DNA of 64,000 nucleotides from Candidatus Heimdallarchaeota archaeon (lineage in GTDB: Archaea > Asgardarchaeota > Heimdallarchaeia > Hodarchaeales > Hodarchaeaceae). Position numbers and translations under genes: made by a program. This document shows positions 1-64,000 of the stretch, one piece after another. The DNA is taken from positions 2,454,966-2,518,965 of the forward strand of contig CP070695.1 of assembly GCA_020353515.1 (NCBI GenBank), written 5' to 3'. Position 1 is the stretch's first letter. Each line of letters begins with the position of its first letter. The notes beneath the pieces were generated by a model. It did not search any database. It saw nothing but the letters and a program-made list of their open reading frames with translations, and was not told the DNA's origin.

Positions 1-588
1 ATCGACATTCTACAAGTAACGAAGATTGGTTCATCTGTCTCAATTTTTCTAGATTTTGATCTGAACTCAACCTCCCAGCTTGATTCAAATAAATCATTAG
101 CAGTATTAGTCGTATTTACTCAAGATGAACCATTCGTAATTGAGGCAACGATGTTATTCTTCCATACAGTAGAAGAAGACTTCCTTTTCTGGATGCTTGG
201 AGATCCCTATACTCAAGCCCAGATCTGGCAATTAGGTGTTGAAAATGAGCATTTTCAAACTCAAAATGAATTATTAACTTTGAATTTCATAGAATACCTT
301 GGTATCACCAAACCCGAAATAAATCCTTTTGTGATAGCTTTAATCGCTTCAGGTGAAGTAAATAATCAGACAAATGATTTTAGACCAATTTTAGAGCAAT
401 TTGTAATGTTTTTACCTATACATTATGAATTTCCAAGCATAGAGCAGCCAGGTACTACTGAAGAGACATCAGCTAAAAAATCGTCTCAAGGAAGCGTGGG
501 TGGTCTTACACCAGGTTTTACAATCCTTTCTACTGTGGGTATCTTTCTTTCAACACTCATTGTACTAAGATTCAAACGGAAAAAGTGA
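1..588 (+). CDS. Exported/cell-surface protein, 5'-truncated by window edge, with C-terminal PGF-like sorting signal
   Basis: Frame is open from base 1. It ends in an S/T-rich linker, TPGF, a hydrophobic helix and RFKRKK. Confidence 0.75.
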   Translation: MDILQVTKIGSSVSIFLDFDLNSTSQLDSNKSLAVLVVFTQDEPFVIEATMLFFHTVEEDFLFWMLGDPYTQAQIWQLGVENEHFQTQNELLTLNFIEYLGITKPEINPFVIALIASGEVNNQTNDFRPILEQFVMFLPIHYEFPSIEQPGTTEETSAKKSSQGSVGGLTPGFTILSTVGIFLSTLIVLRFKRKK

Positions 589-642
589 GAAATCAACATA
601 AAAGGTACAAATAGTGAAAAATTGGCTAGTTTTAATAGCACG

Positions 643-1473
643 TCAGATATCGTGGTTCTTTCGAAGATAGCTAACTTCTCCCTCCTCTTTTTGATTGTGA
701 TTTTTCCCATATTGTTTCATTAAGTACTTGTAGCTATACCAATACTGGAACCCAAGCTTTTCATATAACACAATTGCTTTCCTATTCTCTTTCTCAACAT
801 GAAGCCAGCAGATAGTTGCACCATGATTTCTACCCCATTCTATAGCTTCAGTTAATAGAGAAAAACCAATTTTTTGTCTTCTATGATCAGGGTGAATGAA
901 TAATTCAGCAATATAGAGGTATCCTTGGGGATCTAAAATAGCCATAACAGAACCAACAATAGAATTCTCTTTCTTTGCTAAAATAAAACGCTTTTTTGGA
1001 ATTTTAATTCGTTGTGTTACCTCAAGCATGATGTTTTGATCTTCAGTATAATTTGAGGAGAAAGTTGTCAAAAATTCAGAAAATTCAGAAGATTGTTCTT
1101 CAGTGACTTCATAAACAATTTCTTCATTCAGTTTAGTCTGTAATTCTTGAATTTCTAAACCCATAGTATTTATTGAGTAGTCACTATACATATAACCCCG
1201 ATTACGTAATTTTTCCTCAAGTTCTGAAGGATAAAAATAGGACGATAATTTGAATCTCGCTGGTAAGTTATATTTTCTATAAGCTGATTCCACAAAATCA
1301 ATATCTTTTTCTAAATTGATGCCAGTATACTTCACGGCTAAAACGGAGTTAGATCGACCAGTATTACCTCCAGTAAATGTTAAAATCCAACCATTCAAAA
1401 AAAAATAGTGTTTTGGAGGCCAGATGTTAAAAAATATCTTCTGATATTTTATTATCTCTTCTTTTGATAGCAT
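643..1473 (-). CDS. GNAT family N-acetyltransferase
   Basis: Acetyl-CoA motif HPDHRRQKIG and C-terminal NRKAIVLYEKLGF. Start taken at the ATG of MLSKEE. Confidence 0.85.
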   Translation of the reverse strand: MLSKEEIIKYQKIFFNIWPPKHYFFLNGWILTFTGGNTGRSNSVLAVKYTGINLEKDIDFVESAYRKYNLPARFKLSSYFYPSELEEKLRNRGYMYSDYSINTMGLEIQELQTKLNEEIVYEVTEEQSSEFSEFLTTFSSNYTEDQNIMLEVTQRIKIPKKRFILAKKENSIVGSVMAILDPQGYLYIAELFIHPDHRRQKIGFSLLTEAIEWGRNHGATICWLHVEKENRKAIVLYEKLGFQYWYSYKYLMKQYGKNHNQKEEGEVSYLRKNHDI

Positions 1474-1811
1474 CAATCCCACTGATCTTTGGATCATATC
1501 ATTAGGCTAAAATAAGTAAAATGAGGAAGGAGAGATTCCATCTATTTATATAAAATTTCTAATGGGCAAAAAAGTTACAGGAATATTCTTTCAGGCCTAT
1601 TCATCTTTAACCTCTCTATGTGTGTTGAGAAAATCTCATGACTTAGTTATTTTTTGATTAGAATTCTTTCTCCCAATTCTTCCTCAATATAAGAACACGC
1701 TTAGGAAAGAAAAAAAATGAATTATTTAAAATAACCAGTAACCAATTTGATTTCATACTGGAAGATTTATAAGAATCATGGTTATTAAGTAGGTATCTAA
1801 AGAGGAAGTCC

Positions 1812-2342
1812 TTGAAGATGATAACAGTCACAAAGGAACAAAGGTTAGAAAATTATCCAATTAAAATTGTTTGTTCTTCGGTAACTCTAACAGTCATTAG
1901 TTATCTACTAGGTACACTTGTACTTTATGTTCTTCATCCATTTCTTGGAATTCTGTATCTCTTATTAGCAGTTTCTACAATTATTGTTAGTATGAAATTA
2001 AGGTGTTCGTATTGTTATTATCTTGGAAAGTACTGTAATTTTGGCCTGGGAAAACTTGCTGCTCTCTTTTTTAAAAAAGGAATTTCAAGAGAGTTTCAGA
2101 ATCCTAAAAAAGTCATTTCAACGGCTATATTGAGTTTTGGAACAATGCTACTCCCAGTAATTACAGGATTCGGGTTAATACTGTTTTCTTTTTCTCTAAT
2201 AAATTTTAGTCTTCTTTTGGTGTATATCTTATTTGGGATTTTACCAGGTTTTCTTGTCCGAGGTAATTTTTGTGATAAATGCATCCAAGGTCAGCTTGGT
2301 TGTCCAGCTTATCAGCAGATGATAAAAGGAAGGGAAAAATAA
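1812..2342 (+). CDS. 4-TM membrane protein with Cys clusters (uncharacterised)
   Basis: Four hydrophobic segments, with CSYCYYLGKYC and CDKCxxxxxGCP motifs. Confidence 0.7.
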   Translation: MKMITVTKEQRLENYPIKIVCSSVTLTVISYLLGTLVLYVLHPFLGILYLLLAVSTIIVSMKLRCSYCYYLGKYCNFGLGKLAALFFKKGISREFQNPKKVISTAILSFGTMLLPVITGFGLILFSFSLINFSLLLVYILFGILPGFLVRGNFCDKCIQGQLGCPAYQQMIKGREK

Positions 2343-2392
2343 AAGGATGACCTAAATTAATCCCCTTAGAATATCAAAGGAATTATTTTCAA

Positions 2393-3352
2393 ATGGAAAT
2401 ACTTGAATATGATGAAGTAGACCCTCTCGATGTTCTTCAACTGAATTTAATGGCATTGGATTTTGCATTAACCCCTGAGCGAGTGAAATTAATCCGTCAG
2501 TATGACACCCGTGCTTTTCCGTGTTTTGCAATCTATGCCAGTATTAATAATGTAATCACAGGCCAGGTTGGCCTTTTTCGCTTACCCATGGTATCTATAA
2601 ATGGACCAGAAGATGTGGGTGGGGTCTGGGCGGTCTCTACACATCCTGAATATAAACGTAAAGGGATTGCAACGCGTTTATTAAATGAAGCTCATGAACG
2701 GATGCGAACAGAAGGATTGAGATTTTCTACTCTCGGAACTTCATCTTTTCGATTAGCTTACTCATTATACCTGAAATGTGGTTATCAGGATGTTTTCTCC
2801 TCAACATCAATATTACTGCCTCAAAAATTAATCCCAAGTTCATTTATTTTTACTACCGAACAAGCTTCACAAGACAACTTACATCTTGCGGATTCCTTTT
2901 TTTCGAAAGTATCCAAGGGAGCCTTAGGTTTTTCCCATCGTTTTGATGGCTTTCTCTCGACCATGTGTCGGATTGGTGAGATAGCAATGGGACCGATCTC
3001 AGAACATAGTGTATGGTTTATTAATAATGAAGGTAGATTGGTCGGGTACGCAATTGTATCTGTCGCAGGCTCTATCCTCAAAATTCATGACATTCTTCTC
3101 GCAAGTGAAGTATCAGTGGTTGACGCGCTTCCCGCTTTAATTCAAAATCTCCCATGTTCCTATGTTCATATTAAGTCAACTCACTCCTCGGTTACAAGAA
3201 GTTTAATCCGACTAGGAGGCCGCGTTGTTCCTCAAGATTGGAGTACATTCATGATAAAATCACTAACAAAGGATGTGATGAAACTCGATCTAAAGAGTCA
3301 CTTCGGTATTGGAACAGATAAATTCTTGTTCTCATGGCTAGATAGTACATAA
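2393..3352 (+). CDS. GNAT family N-acetyltransferase
   Basis: VSTHPEYKRKGIA motif A and AYSLYLKCGY. Confidence 0.85.
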   Translation: MEILEYDEVDPLDVLQLNLMALDFALTPERVKLIRQYDTRAFPCFAIYASINNVITGQVGLFRLPMVSINGPEDVGGVWAVSTHPEYKRKGIATRLLNEAHERMRTEGLRFSTLGTSSFRLAYSLYLKCGYQDVFSSTSILLPQKLIPSSFIFTTEQASQDNLHLADSFFSKVSKGALGFSHRFDGFLSTMCRIGEIAMGPISEHSVWFINNEGRLVGYAIVSVAGSILKIHDILLASEVSVVDALPALIQNLPCSYVHIKSTHSSVTRSLIRLGGRVVPQDWSTFMIKSLTKDVMKLDLKSHFGIGTDKFLFSWLDST

Positions 3353-3358
3353 CTAAAG

Positions 3359-3921
3359 TTAATCTAAGGCATCTAAACTCTCAGGTGGAGCTGCAATTTT
3401 TCCATTCAAGATTGGATCATTAGTTTCTTCTAGCCACTGGACTAACATGGTTTTTAGGCTTCCCTTTATCTTAGAATACTCATGTTTGTTAGCTAGATTC
3501 TTCATTTCAAACGGATCATTCTCTAGATCATACAGCTCTTCTTCTTCTATAGGGATATTAAAATCAGGATTTTGTTTAATGTATATCTCTGTGGATTCTG
3601 TTGATGCAAAACCAATTGGAATTTCGAAGCGAGTTGGAATAGTCTCAAAATTCATAATAAATTTCCATTTTCTTGTACGAATTGCTCGCATTGCATTATA
3701 GCAATCATGATATGTCAATTCTGAGAAGATATGTTCTCGTTCTTTGTACTCTTCGCCTTTTAACAATGGATAGAAACTTCGGCCTTTAACATCTTCTGGA
3801 ACCTCCACTCCTACTAATTCTGACAATGTTGGGTATAAATCGATATTGGATGTCCATAACAACCAAAATAATCTCCAGTGTCATGAGTTATAATTAGGAT
3901 AATGTTTGGGGTAGAATTCAT
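3359..3921 (-). pseudogene. Sulfatase pseudogene with large internal deletion
   Basis: ATG at 3921 reads MNSTPNIILIITHDTGDYFGCYGHP (sulfatase N-terminus). It joins out of frame at ~3844-3850 to SNIDLYPTL...ELYDLENDPFEMKNLA (C-terminus). The CxPxR catalytic region is absent. Confidence 0.85.
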
Positions 3922-3975
3922 TATTTTCTTACTAATGAATATCTACTTATCATCCTTTTTGGAATATAGGAAGGA

Positions 3976-4260
3976 TTAATTTAACTCAAAACTATTCCAA
4001 TTAGATTGTTTGACCATTAATGGAGACATTTTACTAAGTTGTTCTTTGAATACCCCCGATTTTGATACTTTAATGGCATCCTCTTTACTTTGCCAATAAG
4101 TAAGAAATGATAATTTATTGTTGTCTTGATTTATGACAAGTCTCCAACCTTCCCATCCTTGTTGTTCTTGAAATAATGGGATTATCTCACATTCAATGAG
4201 AGTTGCTACATTCTCAGTATTTTCGCCTTTAATAAGGCCTGTAAATAAATTTGTATACAT
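3976..4260 (-). CDS. Small ABM-like (dimeric alpha+beta barrel) protein
   Basis: 94 aa with pattern ...PLFQEQQGWEG...FLTYWQSKEDA typical of ABM-like domains. Confidence 0.6.
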   Translation of the reverse strand: MYTNLFTGLIKGENTENVATLIECEIIPLFQEQQGWEGWRLVINQDNNKLSFLTYWQSKEDAIKVSKSGVFKEQLSKMSPLMVKQSNWNSFELN

Positions 4261-4597
4261 TCTATTTTCACCTTTTTATTCGCTTTCAATTAAAGGATCC
4301 ATTAAAAATTATTGATATTTTTCTATACGATATTCGTATATGATGATATTTAGTAGGAGGCAGAATCGGATTTTTTTAACTTGAAATCTAATCTGGTACA
4401 ATTTAAAGCTGATTTGCTTGTTTTCTCTTCTCTTTCACATTATTTTTGATGAATTCTACCCTTATGAGAATTCACAATTTCCTTTCTGAAATCTGTCAAA
4501 AATTGATATTTTCCTTTTATAATTGATATAATTGCTTTAGGGTGGAGTTAAATAGCACTCACCTAAACAACGTTCTTCCTATCATACTTTTAAAATC

Positions 4598-5761
4598 TTA
4601 AGTTTCCCTTAAAGTAAATCGACTTCCAATGAGAAAGAGGACAAAGAAGAGAAGCATAGCAATCAGTTCACCATTGAAAATTTCCAAGACATATCCTTCA
4701 ATTGAGATCCGTCGCAACAGATTAACACCATACGTCGTAGGTAATAAATAACATACCCATTGAATAATCTTTGGGATTTGGCTAATCGGGATAACTATTC
4801 CTGAGAGTAATAGTGCAGGTAATATCACTAGAGGGACAAATTGGATTGCTTGAAATTCTGAGCGAGCAAAAGATGATAAAAATATTGCCAATACTAATCC
4901 TGTCCATCCAAGTATGACCGCACCGATATAAAGTGAGATATAATGTGCTAATGTAGTTCCAAAGGACACATTAAACAGAGCACGCGCGACAATAATTATC
5001 ACGGTCGTTTGAGCCATACTAACAACTGAGAATGCTACCAGATAACCGATGATTATTTGGCCCTTATCGTGAGGACACTGCAGAAGCAATGGTAATGTCC
5101 CTCCTTTCCTTTCTCCGATCAAGTTCATCATAATGAGTATAAAGGAGAAGAAAAACACACCAAAAATAATCATTGCCGGAGCAAAAAAATCAAGAGTGGT
5201 CGAATCCTCTCCATAAGCATATTCTACATCAAATTTTAGATTTTCTCGTAAATCACCTGTAGCTTCTTGAAATGCTTCTTGGAATGCCTGAATTATAACA
5301 CCTCCCTCTTGAGGATTGCTATTATCTAAAAACAACTTAATTGAAACATTTTCACCTGTAAAGGAAGCCAGATTGTAGGTAAAATTCTGAGGAATCCAAA
5401 TGGCACATCTATATTGTTTGTCACGAACCAGTTCTTCTACTTCAGAATATTTAAGAGTACTAAGAGTAACATCCACTTTTGCTGATTCATCAAGAGAATT
5501 AACTATTTTTGTTCCAAGTGAGGGTATGTCCTGATAAGTAAAGTTAATGAAAGGATAAGTCGGAATTTGGACTATTCTTGTTACTCGTGCATCACTATCC
5601 TCATTGATGACAATGATTGGTTCATGTTCTATTTCCCCTCCAAAAGCAACACCAAAAACTATAATATATATGATTGGGGCAAATAATAACAATCCTAATG
5701 TCCGTCTATCGCGAAGGAGTTGTTTCCATAATCTTAGAGTTATTAAGTATGCAAATTTCAA
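4598..5761 (-). CDS. ABC-2 type exporter permease
   Basis: N-terminal TM, extracellular loop, GERKGGTL motif, five C-terminal TMs, LLPTTY. Overlaps the ATPase gene by 4 bp. Confidence 0.9.
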   Translation of the reverse strand: MKFAYLITLRLWKQLLRDRRTLGLLLFAPIIYIIVFGVAFGGEIEHEPIIVINEDSDARVTRIVQIPTYPFINFTYQDIPSLGTKIVNSLDESAKVDVTLSTLKYSEVEELVRDKQYRCAIWIPQNFTYNLASFTGENVSIKLFLDNSNPQEGGVIIQAFQEAFQEATGDLRENLKFDVEYAYGEDSTTLDFFAPAMIIFGVFFFSFILIMMNLIGERKGGTLPLLLQCPHDKGQIIIGYLVAFSVVSMAQTTVIIIVARALFNVSFGTTLAHYISLYIGAVILGWTGLVLAIFLSSFARSEFQAIQFVPLVILPALLLSGIVIPISQIPKIIQWVCYLLPTTYGVNLLRRISIEGYVLEIFNGELIAMLLFFVLFLIGSRFTLRET

Positions 5762-6498
5762 GCTGTATCCTCCTTAATTAACTCAAAAAACATGTTCTCC
5801 ATATTAATCTGCCCAGTTCGTTTCAACAGATTTTCTGGTGTATCAACTGCTAAGAGAGATCCATCTCTCATCACACCCACTCTATCTGCCCATTCAGCTT
5901 CATTTAAATAGTGAGTAGTGACCAATATTGTGGTTCCTTGATCTTTAGCAATTTCTCTAAAATATTGCCAGAATTCTCGGCGCAAAACGGGATCAAGCCC
6001 AACCGTTGGTTCATCAAGAAAAGCAATCTCGGGTTTATTTACCATTGCTTGAGCTAAAGCCGTTCTTTGTTGTGTTCCGCCTGATAGATGAAGAGCTAAT
6101 TTGTCTTGATGATCAGTAAGGGATAATTTATTAATCATAACAGATGCATATTCGTCCACATGTTTACCAGGAACACCCTTGGCCCGTGCGAAGAATTTAA
6201 TGTTCTCTTTTGCAGTCAAGAGATCATAAAGCGCCCGTTGTTGAGGAAGGTAACCCATGATCCGCCGAAGCTTTTTCTTCTCTTGGGGAATATGGTAACC
6301 CTTGACTAGAATATCTCCTGAGCCTTTTTCAGACTTTAGAATTCCTAATAATAAGCGAATGGTTGTGGTTTTACCTGCTGCGTTAGGTCCTACGAGACAA
6401 AAAATTTCACCTATATTAACTTGGAGATTCAGATTATCCACTGCAATAACTTCTCCAAATCGCTTAGAGACGTTAGATATTTCAATATCAAATGTCAT
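5758..6498 (-). CDS. ABC exporter ATP-binding protein
   Basis: Walker A GPNAAGKTT, signature LSGG, Walker B FLDEPT, H-loop TTH. Confidence 0.95.
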   Translation of the reverse strand: MTFDIEISNVSKRFGEVIAVDNLNLQVNIGEIFCLVGPNAAGKTTTIRLLLGILKSEKGSGDILVKGYHIPQEKKKLRRIMGYLPQQRALYDLLTAKENIKFFARAKGVPGKHVDEYASVMINKLSLTDHQDKLALHLSGGTQQRTALAQAMVNKPEIAFLDEPTVGLDPVLRREFWQYFREIAKDQGTTILVTTHYLNEAEWADRVGVMRDGSLLAVDTPENLLKRTGQINMENMFFELIKEDTA

Positions 6499-6556
6499 AA
6501 ATTCACCAAACCATACAAACGATCTTAAAGATCAAGTTTAGATATGAATATTATTT

Positions 6557-6587
6557 TGTTACCCCTCGGGGGGGAAACATATATAAG
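6557..6587. promoter_or_regulatory. Candidate operator inverted repeat plus TATA box in divergent promoter
   Basis: TGTTACCCC-tcggg-GGGGAAACA (8/9 inverted match) directly followed by TATATAAG, between the ABC genes and the TrmB gene. Confidence 0.5.
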
Positions 6588-6643
6588 GTTTATGATTCTA
6601 ACCGCTTCATGGAGTTAATCCTAAACAGATATTGGTAGTATTC

Positions 6644-7543
6644 ATGAGCGTTGAAAAATCACTAATAAACGATTTTCAAACACTTGGGTTATCACAGAAT
6701 GAAAGTAAAACACTTTTAGCCTTAGTGAAACTTGGGGGATCAGGGGAAGTATCAAAAATCGAAGATTTCACTGATATTAGACGTAATAAGATTTATCAAG
6801 CACTTGGCGGACTTATTACCAAGAAATTAGTGATGCGAGGAGAAGTCAAAGGAAGTGCTAATACTTTTAGACTTGTTTATAGTAATCCATCCGATCTCGT
6901 TTCATATATACAGAGAACGATCATTGATCCAATCGATAAAGCAGCTAAAAGATCAGTCCAAAATCTGGAAAATTTTACTGATATAGTTGAAAAAACCACT
7001 CAAGAGGTTTGGATGGTTAAAGGAAATTCGAACATTATCCGAATTGAAAAAGAGCTTGTTGATTCTGCGAAAGTTTCGATAGTTAGTAATCTGTTCCCAG
7101 AATATACTGAACCAGTTATCTCCAATCTTGGAAATGCTTTGATAAAAGGTGTAAACATCAAGATTCTTATGTTAGAAGAGGAAGTAACGCAATTAAAAGT
7201 TCCTTTAGATCATATTTGCTCAGAACATTTAGGAATAAACGCAAGTAAATTAGCTACTCTCGCAGAGATGATTCCACTAGAAGCGAATCCTATGATCTCT
7301 CCAATCTTAACTAATTTGGGTCAATTCCTAACAATACGACCCAACTTCCTTTTTATTGATTCAGAAACCGAGAATCCATCAGCTTTATTAATTATTAAGT
7401 CTACAAAAGATCCTACCTATTCAATTGCGTTGCAAACTGATAATCAGGATTTTATAAGCTCCTTTATGCACTTAATAGAGTTTATTCAGAGTATTGCTTT
7501 GAATATGAAGATGTTACAGGATGAACTCCTTTCTGATGATTAA
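6644..7543 (+). CDS. TrmB family transcriptional regulator
   Basis: N-terminal LGLSQNESKTLLAL...IRRNKIYQALGGL HTH and VWMVKG effector-domain entry. Confidence 0.85.
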   Translation: MSVEKSLINDFQTLGLSQNESKTLLALVKLGGSGEVSKIEDFTDIRRNKIYQALGGLITKKLVMRGEVKGSANTFRLVYSNPSDLVSYIQRTIIDPIDKAAKRSVQNLENFTDIVEKTTQEVWMVKGNSNIIRIEKELVDSAKVSIVSNLFPEYTEPVISNLGNALIKGVNIKILMLEEEVTQLKVPLDHICSEHLGINASKLATLAEMIPLEANPMISPILTNLGQFLTIRPNFLFIDSETENPSALLIIKSTKDPTYSIALQTDNQDFISSFMHLIEFIQSIALNMKMLQDELLSDD

Positions 7544-7580
7544 TTTGGTTGAAAAACTAAGCCTGGGAATAGATGGAACT

Positions 7581-8498
7581 ATGTCTAACACAGAAAAAAT
7601 ACTAGTTTTAGGAGGAACAGGACACTATGGCAGACATATTGTAAAAGCACTGATTGAAAATAAACAAAAAGTCAGAGTTTTATCTCGAAATATGACAAAA
7701 GCGAGGGAAATAATTGGAGAAGAACCTGAAATCTTGGAAGGGGATATTACATCTAATGAGACAGTAATTAATGCCCTTCAAGGAGTGAGTGCAATTATTA
7801 TCTGTGTATCCGCTTTCAATAAAAAAAACATCCGTAAATTCAAGCTTATCGAAAGAGATTCTGTACTAATCGTTCTTTATGAAGCAGAGAAAATTGGTAT
7901 AAAACGTATTGTGTATATTTCCGTCTATGGGAAACCAGATGTGAATGTAGATATATCACAAGGCAGGATCAAACGTGAAATTGAAGATAAATTAGAACAA
8001 ACAAGTTTTAATTATACAATTCTAGGAGCTCCTCCTTCAATGGAAATTTTCTTTTCAATGATTCGTAAGGGGAAGATGACTGTTCCTGGGGGAGGACCCC
8101 CTGCTTTACCTACAATTGCTCCAATAGATCTAGGCAAAATTGCAGCCCAAACAGTAGTTCGATCTGATTTGAATAGAAAACGATTCAGTTTGGTTGGTTC
8201 TGATGTGATATCTTTCAGAGAAGCTGCAGATAGGATTTCAAAAGTCACTGGAAAGGAGATTGGCTTCCGAAAAGTTCCATTATTTCCTATTAAAGTAGCA
8301 GCATTAATAACAGGAGTACTACGTCCTTTCTTTCCCTATATTTCTCAACTGTTGAAATTTATTATATTAATGAATACAGCATTTACTTCTGAAATGGTAG
8401 AACAAGCTTTTGATCATCAAAGGCTTCTTCAAGAGACCTTTGATTATCAACCACTTACTCTAGAAGAGTTTACTATGAAATATTACAACTTGAAGTAA
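7581..8498 (+). CDS. NmrA-like/atypical SDR NAD(P)-binding protein
   Basis: ILVLGGTGHYG Rossmann motif, VRVLSR, EGDI. Confidence 0.85.
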   Translation: MSNTEKILVLGGTGHYGRHIVKALIENKQKVRVLSRNMTKAREIIGEEPEILEGDITSNETVINALQGVSAIIICVSAFNKKNIRKFKLIERDSVLIVLYEAEKIGIKRIVYISVYGKPDVNVDISQGRIKREIEDKLEQTSFNYTILGAPPSMEIFFSMIRKGKMTVPGGGPPALPTIAPIDLGKIAAQTVVRSDLNRKRFSLVGSDVISFREAADRISKVTGKEIGFRKVPLFPIKVAALITGVLRPFFPYISQLLKFIILMNTAFTSEMVEQAFDHQRLLQETFDYQPLTLEEFTMKYYNLK

Positions 8499-8522
8499 TT
8501 CCGGGAAGGGAGAAAGGTCTAA

Positions 8523-9401
8523 TCAGCCCATCTTCCATAACCTAATCTTCTTATCAGCTGCTCCTACTGCCAACCATTTACCATCGGGAGAGAAGGTCAC
8601 CGAGGTTATCCCTTTAGGTTTTAATTGTTGACTTTTTAGAATTTCACCATTTTTAACTGATCGAATCATCACTTGAAATGCAGCGACTATTGCAATCGCT
8701 TTATCATCAGGTGAGAATGCAGAATTAGAATAACCTTCAGAATCTAAAGAGAAATCATGCAGAATCTCCCAATTGGAAGTATCCCATATTTTTAGTGTTT
8801 TATCATATCCAGAAGAAGCTAGATATTCTCCATTTGAAGAAAGAGTTAAAGCTGTAACAGCAGTCTTATGACCTGGTAAACTATTAATCAAATCACCAGA
8901 TGAAATACGATATACTAAGATGTCTTCATTAAGACCTGAAACTAATAATGTTTCATTATCAGGAAGGAATATATTAGCTGATACATTTCGTTTCAAAGCA
9001 TTTATCGTTAAAACTTCCTCACCAGTTCCTATATCCCAAATCTTGACGTTTCCATCGTAAGACCCTGAAACAAAAAATCTTCCATCAGGAGATATACTCA
9101 CACAAGTAACGGTTTTTTTATGTCCTCTTATATTCAATTTTTCTTTTCCAGATGGAAAAGACCACAATTTCATTGTCGAATCAGTTGAACCAGAGACTAA
9201 GGTTGTTGTATCTGGTGAAAGTGCAATAGAATTAACACTATGCGTGTGACCAGTCATAGTTCCCTTTAAATTCCATTCAGGTACACTCCAGAGATTGATT
9301 ACATTGTCCATCCCTGCTGAAACTAATGATTGACTATCAGGAGTGAAAAGTAAATCCAAGACATAACTAGTATGTGCTGAGATTATTTCAGGATCTTTCA
9401 T
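8523..9401 (-). CDS. WD40-repeat beta-propeller protein (7 blades)
   Basis: Repeated GH...SPD...SGS.D..VKIWD units over the whole ~290 aa. Confidence 0.95.
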   Translation of the reverse strand: MKDPEIISAHTSYVLDLLFTPDSQSLVSAGMDNVINLWSVPEWNLKGTMTGHTHSVNSIALSPDTTTLVSGSTDSTMKLWSFPSGKEKLNIRGHKKTVTCVSISPDGRFFVSGSYDGNVKIWDIGTGEEVLTINALKRNVSANIFLPDNETLLVSGLNEDILVYRISSGDLINSLPGHKTAVTALTLSSNGEYLASSGYDKTLKIWDTSNWEILHDFSLDSEGYSNSAFSPDDKAIAIVAAFQVMIRSVKNGEILKSQQLKPKGITSVTFSPDGKWLAVGAADKKIRLWKMG

Positions 9402-9541
9402 GAAATTAAACCTCAATATATAACACATCTTAACAAAATGAAAATATTATCGCTTCAATTCTCGAAATTATCAAATTTTATAAAAATGAGATAGGATTTT
9501 ATTTAGAGAATCTAATTGTTTTAGAAAAAAAATGAGATCTA

Positions 9542-9682
9542 TTAAGTTGAGAGAAGTCCTTGACTCCATTTCTTGCTCTCATGATCTATTTTATCTTTAT
9601 CATGATCCTTCTCTGTTTCATATCTAGAAAAAGCAGCCATAAATGCTTCAGGTGATGTTAATTTTATTCTTCCTGCTTTCAT
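9542..9682 (-). CDS. Possible 46-aa small protein (not in ORF track)
   Basis: ATG..TAA ORF MKAGRIKLTSPEAFMAAFSRYETEKDHDKDKIDHESKKWSQGLLST, co-oriented upstream of the WD40 gene. Confidence 0.3.
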   Translation of the reverse strand: MKAGRIKLTSPEAFMAAFSRYETEKDHDKDKIDHESKKWSQGLLST

Positions 9683-10061
9683 TTCAATCCATCAACCGAA
9701 TCCTTTTGAATTGTGTAGCATCCCAGGAGATTAAAAACCACCATATTATCTGGGTAAGAGAGATCTAGGAACTAGCTGGATCCCATCACTTTATAATAAT
9801 TGAGAAGACACCTTTTTCAAAATAAAAGTAATTTTATAGAAATTCTTGACATCTGTTAACAATTAAAATGATCTATAGGAAATGGTTTTGTAATGAGACT
9901 AAAGTAAATCATGATCCATTAGAAAAGAATTGATTTTTCTCAAAAAAGGAATTTAGGTAGGAAGAATTCTTCCGATTTTCCCGAGGCCTTACAAAATAAG
10001 AAAAGTCATTTATTGCTAAATGAGAATTATTATAAAAAATAACTTTCAGTGATATAAAAAC

Positions 10062-11234
10062 ATGATTCCAAATTTTACTTCGTTTCATATCATGGTTAAA
10101 CCCTATAGCTCAATTTGCAATCTAGAATGTCAATACTGTTATTATCTTTCCACGAAAAACCTGTATCCTAATAGTAATTGCAAAATGAACGATGAGACTT
10201 TAGAAAAATTTACTCAACAATATATTGCAGCTCAAGAAGTACCTGAAGTCACTTTCAGTTGGCAGGGGGGAGAACCAACCTTGATGGATGTTAAATTTTT
10301 TGAAAAAGCAATCCAATACCAAAAAATATTCAATAAACACGGGATAAAAGTCCAGAATACTTTACAAACCAATGGAACCTTACTCACAAAAGATTGGGCC
10401 CGCTTTTTCAAGAAACACAATTTTTTAATCGGAATTAGTATTGACGGTCCTTCGGATTTGCATGATGAGTATCGTGTTGATAACAAAGGAAACCCCACTT
10501 TTGATCAAGTAATATCTGGACTCGATAATCTCAAAAAATATAAAGTAGATTTCAATATTCTGACATGTGTCCACACCTCGAATGTAGATTATCCATTAGA
10601 TGTCTATCGATCCTTAAGAGATGAATTAGGAGGAGAATTTATCCAATTCATTCCTATAGTTGAAACTAATGGAAGTGGGAGTATTTCTGATTTTTCTGTT
10701 ACAGGACGACAATATGGCTCTTTCTTGCAAATAGTCTTTAAGGAATGGGTTAAACATGATGTGGGAAGGGTTTATGTTCAAATTTTTGAGGTAAGTTTGG
10801 CTGCGTGGTTAAACTTGCCACTAAATTTATGTATTCTAGCCCCTACCTGTGGAAATGCTTTAGCATTAGAACACAATGGAGATATTTATGCATGCGATCA
10901 CTTTGTTACACCACAATACTTTCGCGGCAATTTATTCTCACAATCTCTTAGAAATATTGTAAATTCACAAGAGCAAAAAGAATTTGGATTGAATAAATCT
11001 AAACTCCCTCTAGAATGTCAGCAATGCGAAGTGAGATATGTTTGTAATGGGGGATGCCCAAAAAATAGGTTAATCAAAACAGATGAAGAAGGTGTAGGAA
11101 TGAACTATTTATGTGAGGGTTATAAGATGTTTTTCTCCTTCATCGATCCTTATATGAAGTACATGGGAGATCAAATAAGGAGAAATAAACCTGCTGCTAA
11201 TATTATGGATCACTTAAGACATAACCCGTTTTGA
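10062..11234 (+). CDS. Anaerobic sulfatase maturase (radical SAM/SPASM)
   Basis: CNLECQYCYY, WQGGEPTL, SIDGP, and SPASM cysteines C..TCG...ACDH...CQQC....CNGGCPK...YLC. Confidence 0.95.
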   Translation: MIPNFTSFHIMVKPYSSICNLECQYCYYLSTKNLYPNSNCKMNDETLEKFTQQYIAAQEVPEVTFSWQGGEPTLMDVKFFEKAIQYQKIFNKHGIKVQNTLQTNGTLLTKDWARFFKKHNFLIGISIDGPSDLHDEYRVDNKGNPTFDQVISGLDNLKKYKVDFNILTCVHTSNVDYPLDVYRSLRDELGGEFIQFIPIVETNGSGSISDFSVTGRQYGSFLQIVFKEWVKHDVGRVYVQIFEVSLAAWLNLPLNLCILAPTCGNALALEHNGDIYACDHFVTPQYFRGNLFSQSLRNIVNSQEQKEFGLNKSKLPLECQQCEVRYVCNGGCPKNRLIKTDEEGVGMNYLCEGYKMFFSFIDPYMKYMGDQIRRNKPAANIMDHLRHNPF

Positions 11235-11264
11235 GAATTGTTATTAGTACTAGAGCTAAGAAAA

Positions 11265-12539
11265 ATGAGCAAAGAATCTGAATCCAAACCAAATTTTTTA
11301 TTTATCATCACTCATGATACTGGAGATCTTTTTGATTTTCATAGAAAAGGAGTAGAAACCCCAAACTTGAATCAATTAGCAGAGAATGGAATAGTTTTTA
11401 CAAATCATTTTTGTACCGCTCCACAATGTTCTCCTTCTCGGGGTAGTATTCTCACTGGGCAGATGCCTCATTCAAATGGATTAATGGGATTGACAAACTA
11501 TGGTTGGAACCTAGAATCAGAGCTCACAATACCGAAAGTTCTAGCTAAAAACGGCTATTCAACACATCTAATAGGATTACAGCACGAACATGAAAATGCA
11601 AGCGAGCTGGGTTACCAAAATATCTCTAACCGTAACATAATGCCGTGGATAGACAATGTTACTCCTCAAGTTGTCGAATTTCTAACAAGTACTAATCAAG
11701 GGAATATACAACAACCTTTCTATTGTGCTATTGGCCTTTTCGATACACATAGACCTTTTACTTTTCCTGATGACATTCCTCCAATCTCAATAAAAGATGT
11801 CCAAATTCCTGAATATTTACCAGACACACCCGAAGTAAGATCAGACATTTCAGACCTTCTTTCCTCAATTATTACAGTAGATCGAGGAATTGGTCGTATT
11901 GTTGAAACTTTAAGAAAATGTTCGTTTTATGAAAACACCGTGGTCATTTTCACAGTCGATCATGGGCCTGCGCTTCCACGGGCGAAATGTACTTTATATG
12001 ACCCTGGAATTAGAACTGCTCTTATTATCAATTGGCCAAGAAAGATTAAAGGAGGAAAAACACACAGAGAACTGCTATCTAACATTGATATATTCCCAAC
12101 AATTCTAGATTTATGTGGAATTTCGATTCCTGAACAAATCCAAGGACAAAGCTTCAGAAATCTCCTCCTGAATGAGAAATATGACGAGCAGAAATATATT
12201 TTTGCTGAATTGACTTACCATGATATTGGTTATAATCCTATAAGGGCAATTAGAACAAAAGAGTGGAAATATATCAAGAATTTTGCTCCTCTTGATTTTT
12301 TATTCGAAATTCCTGACGATGTCATTGAAAGTCCCACTACAAAGGCATGGTTATCAGAACATCCTGAGTATCACTCTCCAAGACCAATGGAAGAGCTTTA
12401 TGATCTCATAAACGATCCAATGGAACAGAATAATCTGGCTGAAGAATCTCAATATCAGACAACTAAACTTGAATTAGAAAAAGAACTTATGAACTGGCTA
12501 AAATTGACAAATGATCCAATCTTGAATGGAAATAAATAA
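11265..12539 (+). CDS. Cys-type sulfatase (N-sulfoglucosamine sulfohydrolase-like), no signal peptide
   Basis: CSPSRGSILTG formylglycine motif, PNFLFIITHD, DHG, ELYDLINDP. Confidence 0.92.
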   Translation: MSKESESKPNFLFIITHDTGDLFDFHRKGVETPNLNQLAENGIVFTNHFCTAPQCSPSRGSILTGQMPHSNGLMGLTNYGWNLESELTIPKVLAKNGYSTHLIGLQHEHENASELGYQNISNRNIMPWIDNVTPQVVEFLTSTNQGNIQQPFYCAIGLFDTHRPFTFPDDIPPISIKDVQIPEYLPDTPEVRSDISDLLSSIITVDRGIGRIVETLRKCSFYENTVVIFTVDHGPALPRAKCTLYDPGIRTALIINWPRKIKGGKTHRELLSNIDIFPTILDLCGISIPEQIQGQSFRNLLLNEKYDEQKYIFAELTYHDIGYNPIRAIRTKEWKYIKNFAPLDFLFEIPDDVIESPTTKAWLSEHPEYHSPRPMEELYDLINDPMEQNNLAEESQYQTTKLELEKELMNWLKLTNDPILNGNK

Positions 12540-12660
12540 ATTCTAATTCTAAAAGAATGAAGTCTAGAGAATAATTATCTGAAAAAAAATTCTGTTTTAG
12601 TTATCCTATGGTTTATAAGGCAAAAAACTATGATTACTTCAAATATAGGGATTAGAAAAA

Positions 12661-13134
12661 ATGCCTAATTTTGAACAATTTGAATATAAGAAAGGCACAA
12701 GAACACCTGTAAGAGCTAAAGATATTGAAGCTCAGCAACAATGGTTAGATGGTCAGCTCTATTATATTCAAAAGGTTGAAAATTATAATAGGTTAATTAA
12801 AAAGCTTTTTGTATGCAAAAAATGCGGAAAAAGGATCACAAATCCCCGCTGGGTTCACATGAATGATTCACATTCCCCCGATGACTTCCCTATAACACAT
12901 TACTATCATTCCAAACGCCAATGCAACCCCCACTTCGTCAGGGTCTGTCTTAATTGTGGTAAGGATTTTCGTATAAACCGAAAGAACCAGAAACTTTGTT
13001 CTAAAAAATGTTCGGTAAAATATATGACTAGTCCAATTCTTATAAAGCGTTGTTCGAGGTGTGGGAAGGAATTCAAAACTCGGATGATTGAGAACAAGCA
13101 GAACAATGAAAAGCATTGCCACGGATGTCGTTAA
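12661..13134 (+). CDS. Basic multi-zinc-finger protein
   Basis: CKKCGK, CLNCGKDF...LCSKKC, CSRCGKEF...CHGC. Confidence 0.7.
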   Translation: MPNFEQFEYKKGTRTPVRAKDIEAQQQWLDGQLYYIQKVENYNRLIKKLFVCKKCGKRITNPRWVHMNDSHSPDDFPITHYYHSKRQCNPHFVRVCLNCGKDFRINRKNQKLCSKKCSVKYMTSPILIKRCSRCGKEFKTRMIENKQNNEKHCHGCR

Positions 13135-13288
13135 TTTTACAGATTTTCAAAATGTCGTCTATGCCTCTTAATTGCCTTTTCTATTTGAATTCTTCCTTCT
13201 TCTGATAAGACATATTAAAAATCTTTTAGAAAAAATATTTAACAAAGAAGTTTTAATTCTATTTGTAATAGAATAGTGAGGAACTCTG

Positions 13289-14203
13289 ATGAACATAAAT
13301 ATTTCACTTTGTGGATTCAATTGCGGAATCTGTCCAGCTTTTAAACCAAACATCAAGTCAGAGAAAGATAGGTTAAAAGTTGATGAGGGATGGAAGAAAT
13401 TTCATAAAACCCAGGGTTGGGTATATAAAGAAGATTACTGTCATGGATGTTTCAATGTTCCAGAAACTCCTCTATGGAGTGGTTGCCCCATCAGAAAATG
13501 TGTTCTTACTAATAACGTTGAAAATTGCGGTTATTGTCCTGATTATCCGTGTCCACGGATCAAAAACATGATACATATCACTAAGAAGATAGCAGAGAGA
13601 ACAAAAAAAGAGGGAACACAAGAAGATTACCAAAAATTTGGGGCCCCTTTCTTAAGTGAATCAAAACTTGAGGAATTACATAAAGAATTCAAGAAAAAAA
13701 GGCAGGATATAGATACTCAACCATTGAATACTCATACAGTAGAATTTCCCCAAAATATTAATCAAGAATACGCCTCACAACCCGAAATACTTCAGGACTT
13801 ACATTCTACGCTCAAAAACATATTGTCATTGCATTGTAAAACACCTGGTGGTAAAGAGCAAGAATTAAAGAGGAATAAGGATGTTTTAAAATTCCTTTGG
13901 ATTTTTGGAAGATATGGAAATCTAAAAAATGATACAGATCAGCCTTTAATCGAGATCACTCCAAAAGAGCTGAAAAAATATCTCAAATACGGAAAATGGA
14001 GAACAAAAAGAAAACTAGAAGAGCTAGCAAGATATGGAATTGACGGTCACTACAGTCAAGACAAAGTTAGTATAAGGTTCACAAAGAAATTTCAACTCGC
14101 TTACTTACTCCAGAAATATGTACAGACTCTTCTCGAAAATAATAAGGAACGCAGTGCTTATTCAAAATTTTGGAAGGCTGATATGAACATTTTTCGAAAG
14201 TAG
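13289..14203 (+). CDS. DUF3795-domain (Cys-rich) protein
   Basis: CGFNCGICP, CHGC, CPIRKC, NCGYCPDYPC. Confidence 0.8.
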   Translation: MNINISLCGFNCGICPAFKPNIKSEKDRLKVDEGWKKFHKTQGWVYKEDYCHGCFNVPETPLWSGCPIRKCVLTNNVENCGYCPDYPCPRIKNMIHITKKIAERTKKEGTQEDYQKFGAPFLSESKLEELHKEFKKKRQDIDTQPLNTHTVEFPQNINQEYASQPEILQDLHSTLKNILSLHCKTPGGKEQELKRNKDVLKFLWIFGRYGNLKNDTDQPLIEITPKELKKYLKYGKWRTKRKLEELARYGIDGHYSQDKVSIRFTKKFQLAYLLQKYVQTLLENNKERSAYSKFWKADMNIFRK

Positions 14204-14315
14204 TCTTTCATTGACAATATAGGCATTAATTTCGAAAACCTCCGCCGATTACCTTAAAACGGATAGTAATTATTCCTATAAAAATTTTCTAAAAATGACA
14301 AAGGAATCGTAAAAA

Positions 14316-15725
14316 ATGAGCAGTACGAAAAATATGAATACTGAGAATGTAAGCACAAAAATAATGGCTTCTTATGGCTCAGGGAAATTTCTTACTGAAT
14401 TCATTATGCAAGCTTTTGGAGTCGTTGTTTTCAAATTTTATGAGACTGTAATATTCGAAGATGCTTATGCTTGGCTCCCTACTTTAGCTTTTGTGATTTA
14501 TTCTGTATATAATGCCTTCAATGATCCATTAATTGGATATATTACAGAAAAAAAGACGACACGATTTTCTGCAAAATATGGTAGACGGTTCCCGTGGATA
14601 TTCATTGGATCTCTTCTCTGGGTGTTCTCATATGTTCTTATTTTTGCGGTTCCAGGCGGGTTAACTAGTGATCCTTATATAACGTTCATTTGGATGGTTT
14701 TAACTGTTTGTTTGTTTGATACGCTTTATTCATTATGGGATGTAAATTATCAATCGATTTTTCCAGATAAGTTTCGATCTGAAAACGTCAGACAACGTAC
14801 AATTGCAGTAGGTACTGCAGTTGGAGTTGTAGGGATAGCTTTAGGCTTTTTAATTCCCTCTGGTCTAGCTGACATTAATGTCATTGAACCATACCTCATA
14901 AATTCTATCCTAATTGCGTCAGTCGCATTTTTTGTTGTGTTCATTTTGATCCCGGGAACAAGGGAAACACCAGAGATGATTGAGCGATATATTGAAGATC
15001 GAAAGAAGAAAGGGGAAGAATCGTTTTTCAGTGAATTAATCAACGCACTTAAAGAACGGAATTTTACAGCTTGGATTATTCTCTACTTCTTTTACCAGTC
15101 TGGTACAGTATCATTCACTGCAAGTATTCTTTACGTTGGTGACTACATTTTGCCAGAGGGAGAAGGAACAACTATTATCTTTGTAGGCTTGCTAGCAGGA
15201 GCCTTAATCGCTATACCTATTTGGCAACGTATTAATTCACGAGTGATACAAAATAATCAACGTACTTTGATGATTGCTGCTATTGTTATGGCACTTTTCA
15301 TTCTTCCAATTACATTACCTCAGATTAATAATTCCTTTGGATTTACTCTATTTGTATTCCTCGGAGGACTAGGTTTTGGGGGGTACTGGATGATTATGAC
15401 TCCAGCATTAGCAGATGTAATTGATGAAATTGTTGTAAAGACAGGAAAGCGAAATGATGGAATTTTCATGGGTTTTCGAGCCTTTTTTGGACGTTTCGCT
15501 TTTGCTGTCCAGGCAATCTCTTTTTGGCTTGTTCACGAAATCACTGGATTCAATGCTGATATTGAGACTCAATCAGAATCAGCAATCTTAGGAATACATA
15601 TCCACATGGCATTATTACCAGCGATTTTCCTTTTGATTGGAGTTTTCATATTTTGGAGACTGAATGACCTGAACTCAGAAAAAGTTGGAAGAATTAAGAC
15701 AGAATTAAAAGATTTAGGGCTGTAA
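14316..15725 (+). CDS. MFS transporter, GPH/MelB-like sugar:cation symporter
   Basis: NAFNDPLIG, KYGRRFPW, ADVIDE..VKTGKRNDG, about 12 TMs. Confidence 0.9.
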   Translation: MSSTKNMNTENVSTKIMASYGSGKFLTEFIMQAFGVVVFKFYETVIFEDAYAWLPTLAFVIYSVYNAFNDPLIGYITEKKTTRFSAKYGRRFPWIFIGSLLWVFSYVLIFAVPGGLTSDPYITFIWMVLTVCLFDTLYSLWDVNYQSIFPDKFRSENVRQRTIAVGTAVGVVGIALGFLIPSGLADINVIEPYLINSILIASVAFFVVFILIPGTRETPEMIERYIEDRKKKGEESFFSELINALKERNFTAWIILYFFYQSGTVSFTASILYVGDYILPEGEGTTIIFVGLLAGALIAIPIWQRINSRVIQNNQRTLMIAAIVMALFILPITLPQINNSFGFTLFVFLGGLGFGGYWMIMTPALADVIDEIVVKTGKRNDGIFMGFRAFFGRFAFAVQAISFWLVHEITGFNADIETQSESAILGIHIHMALLPAIFLLIGVFIFWRLNDLNSEKVGRIKTELKDLGL

Positions 15726-15768
15726 TCTCCAAACTCCATATTGATTAAAAGAGAAACGCTGATTACAT

Positions 15769-16449
15769 TTGAATATTCTAAAAACTTTAGCACGTAGTTT
15801 GACCATTCTTGGACCGATTTGCATAGCTATAGGATTCATAAGTATCTTCTTTTTACAGATTCATCTTGGAGAAATTACTCTACCTGGTTCCTTTCGCAGT
15901 GAAACATTTTATATGGAAAAAGGAAAATCCTATTCAATTAAAGCTTCAGGTACAAATTATCCTTTTGGATCCAGTGGTGGAGAAGTTACCTTTTTTTTAA
16001 CTGGTGGAATGCCAGTTCTCAGTTTTAATATCTATTTCTCTTTTGATGGTGATTCTACGTCCCAGGAGGTCATTATTGGTGATTTCACTGCTCCAGTTTC
16101 TGGAGATTATTACTTTCAATATGCTGAGGAATACAGTTCAATCCATAGACCTGTGAAGCTCATTGTTCAGGAATCATTAATTGAGCACTACATTGGATTT
16201 AATTCACTAGAAATTATGATTTTTGGAGTTATTCTGCTTATTGCAGGGTATATCTTACCTAAAGGGAGTGATTGGATAAACCGACGCATAGAAGCCCGTA
16301 GTACAGAGGAAAGACATGAATCAATTGAGATAGATGAAAGTTTTGACATCATAACTGAAGTAGGAGAGACTTCGTGTCCAAACTGTGGCTTTATTGATGA
16401 AGGAATTTATTGTAGCAATTGTGGATCTCGATTGAGAAATGACGGCTGA
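15769..16449 (+). CDS. Membrane protein with extracellular beta domain and C-terminal zinc ribbon
   Basis: Two TMs flank a beta-rich segment. C-terminus is CPNCG...YCSNCGS. Confidence 0.7.
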   Translation: MNILKTLARSLTILGPICIAIGFISIFFLQIHLGEITLPGSFRSETFYMEKGKSYSIKASGTNYPFGSSGGEVTFFLTGGMPVLSFNIYFSFDGDSTSQEVIIGDFTAPVSGDYYFQYAEEYSSIHRPVKLIVQESLIEHYIGFNSLEIMIFGVILLIAGYILPKGSDWINRRIEARSTEERHESIEIDESFDIITEVGETSCPNCGFIDEGIYCSNCGSRLRNDG

Positions 16450-16495
16450 ATCTTGGCTCAAATAGAGGAAGTACTTTCTTGAATAGACATAATAA

Positions 16496-17320
16496 TTATT
16501 CTTCATGCAGTTCTTCATGAAACTGTCCAAGAATCTCTTTAGGTAGAGCGTAGAATCCAGTCAATAAAATAGCTAAGGATACTAAATACATGTTAAACCA
16601 TATGAACCAGATATATTTTAGCTCTTCAAAGTGCCAAGGAGCCCAAGCAAGATAAGCTATTCCAAAAAGAATGAAACCAGCTGAAATAATCCTTGGTGAA
16701 TGTAATTCAGCGCCTTTTCCATAATTATACCATAATATTGCTAAAATAAAGGCCATTGGTACAAATACCCAATATAAAAAGCCATACATCGTCAATTCGA
16801 TGTCACGAAGGAGTATTAAGCCTACAATAAACCATAATTCTCCTAATAAAAAGATCAAAAGAGCAGCTAGATAAGTCAATCTAGGAGAATCTGTATAAAG
16901 CTTAGTTACACCAATCCACATACCCGCAACCCACAGAATCATTGGTGTTCTCCAAATTAGAAAAATCACTGGATCCGTCATGTCTGCAAATTCGAAACCC
17001 CAAGCCTGCAATAGCAAACCCAATAATGTAATTGAATAAATGAGAAATGAAGATCCCCATATGAGCTGAAAAGGAGCTTGTTCCAATGGTCTAGCTCTAG
17101 AAAAATAGCGAAATAGTAAATAGCCACCAATGATGAAAATGAGTATGAATCCTGAAAGTGAAGTCCCAAATAAATCGTAAGTAGTTTCTATCTCTGGTAC
17201 AGCAAAACCCTTTGGTTTAGCTACTACTATGAGAGTCGTAAATATGTATATAATTGCAACTATAACAATATATCCGCTATTGCGGGTTATATAATCAGTC
17301 ATTTCATCTTTTATTGACAT
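16496..17320 (-). CDS. 7-8 TM membrane protein (paralog of 18673..19470)
   Basis: Shares IWGxSFLxY, DxxxPxIFxIW, GxWIG, GExWFxxG and AYxxWxPW with the paralog. Confidence 0.8.
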   Translation of the reverse strand: MSIKDEMTDYITRNSGYIVIVAIIYIFTTLIVVAKPKGFAVPEIETTYDLFGTSLSGFILIFIIGGYLLFRYFSRARPLEQAPFQLIWGSSFLIYSITLLGLLLQAWGFEFADMTDPVIFLIWRTPMILWVAGMWIGVTKLYTDSPRLTYLAALLIFLLGELWFIVGLILLRDIELTMYGFLYWVFVPMAFILAILWYNYGKGAELHSPRIISAGFILFGIAYLAWAPWHFEELKYIWFIWFNMYLVSLAILLTGFYALPKEILGQFHEELHEE

Positions 17321-17459
17321 TGCACATCTACCTTGTATCAAATCGTGAACAGAGTTTTTGATGTAATATTCAATTTGATTATAAGAGTTTTCTCCTAAAT
17401 AACATAAATCACTTACAATTCTACTGGAGAGAGGTTAATACACATAAATTCCCAGCAAG

Positions 17460-17861
17460 ACTCTACTGCTTTAATGGCGTCCCTAATCTTCAAGAATTCG
17501 TCCTAGATAACTATCTGGGAAAGACATTCAATCTAACCCTGCTACAAAATTGTCCTGATTTAAAAAAATAAGTCTTTACAATGGCCACATTGATAAATTG
17601 GATCCCACCTCGCTAAAACATTGTCCTAGTTTACAGAAATTGACTCTACTACATAACCGCCTGAAGGAATTGGATCTCTCTCCTCTAGAAAACCATCCAT
17701 CCCTTGAGACAGTGAATTTATCAGGGAATAAATTTGAGAAAATTGACCTTACTCCCTTAATAAATTTCCCAAATCTAAAAGTTGTTAATTTAAAATACAA
17801 TTCATTAGAAATTCTTCCAACAGTAATCTTTAATCAGAAAGATCTAGAAATTATTCAATGA
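17460..17861 (+). pseudogene. Leucine-rich-repeat gene remnant
   Basis: LRR units (PNLQEFVL.., CPSLQKLTLLHNRL, PSLETVNLSGNKF). Frameshift at A7 run 17562-17568 and no in-frame start upstream. Confidence 0.7.
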
Positions 17862-17960
17862 GAATCCTCGTTTATTATTCCACTAAACAAAAAGTAGAAT
17901 TAAACTACTTTCTCCTATATGGCGCTCTTCAACTCTTTACCAGCATAACTAATTAGATTT

Positions 17961-18521
17961 TTAACCCTCTTGTCTTTCTGAGACAACAACCTTAAGAGCA
18001 TTCAAAAATTCTTCCTCCGTCTCTGGAAAATTCTGTTCAAAAAATGCTAGTGAGATCAAAGTTCTTGTACGTGCAACTCCTCCCATTTGTGATATCTTTA
18101 CTAAATTAACTCGAAGGGTATCAATGGTTCGAGTGCGCATTTTTACTAGTATATCTTCTTGGCCTGCCACATAGTGAATTTCTACAATCTCCAGTTCCTT
18201 CATTCTGGATAAAATTTGTGTATGAACGTCTAGTTGTCTATCATGATAGCTACCAAGTTCAATTAATGTTTGGAGTTCAATTAATATGAAAACTGTGATT
18301 TCTTTCCCTAATTTCTTATCATTTGCTAAAACAGCATATTTAATGACTCCATCACTCTCAAGTCTTTTAATTCGCTTCTGAACTGATTGTCTCGAGAGTT
18401 TTACCTTTCTTTTAGCTAGTTCGTCTACTATTCCTTTATGGGTAATTTTAGGTCTATTTTGTAGTATTTTTACGATGTCTCTATCTTTGAAATCAATAGT
18501 AATCTCGTTATCATAACTCAC
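17961..18521 (-). CDS. Lrp/AsnC family transcriptional regulator
   Basis: DRDIVKILQ...LSRQSVQKRIKRLESDGVI HTH and RAM domain VAGQEDILVK...TRTLI. Confidence 0.92.
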   Translation of the reverse strand: MSYDNEITIDFKDRDIVKILQNRPKITHKGIVDELAKRKVKLSRQSVQKRIKRLESDGVIKYAVLANDKKLGKEITVFILIELQTLIELGSYHDRQLDVHTQILSRMKELEIVEIHYVAGQEDILVKMRTRTIDTLRVNLVKISQMGGVARTRTLISLAFFEQNFPETEEEFLNALKVVVSERQEG

Positions 18522-18672
18522 ATTTTTTACCTCTACAGAATATATAAGTGCGCTTTAACTATTTAAGTCCAATTGTCCAAGGTTAAAATAAGGTGATTAA
18601 AGTTGCATTGGTGCTATATCAAGCTTTATATAAATAACACTGTGTCAGGTTACCCAGATAAGAGTTGATGAA

Positions 18673-19470
18673 ATGAAGACAAGAGATTTACACGAAAATC
18701 ATTATCAACAAATTGTTGAGTTTGGGCGCTCTCGTCCTTGGTTACCCTTAGTTGGAATAATATATGCTTCAGTGGCCGCAATCGTATTAACACAATATTC
18801 TTCCTTCTTTATTCCAGAGTTAAGCATTTCTACAGTTCAATTTTCGCTATCTCTAAGTGCTTTACTCATCTTATCAGCAATTGGTCTCTACTTACTCTCT
18901 AATAACTACCAAACTATTTGGGGATTATCATTCCTCCTATATGCATTTTCCTTTCTTGGACTTTGTTTGAGGATATTTGGTCTTCCTTTAACTGACATAA
19001 ACAATCCCCTAATTTTCCATATTTGGCTATTACCTATAATATTCTTCGCTTCTGGGGTGTGGATTGGTACTAGTAGGCTTTTCTCAGAAAATAACAAGTT
19101 AAATTATCTTCCTGCACTTTTAATTCTATTAGGTGGAGAAAGTTGGTTCCTAATTGGATTTTTCATATTAAAAGATGCCACACTGACGGTTTTTGTGCTA
19201 ATATATGGTTTATTTATACCAGTAGTCTTGTTTTTCACTTATAGCTGGTTTCGTTTAGCAAAAACCTCGATATTTGTTTCCCCCTGGTTTCTATCTCTTG
19301 GTTTTCTGTTGATGGCTATAGCGTACTTTTTCTGGAATCCTTGGATGTCTAGTGATCTCGATCAACTGTATGGTTTCTTTTTCGTAATTTTCAATGTCGC
19401 ACTTGGAATGATCTTAGGTGGATTTTTCATCTTATCAAGAGATTTGACAAAGTACCCAGAAACTTCTTAG
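18673..19470 (+). CDS. 7-8 TM membrane protein (paralog of 16496..17320)
   Basis: Same conserved Trp/Gly/Pro motifs as its paralog. Confidence 0.8.
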   Translation: MKTRDLHENHYQQIVEFGRSRPWLPLVGIIYASVAAIVLTQYSSFFIPELSISTVQFSLSLSALLILSAIGLYLLSNNYQTIWGLSFLLYAFSFLGLCLRIFGLPLTDINNPLIFHIWLLPIIFFASGVWIGTSRLFSENNKLNYLPALLILLGGESWFLIGFFILKDATLTVFVLIYGLFIPVVLFFTYSWFRLAKTSIFVSPWFLSLGFLLMAIAYFFWNPWMSSDLDQLYGFFFVIFNVALGMILGGFFILSRDLTKYPETS

Positions 19471-19680
19471 GTACACAGACTAGAGGATAATGTCTCTAGT
19501 CTAATTCTTTTTTCTTAAATTTTTATCTGATTATTTACGTTCTAGGATTTTTAGATGCTAGTTTATTTGATATATATTCTATTGATAGAGTATTTATTGC
19601 AGGAATAGGAAGTATCAAAATTAAACCATTTATGATGGGGAGAATAATTCTCATAAATGACAATTATTTGAGGATTATTC

Positions 19681-21351
19681 TTGAAAACTTCCGATAACTC
19701 ATCTGTTCCTCTCACTCATTATATCCGTAAAACTTTTACTAGAGAGAGGCTTAGAAAAAACCTTATTTTCATTGGTATAATTAATTTCGTATGGTTATTC
19801 TTCCGAACAGGATCTAAACCATCAAGAATTACCTATCCATGTCAGCAAGCAGCTATTAACAATCTTTCAATTTCTTTAAGTGCAATCGCTCCACATACCA
19901 TTATAACATCAGTTTTCACAACATTAAAGGCATCTTTGGCTAAAAGTAAGACTATTTTCCTGTTAATACTTATAACTGCAGTGGTTACTGGTGGGCTATT
20001 TCTGAGGTCTCAAACTGAGATTAGTCCTCAAGAAGTCATTCTGTCATTTGAATCTAAGCAGGCCACAGACTTTCCTGCATCTGATATTTACATCGTAAAT
20101 GGCCGAAAAGCAGCCCACTTCCCAGAATTGATTTCCTTAATGAGTTCAAATGATTTATTCTTCTATCAATCGGATGTTGAAGGAGCATTCCAAAATCCCA
20201 AGGGATTAATTAATCAGAACGATGTAATACTTCTGAAGTTCAACTCACAATGGCCAGCACGCGGGGGAACAAATACTGATCTATTAAAAGAGGTTATTCA
20301 AGCAATTATTGACCATCCAGAGGGATTTAAGGGGGAAATAATAGTTGCTGATAATGGTCAGGGGCGTGGACATTTGGATTGGTACTATGCCAATGCAGAA
20401 AACCACTCCCAATCAACCCAAGATGTTGTAGATTTATTTTCTTCTTCTTACAACGTTTCAACTTACGATTGGCAAACTATTAGAGACACCTCTGTTAATG
20501 AGTATTCCGAAGGGGATATTTCGGATGGTTATGTTGTCTATGACACCCCCGATCCTGAAACACAGATCTACGTTTCCTATCCTAAATTTGAAACCGAATT
20601 TGGGACTCATATTAGTTTCAAATATGGGATTTGGAACGGGACAGGATATGAAAAGCAACTCAAAGTGATTAACATGCCTGTTTTGAAATCTCATGAGATC
20701 TATGGAGTTACTGCAGCTACTAAAAATTATATGGGGGTACAAACAGAAATTCTAAATGGGGGATTGGCAAATGGCCATGAATCTGTTGCTACAGGAGGAA
20801 TGGGAACTTTGATGGTTGAATTTGGACTTCCAACTCTGAATATTATTGATGCAATATGGGTAAATGCGAATCCATACCCTTCCACACTTACGGGACCTTA
20901 TACAGGTTATAGTGAGGCAACCAGAGTCAATATCCTTTTAGTAGGAGTAGACCCAATTGCTCTTGACTATTGGGCTGCTAAACATATTCTTATTGAAACT
21001 GCTAAATTAACTGGATTTAATGATACACAGACTCTTGATCCTGATAATGTTCAAAGGTGGGGACTAAATGAAGCATATGGAGTTTGGTTAAATCTAACAA
21101 AAGAAGAAATAAGAAGAGGAGGATATAATGTGACAACCAACGAAGATTGTATGAATATCTTTGTACACGAAGATTATTCACTAATTAGTTCTTCAATGAG
21201 TTCCTCTAGTTCTCAAATATCAACAAATTCTTCTACGACAAGTAAAACAAGCCCTCCAAATCAAACTACAGGATTTGGGATAGTCGCTCTGATTTCAAGT
21301 TTAATAGTGTTCACAGCTTTAGTTTTCAGACGAAAAAGAAACAGTTCATAA
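19681..21351 (+). CDS. DUF362-domain exported protein with C-terminal anchor
   Basis: KPSRITYPCQ leader, LKFNSQW, NMPVLKSH, GVTAATKNYMG, DPIALD. Ends in an S/T linker, TGFG, a TM helix and RRKR. Confidence 0.8.
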   Translation: MKTSDNSSVPLTHYIRKTFTRERLRKNLIFIGIINFVWLFFRTGSKPSRITYPCQQAAINNLSISLSAIAPHTIITSVFTTLKASLAKSKTIFLLILITAVVTGGLFLRSQTEISPQEVILSFESKQATDFPASDIYIVNGRKAAHFPELISLMSSNDLFFYQSDVEGAFQNPKGLINQNDVILLKFNSQWPARGGTNTDLLKEVIQAIIDHPEGFKGEIIVADNGQGRGHLDWYYANAENHSQSTQDVVDLFSSSYNVSTYDWQTIRDTSVNEYSEGDISDGYVVYDTPDPETQIYVSYPKFETEFGTHISFKYGIWNGTGYEKQLKVINMPVLKSHEIYGVTAATKNYMGVQTEILNGGLANGHESVATGGMGTLMVEFGLPTLNIIDAIWVNANPYPSTLTGPYTGYSEATRVNILLVGVDPIALDYWAAKHILIETAKLTGFNDTQTLDPDNVQRWGLNEAYGVWLNLTKEEIRRGGYNVTTNEDCMNIFVHEDYSLISSSMSSSSSQISTNSSTTSKTSPPNQTTGFGIVALISSLIVFTALVFRRKRNSS

Positions 21352-22224
21352 TACAGTAGAGATTATTTCTTCTCCGTGATTTATTACTGCTGATAGATGA
21401 CCTTCGTTCTGAAAGATCTTTGCTGTAGCCTTAGGAATCATATCGGTAAAGGGGTGGACAAAAAGACTGTTAGGATCTTGATCACCTGCACAGACAAATA
21501 TTTTGATATTTGAAGAAAGATCTTGTAAGTTGAAGCCCCAAGAGCTTGCAAAGATTTTGTATTCCTGAATTATTCCCCGAGTTCCTTGTTTCATCCCTTC
21601 AACACCACATTCATAAAATTTGGGAAAAAAATCTGTTTCTACTATCAGCTTCCTGTCTGCTTCTGGAAGGTTACTGTTTCTTAGAGTCATTTTTTGGAAA
21701 ATATCCATTGATTTCATTCCACGTAGCTGTAACCGCATGATTGGTTTAAAGACCCAAGACATGGAACGAGCTAAGAAAAAAGTTGTCCGAAAAGCTCTTG
21801 GATACTTCTTCCACGCTTCTTTCAGATCAATGGAACCAGTACTACTTATCATTCCACAACCCGTTATTCGTTCAGGTATGCTATAAGCGCATGCAGCTAC
21901 GTGCGGTCCTCCTCCTGAAACACCTGCAATCGCAAATTTGTCTATTCCTAGATGATCTGCTAATTCTTTGACATCCGATGGCCAATCGAGAAGCACCCTA
22001 TTCCTTTGAAATGAAGATAATCCAATTCCAGGACGGTCAGGGGCAATAACATGAATGTTATGCTGATTAACAATTGTTTCGATAAATTGGATTTCAAGTC
22101 TCGAACTACCTCCACCATGAAACCAAAATAATGTTTGATTACCCTGATTTCCTACTTCAGCATATCCTAAGATTCGACCATCCTTTAAAGTGATTGTTTG
22201 GGATAAATTTTCTTTAGAGACCAT
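21346..22224 (-). CDS. Alpha/beta hydrolase
   Basis: FHGGGSSR, PDRPGIGLS, nucleophile elbow GVSGGG, EGH. Confidence 0.92.
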   Translation of the reverse strand: MVSKENLSQTITLKDGRILGYAEVGNQGNQTLFWFHGGGSSRLEIQFIETIVNQHNIHVIAPDRPGIGLSSFQRNRVLLDWPSDVKELADHLGIDKFAIAGVSGGGPHVAACAYSIPERITGCGMISSTGSIDLKEAWKKYPRAFRTTFFLARSMSWVFKPIMRLQLRGMKSMDIFQKMTLRNSNLPEADRKLIVETDFFPKFYECGVEGMKQGTRGIIQEYKIFASSWGFNLQDLSSNIKIFVCAGDQDPNSLFVHPFTDMIPKATAKIFQNEGHLSAVINHGEEIISTVL

Positions 22225-22277
22225 TTGAGTTTCCTTCTACCTCTTAGAATCCACCTAAGACCAGTTTTGTCAATATT

Positions 22278-22979
22278 CTATAAAGTCAATGTTAGATCCA
22301 ATATATTTTTACCTACGATTGGAATGACTGCAACTGGTTGATAATCAACTTCTGTGAGTGAGGGGAGTCCAAAAACACCAGTTTTAACAAGAATTATTCT
22401 TACTCCTGATCGTTTAGCAGCCAATAAATCGACTATGGTATCTCCTACAAAGACCACTTCATCAATTGAGACCCCTAATTTCTTAATTGCATAATATATT
22501 GGTATTGGAGACGGTTTCCAATATCCAATGCTTTTTGAATCTACTAGAACATCAAAATAGTGTAAAAATGGGGCAAATCTCTTTCGTAAAAGGCGAGGTG
22601 ATCCATTGGAAACAATAGCTAGTTTAAATCCTCTTTGTTTTAATTTCTGTAATGTTTCTGGCACTTTGGGGAACACATGGATCTCTTGATCCCACTTGAG
22701 AAACTGCCATGTGATACGCAGTAATCCCTGAAGTAGTCTTACCCATGAGATTCTAAAGTCTGCTTTTATTCCTCTGAAGAGCTGAAAACTGAACCAAGAA
22801 TGTTTGTACCACCCACCATTTCGTCTTAAATTGTAAAAAGTGCCTAAGCGTTTAAGGTACTTTTTAACCTTCCTTCGGGTTGGGATCTCCATAAATTCTT
22901 GTGCGATTAACTGGGGAAACAGGCGTAAGGTATTAACAAGTGTCCCATCAAGATCAAAGAGTATTGCTTTGAGTGCCAA
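22278..22979 (-). CDS. HAD-superfamily hydrolase (phosphoglycolate phosphatase-like)
   Basis: FDLDGTL, VSN, KPSP, VGDT. Confidence 0.92.
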   Translation of the reverse strand: MALKAILFDLDGTLVNTLRLFPQLIAQEFMEIPTRRKVKKYLKRLGTFYNLRRNGGWYKHSWFSFQLFRGIKADFRISWVRLLQGLLRITWQFLKWDQEIHVFPKVPETLQKLKQRGFKLAIVSNGSPRLLRKRFAPFLHYFDVLVDSKSIGYWKPSPIPIYYAIKKLGVSIDEVVFVGDTIVDLLAAKRSGVRIILVKTGVFGLPSLTEVDYQPVAVIPIVGKNILDLTLTL

Positions 22980-22982
22980 ACT

Positions 22983-23492
22983 TTATGTATCCTTTCTCCT
23001 AAACACTCGCCAAATACCTATTACTAGATTTTATCGAGGTATCCTTTCCATATATTGTTTATACTCCTCTCCAAATTTCTCAAGGGTGAGCTTTTCTTCC
23101 TTTATCATGAAATAATAACAACATAAACCCAGTGTAGCTCCAAAAAATAAACTTAGGGGATGTTGAGAGATTAATGCAAATCCTATGAACACATAGGCAA
23201 GACTGAGATAGATTGGGTGCCGAATAATCCCATAGATACCTTTGTCTACTAGTTTAGTTGTTACAAAACCCTTAGCTTTTTCCATCCCACCTTCTGTCTT
23301 CAGAATATTGGAAGAAAGAAATAAAACCGCTGATAGAATTAAAGAAATCATTCCTAGATACAGAAGTATATCGAGATTAGCCCAGTTACCATAGAAGAAT
23401 AGTATCAATAACTGTACAACCACTCCTATTAACATATAAAATGAAATAATCTTATCTTTACCAGTCATCTGGTAAAGTCTTGTTTCATTCAA
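22983..23492 (-). CDS. ICMT/PEMT-family membrane methyltransferase, with in-frame TAA near the C-terminus
   Basis: GIYGIIRHPIY and EE..LEKFGEEYKQYMERIPR. After TAA (23031-23033) the frame continues NLVIGIWRVFRRKDT to a TAA at 22983. Confidence 0.8.
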
Positions 23493-23495
23493 TTA

Positions 23496-23825
23496 CTATT
23501 CCTCGCTGGATTCCTCCACGTAAGTGAGATATTTTATTGAGATCTGGTGTTTTTGGGAATAGTTAATTCCATCTCTTGATTCCTCAGCTAGGATTCGAAG
23601 ATTTCCAGGAACTTTAGAAAGTTTGATTAACGGAACATGTAATTCTACATAATGGTGTTCAGAAGTACCTAGGTATTGACCACGAACATTTCCTAAATCA
23701 TCAATCAAACGAACTTTGTATCGTTTAGACCCGTCTTCCAATATTAGACGAATATAAAAAGGAATAGGAACAGTAAATTCGGAGAATTCATCGCCCTCAT
23801 CGTCAACTACAACAATCTTTGGCAT
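23496..23825 (-). CDS. Hypothetical beta-rich protein
   Basis: 109-aa ORF tightly packed in the minus-strand gene run. Confidence 0.65.
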   Translation of the reverse strand: MPKIVVVDDEGDEFSEFTVPIPFYIRLILEDGSKRYKVRLIDDLGNVRGQYLGTSEHHYVELHVPLIKLSKVPGNLRILAEESRDGINYSQKHQISIKYLTYVEESSEE

Positions 23826-23851
23826 GGCTCTTAACCTTTCAATTTCGAGTA

Positions 23852-24955
23852 TTAAAATTCCTTATATTGTTTAAACTCCTCTAATTCTCTCTGCAATCGC
23901 ATTTTTCTCTCTATTTCCTCTTCTGTGGGATAAGGGGTTTCAGCCCAGAGATCTACCTCTGGTAGTCCTAAATTTTTCCGAACACGTTTTTCCAACGAAC
24001 CAAATCCAACACGAGAAGCCATGAATTTAATAAATTTAAACTTTACTTTAGAAGGAAACCGTTCCCATTCTTTAGCAAACCCCCCATCTTCGATATGACG
24101 AAGAACACCTTTTTGAATGTGTAATACTTCTTCTATTATTTCTTTATACCTCATTCCTCGGCTTAGAAGTCCATATTGTGATCTTTCGTCTAATAATCCA
24201 ACTTGATTAACTATTCCAAGATCCATCATATTCATAAAAGAGTGTTTCATGTTACCTGAAAGAATCAATTCGACCAGTACTGCTTCTTCGGGGTAACCAG
24301 CTTCAACGAGTAATTCTATGGGCTTCATCATAATCTGACTACTTGCGGGTCCAAATCCTTGTTCAGTGAACAGGTCAAGAATTGTCTCCTGTTCAAATGA
24401 TATTTCGATTCCAGCTTTGCTTAAACCACCCACAGCTTTGCTTAAGGCCAATAATTTGTCTTTAGCTTTCCCAGAAGCATCCTGATGAACCCCAATGAAA
24501 CTAAAATATCCCTCACCGTTTAAAATACATTCTCTTACTCCTATACCGATCATTCTTGGAGCTATCAATAATACATCGATATTAGAGGGGGGTATAATCA
24601 ATCCAAATGCAATATTATACCCGTGAGCGAAGATGATAACAGAATGTTCCCTTAAAAAAGGTTTCACTTGTTTGGTGAACACATCTTTCTGCACTTCATC
24701 TGGAACTAGGAGAAAAAGAGCGTCTGCTTGTTTAACTGCTTCAGAAATGTCAAATGTTGGAAATCCATCTTTCTGCGCTCTTACTCGATATTCATCATCA
24801 CGATTCCCTATGATGACATTAACACCAGCATCCCGTATATTTAATGCTTGTGAACGGCCTTGATTACCATATCCACAAATAGCTACAGTTATCCCCTTTA
24901 GAACAGTTAAATCCCCATCATCCTCATTGTATAATGTAACACCCATTCTTTTCAT
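23852..24955 (-). CDS. ilvC: Ketol-acid reductoisomerase-like protein, paralog A
   Basis: GYGNQG Rossmann, LLVPDE, FAHG, APRMIG, ETILDLFTEQ, GYPEE, SQYG. Confidence 0.85.
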   Translation of the reverse strand: MKRMGVTLYNEDDGDLTVLKGITVAICGYGNQGRSQALNIRDAGVNVIIGNRDDEYRVRAQKDGFPTFDISEAVKQADALFLLVPDEVQKDVFTKQVKPFLREHSVIIFAHGYNIAFGLIIPPSNIDVLLIAPRMIGIGVRECILNGEGYFSFIGVHQDASGKAKDKLLALSKAVGGLSKAGIEISFEQETILDLFTEQGFGPASSQIMMKPIELLVEAGYPEEAVLVELILSGNMKHSFMNMMDLGIVNQVGLLDERSQYGLLSRGMRYKEIIEEVLHIQKGVLRHIEDGGFAKEWERFPSKVKFKFIKFMASRVGFGSLEKRVRKNLGLPEVDLWAETPYPTEEEIERKMRLQRELEEFKQYKEF

Positions 24956-24961
24956 TTCCTG

Positions 24962-26065
24962 TCATAACCCATCATAGAAAGCTCTTATATTATCGATTTC
25001 TTTTTTGAGCTGGGGATATTGATTGATTTTATCGTCTGGGGGAAAATCTGGTTCTTTTTCTATACTCAATTTCTTGAAATTTAAATTATCACGAACCTGT
25101 TGCTCAAGAGCAGCGAACTTAGTATTCCCTTCGAAATACCTCATAATTTGGAGCTTCAGTTTACTCTCAAATGTTTCCCATTCTTTTACAAACTGCCCAT
25201 TCTCAATTTCATGCAGGATTACTCGTTGGATCTCTTCAACTTTTTTCGCAACACCTCGAAATTTCACTCCACGAGACATTTGCCCATATTGAGAGGTCTG
25301 GGAATGATAATTCATCTGTTTTATCATTCCTACATCAATTATCTTATCAACTGTGAAGCGTCCTTCTCCTGAAAGAATCAATTCAACAAAGATGGCTTCA
25401 GGGGGATACCCATCTTCTATTAATCGCAGTATTGATCTCAGGAGTACTTGCGTAAGCGCATACGAAAACGTTTGAGATGCAAATAAGCTTAATACTGCTT
25501 GATGTTTGAATGTAACCTCAATAGCTGGTCTAGTATCAGTCAATCCTCCAATCGCCTTAGTTAGAGCTAAAAGATTTTGCTTAGCATTCCCCGAAAAATC
25601 TTGATGAATACCAATAAAGGAAAAAAAACCTTTATTTTGAATGAAACTTTCTCTAATAGCAATACCAGGAACACGAGGAGAGAGGAGTAACACATCATTT
25701 TTTTCAGGAAGTGTGACTAAATTAAAAGCAACAGTATATCCACTAGCAAAGACAATTGTCTGATTCTCTTTCAAACTTGGATTTATTGTTTCGCTAACAA
25801 TTCTTACCATATCTTCATCTGATACAAGTAAAAGAATAAAATCAGAATGTTCGACAGCTTTTGGTATGTTAAAGATAGGAAAATCATCTTTTTGAGCTCG
25901 TTGCTTGTATTTTTCTTTTTCTAGTCCTAATATGACCTTAATACCTGAATCTCGTAAATTTAACGCTTGGGCACGGGCTTGGTTTCCATAACCGATTATT
26001 GCTACCGTTTTCTCTTGTAAATTGGAGACCTCACCATCTTGAGTGAAATAAATCTGAGTAGACAT
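24962..26065 (-). CDS. ilvC: Ketol-acid reductoisomerase-like protein, paralog B
   Basis: GYGNQA, SPRVPG, GYPPEAIFVELILSGE, HSQTSQYG. The DLFxEQ motif is degenerate (SLFASQ). Confidence 0.8.
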   Translation of the reverse strand: MSTQIYFTQDGEVSNLQEKTVAIIGYGNQARAQALNLRDSGIKVILGLEKEKYKQRAQKDDFPIFNIPKAVEHSDFILLLVSDEDMVRIVSETINPSLKENQTIVFASGYTVAFNLVTLPEKNDVLLLSPRVPGIAIRESFIQNKGFFSFIGIHQDFSGNAKQNLLALTKAIGGLTDTRPAIEVTFKHQAVLSLFASQTFSYALTQVLLRSILRLIEDGYPPEAIFVELILSGEGRFTVDKIIDVGMIKQMNYHSQTSQYGQMSRGVKFRGVAKKVEEIQRVILHEIENGQFVKEWETFESKLKLQIMRYFEGNTKFAALEQQVRDNLNFKKLSIEKEPDFPPDDKINQYPQLKKEIDNIRAFYDGL

Positions 26066-26079
26066 TGAGAATCAGCCTT

Positions 26080-27516
26080 TCAGATGATGTAAAAAGCTTT
26101 AAGCAAAAAGAAACCATAGAAGACTATTGAGATGCAAATTACTATCACCTCGAAAATAGAAAATCTATATTCTTTCGGTAGGATTTGATAATTGACAGCG
26201 AGAAGCCCAATTGAGAAGATGACACCACCAATATTTGCTAATGATCCTGCGAGTAAAACCATAGTAACAGGAGGAGTCCCAATTATTATTACGATCAACC
26301 AAATCACAACGAATATTCCAAGAATTCCATAATAAATAGGCCTTACATCTCCTTTAAACCTATCATGAAGACTCGGAAAAGTATTCCAGATGATATTAGC
26401 AAATTGACGCATAATGCCATCGATAACTCCCGTCCCATCAGCAAAAAACACTAAAGCGAACATGATGAGAATTAAAGGCCAAGCAAATGCAATCATCAAA
26501 CCTAAATTTTGAGCTAACACAGAGGTGAATCCAAAAATGTTTTCAGTAGCAGCTCCAGTGGGCACAAAATAATAATACAACGTACAGGGAAACACCATTG
26601 TGATAAGACTTCCGAAGAAGAAAATAGGCACCAATTCTAACAAGATAAACTTGTACCATTTTTTTGCACGCTGCTGATTCTCTTCATTTACTTTAGGCAT
26701 GTAGCCTTTCACCAAGAATTCAACTTTCTCTCCACCGAGAGCGCCTGGAATGTGACCCAGTCTTTTAGCCATTCCCCAACCTGTATCACGATAGTATGCT
26801 GAAATACTCATTCCAGCACTTGCAGCTAATCCCGCAAATCCTGCCACAGCACCTAATGCTAACCAATCAGCACCTTCAGGTAAATAACCAAAATGGAAAA
26901 AACCAGAAAAAACCTCAACTATCGTAGTAACAGGCACCGTCAGAAGGGTTATTATAATTAACAAGGGGATTATAATTAGGAAATGGATAATGAAGAACAT
27001 CAGACCAAGAGTTTTCATCACCTTTTTCCCTAAGAAAAGAGGTAGAAGAATAATCACAAGAGCAATAATGGTAAAAATAACCCACAAAAATTGTTGATCA
27101 GATGTCGGTACATCATTAATCATAATAGCGACAAATGTTACTCCGAGTAGGGCAGGGTAGTATGGTAGTATAGCTGAAAGCGTTCCAAGAACGATCCAAA
27201 CAGCAGTCCATGCTTTTTTACTAAACCACAAGCGATTTAAGCCAATTTGAAACGGTTCCCCAGTTAAAATAGTATATTTTGACGCACTTATTGCTGTGAC
27301 TGTCTGAAGGAAAATACTAATGAGAGCAACCCAGAGAATCAAAGGCCCATGCTTTACAATTAAATATGGACCGGATACAAGTTCCCCAGTTCCTAATCCC
27401 AGTCCCAAAGCAATGATCCCAGGGCCAATGAGGAATTTCAAATAATCCCTCCAACTTTTCACCTCAAATGGCTCAGGAATATCCTCTATTCCAGTGAATT
27501 CTTTGTCTGTAACCAT
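26080..27516 (-). CDS. Nramp-like/APC-superfamily secondary transporter
   Basis: GPGIIALGLGLGTGEL..P N-terminal motif, KYTILTGEP, about 11 TMs. Confidence 0.8.
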   Translation of the reverse strand: MVTDKEFTGIEDIPEPFEVKSWRDYLKFLIGPGIIALGLGLGTGELVSGPYLIVKHGPLILWVALISIFLQTVTAISASKYTILTGEPFQIGLNRLWFSKKAWTAVWIVLGTLSAILPYYPALLGVTFVAIMINDVPTSDQQFLWVIFTIIALVIILLPLFLGKKVMKTLGLMFFIIHFLIIIPLLIIITLLTVPVTTIVEVFSGFFHFGYLPEGADWLALGAVAGFAGLAASAGMSISAYYRDTGWGMAKRLGHIPGALGGEKVEFLVKGYMPKVNEENQQRAKKWYKFILLELVPIFFFGSLITMVFPCTLYYYFVPTGAATENIFGFTSVLAQNLGLMIAFAWPLILIMFALVFFADGTGVIDGIMRQFANIIWNTFPSLHDRFKGDVRPIYYGILGIFVVIWLIVIIIGTPPVTMVLLAGSLANIGGVIFSIGLLAVNYQILPKEYRFSIFEVIVICISIVFYGFFLLKAFYII

Positions 27517-27641
27517 TTTATCACTTCAATGTACCTAAAATCCAGAACACAAAGTTTAGCGAAATCTTTAAACTTTATGAGATTAATCGGATGCAAAATT
27601 CTATTTTTATAAAAGAATAATCATCACAAACTGTATGGGGT

Positions 27642-28442
27642 ATGAAGATGAATAATCATCAGTATTCACCTAAATTTGTTTTACCAGTCGGGTTGGGAAG
27701 TTTAGGTTTTCTAATGATTTTAATTTCTGAATTAATAGTCATTGTCCATGGAACGAAGATAGTTCAGGTTTCTTGGTTAGCTAGTGTGCTTATAATGATT
27801 TCTACTCTTATTATCAGGTTTTACTCAGTTGATCTTGATCAATTTGACCAAATCATTCAGGATACCAACCCAGTTAAGGGAAGTGGTCTTACATCGTTAC
27901 GTTATTTGAACTGGATGACATTGGCAATGGTGATTGGATTTTTTGCGACAGTTACAATCGCTTTTGACTTCATAATCGGCGTATTAGTGTATCTAGTGAT
28001 GCAAATTTGCTTGATTATTTCTTTCACAGGAATTTTTTTAATCAAACCATCTGAACTACTTACTGATTCAAATTTAGGAAACTCATTTATCATGTCTCTG
28101 GTCTTTTGGCTGATAGCTGTTCCAGCGATCTATTTCACATTAATCTATAATGACATTGAATCCCTCATTGTCATACCGTATGTGATTGCTATTGGAACAA
28201 TGGCTTGTATTTCTTGGTTTGGTATTGGATATAATCAGCGTTCCAGAACATTTCGTTGGATGATTGTTGTTGCATCACTCCTATTTGTTTTCTCTGATAC
28301 ATTAATTGGTAATGCAAGATATGGCTCAATTCGTCTTGGACTAACACAATTGATTGATGTCACTTACGTACTCAATATTTTCCTCATGTCTCATGCTACT
28401 CTCTTCCTGAAGGATACTTTGGGGCACACACCTTTTAAATGA
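27642..28442 (+). CDS. YhhN/TMEM86 (lysoplasmalogenase-like) membrane protein
   Basis: Multi-TM with IPYVIAIGTM and LLFVFSDTLIG motif. Confidence 0.7.
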   Translation: MKMNNHQYSPKFVLPVGLGSLGFLMILISELIVIVHGTKIVQVSWLASVLIMISTLIIRFYSVDLDQFDQIIQDTNPVKGSGLTSLRYLNWMTLAMVIGFFATVTIAFDFIIGVLVYLVMQICLIISFTGIFLIKPSELLTDSNLGNSFIMSLVFWLIAVPAIYFTLIYNDIESLIVIPYVIAIGTMACISWFGIGYNQRSRTFRWMIVVASLLFVFSDTLIGNARYGSIRLGLTQLIDVTYVLNIFLMSHATLFLKDTLGHTPFK

Positions 28443-28538
28443 GTATTTACAGCGTTTTTTACGATCAAAAACCTTCAATTGCACAATTGATAAAATTCTT
28501 AATCCAGTTTTAATAATAGGAAGAGGTGAGGTTTAATA

Positions 28539-29438
28539 ATGGTGCCTATTGAGATAAAAGGATTTGACCCAAATCAATTAGAAGAACTCGCAAAAGAACA
28601 AACAGCAATTTACAACGCTGCAATTGCTAAGATACCAGATACTAGTCCTGCAAAAGTCGAAGATACTATTGCTCGCTTCAAGAGAGAGACTTTTGATCAA
28701 AGTCGGATGTTTTATGCTTATGAGGGGGATCGAATGATTGCTTATGCTGGTTTAACAGGTAGGAATGAAGAACAGAACTTACGAGGAGTTGGTTATCCAT
28801 GGCTTAGAGAGAATACTGATGTAAGTGTAAGGGATCTTCTGTATGAAGCAATGGAAAATAAATGCCATGACGAAGGAACCAAGCTTCTACGAGTCTATGG
28901 TTCTCCCAACTTCCCCGAACAGCTAGAATACTTTAAATCTAAAGGATTTGAGGTAATACATGAGTTTCTTGTCCACGAGAAGGTTCTAGAAAAGAATGAT
29001 TACGAATTACCAGCTGGTTACATCTTTCGACCTTTGAAACGGGATGATCTTCCTATACTAGAAGAGGTGTCACGAAATGACCCTAAAATGAAATCTCCTT
29101 TTGTAGCTTCAGATTGGGAACAATTAATGGATTCTAATAATTATAATCCTGATAGTATTGTTGTGGTAGAGAAAAATGGTACAGTAGTAGGATTTTATGC
29201 TTTTTTTATTCCTTCTGACCCCGAAAGGAAGAGAGCTTACTTTGCAGGAGTAGCTGTACTAGGTGACAATCAGGAAATTGAACCTTTCTTATTCAAAGAA
29301 CTCGAAAACAGAGCTCTTGAACAAGGAAAAGAGAAAGTAGACATTACATTCTATCCTGACTCTCCCCGCTTACCTTTGGCCAAGGAACTCGGATTCACGC
29401 AATACAGTCATAGCTACCAATTAGATAAAACACTCTAA
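28539..29438 (+). CDS. Tandem GNAT-fold acetyltransferase
   Basis: Two GNAT-like halves ending YFKSKGF and AKELGF. Confidence 0.75.
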   Translation: MVPIEIKGFDPNQLEELAKEQTAIYNAAIAKIPDTSPAKVEDTIARFKRETFDQSRMFYAYEGDRMIAYAGLTGRNEEQNLRGVGYPWLRENTDVSVRDLLYEAMENKCHDEGTKLLRVYGSPNFPEQLEYFKSKGFEVIHEFLVHEKVLEKNDYELPAGYIFRPLKRDDLPILEEVSRNDPKMKSPFVASDWEQLMDSNNYNPDSIVVVEKNGTVVGFYAFFIPSDPERKRAYFAGVAVLGDNQEIEPFLFKELENRALEQGKEKVDITFYPDSPRLPLAKELGFTQYSHSYQLDKTL

Positions 29439-29480
29439 TATTAATTGAAGGCATTTTTTGGTGATGTCAGGGATTCAACT

Positions 29481-29915
29481 ATGCTTTCAAATTCTCAAAA
29501 ATTGTTATTTATTCGATTTGCTTACTGGCTAGGAGCAATCCTCGACGCTTTTTGGGGCTTTCTCTCATTAATCTACATGTTTTTTTCCGAGCAGCGGATC
29601 TTTGTAGACCTTGGTTATCCAAGTCCCATCAGTGACTTTGATTATTACACATTAGTTGGAGTCTCGAGCTTAATGCTTGGTTGGACTTGTCTGCTATTTT
29701 GGGCTGATCGAAAACCAATTGAAAGACGTGACACCTTATTGATTACTGTTGGTGTGATGTTCATCATGTTCACCCTTCAATTGAATGGATTACTTAGCAG
29801 GAATCCCTATATCTCCTTGATCTCTTTGATTTCAAATGGGACAATCATTATCTATGGATTGGCTTACTATTTTGCACGACATCTTGCAATAGAGGTGAGA
29901 GAGCTTGATACTTAA
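29481..29915 (+). CDS. 4-TM hypothetical membrane protein
   Basis: YWLGAILD...LMLGWTCLLFWADRKPIERR, a protein-like conserved-looking pattern. Confidence 0.75.
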   Translation: MLSNSQKLLFIRFAYWLGAILDAFWGFLSLIYMFFSEQRIFVDLGYPSPISDFDYYTLVGVSSLMLGWTCLLFWADRKPIERRDTLLITVGVMFIMFTLQLNGLLSRNPYISLISLISNGTIIIYGLAYYFARHLAIEVRELDT

Positions 29916-30040
29916 GACAGAAAACATCTCATTCTGAACCTCAAGAAAGCTAAGGGGAAGAAGTAAGCAATATAACATAGAGATGTCTCTTTTCGTTTGA
30001 TGCTTTTGAGATTTTTTTGATAACCCCCTTGTGAAGCCTT

Positions 30041-31237
30041 TTGAAAACCAATGATCCTCTTACTTCAAGGCTACATTCGATGGGTGCACTCGAAAGAAAA
30101 ATAGAAATTCTTGGTGATGCGAGTAAATTTGATGTCTGTGCTTCCATGGCGTCTCCAAGGACTGTTTCTAGTGAGAATCGAATAGGAAATCCTGATAAAA
30201 TAGGAATTTGTCATGCTTTTGCTCCTGATGGACGATGTATCAGTCTTTTCAAAGTGTTAATGACTAATCATTGTATTTATGACTGCAAATATTGCGTGAA
30301 TAACAGTAATAATGCGAAAAATAAGGTCATGTTCGAACCTGTGGAATTAGCTCGAGCTTTTATGGGACTTTATATCCGCAACTATGTCGAAGGCCTATTT
30401 CTCTCTTCAGGCGTTTGGAGGAGTGCAACAGATACAGCGGAAAAAATGATCGAAGCATTAGATTTAATCCGAAATAAATATCATTTCCGCGGATATATTC
30501 ATGTTAAGATACTTCCTGGAACGAGTAAGAGCCATATCAAACAAATAATGAAGATTGCGGATCGAGTTAGTCTTAATGTGGAATTACCAAGTTCTTGTCG
30601 CCTTAGTGAAGTATCTAGCATGAAAAACTTTAATACAGACATTATTAGATGCCAGAAATTCATTTACCATTATATTAAGGAAGGATTATTACCAGCAGGC
30701 CAGACGACACAATTTATTGTAGGGACAACTGGAGAATCAGATCACGAAATTGTTGAAAGACTCCATTGGGAATATCAAAATCTGGATTTAAGACGAGGGT
30801 ATTTCTCTGCATTTACTCCAATAAAAGGTACACCATTAGAATCGAAAAAAATTCCCGAAATCTATCACAGGAAAAGGGAAAACTTCCTGTACCGTGTAGA
30901 TTGGCTATATCGACGATACAATTATGAAATCAAAAATATTTACTCCATAATGGATGAAAAGGGTATGATTCCCCTTAATATCGATCCAAAAGTTTCACTC
31001 GCATTGAAAGATGATATATTTCCTATAGATGTCAATGAAGCCTCATTTGATGAGTTATTACGCGTACCTGGAATAGGAGAGGTTTCCTCCAAAAGGATTA
31101 TCAATTTAAGAAGAGTGAATAAGAAAATAGAGAATTACAAAGACTTGCAAAGATTAGGTGTTGTTCTCAAACGTGCTAAATCGTTTATAACTGTGAATGG
31201 ACAAAGACAAACCAGTTTAAAGGAGTTCTATAGATAA
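30041..31237 (+). CDS. Putative DNA modification/repair radical SAM protein (TIGR03916-type) with HhH domain
   Basis: GICHAFAPDGRCISLFK, CIYDCKYC, NYVEGLFLSSG, PAGQTTQFIVG, LLRVPGIG. Confidence 0.92.
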   Translation: MKTNDPLTSRLHSMGALERKIEILGDASKFDVCASMASPRTVSSENRIGNPDKIGICHAFAPDGRCISLFKVLMTNHCIYDCKYCVNNSNNAKNKVMFEPVELARAFMGLYIRNYVEGLFLSSGVWRSATDTAEKMIEALDLIRNKYHFRGYIHVKILPGTSKSHIKQIMKIADRVSLNVELPSSCRLSEVSSMKNFNTDIIRCQKFIYHYIKEGLLPAGQTTQFIVGTTGESDHEIVERLHWEYQNLDLRRGYFSAFTPIKGTPLESKKIPEIYHRKRENFLYRVDWLYRRYNYEIKNIYSIMDEKGMIPLNIDPKVSLALKDDIFPIDVNEASFDELLRVPGIGEVSSKRIINLRRVNKKIENYKDLQRLGVVLKRAKSFITVNGQRQTSLKEFYR

Positions 31238-31252
31238 AAAATGCGTATGTGA

Positions 31253-31864
31253 TTGTTAATGTTCAGAACTATTAAGAAGAAAGAGGTTTTAGAGTCTCTC
31301 TTAAGACATAAAGATGTCACACCAGTATTTTTTCAACAAATAGAAGACATTCCAAAAGAAATACTTGAAAATGTTGGAACTAATCTAGCTAAAAAAGCTG
31401 TGGCTATGAGTCAAGAAGTTGATCGTGATCTCCACTCACATAAAGCTTTTTTACGCCTATCTGTATCACCACATGGAATATTATATGCTGAATCAGATGA
31501 AATGAAACATCACAATGAGATAGCACTTCTAGAGTTCTTCCAAAGCAGATTTCCAACTTTTATCATCCTGTTTAAATCGAAAAGAGGAATTTTTTCTTTA
31601 AATAAAGATAATTCAGTAATCAACATGAAGAAGCCTCTCAATGAGGTTCTTAAGAAAATGGAAGAAAAATTCCCAATGAATCCACTATTAGTCAATTTAA
31701 ATGGAAAAAATTACCAAGAACTATGGGAAACTTTTGCACAATCACAAATCATTCAGGGTAGGGGAAGTTCAATACAAATGACCAAGCTGTCAAGGAAATG
31801 GAAAAGAACTGTTGCTGAAGATAAAACATCAAGCAAACAATTGGATGAATTTTTTCACTCCTAA
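31253..31864 (+). CDS. DUF4130/TIGR03915-type partner protein
   Basis: HSHKAFLRL, FFQSRFP, YQELWETF match the DUF4130 pattern. Lies directly downstream of the rSAM gene. Confidence 0.75.
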   Translation: MLMFRTIKKKEVLESLLRHKDVTPVFFQQIEDIPKEILENVGTNLAKKAVAMSQEVDRDLHSHKAFLRLSVSPHGILYAESDEMKHHNEIALLEFFQSRFPTFIILFKSKRGIFSLNKDNSVINMKKPLNEVLKKMEEKFPMNPLLVNLNGKNYQELWETFAQSQIIQGRGSSIQMTKLSRKWKRTVAEDKTSSKQLDEFFHS

Positions 31865-31903
31865 GATATGATACCCCAAGTATTAAGGGAGTAAATACTA
31901 AAT

Positions 31904-34171
31904 CTACTTCTCCGATTCCTGAAGAGGAATAACAATATGAAAGGATGTTCCTTCCTCTCCCGACTCTACAGATATATCCCAACCATGTGCTTCAACAATT
32001 TTCCTAACAATTGAAAGACCGAGACCCACGCTATCTTGAGTTGAAAAACCGTAATCAAAAATCAATTTCTGGATTTCAGGAGGAATTGGTTCACCATCGT
32101 TTGTAACAAGGATTATTAAATGCGTTTCCGTACTCGTTGTTTTGATCGTGATCGTCTGTGGTTTTCCATGAATGATAGCATTTTCAAGGAGGTTTGTAAA
32201 GACTTGGGATAGTTTTCCTTGATCACACAAAACTGTTGGTAGTTGATCATGAGTGAAAGAAACTGTTTTCGGGATAACGGTAGATGCCACTCTTTCAATA
32301 AGAAGATTGAGGTCAACATCAGCATCTTTTTCTACAGCTAATCCTGCATCAGCTAACATAAGAGACCGCTTCAATAATTCCTTCATATATTCTATCTGCT
32401 TACTGATAATGTGACTTTCATTATATTCATAGTCAAGTAGTTGGGTGTATCCTTCAATAGATGTAAGACAATTGTTTAAATCATGAGCAATAAAATGTGC
32501 AAACTCGCTTAATTCTTCTTTCTGCCTTATGAGCTTCTCTTCTGCTTTTTTTCTCTCAGTGATGTCGCGTAATACACCTAGAAAATTAGTTGGATTTCCT
32601 TCACTATCAGATATCACTGCAACACTCAAATCAGCAGGATAAGTACTCCCATCTTTTCTAATCATGGAATATTCGATATTTCTGATACTCCCTCTTTCTA
32701 AAAGTGTGCTAATATTATTTACCGCACGATCCTGGTCTTCAGGAATAATAAAATCAAAGGCATTTCTTCCGATTAAGTCTGCTTCCCTTGCACCGTAAAG
32801 TTTAACTGCCTGTTCATTCACCATGAGGATTTTTGACTCGGTATCAGAAAGAATTATTGCATCAGGAGAAAGCTCAATAAGTCTACGATAACGTTCTTCA
32901 CTTCTTACAAGCTCATCATGTGTTCTTTTTTGATGTGTAATGTCAGTAACAATTCCTAAAATCGCCCTCTCCCCTTCATAGTCGATATTTTTTGTAGTGA
33001 GAATGCCATGAATTCGTTTTCCATTTTTTGTTAGTAAATCATATTCTACTGGTTCAACTTCTTCTCCTTTCATATGTTTCCGAAAGTTGGCTAAGATTTT
33101 TTCTTTGTGTTCTGGTGCAATTAGGGAGAGGAAGTCGAAATCGGGGGAATAGAATTCATCACACGTATATCCCAAGCTTTCCTCACTTTTTTTATTTGTA
33201 TAGACAACACTCCCTTTCTTGTTGATGAAAATCATGTTTGGTGATTTCTCAGCTAGAGTCCTAAATTTTGCTTCAGATTCTTTTAAGGTTTTTTCTACTT
33301 GTTTTACCTTCGTAATATCAATTACTGACACAATGACTTTTGCTAAAGATTCCTCGTACCCAGAGACTACAGATAATCTGACAATTAGATCCATTTTCTC
33401 TCCTGTAAGCTTGTACCCTGGGAACTCCCCTTGATAACCAGTTTTTCCATTAAAAAGTGCAACAAGTTCCTCCTTGAATAATTTTGTTGCCTCTTCATTG
33501 AAAAAAGCAGTTAAACCTTCAAAAAATTCAGAGATACTCTTTGCCTCGTATAATATTAATGTAGTGTTATTGACATCAATAATCTCAACCATCTGAGCAA
33601 GATTTTCTATTTCCTCAGGATTGGAATCTAGGTATTGTTGTAAATCTTGAACACCTTGAGCTCTTAGCTGATCAAAATGACGTTTAACAACAGAGAAATC
33701 TTCTTCCCACAAACTGATCGGTGATTCATCAAAGATAATTCGATAGCGTTCCTCACTCTCAATTAACGCTTTTTCCATGCGCTTATGATGAACAACTTGC
33801 CTAATAACGTGACGAAGCTCACCAAATTGACTTTCAGCATCCCAACTTTTTTCTATGTAATAATTTGCCCCGAGATTTAAAGCATTGATTGCGACCTCTT
33901 CGCGGCCTCTACCAGTGAAAATAATGACTGGAAGGTCAATCTTCTTATCCCTCAATTTACTCAAAAGCTCTAAGCCGTCCATACCAGGCATTTGATAGTC
34001 GGTAACAATAACATCAAAATCATTCCCCTTTAACTCTTCAAAAACCTGCAAGGGGTTGGATAAGGAATGGAAGTTTATCTCTCCTCCTCCTATAACATTC
34101 ATAAACTTTTGTGTTATTTGTAGAAAACTTGGTTCATCGTCAACATGAAGTACATGAATTACTTCTTCCAT
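31904..34171 (-). CDS. Hybrid receiver-PAS(x3)-histidine kinase
   Basis: VLHVDDE, DYQMP, FTG, K receiver residues. Three PAS domains, AHDLNN H-box, NLLENA, NDG, GLGL. Confidence 0.93.
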   Translation of the reverse strand: MEEVIHVLHVDDEPSFLQITQKFMNVIGGGEINFHSLSNPLQVFEELKGNDFDVIVTDYQMPGMDGLELLSKLRDKKIDLPVIIFTGRGREEVAINALNLGANYYIEKSWDAESQFGELRHVIRQVVHHKRMEKALIESEERYRIIFDESPISLWEEDFSVVKRHFDQLRAQGVQDLQQYLDSNPEEIENLAQMVEIIDVNNTTLILYEAKSISEFFEGLTAFFNEEATKLFKEELVALFNGKTGYQGEFPGYKLTGEKMDLIVRLSVVSGYEESLAKVIVSVIDITKVKQVEKTLKESEAKFRTLAEKSPNMIFINKKGSVVYTNKKSEESLGYTCDEFYSPDFDFLSLIAPEHKEKILANFRKHMKGEEVEPVEYDLLTKNGKRIHGILTTKNIDYEGERAILGIVTDITHQKRTHDELVRSEERYRRLIELSPDAIILSDTESKILMVNEQAVKLYGAREADLIGRNAFDFIIPEDQDRAVNNISTLLERGSIRNIEYSMIRKDGSTYPADLSVAVISDSEGNPTNFLGVLRDITERKKAEEKLIRQKEELSEFAHFIAHDLNNCLTSIEGYTQLLDYEYNESHIISKQIEYMKELLKRSLMLADAGLAVEKDADVDLNLLIERVASTVIPKTVSFTHDQLPTVLCDQGKLSQVFTNLLENAIIHGKPQTITIKTTSTETHLIILVTNDGEPIPPEIQKLIFDYGFSTQDSVGLGLSIVRKIVEAHGWDISVESGEEGTSFHIVIPLQESEK

Positions 34172-34403
34172 AAGATAATCCTCTATGTCTATAATTTGAT
34201 ATTTGAACCTTTTATACTAATTCATGAACAGACATCAAGTGAATAAACTTTATTTTCTCCCTTAAAAATATAGGCTAAACAGGTATAATTCCACCAGATG
34301 AAAACTTATCTGACTATTAAAAGTATCCTTCCCCAGTTCAAGCAGAAAGTTAAGTTTCATAAAGATTAATCCGTTTCATCATTTAATCGAGAAGGAGATA
34401 GTC

Positions 34404-35441
34404 TTGGCCTCTAAATATCGTGATACTGTTGTTTTATTCACTTGGGAAGTTAATGAACGTCTTAAGAACTACTTGAAAGATAACCTAAAGGATACAGCAA
34501 ACCTCACTTTACTATTTCCTGAAGAGGCGTCTAATGAAGTTCTATTGAAATTCGCCCCAAGAGCTGATATACTAGTTGGATGGAGAGTGCCAGATGAAGT
34601 AAAACTAGCTGCTTCAAAGATGAAACTCTATATTAATCCTGGTGTGGGCATTAAACATCACATTGACTTCTTTAGAAAGCTTAATCAAACACGTGAAGTT
34701 TTACTCATAAATGGTCATGGAAATAGCTATTTTACCGCCCAACACGTTGTTGCAATGCTTCTAGCATTGATGAATAAGATCGTTCCTCACCATAACTGGA
34801 TGAAATCAGGATTATGGAGGAAGAGAGACGCCGATGCTGCCACCATTCCCTTAAGATATCGAAAAGTCGGTTTATTGGGATATGGAGCCATCAATACGAA
34901 GGTTCATAGATTTTTACAGGGTTTTGATGTTAAATTTTCCATTTTACGTCCTAATTGGCCTAAAAACGAACAGATATTACCAACAGACGCAAAAAAATTT
35001 CTCCCTGATGATCTGTTAGACTTTCTAGAAGAAATTAGCATTTTAATAATTGCTGTCCCTGAAACAACTCAAACTATGGGGATGATTGGAGAGAAGGAAT
35101 TAACACGCTTGGGCCCTAAAGGATTATTGGTCAATGTTAGCCGAGGTTCTGTTATTGATGAAGCAAGTTTATTTCAGGCTTTACAAAACAATGTGATTGC
35201 AGGAGCAGCAATCGATGTGTGGTACAATTACACTCCTGATCCTGATGATCAGGGAAGAAAATTTCCATATTCTCATTCATTTCCTTTTCATACATTGGAT
35301 AATGTTATCCTATCTCCACATCGAGCTGCATCGCCATTTGAGGATTTAGAGCGATGGGATGAAGTAATTGAAAATATTTTGAGATACAATCGTGGTGAAA
35401 ACACGTTTCTCAATGTTGTTGACCTAGTACGTGAGTACTGA
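34404..35441 (+). CDS. D-isomer-specific 2-hydroxyacid dehydrogenase
   Basis: GLLGYGAI, VNVSRG, AAIDVW, SPHRA. Confidence 0.9.
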   Translation: MASKYRDTVVLFTWEVNERLKNYLKDNLKDTANLTLLFPEEASNEVLLKFAPRADILVGWRVPDEVKLAASKMKLYINPGVGIKHHIDFFRKLNQTREVLLINGHGNSYFTAQHVVAMLLALMNKIVPHHNWMKSGLWRKRDADAATIPLRYRKVGLLGYGAINTKVHRFLQGFDVKFSILRPNWPKNEQILPTDAKKFLPDDLLDFLEEISILIIAVPETTQTMGMIGEKELTRLGPKGLLVNVSRGSVIDEASLFQALQNNVIAGAAIDVWYNYTPDPDDQGRKFPYSHSFPFHTLDNVILSPHRAASPFEDLERWDEVIENILRYNRGENTFLNVVDLVREY

Positions 35442-35516
35442 AAGTTAAACTGAGACATAATCTCATTTTAGAGGAATTGTAAAATATTATTAAGTATCTG
35501 CGAGACACTAAGAAGA

Positions 35517-36116
35517 ATGGTGCATGAATTGTCTTTTGAGATGAGGGCGTTCGAGGAATTGATGACGAATCCTACTAGGACTGCAATTTGGTCTGAAATC
35601 TTTCGAAAACCAGGAATTACTGCTAAAGAGCTCATCCAAACTCTTAATTTCAAGAAAACCAAAATGTATTACAATCTTAAAGAGATGTTAAACTCTGGGT
35701 TGATTGAAGCCGAAGTAATTACTGTGAAACAATCTTTGAACCTGAAAAAATATCGTATTAGCAAAGAATTCGAGAAAGTACTAAAAAATCCACAAGTACT
35801 CATAGAAAAGCCTAGGGAATCAAAATTATTTACTCTGTTTACTATTTTAGCCTTATTAAAGATAGAAATCAGGAAAACCCTGAATTCAACCAATGATGAA
35901 ATATTGGAATGTATATTGAAAACTAGAAAGATAAAACAGCTTCCAAGGGGAATAGGAGTTTTATTTTATTCAATGGACAGAGAACAAGAGTTGTTAAAGG
36001 ATTTCAGTGATTTTCTCGAGACAAAGCTTAGAAAACGACTTAAAAATTCTATTGACTCTGGAACATATGAGAAAACTTATGGGGGATTCTTTTTTGGTTT
36101 TACCGCTCCTGAATAG
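35517..36116 (+). CDS. Winged-helix (ArsR-like) transcriptional regulator
   Basis: NPTRTAIW...TAKEL...KTKMYYNLKEMLNSGLI. Confidence 0.8.
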   Translation: MVHELSFEMRAFEELMTNPTRTAIWSEIFRKPGITAKELIQTLNFKKTKMYYNLKEMLNSGLIEAEVITVKQSLNLKKYRISKEFEKVLKNPQVLIEKPRESKLFTLFTILALLKIEIRKTLNSTNDEILECILKTRKIKQLPRGIGVLFYSMDREQELLKDFSDFLETKLRKRLKNSIDSGTYEKTYGGFFFGFTAPE

Positions 36117-36237
36117 AATTTATTAACATATTTTGAGTTTTAAAACCTTTAAATGTTGTTTTAAGGAGAAATTTCGATTCATATTAATTTTTTGCAGGAA
36201 AAATAATCCTTTTTAAGGACGGGAACGTTCCGAAAAA

Positions 36238-36666
36238 ATGGAGCATAAAAAGGAGACTCAAACCTTGTCAGAGAACATAAACAATATTCAGGTAACTCTA
36301 TATGTGAGGAAAATATCAAGGCCAGTGGTAATAGAAAGAGGATGTAAAAAAGGAGATTGTCATTCACTTGTGGTTAATGAAAGAATTTCAGCGGCAACAA
36401 TCAATCTAGAGAACAATTTTTATTCTACTGAAACACAAAAAGTCATTATAAATACAAGGAATCATTGTAAAAAACATGATATTCCCTTAGAAATCAAAGA
36501 TATTACAGGAATTGTAAAAGGAATAAGATTTCTATTGACAAAAAGAATTCTGCGGACACCAGTATTAGAAATAAAGCTTAAAAAGGAAAAATTTAAGCTC
36601 AATCCATCTTATCCTCTTGACTCAAGTAGTTTTACCAAATTTCTGAAGAAAGTGATTGCTACTTAA
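36238..36666 (+). CDS. Hypothetical protein, possible thioredoxin-like fold
   Basis: CKKGDCH and LEIKDI...ILRTPVLEI (cis-Pro-like TP motif). The fold is inferred. Confidence 0.55.
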   Translation: MEHKKETQTLSENINNIQVTLYVRKISRPVVIERGCKKGDCHSLVVNERISAATINLENNFYSTETQKVIINTRNHCKKHDIPLEIKDITGIVKGIRFLLTKRILRTPVLEIKLKKEKFKLNPSYPLDSSSFTKFLKKVIAT

Positions 36667-36708
36667 TTGCTGGCTCGAAAAATGCGACTGAAAGATCTCT
36701 CTTAAGTT

Positions 36709-37266
36709 TTATATTTTGTTATAAAGTCTTAATCCCAATTTCTGGAATGCCTCATCAACATTTTCACCTGTTTTTGCAGAGGTTTCAAGATAGAATACAT
36801 CATCACTAATATTACCAAAATTAGCTATTAGCTCCCCTGAAATATACTTTCTCGCTTCTTCACTCTTCACCCTATCCTTTACTTCGTCTTGTAAATCCAA
36901 TTTATTACCAATAACAATTATTGAAATATCTGTTGAACCAGAATACTTATTGAGTTTATTCATCCACTTATCTAGACTAAATAAAGTATCTGGTCTGGTA
37001 ATATCATAAACTAGGAATGCTCCTACAGTACTTTTAAAATAGAGTTTCCTCACCTGATTATAATTTGGTTGGCCAGCTAGATCCCAAATTTGGAATTTTA
37101 TCTTTTTGGATTTAGATCCATACAATGTGATTTGTTTTGAGACGATATCTGTACCAATAGTTGGGATATAATCAGTCTGGAAACCTCGTCCCAAATATCT
37201 ATCTCTTAATGTTGTTTTTCCCACCCCCCCATCTCCACATAAGGATACTTTTACCTGCAATACCAT
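36709..37266 (-). CDS. Rab-like small GTPase
   Basis: G1 GDGGVGKTT, G2 PTIG, G3 WDLAGQ, G4 NKLD, G5 ETSAK. Confidence 0.95.
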   Translation of the reverse strand: MVLQVKVSLCGDGGVGKTTLRDRYLGRGFQTDYIPTIGTDIVSKQITLYGSKSKKIKFQIWDLAGQPNYNQVRKLYFKSTVGAFLVYDITRPDTLFSLDKWMNKLNKYSGSTDISIIVIGNKLDLQDEVKDRVKSEEARKYISGELIANFGNISDDVFYLETSAKTGENVDEAFQKLGLRLYNKI

Positions 37267-37464
37267 TCAGTAAAACTCCATGTATTTCTTTTCACCGAGA
37301 AGTACTTCAGTAAGTATGGAATCGTTAAGACTTGGAAATTTTTCTTGAACTTTCTCACTTATGACTTGAACGTTTTCGAATCTCTTTTTCCCTTGCTTTC
37401 TTATCACCAACCGCGTAGATGTGAGCTTCTTCATTCCCGCTTCAAGTTTAAAAAGTTCATACAA
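37267..37464 (-). CDS. Small hypothetical ORF in frame with and abutting the GTPase
   Basis: Its TGA directly precedes the GTPase ATG in the same frame. Confidence 0.4.
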   Translation of the reverse strand: MYELFKLEAGMKKLTSTRLVIRKQGKKRFENVQVISEKVQEKFPSLNDSILTEVLLGEKKYMEFY

Positions 37465-37553
37465 TTGTCATTTTCATTGAATATTAAGTTTATAAACAAA
37501 GTGGAGCTAAACTTTCTAAGAAAAACCATTCTTGAATAAGAATAAGATGACCG

Positions 37554-37638
37554 TGGAATTCTAGCGACAAGAATGTTGAAGTTCTAGATTCTGAACCCTT
37601 CTACGAACTAATATCTTAATTTCTCGATAAAATTGACT
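37554..37638 (+). repeat. Dispersed direct repeat, copy 1 (~85 bp)
   Basis: 34-bp exact core AAGTTCTAGATTCTGAACCCTTCTACGAACTAAT at 37579-37612, with similar flanks. Confidence 0.9.
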
Positions 37639-37832
37639 ATTTTGATCAACTTTTGGTATCTTTATCAGTCGAAATTTTTAGTAATGTGTTTAACTTCCTA
37701 TTTCACCCTCACTTGAAATATTATGAGGTTGATCCACATTTTCAACAAAATAAATATTTGGCTTAGAATGCTCAAGATTACCTTTATAAATGATTTTCTT
37801 CCTTTTTATAATTTAACAAATGGCTGATAAAA

Positions 37833-40034
37833 ATGGCCTATCAAGACAATTCTAATTTGCTTGACCTTTTAGAAAGGGATGATATTCCTAAAGATGCAAA
37901 AAATATAATTAATAATAGTCTCTTAGAGATTAAACAACAGTCTAAAAAGCTTCAAGAAGATGAGGCAAAATATCGAAGTTTATTTAATGGATCACCGATT
38001 GCACAGTTGGAATCTGATCTTTCTGATATTATTAGCTACTTGGATCAACTAAAAATTCGAAATTTATCCGATTTTGAGAGATTTATAGAATTTAATCCCA
38101 ATGAAATGGTAAAAATTGGAAAAAAACTCAAAATAATTAGAATGAACGAAGCAGGTTTAAAACTTTTCCAAATAAATACTAAAGATGAGTGGTCACTTGA
38201 AAAAGCAGGATTACCTGAAAAAGGACATCCTCATTTTAAACATATATTGAAAACGGTCTTGTATAGTGATATAGAGAAATCATTTTATTTGGAGGCAGAG
38301 AAAAACGAACTTTATTTACATTCAATACCTAAGCGAGAAGGAATTTATCTTATTACTAAAATTTCTTTCATTCCTCCTCATAAATTGATTACCATTTTTA
38401 TTGACGTAACTCCTCTTAAGGAAGCAGAAGAAAGAATTAGAGAAAGTGAACAGAAATTTCGGCGATTGTTTGAAGATACCCCTTTTCCTTTAATGGAGTT
38501 TGACTTTTCTAAACTAAAAAGTGAACTAAACCAATTAAAAGTCAAAAAAATACAAAACACTAATTTGGAGGAATACCTGAATAGTCATCCCCAATTCATA
38601 TTAATTCTCGCGAATTTGGTCATTTTAAAACAGGCAAATGTAGCTGCATTAAAATTATTTGGAATAGAGGATATTTCACAGTGGTCTTTTTATGAAGTTG
38701 GGGGTACACGATTTCCATTCTTTTTAGAACTCTTAGAGAGTATTTCTGAAGGCCAGATAGACAGTGAGTTCAGAGGAATAGGGCAAAATGCTGAGGGAGA
38801 TCCTATCCATGTTTTAATAAAACTATTAGTAGTCCCAGGCTATCAGGAAACGTTTTCGAAGGTATTAATCTCTATAATCGATATTACAAAACTGGAAGAA
38901 GCAAAAGCAGTAATTAAACAAAGTGAACAAAAGATTCGTAGTATCATTGAACAATCTCGTGATGGAATCATTCTTCTTGATGAAGAAGGGAGAGTTATTG
39001 AATGGAATGCAGCAATAGTTCAATTAACAGAGATACCGACTGAAAAAGCCATCGGTAGATTTTTTTGGGATGTTTATAGACCCCTTTTACCAGGTCATCT
39101 CACGACTTCTCGAGCTATTAATTTAATTATTTCAAGAATCAGAGAAGTTTTAAAGGCAGGAAAAGCTTCGTGGATCACGCGACCAATAGACACGGAGCTA
39201 TTTGTGAATGGATCCTATAAATTTGTTCAATTTCACCTTTTTCCAATTAAAACGCAGAAGGGATTCATGCTTGGTGGTATTTGGAGGAATATTACCCCAC
39301 AAAAACAGCAAGAATCCAGGATGAAAGAAGAATTGCTCAAATTCAACATTGAAGATGGACAGATGTATCTCATTAAGGAAGCTGAAGCACTCCATTCACG
39401 AGAGGTATTCAAAGACCTTCTTAGGATTGGTTATTTCGGATTGGTAATATCGAGAACTCCCGAAAAAGAATACTATAGAATTCTAGAAGAAGAATTTAAA
39501 TTCATCTGGATGGCGGAGTCAGCTCTTGAACAGCAATATTCTTCGATACTTGAAAAGATCGAATCACAACTCGAAACATTACCCCCAAAGAGTGTAATTT
39601 TAATTGATCAACTGAATTTTTTACTAGCAAAATACGGGTTTGATAAAATCCTGCAGTGGATTTTTAAATTGAGAGAAATAGCCATTCTCTTAAGTGTTAC
39701 CATAATTATCTCTATAGACGAAGAAGTTGTTGCTATTGATCAACTTCGACAGCTAGAGAAAGAAACAAGAGAGATAGAGACTCGCGTTCTTGCTGACATT
39801 TCTCAAGCATTACTCGATATTTTAAGGTACGTATATCAAAGTAATAATTTGGGAAAACGTCCCTCAATAACTGATATTGTAAAAGGTTTAGGCATTAGCA
39901 GGCCAACAATTAGAAAGCGCATAAATCAATTAACTATAAAAAGATATTTGAGAGAAATGGAAATGGGAAGACGAAAAGGCCTTGAAATGACTCAAAAAGG
40001 ATTTAACTTATTCTCTAGCAAAGAATCAGAATAA
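37833..40034 (+). CDS. PAS(x3)-DUF835-like-wHTH one-component regulator
   Basis: Three PAS-type segments (YRSLFNGSP, FRRLFEDTP, IIEQSRDG). GLVISRTP/VILIDQL DUF835-like region. C-terminal GISRPTIRKRINQL HTH. Confidence 0.75.
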   Translation: MAYQDNSNLLDLLERDDIPKDAKNIINNSLLEIKQQSKKLQEDEAKYRSLFNGSPIAQLESDLSDIISYLDQLKIRNLSDFERFIEFNPNEMVKIGKKLKIIRMNEAGLKLFQINTKDEWSLEKAGLPEKGHPHFKHILKTVLYSDIEKSFYLEAEKNELYLHSIPKREGIYLITKISFIPPHKLITIFIDVTPLKEAEERIRESEQKFRRLFEDTPFPLMEFDFSKLKSELNQLKVKKIQNTNLEEYLNSHPQFILILANLVILKQANVAALKLFGIEDISQWSFYEVGGTRFPFFLELLESISEGQIDSEFRGIGQNAEGDPIHVLIKLLVVPGYQETFSKVLISIIDITKLEEAKAVIKQSEQKIRSIIEQSRDGIILLDEEGRVIEWNAAIVQLTEIPTEKAIGRFFWDVYRPLLPGHLTTSRAINLIISRIREVLKAGKASWITRPIDTELFVNGSYKFVQFHLFPIKTQKGFMLGGIWRNITPQKQQESRMKEELLKFNIEDGQMYLIKEAEALHSREVFKDLLRIGYFGLVISRTPEKEYYRILEEEFKFIWMAESALEQQYSSILEKIESQLETLPPKSVILIDQLNFLLAKYGFDKILQWIFKLREIAILLSVTIIISIDEEVVAIDQLRQLEKETREIETRVLADISQALLDILRYVYQSNNLGKRPSITDIVKGLGISRPTIRKRINQLTIKRYLREMEMGRRKGLEMTQKGFNLFSSKESE

Positions 40035-40214
40035 TCATTATTCAATATTATTTTTCGTATTTCAGCGAAAAATTAGATTTTTTTTTCTGAATAGATTTCT
40101 TGATTTTAATGAAATTTACTAGTTTTTTCTAATTTTCTTGCTATATTCTTATTTTATATTAAAGATCGTAGAATCATGAAGAATTGTTCATCGAAAATTC
40201 GGAGGAAATAAAAT

Positions 40215-41393
40215 ATGAAAAATAAAATGCAAAATCAATTCAAATCATTAGTGGAGAAAATATTCGACAATCCAAATTTTCTGAGAGCTGTTCCCCTTCT
40301 ATTGCTCCCTACAGTGATAGCAGGAGTAGCAAGCTTCTTACTAGTCACTATCTTGCCCAAGAGTCTTATGCAAACTAAAACACCTGAAGGAAGGGTTCTT
40401 GTCTTAATTCCTGTTATTTCTTTTCTAATTATAGTAGGTCTTAAGTTAGTGTACAAAGATAGTTTATCTTTTCGCATTTCATTCAATATAATGCTAATAA
40501 TTGCTACAGTAGCAGGGATAGTGGCCTATACTAACCTTTATGAAGGGACTATAGGTAGTTTAGTCATTCTGCTACCAGGAGCGGTAGTCTTTGTAGTGAT
40601 GATGATCACATATACCATTCGTTCCATCCAACAACCTCTAAGCATTATAATAGATGAGACAGATAGAATTGCGAAAGGAAATTTAGCCTTTGAACGAAAA
40701 GGATTGATTGTTCATGGAAGTGAATTCGGGGAGTATGAACAAAGTTTTAGGATAATGATTGAGAACATTTCTGGAATTCTTTCACAGGCTCAAGAAGCAG
40801 CAGAACACGTTACTTCATCTGCACAAGAACTTGTCTCAACATCAGAAGAAGTCAATGCTTTATCAGAAGAAATCACTGCTACAATCCAACAAATTAGTCG
40901 GGGAGCCTCGAACCAGACCGAATTGGCTGAAAAAAGTTTTGGTGATGTCAATAAGATGTCTGAAATTGTTGATTTGACACTTCGAGATATTGAAAACACC
41001 TTACAGGTCATTGAAGATATCGCAGATCAGACTAATATATTAGCATTGAACGCAGCTATCGAAGCAGCTCGGGCTGGGGAATACGGTCGGGGTTTTGCGG
41101 TAGTTTCTGATAATGTACGTCGTTTAGCAGAAGAAACAAAGAGTAACGCTAGTGATATAAGTGAATTAACAAATAAAATTGTAACAAATATTGGGGGTAG
41201 TGTTATTAAGATTCAGGAGTCGTTACAAGGATTCACAGCTCAATCAGAAGAGTTTAGCGCATCCAGTGAGGAAGTAGCAGCTGCTACCGAGGAACAATCA
41301 GCTGGTATGCATCAATTAACCATTGCAGGCCAAGATCTCGCTAGCATGAGCGAAAAACTATCAAAACAAGTTTCTCTGTTTAAAATAGTCTGA
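40215..41393 (+). CDS. Methyl-accepting chemotaxis-like protein
   Basis: 4 TMs, HAMP, and [29 protein letters not shown] hairpin tip. Confidence 0.92.
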
Positions 41394-41544
41394 ATGAATA
41401 TCTAGAAAGTCGTGAGAGAATGAAAACAAAGGAAAAAGCCTAAATGCGACCAAAATCAAGTATTAACCTAATCAAGGATCAACAAAAATTAAATGTGTAC
41501 TATTTATTGGTTGAAAGAGCGAATGACGGTAGGTAGATGATTAT

Positions 41545-43260
41545 ATGTTCGATGAGTTAACATTAGACTTTTTCATTGCAATCTACTCATTGCTAACCGT
41601 AACAATCTTCACTACTATTTCCATTAAACGAAAACAATTATATTCATGGTTACCAGCACTGCTTTCTTATATAATTGGTACTTTTTGCATTCTTTTTAGA
41701 TTTCAAGATCCAATCTTCAGGCTTTTTGGAAATCTTTTTTATTTAACTTCAATCTTTCTCTTTGTTGCGATAATTTATTGCGATTTCCTAAATCTAAAAT
41801 CTGATAATTTAGATAAAAGGAATTTTTCTGTTTTAGGTTTATCAGTCATTGGATCATTTTTTGTTTTCTCAATGATACCACTTGTTTCATTTATAATCAG
41901 AATCCAAATTTTTATTCTTATTCTTGTAGTTATTGCCATGGTATTGTTTTTACGTGTATATCTGATTAAAAAGACTCCAACTCATGCTTTTATGTTTCTG
42001 ACTTCTATAAGTACTACTTTCACTTCATTCACTACATTGGGAAGTTTTTTCTATCCATTTATATTTTGGGAATTTAGTTATCTCGGAAATATTGTTTTTG
42101 TGACATTAATCTTAGCAACTTCATTTGTAGCGTTATTGGAAGATAGATTAAAGAAATCGGAGAATAAATACCGAAAAGCCTTTGAAGAATTACAAACAAG
42201 TGAAATAAGATATAAAACTCTATATCAGACAGCAAGGGTAGGTTTAATAAGTACGGATTTAGAAGGAACAATTTTAACCGTAAACGAAGCAGCTGTTAAA
42301 CTATTTGGATATAAAACCATTCCAGAGGTTATAGGAAAGAATGTTTCAGACCACTTTGAAAATCCACAAGAATGTGAGGATTTAAGATTACAATTACTCG
42401 AAAATGGGTTCGCTGATAACTTAGAGATTCTAATGAAGAAACAAGATGGAACGAGAATTATTCTGGAAGTTGGATCAAACCTCTATAAAGATGAAAATAT
42501 GGACAAAATTAGAATTGAAACTGTTCTCAGAGATGTTACCGAATACAAAGAAACTGAAAAAATTCGTAAAGCACTTGAAGATAAACGTGAATCCTTTATT
42601 TCATTAACCCAACACGAATTGCGTACACCGCTAACGATTGGTTTAGGATGGTGTGATTATCTTCTAAAGAAACAAAAAGGACATTTTGGTAAAGATAACG
42701 AAGAAATTGTCCAAAAAATTAAAAAGAGTCTTGTCAGACTAGAACGATTAATTGATAATGTTAGAACCACTGAACAATTAGAACATAACATCTTTCAATT
42801 GGATATGAAAAAGATTGAATTTTGTGGTTTTATAACTGAGATTTTTAAGTACTATCAACATTATTTGGGGGACACTTTTCAGTTTAAAGGCTGTCCAGAT
42901 TATAAAATAACAGTAGAAGGCGATAAAGCACGATTACGACAAGTAATAGAAAATATTATGGATAACGCCATAAAACACACCCCCAAAGATAATCGAAGGA
43001 TCAGAGCTGAGATTACAACACATCCAAATTCTCTCCATCTCTCTATTCGGGATAACGGGGCAGGCATCCAATTAGAACATCTTGATGAAATTTTCAATAA
43101 ATATTTCAGTGTTCCAACAGAATACTCTGTTGTTGGAACTGGTTTAGGACTCTATCTTGTCCGAGAGATATTAAAAAATCATAAAGGATCAATTATAGCT
43201 GATAGTAAGGGAAGGGGGCAAGGTTCAACATTTACAATTACACTACCCTGTAAAATTTAA
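41545..43260 (+). CDS. Multi-TM PAS sensor histidine kinase
   Basis: About 7 TMs, PAS, HELRTPL, NIMDNAIKH, DNGAG, GTGLGL. Confidence 0.93.
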   Translation: MFDELTLDFFIAIYSLLTVTIFTTISIKRKQLYSWLPALLSYIIGTFCILFRFQDPIFRLFGNLFYLTSIFLFVAIIYCDFLNLKSDNLDKRNFSVLGLSVIGSFFVFSMIPLVSFIIRIQIFILILVVIAMVLFLRVYLIKKTPTHAFMFLTSISTTFTSFTTLGSFFYPFIFWEFSYLGNIVFVTLILATSFVALLEDRLKKSENKYRKAFEELQTSEIRYKTLYQTARVGLISTDLEGTILTVNEAAVKLFGYKTIPEVIGKNVSDHFENPQECEDLRLQLLENGFADNLEILMKKQDGTRIILEVGSNLYKDENMDKIRIETVLRDVTEYKETEKIRKALEDKRESFISLTQHELRTPLTIGLGWCDYLLKKQKGHFGKDNEEIVQKIKKSLVRLERLIDNVRTTEQLEHNIFQLDMKKIEFCGFITEIFKYYQHYLGDTFQFKGCPDYKITVEGDKARLRQVIENIMDNAIKHTPKDNRRIRAEITTHPNSLHLSIRDNGAGIQLEHLDEIFNKYFSVPTEYSVVGTGLGLYLVREILKNHKGSIIADSKGRGQGSTFTITLPCKI

Positions 43261-43289
43261 CCTAATACTGGTAGTGTAAAACAATCGTC

Positions 43290-43672
43290 ATTTAGAATAT
43301 TGGAAAAACATTTTTTGCATTAAACCATTATTGTCTGGGGGTGGTTTTTGTTTGTCGCCTACTCTTTATATAAACGGATTGCACAAGATCAATCAGTTGA
43401 GGACTGGGTAAAAACACGCTATAAGCTAATGATCAATTATGTGTTTTTCATTCTGATTCCAGCAACTCTTTTAATTTTTACACTAAGCCAAACAGATATT
43501 TTTACACTCAGTAGTATTAATAGCAATGGTTTCGTATGTGCTCCAATTTATCGTATGGGTGGTGCCTGAACGAATTAGATTTTATCTCAACCGAAATTAT
43601 GAAGCACCAATTGATGAAAGGGATATTCCTCAAACAGAGGAAGAATTAATGAAAGCTTTGATGGAAGGATAG
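43290..43672 (+). pseudogene. 5'-truncated, frameshifted membrane-protein remnant
   Basis: In-frame TAA at 43321 and VEDWVKTRYKL. A second frame continues ...IVWVVPERIRFYLNRNY...TEEELMKALMEG to TAG at 43672. Confidence 0.6.
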
Positions 43673-43674
43673 AA

Positions 43675-43943
43675 ATGGAAGTAGTGAACTTTTTTGGGGA
43701 AAAATTGGCAAATATAATTAATAAAAATGCTGTTGCAGCTTCTGGTATTATTAGATTCGTAATTAAAGATAGTCAATACGATCCAGATTTAATTACTGTA
43801 GATGAATTACGAGTCTTTTCTAATTCATTAAAAAAATAACCTATTTCTACAAATTGAGAATCAAAAAGGTAGCCGGTATATCAGCAGAGATGATTTGGGA
43901 ATTAGGTAACAATCAATCATTATTAACAATGATCGTGAAATGA
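43675..43943 (+). pseudogene. Disrupted small helical protein gene
   Basis: MEVVNFFGEKLANII...GIIRFVIKD...NSLKK*, resuming in another frame as ISAEMIWELGNNQSLLTMIVK*. Confidence 0.55.
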
Positions 43944-43995
43944 GAGCTGAAAGAGAGCTTAACAAATGCAGTAGGGTTCAGTTAGTTAAAATCTA

Positions 43996-44079
43996 TGGAA
44001 CTTAGCAGCAAGAATGCTAAAGTTCTAGATTCTGAACCCTTCTACGAACTAATGTCTGAATTTCTTGATAGAATTGACT
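43996..44079 (+). repeat. Dispersed direct repeat, copy 2 (~85 bp)
   Basis: Same 34-bp core at 44020-44053. Confidence 0.9.
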
Positions 44080-44459
44080 GTCCTGTTCCTTTGATTACTC
44101 CAAATTACATGGCTTATTCAAAAATAACAGAGAACTAACATATTTTTCTTCTCGACTTTATATAGTCCTACGAAACCCACAGTGCTGTTCCACCGACGAA
44201 ATGGGAGACTATTCGTGGATTTGATAGATTAAAACAATTCACTGTATGTATTGATATCTGGCCGATTCTTACAAGAGAAAAAGCTCCAGAAAGGGATAAG
44301 AGGAACGACAAATAAAGAAGTCTTGTTTTCTTCATCATTTTTTCATAGTAATGAATTTGATATGATTCCCCCTGTAGAAGTGATTGCTCATTCTAATGGA
44401 TCAATATCTATAACAGGAATCAAGCCAGAAATTCTAGGAGACCTAACTTCCGATATCTA

Positions 44460-44717
44460 TTGATTTTTATAGCTGAATGTTCTAAATCAATCAAGAAGAG
44501 GAAAAGTTTTTTGACAGTTTGCTCTAAATGTAGGACTGAAATTAGGGGAGAGAAGTACGATCGTTCGATTTTTATTCCTCCAGCGATATTCGTCCCACAA
44601 ACATTTTGTGAAGAATGTTTTCATTTAGTAAAGCAAAGAGATGAAGAATTAGTCCCACTAGTCCTTTTAGCACTGGCTTTTATACTAATCCCCTTATTGG
44701 TCATCCTACTATCATGA
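44460..44717 (+). CDS. Small zinc-finger protein with C-terminal TM helix
   Basis: CSKC...FCEECF then a hydrophobic tail. Real start may be TTG at 44511. Confidence 0.55.
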   Translation: MIFIAECSKSIKKRKSFLTVCSKCRTEIRGEKYDRSIFIPPAIFVPQTFCEECFHLVKQRDEELVPLVLLALAFILIPLLVILLS

Positions 44718-44789
44718 AGACTTCTTTAGGATTGAGACACAATTATTTAAGATAGATATCTTAACTTAATTCTATAAATCTAGTAAAAA

Positions 44790-45446
44790 ATTGTGTTGCT
44801 GATGAACATTCTAATTGTTCAGAGTGTGATTTGAAAGATCACCTGATTTGTAGATTTGATAAAGGATTTGCAAATAGATTTCTTTTGGGAAATGCAGCTT
44901 ATCGTGTCGTGGCACTAGCAATACTATTCTTGACGGGCATTTTAGTAAATCAGCTTTGGTTAATGCCTGTTTATCTTATGGGAATTATTCTAAATTTTTT
45001 TTGTTTTGGAACCCAGATTACTTTGTTTACACTGTCCTTTTTATGAGAAGAAGGGAAGAGTTCTTAAGTGCTGGGCTCTCCGTGGGATGCCAAAATTATG
45101 GAGTTATCACCCAGAACCCATCACGAAAGTGGAAAGGATCGCTATGCTTCCTTTAGTGGCATTTATTGATCTATTCCCTTTGTTAGGCATCGGATGGGGG
45201 CTTTTAGAGTTTTTCTTAAATCCCTACGACAATGTAATGATAGGAACTTTATTGATAATCTTATCAATAATCTTTATATCGATAATGATTTACTTTAGCA
45301 AAATATTACTCGGTCATGCTTGTCAAAAATGTCCCAATTTCTCCTGCGCAATGAATAAAGTTTCATCTGACATAATAAGCGCATTTCTAAATCAAAATCC
45401 CTTAATGAAAAAAGCTTGGGAAGAAGCGGGTTGGACACTAGAGTAA
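44790..45446 (+). pseudogene. Cys-rich 4-TM membrane protein, frameshifted
   Basis: C..CSEC.L...LICRF N-half (ORF 44831) and EPRLLCLHCPFY...CQKCPNFSCAMN C-half (ORF 45006) join if one T is removed from the T8 run at 44995-45002. Confidence 0.75.
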
Positions 45447-45544
45447 AAGAGTTATTTCAAGGTACTCGAAAATCGAGTAAGATGATTTTTAGAAATTTTT
45501 AAAAGTATGGTCATTTTAGACATAAAAGATAATGGAGGACCAAT

Positions 45545-46000
45545 ATGCCATTAGAAATCGGTGATAAAGCTCCAGAATTCGAAACCACAACAGAATCAGA
45601 GGAACCTGTCAGTTCAGAACTTTTGGAAGGTAAAAAGTATGTTCTCTATTTTTATCCTAGAGATAATACTCCTGGTTGCACCAAAGAAGCCTGTTCAATA
45701 AGAGATAACTATCAAACTTTTCTTGATCAGGATATTCTTGTATATGGTGCTTCAGGAGGAAACGCACAATCTCATCAAAAATTCATCAACAAATATAACC
45801 TTCCATTTCCTCTCTTAATGGATGAAAAATTAGAGCTCGCAAAAAAATTTGGAGCTTATAAACGAGGGAATAGAGTAGCACGTATTACATACCTTATCGA
45901 TGAGGAAGGGAACATTGAAGGTATTTTCGGGGTAGAGGGTCACGAAAAAGTTAAAACATCACAACACGCAGAACAGATAATCCAATTCTGGAAGTTATAG
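45545..46000 (+). CDS. bcp: Peroxiredoxin Bcp/PrxQ
   Basis: YFYPRDNTPGCTKEACSIRD. Confidence 0.95.
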   Translation: MPLEIGDKAPEFETTTESEEPVSSELLEGKKYVLYFYPRDNTPGCTKEACSIRDNYQTFLDQDILVYGASGGNAQSHQKFINKYNLPFPLLMDEKLELAKKFGAYKRGNRVARITYLIDEEGNIEGIFGVEGHEKVKTSQHAEQIIQFWKL

Positions 46001-46088
46001 AAAAATCTATTCCTTATATATAAGTGAATTAAATTCCTTTTAAGAGGAGGGAGGGATTTAATTCATTTCATTGAATTCTACTAGCTAA

Positions 46089-47054
46089 TTAGTCCTCAAA
46101 TGGGACTGCAAGTGCCGTAGGGGCTCCAACAATACTTTTCACCTTTTGTTGGGATAAAATTATTGCCCATATTGCCAAGAACAGAATAGTTGAAAGAGGA
46201 GGCATCATTTTCAATGCAGCCGCGGGAATACCCTCTGGGAATATTATTGGTATTGTCAAATGTTGGAAAGAGAACTGTAGGACATCAAACGACCCAAAGA
46301 GATAAGACCCAAAAAGAGCTCCGAGAGGATTCCATAACGCAACAACAACTAGAGCTATAACAATCCAACCTCGCCCTTGAGTCATTCCTTCCGCCCAAAA
46401 ATTAAGCCAGCTCAGTGATAAATAAGCTCCTCCAAGACCAGCACACATCCCCCCAAAAATAACACAGCAATATCTGATTAATCGAACTTTGACTCCTTGG
46501 TTGTAAGCAGCAGAAGGATTTTCCCCGACAGTCCGAATCAATATACCCACTCGTGTCTTAAATAGGATAAACCAAAGGAGAGGAACAAGGAGATAGGAAA
46601 GATATACTAGAATAGAATGGTTGAAGAAGATTGGGCCAATCGTTGGAATATCAGATAATAAAGGAATTGGAATCTTTTCTAACCCATCAAACGCTTTTCC
46701 AATCACATCTCGACCCAAGAATCCACTCAAACCCGTTCCTAAAATGGTTAAGCCAATCCCTGAGACAATTTGATTCCGATTAAAGGTTACAGTTATTATA
46801 GCGTGAGCAGAAGCTAGGACACCCCCAAGGAGGATCCCGAATAAAATCCCAAGATACACATTATTCGTGATGAAGGCAAAAGCATATGATCCAGCCGCAC
46901 TTGCAATTACCATTCCTTCAATACCAAGATTTAAAATTCCAGAACGTTCAGCGTAAATCTCCCCCAACGTTGGAATGAGGAAAAAAGTTGCAGCTGCAAC
47001 AATTGAATTTCCTAACACAGGATTAAATAATTCAACCATTAGATTCGTCTCCAT
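46089..47054 (-). CDS. Nucleoside/purine ABC transporter permease (NupC-like)
   Basis: ERSGILNLGIEG, GENPSAA, GRGWIVIALV. Confidence 0.9.
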   Translation of the reverse strand: METNLMVELFNPVLGNSIVAAATFFLIPTLGEIYAERSGILNLGIEGMVIASAAGSYAFAFITNNVYLGILFGILLGGVLASAHAIITVTFNRNQIVSGIGLTILGTGLSGFLGRDVIGKAFDGLEKIPIPLLSDIPTIGPIFFNHSILVYLSYLLVPLLWFILFKTRVGILIRTVGENPSAAYNQGVKVRLIRYCCVIFGGMCAGLGGAYLSLSWLNFWAEGMTQGRGWIVIALVVVALWNPLGALFGSYLFGSFDVLQFSFQHLTIPIIFPEGIPAAALKMMPPLSTILFLAIWAIILSQQKVKSIVGAPTALAVPFED

Positions 47055-48166
47055 GTTATCGTATATCGAAAGAAAAACTCCGCTAAAAGGACAAAAAAGA
47101 GGAGTATTCCACTAAACATATCTAAAGCTGTTCCGGGAAGACCTTTTGTCAACTTAATCGCATTTCCCCCTACAATTAAAGCAGCAAAAAATAAGGCACT
47201 AATTACTATACCTATAGGATTTAATCCTCCTAGATAGGCCACAGCAATAGCTGTAAATCCATAACCAGGTGTACTGGGAGTCAATCGTAATTGATTTCCA
47301 GCAATCTCGCCCACTCCAGCCATACCAGCTAATCCCCCAGAAAGGATCATGCTTACCAAGATGACCTTGAAAAAACTCATTCCAGCAGTCCGCCCTGCTA
47401 AGGGGTTTTTTCCCGTTACATTTAATTCATACCCGAATTTTGTTTTAGGTACTCCATTTACCGATCTAAATAGAAAGAAATAGACTAGTCCAGTGATTAT
47501 AAGTACTAAAAATAACGTGATATGAACAGGTGAGAAATCCCACTTTATATCCAGAATTGGGACGGTAAAGTCAAAATCTAAGACAGGAATTTTCCCATTT
47601 TCTGGAATTTGGGAGGAGTAGGTAAAACCAGTTTCAGGATCTCTCCATGGGCCACTAACTAAATACTCCAATATATAAATTGCAGGAAAAACCATTAAAA
47701 AACTAACTACAACATCAGCGCCTTGGAAGCCTCCTTTTGCCCTAAACAGAACAACAGGGAGAGCCCAAATTGCCCCAATAATGAATCCATTGATAAACAT
47801 AAGGGGAATCAAGATAAAAAATGGTAGAGTAGGAAAAATAAATGCTGTCCCAATCGCAGCAAGAGTACCCATCACATATTGGCCTTCAGCACCGATATTA
47901 TCAATTCGAGCCTTAAACGGAATGGCGAGGCCAAGAGCAATACAGAGTAACGTAATAAAGATGCCAATAGTATTAGGAAGCAAGCGAATATTTACCAATA
48001 TTATGTCAATATACAATTCAATTGGATTGATCCCCATTAAGAGAAAAATTATACCAAGAACAACCAATCCACTTCCAATTGCCATTACTCTTACACTAAA
48101 TGCTTTTAGCCCTATTAGAGGTAATGTTCGTCTCTGAAACAAGATTTCAAAATTAAGTATCTTCAT
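47039..48166 (-). CDS. Nucleoside/purine ABC transporter permease (NupB-like)
   Basis: NIGAEGQY, TKFGYEL, GYGFTAIAVAYLG. Confidence 0.9.
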   Translation of the reverse strand: MKILNFEILFQRRTLPLIGLKAFSVRVMAIGSGLVVLGIIFLLMGINPIELYIDIILVNIRLLPNTIGIFITLLCIALGLAIPFKARIDNIGAEGQYVMGTLAAIGTAFIFPTLPFFILIPLMFINGFIIGAIWALPVVLFRAKGGFQGADVVVSFLMVFPAIYILEYLVSGPWRDPETGFTYSSQIPENGKIPVLDFDFTVPILDIKWDFSPVHITLFLVLIITGLVYFFLFRSVNGVPKTKFGYELNVTGKNPLAGRTAGMSFFKVILVSMILSGGLAGMAGVGEIAGNQLRLTPSTPGYGFTAIAVAYLGGLNPIGIVISALFFAALIVGGNAIKLTKGLPGTALDMFSGILLFFVLLAEFFFRYTITWRRI

Positions 48167-49723
48167 TCAATTTTCCTCCTCAAGCTTCGCACCACCCATT
48201 AGCAAACCTACATTCTGACGGGTAGCATTTTCAGCTTTAACCGTTCCCATGATTTTCCCTTTATACATAACAACAATCTCATCACTTAGCGTTAGTATTT
48301 CAGTAAGATCACTAGAGATCAGTAAAACGGCAGCACCTGAAGTTCTCATTTTTAATAGTTCTTCCCGAACAAACTGGGTCGTGCCTACATCTAAACCGAA
48401 TGTGGGGTTTTCTGCTATTAGAATTAGCTCCTGATTATCAGGAGGGGTGAGAGAGAATTCCCTTGCTACGACTACTTTCTGTCTATTACCCCCAGATAAA
48501 CTCCGCACTGGAACTAATGGACTCGGAGTAACAATATTGAATCTTTTAATCAAATCTTCTGTTTGTAATGCTATAGATTCATTATCTATAAAGAGCCCTG
48601 GAGACCCCTGATATGAATTTAGAATGAGGTTTTCTCGTACTGTTAAATCTAATATTAGGGCTTTTCGACGATCTTCAGGAATATATGCTACACCTGATTC
48701 GCGGATCTCTCTGATTGGTTTATTTGTCATATCTTTTCCCCGAATCAGGACTTCCCCAGATTCTACTTTTCGCCAATGAAGAAGAGCTTCTATAAGCTCC
48801 CTCTGACCATTTCCTGCAATACCAGCAATTCCAAGAATCTGGTTTTCTTTTAATTGAAAACTTACTCCTCTGACAACCTCATCTCCCATATCATTCTTTG
48901 TATGCAAAGTTGACACATTTATAACGATTTTTCCAGCATCGAGAGGAGGGCGTTTGAGATGATATAAAACCTCCCTTCCCACCATCATTGATGCCAATTG
49001 ACGAATCCCTTCTTCTTGGGATTTCCATTTCTGTTTAGCCTGATGAGTATCAAGGGTTTCAATTACTTTTCCTTGACGTAATATTGTGATTCTGTCACTG
49101 ATTCTAATTGCTTCTTCGAGGTGATGAGTAATAATCACTATACTCTTCCCTCTTTCTTTAAGAGAAAAAAGGAGTTTGAAAAGATTATCAGTTTCAGCAG
49201 GAGTTAACATTGAGGTTGGTTCGTCAAGAATGATAATTTCAGGATTGGTAATTAGAGCCTTAAGTATTTCAACACGTTGTTTCTCCCCTCCTGACAATTT
49301 CCAAACCTTTAATTTTGGATCTAAGTCTCCTAAGTCATAATCTACCAAAACCTTCTTTATTTTTGTTTCTATTTCATTTAAAGAAAGAAAGAAACCTCGT
49401 GATATGCTAAGGATGTTTTCTGCAATTGAATGTCTTTCAATCAGACTTCCTGTTAGGTCTTGTCTTGCTATACCTAATCCATATTTTAATGCTGTAATTG
49501 GATTATTTAGTTCTACTTCAACCCCTCGTAACTTAATTGTACCACTATCTGGTTTTCTGAATAAAGTGCCTACTAAAGTTGATTTACCAGCACCATTCTC
49601 ACCTAAAAGAGCATGAATTTCCCCTTGTTTTAACGTAAAATTGATATGGTCGTTTGCTTTGATCTCAACTCCATCGCCATAGAATGTTTTGCATACATCA
49701 TGCATCTCTAAGACTGTACTCAT
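48167..49723 (-). CDS. CUT2-type double-domain ABC ATPase (NupA-like)
   Basis: GENGAGKST, LSGGEKQ, DEPT, second LSGGNRQK. Start taken at MSTVLEM. Confidence 0.92.
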   Translation of the reverse strand: MSTVLEMHDVCKTFYGDGVEIKANDHINFTLKQGEIHALLGENGAGKSTLVGTLFRKPDSGTIKLRGVEVELNNPITALKYGLGIARQDLTGSLIERHSIAENILSISRGFFLSLNEIETKIKKVLVDYDLGDLDPKLKVWKLSGGEKQRVEILKALITNPEIIILDEPTSMLTPAETDNLFKLLFSLKERGKSIVIITHHLEEAIRISDRITILRQGKVIETLDTHQAKQKWKSQEEGIRQLASMMVGREVLYHLKRPPLDAGKIVINVSTLHTKNDMGDEVVRGVSFQLKENQILGIAGIAGNGQRELIEALLHWRKVESGEVLIRGKDMTNKPIREIRESGVAYIPEDRRKALILDLTVRENLILNSYQGSPGLFIDNESIALQTEDLIKRFNIVTPSPLVPVRSLSGGNRQKVVVAREFSLTPPDNQELILIAENPTFGLDVGTTQFVREELLKMRTSGAAVLLISSDLTEILTLSDEIVVMYKGKIMGTVKAENATRQNVGLLMGGAKLEEEN

Positions 49724-49856
49724 AGAATAATCCTCAATGTCTGTGATTTTTCGGATAAGTTGTATTAGATAATTTTCTTGATTAATATTTTTCAAGCTCG
49801 AAATTGCAGAAAAAAAACTAGTATTGAAGATTGAAAGCTTAAAGCTTCTAAAATTA

Positions 49857-49893
49857 TACAAAAAGAAAAAAAAATGGGAAGAAGAAGAAAAAT
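49857..49893 (-). terminator. Candidate archaeal oligo-T terminator after the BMP gene
   Basis: Minus strand reads TTTTTCTTCTTCTTCCCATTTTTTTTTCTTTT just past the stop codon. Confidence 0.45.
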
Positions 49894-49906
49894 GCCTATC
49901 GTTTTC

Positions 49907-51187
49907 TTACTTCTTTCTGCGACTGAATTGGAAAGCACCAAGAGCAAGAATACCCAAGAAGATCACAAAGAAGTCTATAGAAGCTGCACCTTCTTCTGGA
50001 ATCGTACCTATCACGCCATCGACAAACCATGTCATATCCGAGAATAGATCAGGGATAGATGCCCGTTCTCCAGATTTGAACATTGTAGTTCCATTCTGTG
50101 CTTTTATTGGACCTGTGAAAGGATCAAAATCCACATCTGCCCAAGTATTGTTCATTTGATCTAAACGTGTCATTGTTAGATTATATACTGAGACTTCCCC
50201 TAGCACATCATCAGTTACAATCACTGCGTTCAGGTCATCTACAAATTTAGTATTAATGGGAACTCCGGCTTTTCCGCCAAGTTCAACTGCTTTCTCATGA
50301 AGGAACCATAAGTAGTCTACATCTTCAAGATTGGATTTAGTATAGTTACCATCATGTATTTGTAAGAGAATCTCATCGTACATGACGTCCCAATGTGCTA
50401 ACTGACCTGAAATACAACTGTTTGGCCCATACGATTGCATTGGTGAATAATGAGAAAATGAATAGACATCAGCTGTTGCTTCTGCAACTTCAACGACAGT
50501 TGGAGAATCTTCAGTAAACGCTAGCATATCACATCCATCTGCAATCAAGGCATTGGCAGCGCTTGTTGCAGCAGTAGGATTATACCAGCTATTTATCCAG
50601 CGGACATCGACTGTTGCACTAGAATTTACTTCGAGGGCTCCTAATGTCCACGCATTAATGTGGCGGATAACTTCTGGGATTGGAAAAGCAGCAACATAAC
50701 CTAGCTTACCACTTTCTGAAAGAGCTCCAGCCATTAACCCGTTAAGGTAATAGAGCTGATAGAAGTCTGCAAAGTATGTACCTACGTTTTTGGCGCGTTT
50801 AAATCCAGAGCAGTGGAAGAAAACAACGTCAGGATATTTCTCTGCCGCCGCGATAGTCCCATCCATGAATCCAAAGGACGTAGTAAAGATCACATTACAG
50901 TCATCGGCCACCAATGTGTCTACAGCCGCAACTACACTTGCAGTATCCTCTTTTACACTCTCAATATACACAGTCGTTAACCAATCGTATTTATTATCAA
51001 TTATTGTTCTTCCTTCGTTATGGGCATGTGTCCAACCATAATCTCCGATTGGGCCGACGTAGATGAAGCCTGCTTTTATATCTCCGTCAGCAACAGTGGT
51101 ACCACCAGTCATTTGGAGTCCACTCACTAAAATGCTTCCAAATATCAGACTCATTATAAAATATTTTAAGAAGGTTGATTTTTTCAT
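49907..51187 (-). CDS. BMP-family ABC substrate-binding protein with C-terminal membrane anchor
   Basis: AGFIYVGPIGDYGW, FTTSFGF, PIPEVIRHINA. Signal peptide, and a C-terminal TM plus RRKK. Confidence 0.92.
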   Translation of the reverse strand: MKKSTFLKYFIMSLIFGSILVSGLQMTGGTTVADGDIKAGFIYVGPIGDYGWTHAHNEGRTIIDNKYDWLTTVYIESVKEDTASVVAAVDTLVADDCNVIFTTSFGFMDGTIAAAEKYPDVVFFHCSGFKRAKNVGTYFADFYQLYYLNGLMAGALSESGKLGYVAAFPIPEVIRHINAWTLGALEVNSSATVDVRWINSWYNPTAATSAANALIADGCDMLAFTEDSPTVVEVAEATADVYSFSHYSPMQSYGPNSCISGQLAHWDVMYDEILLQIHDGNYTKSNLEDVDYLWFLHEKAVELGGKAGVPINTKFVDDLNAVIVTDDVLGEVSVYNLTMTRLDQMNNTWADVDFDPFTGPIKAQNGTTMFKSGERASIPDLFSDMTWFVDGVIGTIPEEGAASIDFFVIFLGILALGAFQFSRRKK

Positions 51188-51319
51188 AACTTAATCGACC
51201 TCTTGCCTACTAGGAGCAGCTCTCTATATAAAGATTTCTTCTAAATTGAGTCCTAGGTGGGTAATACACATCGTCAAACTAAGAAATTAGTAATAAAACA
51301 TAAAACGAACAATTGAAAA

Positions 51320-51955
51320 ATGGTTAAAACAAATCTACACAAGGGATCTATAATAACAATGACACTTGATGATTTTTCTCCTTTATTTGAGGCTCTTAAT
51401 AGTGAACGTCGTAGAGAGTTATTTCAATTCATATCTACAAATTTCGTCTCAAAAAATGATCTGGCAATAAAATTTAATTTAAAGCGAGCGAGCTTAAATC
51501 ATCATTTGTCAAGAATGATTAATGCAGGTTTGATTCAAGAAGTATCACTCTTATTTGATGGAAGAAGACATACCTTCATAATCCCTATTGTGAAAATTTT
51601 TCCAGAACGGTTAGTTGAAGTTCAACAGGATAAACAAAAAATAGTAGATCAATTAAGAATTTGGTCGGACCGTAATGTTACTCTCGATAATTGGAATATC
51701 CTCCGGAAAAGTCTAGATAACTTAGCTGTTCCAGAAGATCTTGTTGAATCAATTGAAATTCGCTTTTTTCCCCTGATTGGCACTAGAGCTTCAATTGAAA
51801 CAAATTTCTGCTTTGTCTGTCGCACTAATAAGGCACAACAAGACTGCTTTGCCTGTAAGAACCTTGTATGCAATGTGCATAGCTATGAAATTGACCGTGA
51901 AGAGCTTGGTACCATCAATCTGTGTCCAAATTGTGTAAAAAAATTCTTTGGATAA
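51320..51955 (+). CDS. ArsR-like wHTH regulator with C-terminal Cys/His zinc finger
   Basis: FEALNSERRRE...SLNHHLSRM HTH, then CFVC..CFAC...CNVH...CPNC. Confidence 0.8.
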   Translation: MVKTNLHKGSIITMTLDDFSPLFEALNSERRRELFQFISTNFVSKNDLAIKFNLKRASLNHHLSRMINAGLIQEVSLLFDGRRHTFIIPIVKIFPERLVEVQQDKQKIVDQLRIWSDRNVTLDNWNILRKSLDNLAVPEDLVESIEIRFFPLIGTRASIETNFCFVCRTNKAQQDCFACKNLVCNVHSYEIDREELGTINLCPNCVKKFFG

Positions 51956-51970
51956 AAAGAGAGGGAGAGA

Positions 51971-54370
51971 TTAACCAATGATTCGGCTAACTGTCTCCTC
52001 AGAAATAGATGTTCGAAACAGGGAACGGAGTGAAAGATAAGCAGCTAAGATAATTCCAAGAAATACGTTTAATATTGACAAGGTAATACTAAATAGGTTG
52101 ATTTGCACAACAAACACAACTCCATATTCAGCTGCCCAATCAAAGATAAAGGTGGCCAATGCACCTCCGGTAACAAATCCAATGAAAATACCAATAACGC
52201 TTGTACTGACCAGCTCTAGTAGTACCGTGCCGAAGATCTCCCGATTAGAAACTCCTAATGCTCTAAAATTCACAAAATCATATTTTCTTTCCGAAATAGA
52301 AATAGATACAACTGAAACAGCAATAGCTACTCCTACAATTAAACCTGCAGACATTGCTGCAAGCATGAAGGCATAACCTAACATCATTGCATCTCGTACA
52401 GATTTTGCTAGCTCACTTTTGATGATTACATCTTGGACATTAGGATTCTCACCCAGTCTTTCTTCTATTTGATCTGAATCTTGAGGCTGCTCTGTATGAA
52501 TGTAGATACCATTGGCATAATCTGTTTCAGCTATCCCTGCTAACCATCGAGCAGTATCAATCGAAGTATATAACCCACCACCAGTGAATTCGTTAAGTAT
52601 GGTCTCAACCTCTAAGGTCCTGTCATTACCCTGAACATCAATTACTGTCAATAAGTCACCTTTTTTTATACTAAATTTAATGGCTAGATCTTTTGTAATC
52701 ACGACTTTCTGAGATCCTGGTACACCGCCAGTGTCGAAATTACGACTGATTGTTGATTCGTTAAGACCTGTAATCACATAATTTTGAGTCATGTCCTGTT
52801 TTAATCTAACAGGAACCAAAACATACGATTCATAATGTTTCCATGGGAGATTCTCAAGCATTGTTGCAATCTGTGATGAGTTTTGATAGTTGTTAAGAGT
52901 AATCTGCATGTCCCATGCTTCATAAAATTGAAACTGCTTGTCAATTCCAGTTGTAAAACTTGTTCCTGTGGTGGAACCGAAAAAAGAGATAGACATTGCC
53001 AGAATGATTCCAAAGATTATGAATAATGCTTTTCGCTTTTCTTGGAAGACTGATCGAATTGAAAATTTCGTCAATGGTGAGAGTGCCTTAATTTTTAGTA
53101 GTATCCGTTCAAAATAAACTGGACGAGCTGGTTTGAACATTGCTTGAGGTCGCATTGCTTCGATTGGAGTCATTCGTAGGATTCTCTGAACAGCTAGGAG
53201 AGAACCTGCTGTTGTAAAGAAAGTTATTAGGCAAATAAATCCCATAGTAGGGAATAATAGGAGTATAGAAGAAATAGAGGTCACATTAGGTAATTTCTTT
53301 ATACCTACTAGTTCAATATAGAAATCTCCAAGACTAAAACCTGATATTAAACCTAAAGTTATTCCAATTGATCCCCCTATTAGACCTATTAACCACGAAT
53401 ATATTATAGCACTTGTAGCAATTTCACGATTTGAAAATCCTAATGCTTTAAAAATACCCAGTGTTGTGATTTCTTCTTCAAGGATCCGCTTTAGAACAAT
53501 AAATAACATTATACCAACAATAATTGCAAAAACAAATGATAAAATAAGACCCATGCCTGAAAAAGTTGGTGCAATACTTAATAAGAAGGCATCCCGACCG
53601 CTATATTGAAGTACAGAATCAATTCCATACTCCTGACTCATTGCGGTCAAAAATTCTTCCAGAAAACGATTACTCATTGATGGGTCATCGAAATAAATGG
53701 CAATCTGGTTGACTTGATCTGTGCTGTTCATATGAGATTCCCAATCTTGCTGTTTCATCCAAATCACAGGGCCATCCCACGAGCTCCCATAAAATTCAGT
53801 TACAATACCAGGTGATAACATAAATTCTGGCGAATCAACCATAGCAATGACGGTTAAATTCAATATTCCTGAAGGAGTTAATACTACCAATTCGTCATTG
53901 ATCTCCCAACCTTGGAGTTCGGCAGTAACCTTCTCAACAACGGCAATATTAGCATCAGTTGAATTATGGAGAGTATTGATGTATGGTTTATTATAATATA
54001 ACTTATCAACAAGTAATTCTTCATTTCTAACAGCGTATAAATGTGTATTAACCTGAGATTCAATTCCAGACTCAGTAACTTGTAACTCATGGAAATCTCG
54101 AAGTTCAAACTCAAAATCAATGTTTAGGTCTTCTTTGACTTGATTAACTAGTAGTGTCAGGTTTGATTTATCCATTTGTTCTGTTGTTATCAATAGATGG
54201 TGATATCGATAACCGATCCAGGATGCATTCTCAACTTCAAGCCAATTGAAGTATAATGCGGAGTAAAAGATAGTAATAATGCTGCCAATGGTGATAACTA
54301 TGATGATCGGGATAGATCGGAGCTTTTTACTTTTTATATCCCGCCATGCTTTACGAATGAACAATTTCAT
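51971..54370 (-). CDS. FtsX/MacB-like ABC permease (duplicated)
   Basis: LGIFKALGFSNREI and ERKYDFVNFRALGVSNREI, with two extracellular domains. Confidence 0.9.
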   Translation of the reverse strand: MKLFIRKAWRDIKSKKLRSIPIIIVITIGSIITIFYSALYFNWLEVENASWIGYRYHHLLITTEQMDKSNLTLLVNQVKEDLNIDFEFELRDFHELQVTESGIESQVNTHLYAVRNEELLVDKLYYNKPYINTLHNSTDANIAVVEKVTAELQGWEINDELVVLTPSGILNLTVIAMVDSPEFMLSPGIVTEFYGSSWDGPVIWMKQQDWESHMNSTDQVNQIAIYFDDPSMSNRFLEEFLTAMSQEYGIDSVLQYSGRDAFLLSIAPTFSGMGLILSFVFAIIVGIMLFIVLKRILEEEITTLGIFKALGFSNREIATSAIIYSWLIGLIGGSIGITLGLISGFSLGDFYIELVGIKKLPNVTSISSILLLFPTMGFICLITFFTTAGSLLAVQRILRMTPIEAMRPQAMFKPARPVYFERILLKIKALSPLTKFSIRSVFQEKRKALFIIFGIILAMSISFFGSTTGTSFTTGIDKQFQFYEAWDMQITLNNYQNSSQIATMLENLPWKHYESYVLVPVRLKQDMTQNYVITGLNESTISRNFDTGGVPGSQKVVITKDLAIKFSIKKGDLLTVIDVQGNDRTLEVETILNEFTGGGLYTSIDTARWLAGIAETDYANGIYIHTEQPQDSDQIEERLGENPNVQDVIIKSELAKSVRDAMMLGYAFMLAAMSAGLIVGVAIAVSVVSISISERKYDFVNFRALGVSNREIFGTVLLELVSTSVIGIFIGFVTGGALATFIFDWAAEYGVVFVVQINLFSITLSILNVFLGIILAAYLSLRSLFRTSISEETVSRIIG

Positions 54371-54374
54371 GTCA

Positions 54375-55130
54375 TCAACCAGCCGTATCAATAGGAGGAG
54401 CTACCGTGAGTTCTTCCCAGAATTCCTTTTCTTTAGCTGGATCATATTTGGAGGTACCAAAGATTTTTCCATCACGAAGGTAAATAACCTTATCTGCTAG
54501 AGTAGAGATGCCAACATTATGGGTAACAAGGAGTATTGTTACTTTATAATTCTCATTCACACGTTGAAGAAGTTTCAAAATTTTTCCTGTGGTTTCGCTA
54601 TCAATATTACCAGTTGGTTCGTCTGCCAACAGGATCTTAGGTTTCTTAGCTAATGCTCTTGCGATGGCTACCCTTTGCTGTTCCCCCCCACTAAGTTGTG
54701 CTGGGAATTTATTACTCTTATCTCCAAGGCCAACTTCTTCCAATAACTCTTTTGATATTTTTCGTGCCTCATCTGAGGGATTTGTAAGCTTGGCTGCTAG
54801 TTCAACATTCTCAAATGCTGTTAAGGAAGCTACCAGATTATAAAACTGGAAGATGAACCCCACATTAAGTCGTCTATACTTCGTCAAATCCCTTTCTTTG
54901 AGGGAAACAAGATTAGTACTCTTTCCATTTGTACCAAAGAGGATTTTACCTGTAGTTGGACGATCAATTCCCCCAATAACGTTAAGTAACGTTGTTTTCC
55001 CAGAACCAGATGGTCCTAAAATAACAAGAAACTGTCCTTGCTCGATATTCAGAGTTATCCCGCTTAATGCAGAAACAGTTAATTCACCCATCAAATATTC
55101 TTTTGTTAAATCTTCTATCTGTAAAGTCAT
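54375..55130 (-). CDS. LolD/MacB-type ABC ATP-binding protein
   Basis: GPSGSGKTT, FQFYNL, LSGGEQQRV, ADEPTGN. Confidence 0.95.
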   Translation of the reverse strand: MTLQIEDLTKEYLMGELTVSALSGITLNIEQGQFLVILGPSGSGKTTLLNVIGGIDRPTTGKILFGTNGKSTNLVSLKERDLTKYRRLNVGFIFQFYNLVASLTAFENVELAAKLTNPSDEARKISKELLEEVGLGDKSNKFPAQLSGGEQQRVAIARALAKKPKILLADEPTGNIDSETTGKILKLLQRVNENYKVTILLVTHNVGISTLADKVIYLRDGKIFGTSKYDPAKEKEFWEELTVAPPIDTAG

Positions 55131-55357
55131 TTCTTGCACCAAGTCAGACAAGATAATATGTAGATTTAAGTTCCTCAGGTAAAAGAATATTTTTTACCTT
55201 TGTTTTTTTATAAGCTTTTCTTCCCGACTACATAATCAAAGATGAATCCAATGAAAAAAACAGACCACCCTAGGATTTCAGTTTCATTTGATGACAAAGA
55301 AATTCGGATAGAATTAAATCTTGTCAGATTGAAAAACAAAAGAAAGGAGACACAAAA

Positions 55358-56239
55358 TTGGAGATTAATTCAGATTTAGTAGGAACACCTCTTAAACCAT
55401 TTACGCGAACAATAGATTGGCCTGAAATTATGTATTTTGCTGCTAGTGTCGATGACGATAATCCATATTATTTTGATGATGAGCAAGACGAAGGCATCGT
55501 CGCGCCACCTGTGTTCTCCATTATAGCAAATTGGCCTGTGGTAAAAAACATCAATGATCTTATTGACTATGAAGAATTCCCTCTAGAAGTACTATCGACA
55601 ATTGTACATTATACTGAACACGTAATAATCCACCGATTAATAAAACCAAATGATAAGTTAACAATTACAGGAAAATTCACAACGATTATACCACACCGTG
55701 CAGGGACTCATGTCATAATTCGGTTGGAAACGCGAGATCGAGAGAATCAGCTAGTTACGGAAGAATGTATTGGAGGGATGTTAAGGGGAGTTGAATGTAT
55801 AGGCGGAGGAAAGGGGTTAGAAGACCAACCACAGATTATACAGCATGAAATTGGATCCAAACCCCTTTGGCAAGAAACAATGCACATTGACGCTTTGAAA
55901 CCTTATATCTATGATGCATGTACTAATACCTCAGTTGTTCCTATTCATACATCGAAACAATTTGCTCGTTTGGTTGGACTCCCAGATATCATTCTTCACG
56001 GCACGGCCACATTAGCGATGGCTGTTAGAACAATAACAAACAAGGAACTAGAAGGAGATCCTTTCAGAATTGACGAAATAGCCTGCAAATTCACTAGTAT
56101 GGTACTACCAAATACTGATATTAATCTAATTCTTAAGGAAAAAGCACCTGAGAATGCTCCTGAACATTATTTCTTTGACGTATTTAATGATGAAGGCCGT
56201 AAAGCCATTAGTCAAGGCTATTTAAAGATTAAGAAATAA
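55358..56239 (+). CDS. Double hot-dog MaoC-like (R)-hydratase/dehydratase
   Basis: FAASVDDDNP, and PIHTSKQFA...GLPDIILHGTAT hydratase-2 motif. Confidence 0.88.
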   Translation: MEINSDLVGTPLKPFTRTIDWPEIMYFAASVDDDNPYYFDDEQDEGIVAPPVFSIIANWPVVKNINDLIDYEEFPLEVLSTIVHYTEHVIIHRLIKPNDKLTITGKFTTIIPHRAGTHVIIRLETRDRENQLVTEECIGGMLRGVECIGGGKGLEDQPQIIQHEIGSKPLWQETMHIDALKPYIYDACTNTSVVPIHTSKQFARLVGLPDIILHGTATLAMAVRTITNKELEGDPFRIDEIACKFTSMVLPNTDINLILKEKAPENAPEHYFFDVFNDEGRKAISQGYLKIKK

Positions 56240-56426
56240 GAATATAAAAAACATTATTTGAGCAGGATCAGGGCAAGAATTAGATTTTTTGACTCAAATA
56301 ATTCTATATAAAAGAAAATTCACATTTTTTTTAAAGATTCCCATATAATAAAAAAAATGGAAAAGTTTTTATAACATGAGAAATAGGTTCTAGGATGATC
56401 AAAGAAATTTGTAGGGAGCCTAAAAA

Positions 56427-56669
56427 ATGAGTGCTTACTATTACTTAGGGAGAAAATCGGAAAAAAAACAGTCTCAGGTAATTTCTCTGGGAGCATTTAC
56501 AGGAAACACATTTTATCCCACTATGGCTCATGAGGTATTCATAGTTCTTGTGAAAGAAGCTAAATTTACTATCCATGATGAGCATGGGAGGGAGTTGACG
56601 ATTGAGAGATTCAAAGACTTGATCAATCATACATATATCAACAATCCACCACTGATCTCCCTTAATTGA
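56427..56669 (+). CDS. Hypothetical protein
   Basis: 80-aa ATG ORF with GGAG upstream, in an otherwise intergenic gap. Confidence 0.55.
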   Translation: MSAYYYLGRKSEKKQSQVISLGAFTGNTFYPTMAHEVFIVLVKEAKFTIHDEHGRELTIERFKDLINHTYINNPPLISLN

Positions 56670-56796
56670 AGAAGAAAATTCTTTCTCGAAAAACTTGAAA
56701 GAATATCATATCGTTTCTACATTTCAAAGAACTAGGTAATTTTTTCTGACCATTTATTATTCTCTTCAGTGAAAAGAAACTATTCTGTGGGAATAG

Positions 56797-57660
56797 ATGA
56801 TGATTATCAAGAATTTAGCGAAAACAAGTATGACTGATATTACTAAAACATTTAACGAAGCATTTGCAGATTATATTATCCAATTTACAACTTCAGAAGA
56901 ATATTTACAAAATAGATGGAATGCTGCGGGCGTCGACTATGATCTATCATTTGGGATTTTTAGTGATGATAATCTTGTAGGGTTCATTATTCACGGTATT
57001 GATCAGTGGAATGGAAAAGAAACAGCTTTCAATATAGGTACTGGAGTAGTACCAGATCATAGAGGGAAGAGAATTGTAAAGAAGCTATATAATCATGCAC
57101 TACCTATTCTAAAAGAGCATGGAATTGAACAATGTCTTCTAGAAGTAATTCAAGAAAATGAAAAAGCGATCAAAGCTTATGAGAGTGTAGGTTTCAAAGA
57201 GGAGCGAGAATTAATCAGTTTTACTTATAGTCTTGATACTAAAGGTGTTGTAGCTAGATTAGATGATCAAATCCAAATGAAAGTTGATACCGATATTTTA
57301 AGCATTGATTGGGATTTTGTACAGAGCTTTTGGGATTTTAAACCGTCATGGGAACACTCTATTTCTGCTATAATGAAAAATGTGAATGTTTGTCAATTCC
57401 TTGGACTCTATAAAGAAGGGAAATTGATTGGTTATGCTATATTCACCCCAAAAACAGGTTATATTTTTCAATTTGCCATAGCAAAAGATGAAAGAGGAAA
57501 AGGATTTGCAAAATGTCTGTTTCAGAAACTCATGACATTTAGTGATAAACTTGTAACTATTAATGTAGATAAACGTTCAGAGCAGACGTTGAATTTTCTC
57601 TCAGCCTTTGGCTTTAAAGAATTCATTAAACAATATGAGATGAAGAAATTTCCATTATAA
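56797..57660 (+). CDS. Tandem GNAT acetyltransferase
   Basis: GVVPDHRGK, NEKAIKAYESVGF, second motif ERGKGFA. Confidence 0.9.
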   Translation: MMIIKNLAKTSMTDITKTFNEAFADYIIQFTTSEEYLQNRWNAAGVDYDLSFGIFSDDNLVGFIIHGIDQWNGKETAFNIGTGVVPDHRGKRIVKKLYNHALPILKEHGIEQCLLEVIQENEKAIKAYESVGFKEERELISFTYSLDTKGVVARLDDQIQMKVDTDILSIDWDFVQSFWDFKPSWEHSISAIMKNVNVCQFLGLYKEGKLIGYAIFTPKTGYIFQFAIAKDERGKGFAKCLFQKLMTFSDKLVTINVDKRSEQTLNFLSAFGFKEFIKQYEMKKFPL

Positions 57661-57678
57661 TCCTTTTTATGTGAAATC

Positions 57679-58083
57679 TCAGATATCTAAACCAGTTAGG
57701 GAATTTATGACTCGCTGAAGCTTTGTACTCACTTCTTTTGCTACTAATTCCAACTCTGGATTCCCAATTATCATAAACATCTTTTCAGGGTCAATTGCAG
57801 CCACTTTAGTTTTTCTTTCCTCTAATTCCTGAACAACGATATTGCAGGGTAAAAGAAGGCCGATTTCTCGTTCAATATCAAGAGCTCTTTTTGCAAATGG
57901 AGGATTGCATGCCCCTAAGATGACATAACGCTCAAAATCAACATTTAATTTCGTTTTCAGAGTTTTTTTTACATCAATTTCAGTTAAAACGCCGAATCCC
58001 TCCTCTTTTAAGGCATTAACCGTCTTAGAGACAGCTATATCATATTCTTCATTTAAAACTATACTGATTTCATAATCTACCAT
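57679..58083 (-). CDS. DUF302 family protein
   Basis: GFGVLTEID, ILGACNP, GLLLPCN. Confidence 0.92.
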   Translation of the reverse strand: MVDYEISIVLNEEYDIAVSKTVNALKEEGFGVLTEIDVKKTLKTKLNVDFERYVILGACNPPFAKRALDIEREIGLLLPCNIVVQELEERKTKVAAIDPEKMFMIIGNPELELVAKEVSTKLQRVINSLTGLDI

Positions 58084-58100
58084 TTGAGTAATCCTCAGTT

Positions 58101-59186
58101 TTAATATTCTAATCCTTGGTTCTTAAAATTCTGTGCTATGGCAAGTCCATATGCAATGGATTGACTGGTAATCACTCCCATAATGTTACAAGGAGCATTA
58201 TCATCAATCACAGGAATAAGCTGAGTCTTTTCTTTCGCCATGATTTTATACGCGTCAAACACTGACCGATTGGGTAGGATTGATAAGGGTTTGACCATGA
58301 GATCAGCAACGATGGCATTTGATTGAGCTTCAGGAGCCATTTTTATAATGTCGTTCCATGTAATAACTCCTAACAATTCACCTTTCTGACAAACAACTAG
58401 ATCACTGATGCGGGCATGGAACATCATTTCAAGAGCTTGACTAACTGGGGTTGTAGGAGCTATTGTCATAACGCTGTCTCTTGGAAGCATAAAATCTCCA
58501 ACCCGTAAAGGTTTAAGTAGTGATGATAATTTTGTTCCTTGTAGTTCTTGTGCAGCCCCCCAGTATATGAAAAATCCAATTATTATTAACCACAAATTGC
58601 TAATGAACCCAATAACTATCATTATCAAAGCAAAAAATCGTCCAATACTAGCTGCGGTTTTAGTTGCTTCTATCAAATCCTTTTTCCACATTGTAAGGGA
58701 TGCTCTAAGCACTCGTCCACCGTCCATTGGGAATGCTGGAATTAAATTAAAGATCGCTAAGATAAGATTCAGGGATCCAATATCGAAAAAAATAAATCCT
58801 GTACCAATAAAAAGTGGTGTTGTAGACATCTGAAGTGGATATAAGAAGTGGATTAGTAAAGAAATCACTCCAATGACCAAACTAGACACAGGCCCAATAG
58901 CTGCTACTTTCAATTCAACTGAAGGATTGTCAGGAATATCCTCGATCTGTGCAGCTCCTCCGATTGGATATAAGACAATTTTGTTTACAGGCAAGTTGTT
59001 ACGTTTAGCTAGGAGGGAATGGGCTAATTCATGGACTGTCACTGATATAAAAAGTAATCCAAAAAGGATGACGGAATATATCTGAGGAAAAGTCACTAGG
59101 AACAAGAGTACAAATAATGCAATGAATGTAATATGTAAGTTCAGATCTATGCCATTTATACTAATAATTTTGTATGAATACTTCAT
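58101..59186 (-). CDS. Site-2 protease (M50) with CBS domains
   Basis: HELAH, NLIPAFPMDGGR, two C-terminal CBS repeats. Confidence 0.93.
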   Translation of the reverse strand: MKYSYKIISINGIDLNLHITFIALFVLLFLVTFPQIYSVILFGLLFISVTVHELAHSLLAKRNNLPVNKIVLYPIGGAAQIEDIPDNPSVELKVAAIGPVSSLVIGVISLLIHFLYPLQMSTTPLFIGTGFIFFDIGSLNLILAIFNLIPAFPMDGGRVLRASLTMWKKDLIEATKTAASIGRFFALIMIVIGFISNLWLIIIGFFIYWGAAQELQGTKLSSLLKPLRVGDFMLPRDSVMTIAPTTPVSQALEMMFHARISDLVVCQKGELLGVITWNDIIKMAPEAQSNAIVADLMVKPLSILPNRSVFDAYKIMAKEKTQLIPVIDDNAPCNIMGVITSQSIAYGLAIAQNFKNQGLEY

Positions 59187-59300
59187 TCTTCTTCAAAGCT
59201 AAGTAGTTAACAATTGTTAATAAGCTTATTTATACTCCTTTCGTAATCTTAACTTGACAATTCACTTGTGACTCACTTTAAGAATTTAGGAGGCAATGTG

Positions 59301-59594
59301 TCAAGGAATAAATTTTGTCATTTTGGTTAAAAGACTCATCAACCTCTCCAGATCAATAACCATCATATCTAGCATGGCTAGTCTGGCTATAATAGCATAA
59401 AGATCGGGTTTTCGAGGATCATTGTAAGAATGTGTTTTTAGTTTAACTTCCCAGAGATTACGTTTTGCTTTGTATTTCCCTAATAAATCCACTAACTCTT
59501 CAATTATTTTAGGGATCTTCTGTTCAGGAATATCAGATGCATGAATACTAACTATCTCACTACTTTCTTTCAATCCATTACTTTTGAACATCAA
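59301..59594 (-). CDS. Hypothetical helical protein
   Basis: 97-aa ORF with no recognisable motif. Confidence 0.5.
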   Translation of the reverse strand: MMFKSNGLKESSEIVSIHASDIPEQKIPKIIEELVDLLGKYKAKRNLWEVKLKTHSYNDPRKPDLYAIIARLAMLDMMVIDLERLMSLLTKMTKFIP

Positions 59595-59769
59595 TTTCTA
59601 CTCTTGAGTAAATATAGGTGTATTCCCTTAAAAAGATCACTGTAACGAACATCAGCAACATTTTATATCTTCATATCAATACTTATAATCTTGGTTTTAC
59701 GGGAAACTACTGGTTTTATCAGGATTAAAGACGATCTTGACAAATGGATTAGCAAACTAGGAAGATGTT

Positions 59770-60732
59770 ATGTCACTGTTTTTTATTTTTTCGACCAGAA
59801 AAGAATTGGATGACTTTTTAATTGAAACAATTATTACTTTAGCCAGGTATGAACAACCAATATTCTATGTCTTCCTTTTCGTCTTTTCAATCTTCTCGGT
59901 TCCTGCTTTAAGCCTTAGTTTCATTGGTGAACATGCTACATCAATGGAAATGATGACAGATCCAAAATTTATTCTCTTTATAATGGTCTTTGTTGATGGA
60001 CTGTTATTTTGTTCATATATTTTAACAAACAAGAACCATAAAAGACTATATTGGTACCTTGCTATTCCAATTCTTCTGATTACTTATGGTCTCATCATTC
60101 TGGCTTTATTCATGTTTTATATCCTTATACTTCCTCAGCAAGACTTGGAAATATGGAGTGTCCTTCTATTTTTACCCCCAGTCATTATGACAGTTGGAAT
60201 TAGTAGCTTTTTAAGAAGTCTTGACATCTTTCAAAGGGAATATACCCCTCTCCTATCAGCAATTGTATTTATTATCCTTTTAATTTTTATCTTTGGGTTG
60301 TATTACGCAGGACAGTTCTTATTAATAATACTATTATTTTTAACTATTGATATTGCGAATATAGAAATCAGGAATAACATTGTGTATGGTTTACTTCTGT
60401 CCTTAAATGTCGTCATTGTTTTGTTTTCCATCAAGGACTGTTCAAGACTTTTTCCAACAAAAAAACGCTTAGTATATGTAGTAATCAACATAACCATTGC
60501 AATAACTGTTGTACTATCCTTGATAGGGGGAAATAATCAACTAGATTTATTAGGATCGTTAATCATACCTTTATGGTTTATGACAAACATTGGGAACTCC
60601 ATAATACTCACACTGATTTTATTTTACGCCATCAAAAGTTCAGCATCACGCTTCAAGGAATATAAAGAGACCTCAGAAACAGAATTGCCAAAGCATATTA
60701 AGAAAGTCTTCACGACTTATGATGTACTCTGA
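59770..60732 (+). CDS. Polytopic membrane protein of unknown function
   Basis: About 8 hydrophobic segments. Confidence 0.7.
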   Translation: MSLFFIFSTRKELDDFLIETIITLARYEQPIFYVFLFVFSIFSVPALSLSFIGEHATSMEMMTDPKFILFIMVFVDGLLFCSYILTNKNHKRLYWYLAIPILLITYGLIILALFMFYILILPQQDLEIWSVLLFLPPVIMTVGISSFLRSLDIFQREYTPLLSAIVFIILLIFIFGLYYAGQFLLIILLFLTIDIANIEIRNNIVYGLLLSLNVVIVLFSIKDCSRLFPTKKRLVYVVINITIAITVVLSLIGGNNQLDLLGSLIIPLWFMTNIGNSIILTLILFYAIKSSASRFKEYKETSETELPKHIKKVFTTYDVL

Positions 60733-60735
60733 AAC

Positions 60736-61308
60736 TTAACCTTGTTTAATATGTGGAATAATATCAGCTAATTCAGTAAACTCATCAGCTTGAGTTTTTA
60801 GCTCATGTGCTAGTAAAGGAGGATCTGATTTTTCAGTGCTTACCACATGGACATGTTTGTTACGTTTTTGAAGTTCAGAAACGCATCTGGTAAAGTCACC
60901 GTCTCCCGAAAATAGAATAGCAATATCATATTGATCTAGAGTAAGTAACATATCAACAGCGAGGTCCACATCCATATTTCCCTTGATAAAAGAATGAGAT
61001 ATCTTTTTCACTTCTTTAGTTACAACAGAGAATCCATTATGCCTCAACCAATCAATAATTTTCATAATGAAGCCTTCTGAGGGATCATATGCAGAATAAT
61101 AAAAAGCTTTGAATAAGTGCATTTCATTGGAAACGAAATAGTTTTTCAGACGTAGAAAATCAACCTTAAATCCCAAGTTTTTGGTAGCATGATATAAATT
61201 CCCTCCATCAATGAACAACGCAACCCGAGAAGTTTTAGCCTGTTCAGGAAGGGATTCTTGATAAGAGTGCTTTTTTCTACAATAAGGGCAAATACAATCA
61301 GGTTTCAT
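60736..61308 (-). CDS. NYN/LabA-DUF88 (PIN-like) nuclease-fold protein with N-terminal Cys motif
   Basis: FIDGGN, KGNMDVDLAVD, SGDGDF, ADEF. N-terminal CICPYC..H. Confidence 0.92.
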   Translation of the reverse strand: MKPDCICPYCRKKHSYQESLPEQAKTSRVALFIDGGNLYHATKNLGFKVDFLRLKNYFVSNEMHLFKAFYYSAYDPSEGFIMKIIDWLRHNGFSVVTKEVKKISHSFIKGNMDVDLAVDMLLTLDQYDIAILFSGDGDFTRCVSELQKRNKHVHVVSTEKSDPPLLAHELKTQADEFTELADIIPHIKQG

Positions 61309-61634
61309 TTGTCTCAGACATCTTCTGTCCAAAAGAGTTTTTAAAATAATTCAAGAAAAAAAATAGTGAAAAAATGCTATAGAATAACTCCAAAGGTTGT
61401 TCTGATTAAACAAATCCCAACTATTTCATTTATTCTTATTATAATAAATCAAGATTCCTTGAATAAATCTATTTCACCACGAATATGAAAGTAATTCATT
61501 TTATTTTCTTTAATATTGGCTACTTCTACAAGTCTATTACGAAATTCGTATAAATCCGGAGAATTTATTCAGATAATGTTATGATTCATCTTTCCTGAGT
61601 GGGATTAAGACACACGACTAGGGAAACTAGATAT

Positions 61635-62261
61635 TTGATCGTTCTTAAAATTGTACTTATTGGTGATGGTGGGGTCGGTAAAACGGCCATTCGTGAATCT
61701 TACCTTGGACATGGTTTTGAATCCCAATATGTGATGACTATTGGTGCCGATTTTGCCATGCAAGATGATATCGTAAATGGAAGGAAATTAAGATATCAAA
61801 TTTGGGATTTAGCAGGTCAAGACCGATTTGACGGTGTCAGAAATGTCTATTACAGGGGAGCAAAAGGTTCACTTCTCATTTTTGATGTGACGAGACCTGA
61901 TTCTTATTTCAATATCCCAAAATGGGTAAAGGAACTCTGGGGATTTAATGGACAAGGTAAAATACCTATTGTCTTAGTAGCTAACAAAATAGACTTACGA
62001 GAGTTGTCAGATGGGGAAATAATAAGTCCTGATCAAGGGAGAAAGATGGCTGAGAAACTCACCAAGCTGACCTCAAAAGAAGGATTTGCTTGTCACTACA
62101 TTGAAACATCTGCTAAAACAGGAGTTAAGATCCAAGACGCATTCTCTCTGCTTAGTGAGAATGTTATGAATCTGGCAGAAAAACGGGGCCTACTTAAACT
62201 GAAATCAAGTCGTCCGAAGTCATCTTTGGAACGACAATCAATAGTTAAACAATTACAGTAG
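61635..62261 (+). CDS. Rab-like small GTPase
   Basis: GDGGVGKT, TIGADF, WDLAGQ, NKID, ETSAK. Confidence 0.95.
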   Translation: MIVLKIVLIGDGGVGKTAIRESYLGHGFESQYVMTIGADFAMQDDIVNGRKLRYQIWDLAGQDRFDGVRNVYYRGAKGSLLIFDVTRPDSYFNIPKWVKELWGFNGQGKIPIVLVANKIDLRELSDGEIISPDQGRKMAEKLTKLTSKEGFACHYIETSAKTGVKIQDAFSLLSENVMNLAEKRGLLKLKSSRPKSSLERQSIVKQLQ

Positions 62262-62320
62262 AATTTAGTTCAATATGCTTTTCAAACCTGCAAACATTGG
62301 TTAGGGAGGATTCAACATTT

Positions 62321-63358
62321 TCAAGCGAAGAAGCGGACTCCAAGTCCAAGAGTAATTCCGATGACAACAGTTACAGTGTAGAACGAAAAAGCAAACACGC
62401 TTAAGTTCAAATGCCATGATTTCTGCTTTGTCATCCCTTTAACTTTAAGTAACCCTGTTATTCCTGTACCTATCAGTCCTATCATACTCAAGAGAGCTAT
62501 TATACCATGAAGTGAATAGAACACAGTCCCTTTGAGGGAAAATGTCTGAATTATCCAGTAAACGAAAGTTCCCATCGCAGCTATCAGATAAGCAGCTGTT
62601 AAAAAAAAATGAACCTTCCTGCTCTCAATAAAGTCAGGTAAATCCACACTATCCATCTTTCCTACCCTTCTCAGACCAGATACGATTGAAAATCCCCCTA
62701 ACAGGAATGTTATTGAAAACAAAGTCGCATGAAGAACCCAATCTTTCAATGAAGTATAACTGGCATCATCGCTCCATCCACGTGTTTCCCAGAAACCTCG
62801 GTAATTATAATCAACGATTTTTATCTCATAAACCCACATAACCCACTTGTACCCAGCATGTCCTGGAGCGACTACTCTTACAGGAAAGCCTTGATTAACT
62901 GGTAAGGTTTCACCGTTCATCTCAAATGCTAAAAGCACATCACTCTTGGTCGCTTCCTCAATAGTTAACGAGGAGGAATACCCATCCCACGCTCTGAAAA
63001 TAACATCCACAGCCCCGTCTTTAACTTGGGCCAGGTCCAATATCTCACGGACTCGTATTCCACGCCATTCCGCTGTTCCTGAATATCCCTCCACACACCT
63101 AATGGTAGCAATTTCCATTTTAGACTGTTGTGTAGTAAAATTTTCATAAGTAAACACTAAGGGGGATTGAACGTGGCCAAAAACGCTCAGTGTCCACGTG
63201 GTAACATTGATTTGAGGGGGTGGGCTAATTGAATTAGTGAAAAACTCATCGTTTGGTGTTATCTGGGTTTGTTTACTTACAATATACCCAACAGCGATCA
63301 ATGGAAGTGAAAATAGAAATATTAAGAATAGAGAATTTATGACAACCCGGTTCATCAC
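62321..63358 (-). CDS. Sulfite-oxidase-family Moco oxidoreductase fused to 4-TM His-containing domain
   Basis: CVEG Mo-ligand Cys, W.G, GFPVRVVAPG..GYKWV, GFWETRGW. Four C-terminal TMs each begin near a His. Confidence 0.88.
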   Translation of the reverse strand: MMNRVVINSLFLIFLFSLPLIAVGYIVSKQTQITPNDEFFTNSISPPPQINVTTWTLSVFGHVQSPLVFTYENFTTQQSKMEIATIRCVEGYSGTAEWRGIRVREILDLAQVKDGAVDVIFRAWDGYSSSLTIEEATKSDVLLAFEMNGETLPVNQGFPVRVVAPGHAGYKWVMWVYEIKIVDYNYRGFWETRGWSDDASYTSLKDWVLHATLFSITFLLGGFSIVSGLRRVGKMDSVDLPDFIESRKVHFFLTAAYLIAAMGTFVYWIIQTFSLKGTVFYSLHGIIALLSMIGLIGTGITGLLKVKGMTKQKSWHLNLSVFAFSFYTVTVVIGITLGLGVRFFA

Positions 63359-63535
63359 TCTGACCTCTCATTAGCGGGGGAGTCACCATTCTGACACTTC
63401 AAAGTATTTGTCATACGAGAAAAGAAACAGACGATTTTTAATTTGTTCTTATTTTGCTAAAATCATCCCCACTTGATTGCTGTATTTTCAGATTTAGTCT
63501 ATTTGCCTCTTAAATCCTCACAATTAGTTATAAGA

Positions 63536-64000
63536 TTAATAAGTATCTTTATTTTTGTTCCACCAGTCTAACCATTTAATTCGACTTGCATCGCGATTTT
63601 TCTTCTTGAGACCAGCAACAAAATACCCTCCTTTACCCAATTCCCGTTTAACCAAGTAAATCTGACCCGTATGTCCTAAGAAGTGGAAAGAAATTCTTTG
63701 AATTAATTCGTTTAGTGTTTCAGTATTTCTCTTTTCGTTATGTTCTGGTAATTCCATGAATTTTTCTTCTGATAAATTGTTTAAATAATTAATACTTGTA
63801 GTAGAGAATTCTAAGAAAGTATCGATTAGTTCTTTGTAGGTCAGAGGAAATGTTCTTTCTTTTTCTCTCTCTAATCCAGAGGTAAAATAATCTCGGAATT
63901 CCTGACTTAGCTTTCTTTCACCTAAACATAAATAATTTAAAATAGAATCCATTTACATAGTTAGGTGACCAATAATCCATCGAATTGGATTAAGCTTCGG
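63536..64000 (-). pseudogene. DinB-family protein running off the window, with in-frame TAA
   Basis: PKLNPIRWIIGHLTM*MDSIL...FHFLGHTGQI, with TAA at 63953-63955. Confidence 0.75.

Follow-up and report, generated by a model that had tools for sequence, protein, structure and literature searches.

Adjacent KARI paralogs with complementary half-sites in Asgard archaea: a probable heteromeric class I reductoisomerase

Introduction

Ketol-acid reductoisomerase (KARI; EC 1.1.1.86), a well-studied enzyme in drug, herbicide and biofuel-engineering research, has to our knowledge been described only as class I homo-oligomers or in the class II form, whose chain contains two copies of the knot domain. 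Two adjacent KARI-like genes in a Candidatus Heimdallarchaeota genome have each lost a different part of the active site, which raises the question of whether their products, A and B, act as one enzyme. An initial annotation of the window (the whole 64,000-nucleotide stretch of contig CP070695.1 analysed here) proposed an A:B heterodimer with a single complete Mg2+ site, on the premise that a class I site is shared between two chains. This premise is documented: a class I pocket takes its N-domain and one C-domain from the same subunit and a further C-domain from the second (PMC13753588), and Mg2+ in the KARI of Sulfolobus acidocaldarius is bound by E227/E231 from one monomer and D191 from its partner (PMC5940873). 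In S. aureus KARI, ligands are bound by S251 and E230, and residues 131-143 form an N-domain helix that closes over the active site (PMC12202844). A literature search for heteromeric or Asgard KARIs found nothing relevant.

Gene organization of the locus

The features of the locus, in window coordinates, are as follows.

23852..24955, minus strand: KARI paralog A (P0001), 367 aa as an ORF; predicted catalytic chain
24956..24961, minus strand: B-A intergenic spacer, 6 nt; reads TGA-CAGGAA-ATG
24962..26065, minus strand: KARI paralog B (P0002), 367 aa; upstream gene; predicted donor of the lent half-site
26080..27516, minus strand: membrane protein P0218, 478 aa, multi-helix; 14 nt upstream of B
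27595..27615, minus strand: TTTATAAAAATA, an A/T-rich and TATA-like stretch preceding the transporter gene; recognized from sequence only

The initial description of two 367-aa genes 6 bp apart is correct for the ORFs, but A probably begins at its second ATG (24946), where the 364-aa database protein starts and which an AGGA precedes by 9 nt; the B-A gap would then be 15 nt. In other species the B-A spacer ranges from a few to ~60 nt. The short spacer suggests co-transcription and possibly coupled translation, and TTTATAAAAATA is a candidate archaeal promoter of a transporter-B-A transcript. The sequencing runs found for this locus are of sediment metagenome DNA.

A seven-gene operon was considered and rejected. 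The transporter is the sole conserved neighbour of the pair; none of the other loci inspected contains the three hydrolase/methyltransferase genes, and a 109-aa downstream ORF has no counterpart in any other locus retrieved. P0218 is a distant member of the NRAMP/SLC11 transporter superfamily, and as a conserved neighbour it belongs to the context of the enzyme rather than to the enzyme itself. Neither P0218 nor the 109-aa ORF has a Pfam match even at E = 5, and an AlphaFold2 model of P0218 built from five sequences (mean pLDDT 47.8) was too poor for a fold search.

Complementary half-sites in paralogs A and B

A and B, which are 41% identical over 363 residues, both fit the class I domain layout of KARI_N followed by one KARI_C knot in a chain of ~330-370 aa. 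KARI_N (PF07991) matches at 6.6e-54 in A and 6.1e-47 in B, and KARI_C (PF01450) at 8.4e-13 and 2.8e-14, respectively. The nearest solved chains of both are all KARIs, the best PDB match of A being 6JCV (E = 3.5e-65). Whereas single-copy Asgard KARIs (248-252 bits) pass the ilvC equivalog cut-off of TIGR00465 (226.15 bits), A (204.7 bits) and B (195.9 bits) fall under it; other A- and B-type proteins score 196-215 and the nearest complete clade 217-224.

The class I ligand set comprises Asp, Glu, Glu, Glu and Ser (D190/E194/E226/E230/S251 in S. aureus numbering). Checked by position and against solved KARIs aligned with HMMER, A keeps GYGNQG, H111, R134, D194, E198 and E229 but has N235 at the second-Glu position and D256 at the substrate-Ser position. 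Its Rossmann and lid motifs (GYGNQG, LVPDE, APRMIG) are intact, and the half-site predicted to be lent to B has degenerated (N235, D256, R258), with a clade-specific Lys at 237. By the same alignment, B carries GYGNQA, S108, R131, S193 and S197 and retains E228, E234, S255 and S258. The metal ligands of B are gone (S193, S197, Q189) and its Rossmann motifs are changed (GYGNQA, SPRVPG, LVSDE); its predicted lent half-site consists of E228, E234, H254, S255, T257 and S258. The five-ligand set is thus incomplete in either chain, A lacking the equivalents of E230 and S251 and B those of D190 and E194, and all five are present only when A and B are combined. Every residue named in the initial annotation was found as described, although H111 of A, while present, is no hallmark of the family: most complete Asgard KARIs have Ser there.

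Reciprocal conservation across clades

A search of Asgard genomes for the same tandem pair and the same reciprocal substitutions, as the initial annotation had advised, yielded ~34 pairs with the same pattern. A comparison of 33 A-type, 34 B-type and 145 complete Asgard KARI sequences used the 110 alignment columns that are at least 90% conserved in the complete enzymes. Both clades keep 59 of these. Eighteen are kept in A alone (33, 34, 51, 54, 85, 87, 110, 114, 132, 135, 136, 190, 194, 198, 202, 203, 227 and 307), all outside the segment that is lent to the partner's site, and seven in B alone (235, 239, 242, 255, 256, 258 and 259), all inside it (Fisher p = 2e-6 for the split by region). 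In region 229-265, B, with a mean conservation of 0.84, is close to complete KARIs (0.83), and A reaches 0.60.

D194/E198 are invariant in 33/33 A sequences and E228/E234/H254/S255/T257/S258 in 34/34 B sequences, and the lost positions vary freely in both clades. In the A clade, position 235 is K, Q, N, R, W or T and position 256 is P, D, S, N or E; one B lineage has Glu at both lost positions. A composite A+B site retains every column conserved in complete Asgard KARIs except for three conservative changes. Because the reciprocal pattern recurs in all 33 A-type and all 34 B-type sequences, it is far beyond chance.

Distribution, phylogeny and selection

The pair occurs in 11 of 400 Asgard genomes, and none of these 11 has a further KARI match; the complete 4.94-Mb source genome has A and B as its only KARI-family genes. 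Every single-copy Asgard KARI whose residues were read has the complete D-E-E-E-S set. In 80 named loci the pattern is the same, with no further KARI beside a pair and complete residues in the single copies. The pair and a single complete KARI gene are mutually exclusive, as expected if one replaced the other. Five other genomes with two hits (G143, G280, G297, G366 and G215) were ruled out as independent reciprocal pairs: they contain either a complete Asgard-type KARI together with one of the canonical His/Lys type, or gene fragments on separate contigs. A weak search among longer relatives of A detected no B-A fusion, only two unrelated fusions of 661 and 754 aa.

The A-type sequences are monophyletic (SH-aLRT 99), as are the B-type sequences (SH-aLRT 100). 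The two topologies mirror each other, the ortholog identities of A and B are correlated (r = 0.84), and the pair originates inside an Asgard class I clade. For the closer orthologs, to which the estimate is limited by dS saturation in more distant ones, A has a dN/dS of 0.07-0.08 and B one of 0.13-0.19. By these ratios both genes are under purifying selection, and the value for B is far from the dN/dS near 1 that the initial annotation had linked to relaxed selection. The lowest dN within B falls in the lent segment. B occurs in all relatives that have A, and neither gene was found without the other among the genomes and loci examined.

A probable composite active site

These comparisons strongly support the heterodimer reading proposed in the initial annotation, which fits the conservation in both clades, the co-occurrence without a third KARI, the selection on B and the predicted A:B complex. 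Reciprocal, clade-wide complementary half-sites and strict co-occurrence, the features by which such a functional class would be recognized, are both found in A/B. A and B therefore quite probably form an obligate heteromeric class I KARI with one composite site.

The predicted A:B complex, the sole complex modelled, gave an ipSAE of 0.90 against 0.00 for the best control. Among solved complexes 58 of 80 reach the ipSAE mark, as do 2 of 110 mismatched pairs, counts that hold only roughly because the alignments were our own. Contact agreement between runs was at least 92%, with a partner pLDDT of at least 88. The score may reflect recall of solved KARI homodimers, and a pass would be expected for any KARI-like pair.

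The proposed mechanism starts from a tandem duplication of an ancestral homodimeric Asgard KARI gene. Every site of a class I dimer combines the Rossmann domain and first knot helix of one chain, the latter bearing the Asp and Glu Mg2+ ligands, with two Glu and the substrate-binding Ser lent by the partner. A would have retained the Rossmann/first-helix set and B the lent set, so that an A:B dimer would have one complete site. The predicted live site, two-Mg2+ and NAD(P)H-dependent, would comprise the N-domain of A, A D194/E198 and B E228/E234/S255, and would catalyse the alkyl shift and reduction of acetolactate-type substrates. The symmetry-related site, made of the N-domain of B, B S193/S197 and A N235/D256, would be dead, and new basic residues (A K237, A R258 and B R210) appear to neutralise its charge.

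Pathway context and substrate

The product of A:B would probably feed Val/Ile or 2-oxoisovalerate/pantoate synthesis. The source genome has ilvD and an ilvE-like gene beside A and B as its only KARI-family genes, which indirectly supports a conversion of 2-acetolactate to 2,3-dihydroxyisovalerate by the pair. A LeuA-type enzyme and an AHAS small subunit are absent from this genome, and a sugar/inositol-type cluster holds its ilvD and AHAS-like genes. Across the genus, three genomes have both ilvD and the pair, one (G071) has the pair alone, three have ilvD alone and no KARI at all, and 15 have neither, a profile that is suggestive but not decisive, the genomes being related and incomplete.

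Some of these observations would also suit a heterodimer whose site acts not on acetolactate/acetohydroxybutyrate but on a different 2-hydroxy-3-keto or 2-keto acid, perhaps in a pathway connected with the NRAMP-like transporter rather than in branched-chain amino acid synthesis. The missing LeuA and AHAS small subunit, the setting of ilvD, the genome with the pair and no ilvD, the three genus members with ilvD and no KARI, and the scores of A and B under the ilvC cut-off would all fit, as would the known promiscuity of KARIs as reductases (PMC4353338). The pair also never adjoins ilv genes in the inspected loci, but this argument against a branched-chain role is weak because the single-copy complete Asgard KARIs likewise lie outside ilv operons, which makes context uninformative. 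Against another substrate stand the near-complete retention of the conserved columns in the composite site and the mutual exclusion of pair and single complete gene, as in replacement. A different substrate is thus conceivable, though unlikely.

A further, distinctly doubtful idea concerns the dead site, which could have been repurposed as a regulatory or ligand-sensing pocket, formed by the altered Rossmann domain of B with the new conserved basic residues A K237 and R258, that controls the live site. The complex might in addition be coupled in function to the conserved NRAMP-related divalent-cation transporter encoded next to it. If so, the enzyme would be a metal- or metabolite-gated reductoisomerase, possibly with a substrate outside branched-chain amino acid synthesis.

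Alternatives to a mixed dimer

Could A act alone, as an active homodimer with an altered second metal site, and B be a catalytically irrelevant pseudoenzyme that serves regulation, scaffolding or an unrelated purpose? A has lost none of its Rossmann and lid motifs and keeps D194, E198 and E229, and B evolves 1.34 times faster than A. Some residual activity of A alone is possible from its sequence because an A homodimer retains the Mg(I) ligands D194/E198 and E229. However, positions 235 and 256 of A vary freely, and therefore no alternative ligand set is conserved, and the 100% invariant lent set of B lies in its slowest-evolving segment. We know of no role for such residues outside the active site of a partner. 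An A enzyme independent of B is accordingly improbable.

Paralogs of homomers frequently separate after duplication, but two separate homodimers, A2 and B2, with new unrelated functions and an adjacency that reflects only their origin, are very improbable, since both sites of either homodimer would mix strictly conserved and drifting half-sites, B and A have stayed neighbours in that order in every pair-carrying Asgard species examined except one, and no examined genome has only one of the genes.

Relation to known systems

The heteromeric enzyme proposed here would be closest to class I KARIs of the Ser/Arg subfamily, which includes the Sulfolobus enzymes (PDB 6JCV; Sac-KARI of PMC5940873) and the single-copy Asgard KARIs. 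A and B have the same KARI_N and KARI_C domains, and the A/B system shares the subfamily hallmarks of APR for APK, the two-residue insertion ELxLSGE and HSQTSQYG. In known class I KARIs, whether homodimers or dodecamers of homodimers, each dimer has two identical sites. In A/B, by contrast, each gene encodes half of the ligands, and a complete site, one per dimer, would arise only in the mixed dimer.

The initial annotation had drawn a parallel to class II KARIs (E. coli and plants; ~490-590 aa), and the proposed outcome is indeed the same, in that two knot-domain copies serve a single site alongside one Rossmann domain (PMC5940873, PMC13753588). In class II, however, the knot domain was duplicated inside one chain with a single N-domain, whereas in A/B the whole gene was duplicated and there are two Rossmann domains. 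Two separate 367-aa genes encode A and B, unlike a class II chain, which has a length of at least ~490 aa and carries both knot copies, and on sequence grounds the origin of the pair is independent of class II.

Heteromers with an impaired paralog and sites at the interface are known in trypanosomatid deoxyhypusine synthase, AdoMetDC/prozyme and the subunits of NAD-dependent isocitrate dehydrogenase. As proposed for A/B, complementary degeneration after duplication of a homo-oligomer has given one live and one dead site and mutual dependence. In those systems one partner is intact and the other dead, whereas in A/B, which differ in fold and chemistry and are archaeal and operon-encoded, both partners are incomplete. 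Streptomyces IlvC1/IlvC2 and Svi2 are likewise KARI paralogs kept in one genome, but they show no reciprocal ligand loss and imply no heteromer: they were purified and assayed separately, and each complemented an ilvC1/ilvC2 double mutant (PMC4353338).

Implications

If the proposal is true, a natural two-gene, split-site KARI would be a third architecture of this enzyme. It would also independently repeat the shift from class I to class II, captured at a point where there are two genes but one site. The pair would be a clean natural test case for the passage from homomers to obligate heteromers by complementary degeneration, and the ~34 pairs could be used for ancestral reconstruction. Annotation pipelines give A- and B-type genes only a generic NAD(P)-binding label, or would take the pair for two KARIs; in both cases the valine, isoleucine and pantothenate capacity of Asgard archaea can be misjudged in metabolic reconstructions.

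The KARI pair and its active-site residues

Two adjacent genes had been proposed in the initial annotation to encode KARI-like proteins with complementary active-site loss, forming an obligate heterodimer. Both ORFs stand where that annotation placed them, but they are on the minus strand, with B upstream of A:

24962-26065, minus strand: KARI paralog B (P0002), upstream gene of the pair
23852-24955, minus strand: KARI paralog A (P0001), downstream gene of the pair

The spacer between the ORFs as called is 6 nt. The database form of A is three codons shorter at its N-terminus, its ATG having an AGGA before it, and the true spacer is therefore probably 15 nt. Both proteins contain KARI_N and KARI_C domains and are 41% identical over 363 residues; their top solved relatives are class I KARIs, with Sulfolobus 6JCV first (E = 3.5e-65 for A). 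Position look-up and HMMER alignments bore out every residue previously named. GYGNQG, H111, APRMIG, D194, E198 and E229 are present in A, in which the second Glu is replaced by N235 and the substrate Ser by D256. B has GYGNQA, S108, SPRVPG, S193 and S197, and retains E228, E234 and HS255QTS258QYG. Downstream of A, after a 26-nt gap, comes a 109-aa ORF (23496-23825, minus strand) that matches nothing in Pfam and is missing from all fetched related loci; it is an orphan or possibly no gene.

In the class I KARI of Sulfolobus acidocaldarius, the Mg(I) ligands are D191/E195 and the Mg(II) ligands are D191/E227/E231, with D191 contributed by one monomer and E227/E231 by the other (PMC5940873). In the S. 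aureus enzyme, E230 binds Mg(II) and transition-state analogues, S251 hydrogen-bonds ligands, and the N-domain helix 131-143 shuts over the site (PMC12202844). A class I pocket combines both domains of one subunit with the C-domain of its partner, and class II KARIs achieve the same outcome in one chain through a duplicated C-domain (PMC13753588). The premise that two class I subunits each supply half of a site is correct according to these three papers. In an A:B dimer, the live site would consist of the A N-domain, A D194/E198 and B E228/E234/S255, and the symmetry-related site would be dead.

Reciprocal conservation of the two half-sites

Approximately 215 Asgard relatives, retrieved by database searches with A and B, fall into three types according to the five ligand positions. 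D-E-E-E-S is found in 145 complete proteins. In the A-type (n=33), D-E-E is invariant, position 4 is K/Q/N/R/W/T/A and position 5 is P/D/S/N/E. In the B-type (n=34), E-E-S is invariant, position 1 is S/N/K/G/A/Q/E and position 2 is E/T/Y/K/D/S/N/I. Maximum-likelihood phylogeny recovers A and B as single clades (SH-aLRT 99 and 100) whose internal topologies mirror each other; a small clade of 365-aa complete proteins groups with both.

The complete proteins define 110 alignment columns with conservation of 90% or more; both clades retain 59 of them, and three are lost in both, with conservative changes. Eighteen are kept only in A: the Gly-loop (G33/R34), the cofactor loop (N51/D54), P85/E87, A110/N114, the lid (A132/M135/I136), helix alpha-1 (E190/D194/E198/G202/P203), L227 and K307. 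The seven kept only in B (235, 239, 242, 255, 256, 258 and 259) all fall in segment 229-262, which is lent to the partner's site and includes none of the 18 A-only columns (Fisher p = 2e-6). For this segment, A has a mean conservation of 0.60, against 0.84 for B and 0.83 for complete KARIs; the order is reversed in the Rossmann domain (0.75, 0.65 and 0.72, respectively).

Strict conservation of a half-site is understandable only where the other half is conserved too, and this is present only in the other paralog. Reciprocal conservation is the chief reason to favor an A:B dimer with a single live site over separate homodimers. A complex model built with clade alignments gave an ipSAE of 0.90 in three runs, versus 0.00 for the best of three controls, with contact agreement between runs of at least 92% and partner pLDDT of at least 88. 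Of 80 solved complexes, 58 attain this ipSAE mark, as do 2 of 110 mismatched pairs; these counts hold only roughly because our own alignments were used. As KARI homodimers have already been solved, the A:B score may simply reflect them. The model shows that A and B can be arranged in the manner of a KARI dimer, and says nothing about a preference for AB over AA or BB. The last residues of A contact B in the model; the C-terminal tail of A (~37 residues, 23852-23960) has a conservation of 0.63, versus 0.41 in B and 0.48 in complete Asgard KARIs.

Distribution and age of the pair

The tandem pair with its reciprocal substitutions recurs in Asgard archaea. KARI of the Asgard type is present in 156 of 400 Asgard genomes, and 11 of the 400, spread over three families (f1, f19 and f20), carry both B and A, with no third KARI match. 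B is directly followed by A in ten of these; in the exception, G150, two genes intervene (L044, G150:C160, 1495-6441), encoding 308 aa (opposite strand) and 313 aa, neither with a Pfam match. Single-copy Asgard KARI genes are all complete among those with residues read. The remaining two-hit genomes, considered as further pairs, instead combine a complete Asgard gene with a canonical KARI of the His/Lys type, or have fragments. In a wider scan of 185,579 species (one genome each), ten of the best 80 loci, from Asgard records under the names Hodarchaeum mangrovi, Hermodarchaeota and Promethearchaeota, were seen to have the pair, nine of them with both genes within the fetched DNA. In the other 70, which include Thorarchaeota, Bathyarchaeia, Anaerolineae, Planctomycetes and Mycobacterium, the Asp, Glu and Ser ligands are present throughout, with Asp at position 3 in one. 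A and B are the only KARI-family genes in the complete 4.94-Mb genome. KARI is patchy in its genus: the pair occurs in 4 of 22 genomes, and a distant KARI-like match (35% identity) in one.

Comparison with the nearest orthologs gives dN/dS values of 0.07-0.08 (A) and 0.13-0.19 (B), which are rough since dS is 0.8-2.1; B is thus not near the value of 1 that would mark relaxed selection. Within B, dN is lowest in the lent segment. Over 12 species, B evolves at 1.34 times the rate of A, and the ortholog identities of the two correlate (r = 0.84). Within-genome A-B identity is 34-48%, which marks the duplication as old and without gene conversion. Single-copy Asgard KARIs (loci L049 and L051) have a small Ras/Arf-like GTPase gene immediately upstream and converge on an EamA transporter gene; pair locus L011 keeps this synteny, suggesting that the tandem duplication occurred in place.

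At the sequence level, the dead site is not random. Neutral or basic residues stand in for four or five acidic ligands, a change that may be read as charge compensation for a metal-free pocket; a new pocket is the alternative suggested, possibly with a new ligand-binding role. Beside its lost Glu, A has a Lys at 237 (97% conserved), and position 258 is mostly Arg or Lys. Clade-specific residues of B are A30, S129, Q189 (Glu in complete KARIs), R210, D240, M251 and L305. K237/R258 of A and Q189/R210 of B are newly conserved and face the dead site.

A conserved membrane-protein neighbor

26080-27516, minus strand: 478-aa membrane protein, 14 nt upstream of B

This gene accompanies the pair in six other species (61-92% identity), directly upstream in five and 1.8 kb downstream in one. 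The protein has no Pfam match. Its language-model look-alikes are NRAMP/MntH clusters (0.98, a lead only), 6 of 59 distant homologues match Pfam Nramp, and its family profile has a single solved match, 7QIA (E = 5e-9); that entry is cited by PMC8806188, which deals with an SLC11/NRAMP-family Mg2+ transporter. It may transport divalent cations and share a transcript with the Mg2+-dependent enzyme. In other lineages, the pair or single KARI is flanked by a NIPA/EamA-like transporter, and a transporter-KARI link is conceivable because KARI needs two Mg2+ per site. A seven-gene operon was rejected as a conserved unit, the remaining four genes not being conserved at related loci.

Cellular role and implications

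Cellular function is the weak point of the case. The genome encodes a dihydroxy-acid dehydratase that passes the ilvD cut-off, three AHAS-like TPP enzymes, none of which reaches its cut-off, and one class IV aminotransferase; neither an AHAS small subunit nor an HMGL-like (LeuA) enzyme was found in it. The sole ilvD is clustered with an AHAS-like TPP gene (G000:C1:3282000-3290000; L052 7685-16042) and with inositol-2-dehydrogenase-like, IolN/creatininase-like, GPH sugar symporter and aldo-keto reductase genes, a setting that resembles sugar-acid or inositol catabolism more than it does an ilv operon. No ilv genes lie beside the pair or single-copy Asgard KARIs at the loci inspected. Among genomes of the genus, three combine the pair with ilvD, one (96% complete) has only the pair, three (one 99% complete) ilvD without KARI, and 15 neither. 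A rival reading is that the heterodimer acts on a different substrate. Given the heterodimer, ordinary KARI chemistry would be the likeliest activity, a fairly good prospect since the composite site keeps essentially all that complete KARIs conserve, and the role is probably in the Val/Ile or 2-oxoisovalerate/pantoate route.

Neither a heteromeric KARI nor a set of Asgard KARI paralogs turned up as described in full-text literature searches. The ilvC paralogs of Streptomyces are each active on their own (PMC4353338). P0221 (754 aa), unrelated to the Asgard pair, is a natural fusion of TPP-enzyme, ACT (AHAS small-subunit-like) and KARI domains that joins consecutive pathway steps in one chain. 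In the Asgard pair, a class I KARI would have become an enzyme of two genes and a single composite site, convergent in this outcome with class II KARIs, and would work like heteromers of an enzyme and its impaired paralog.
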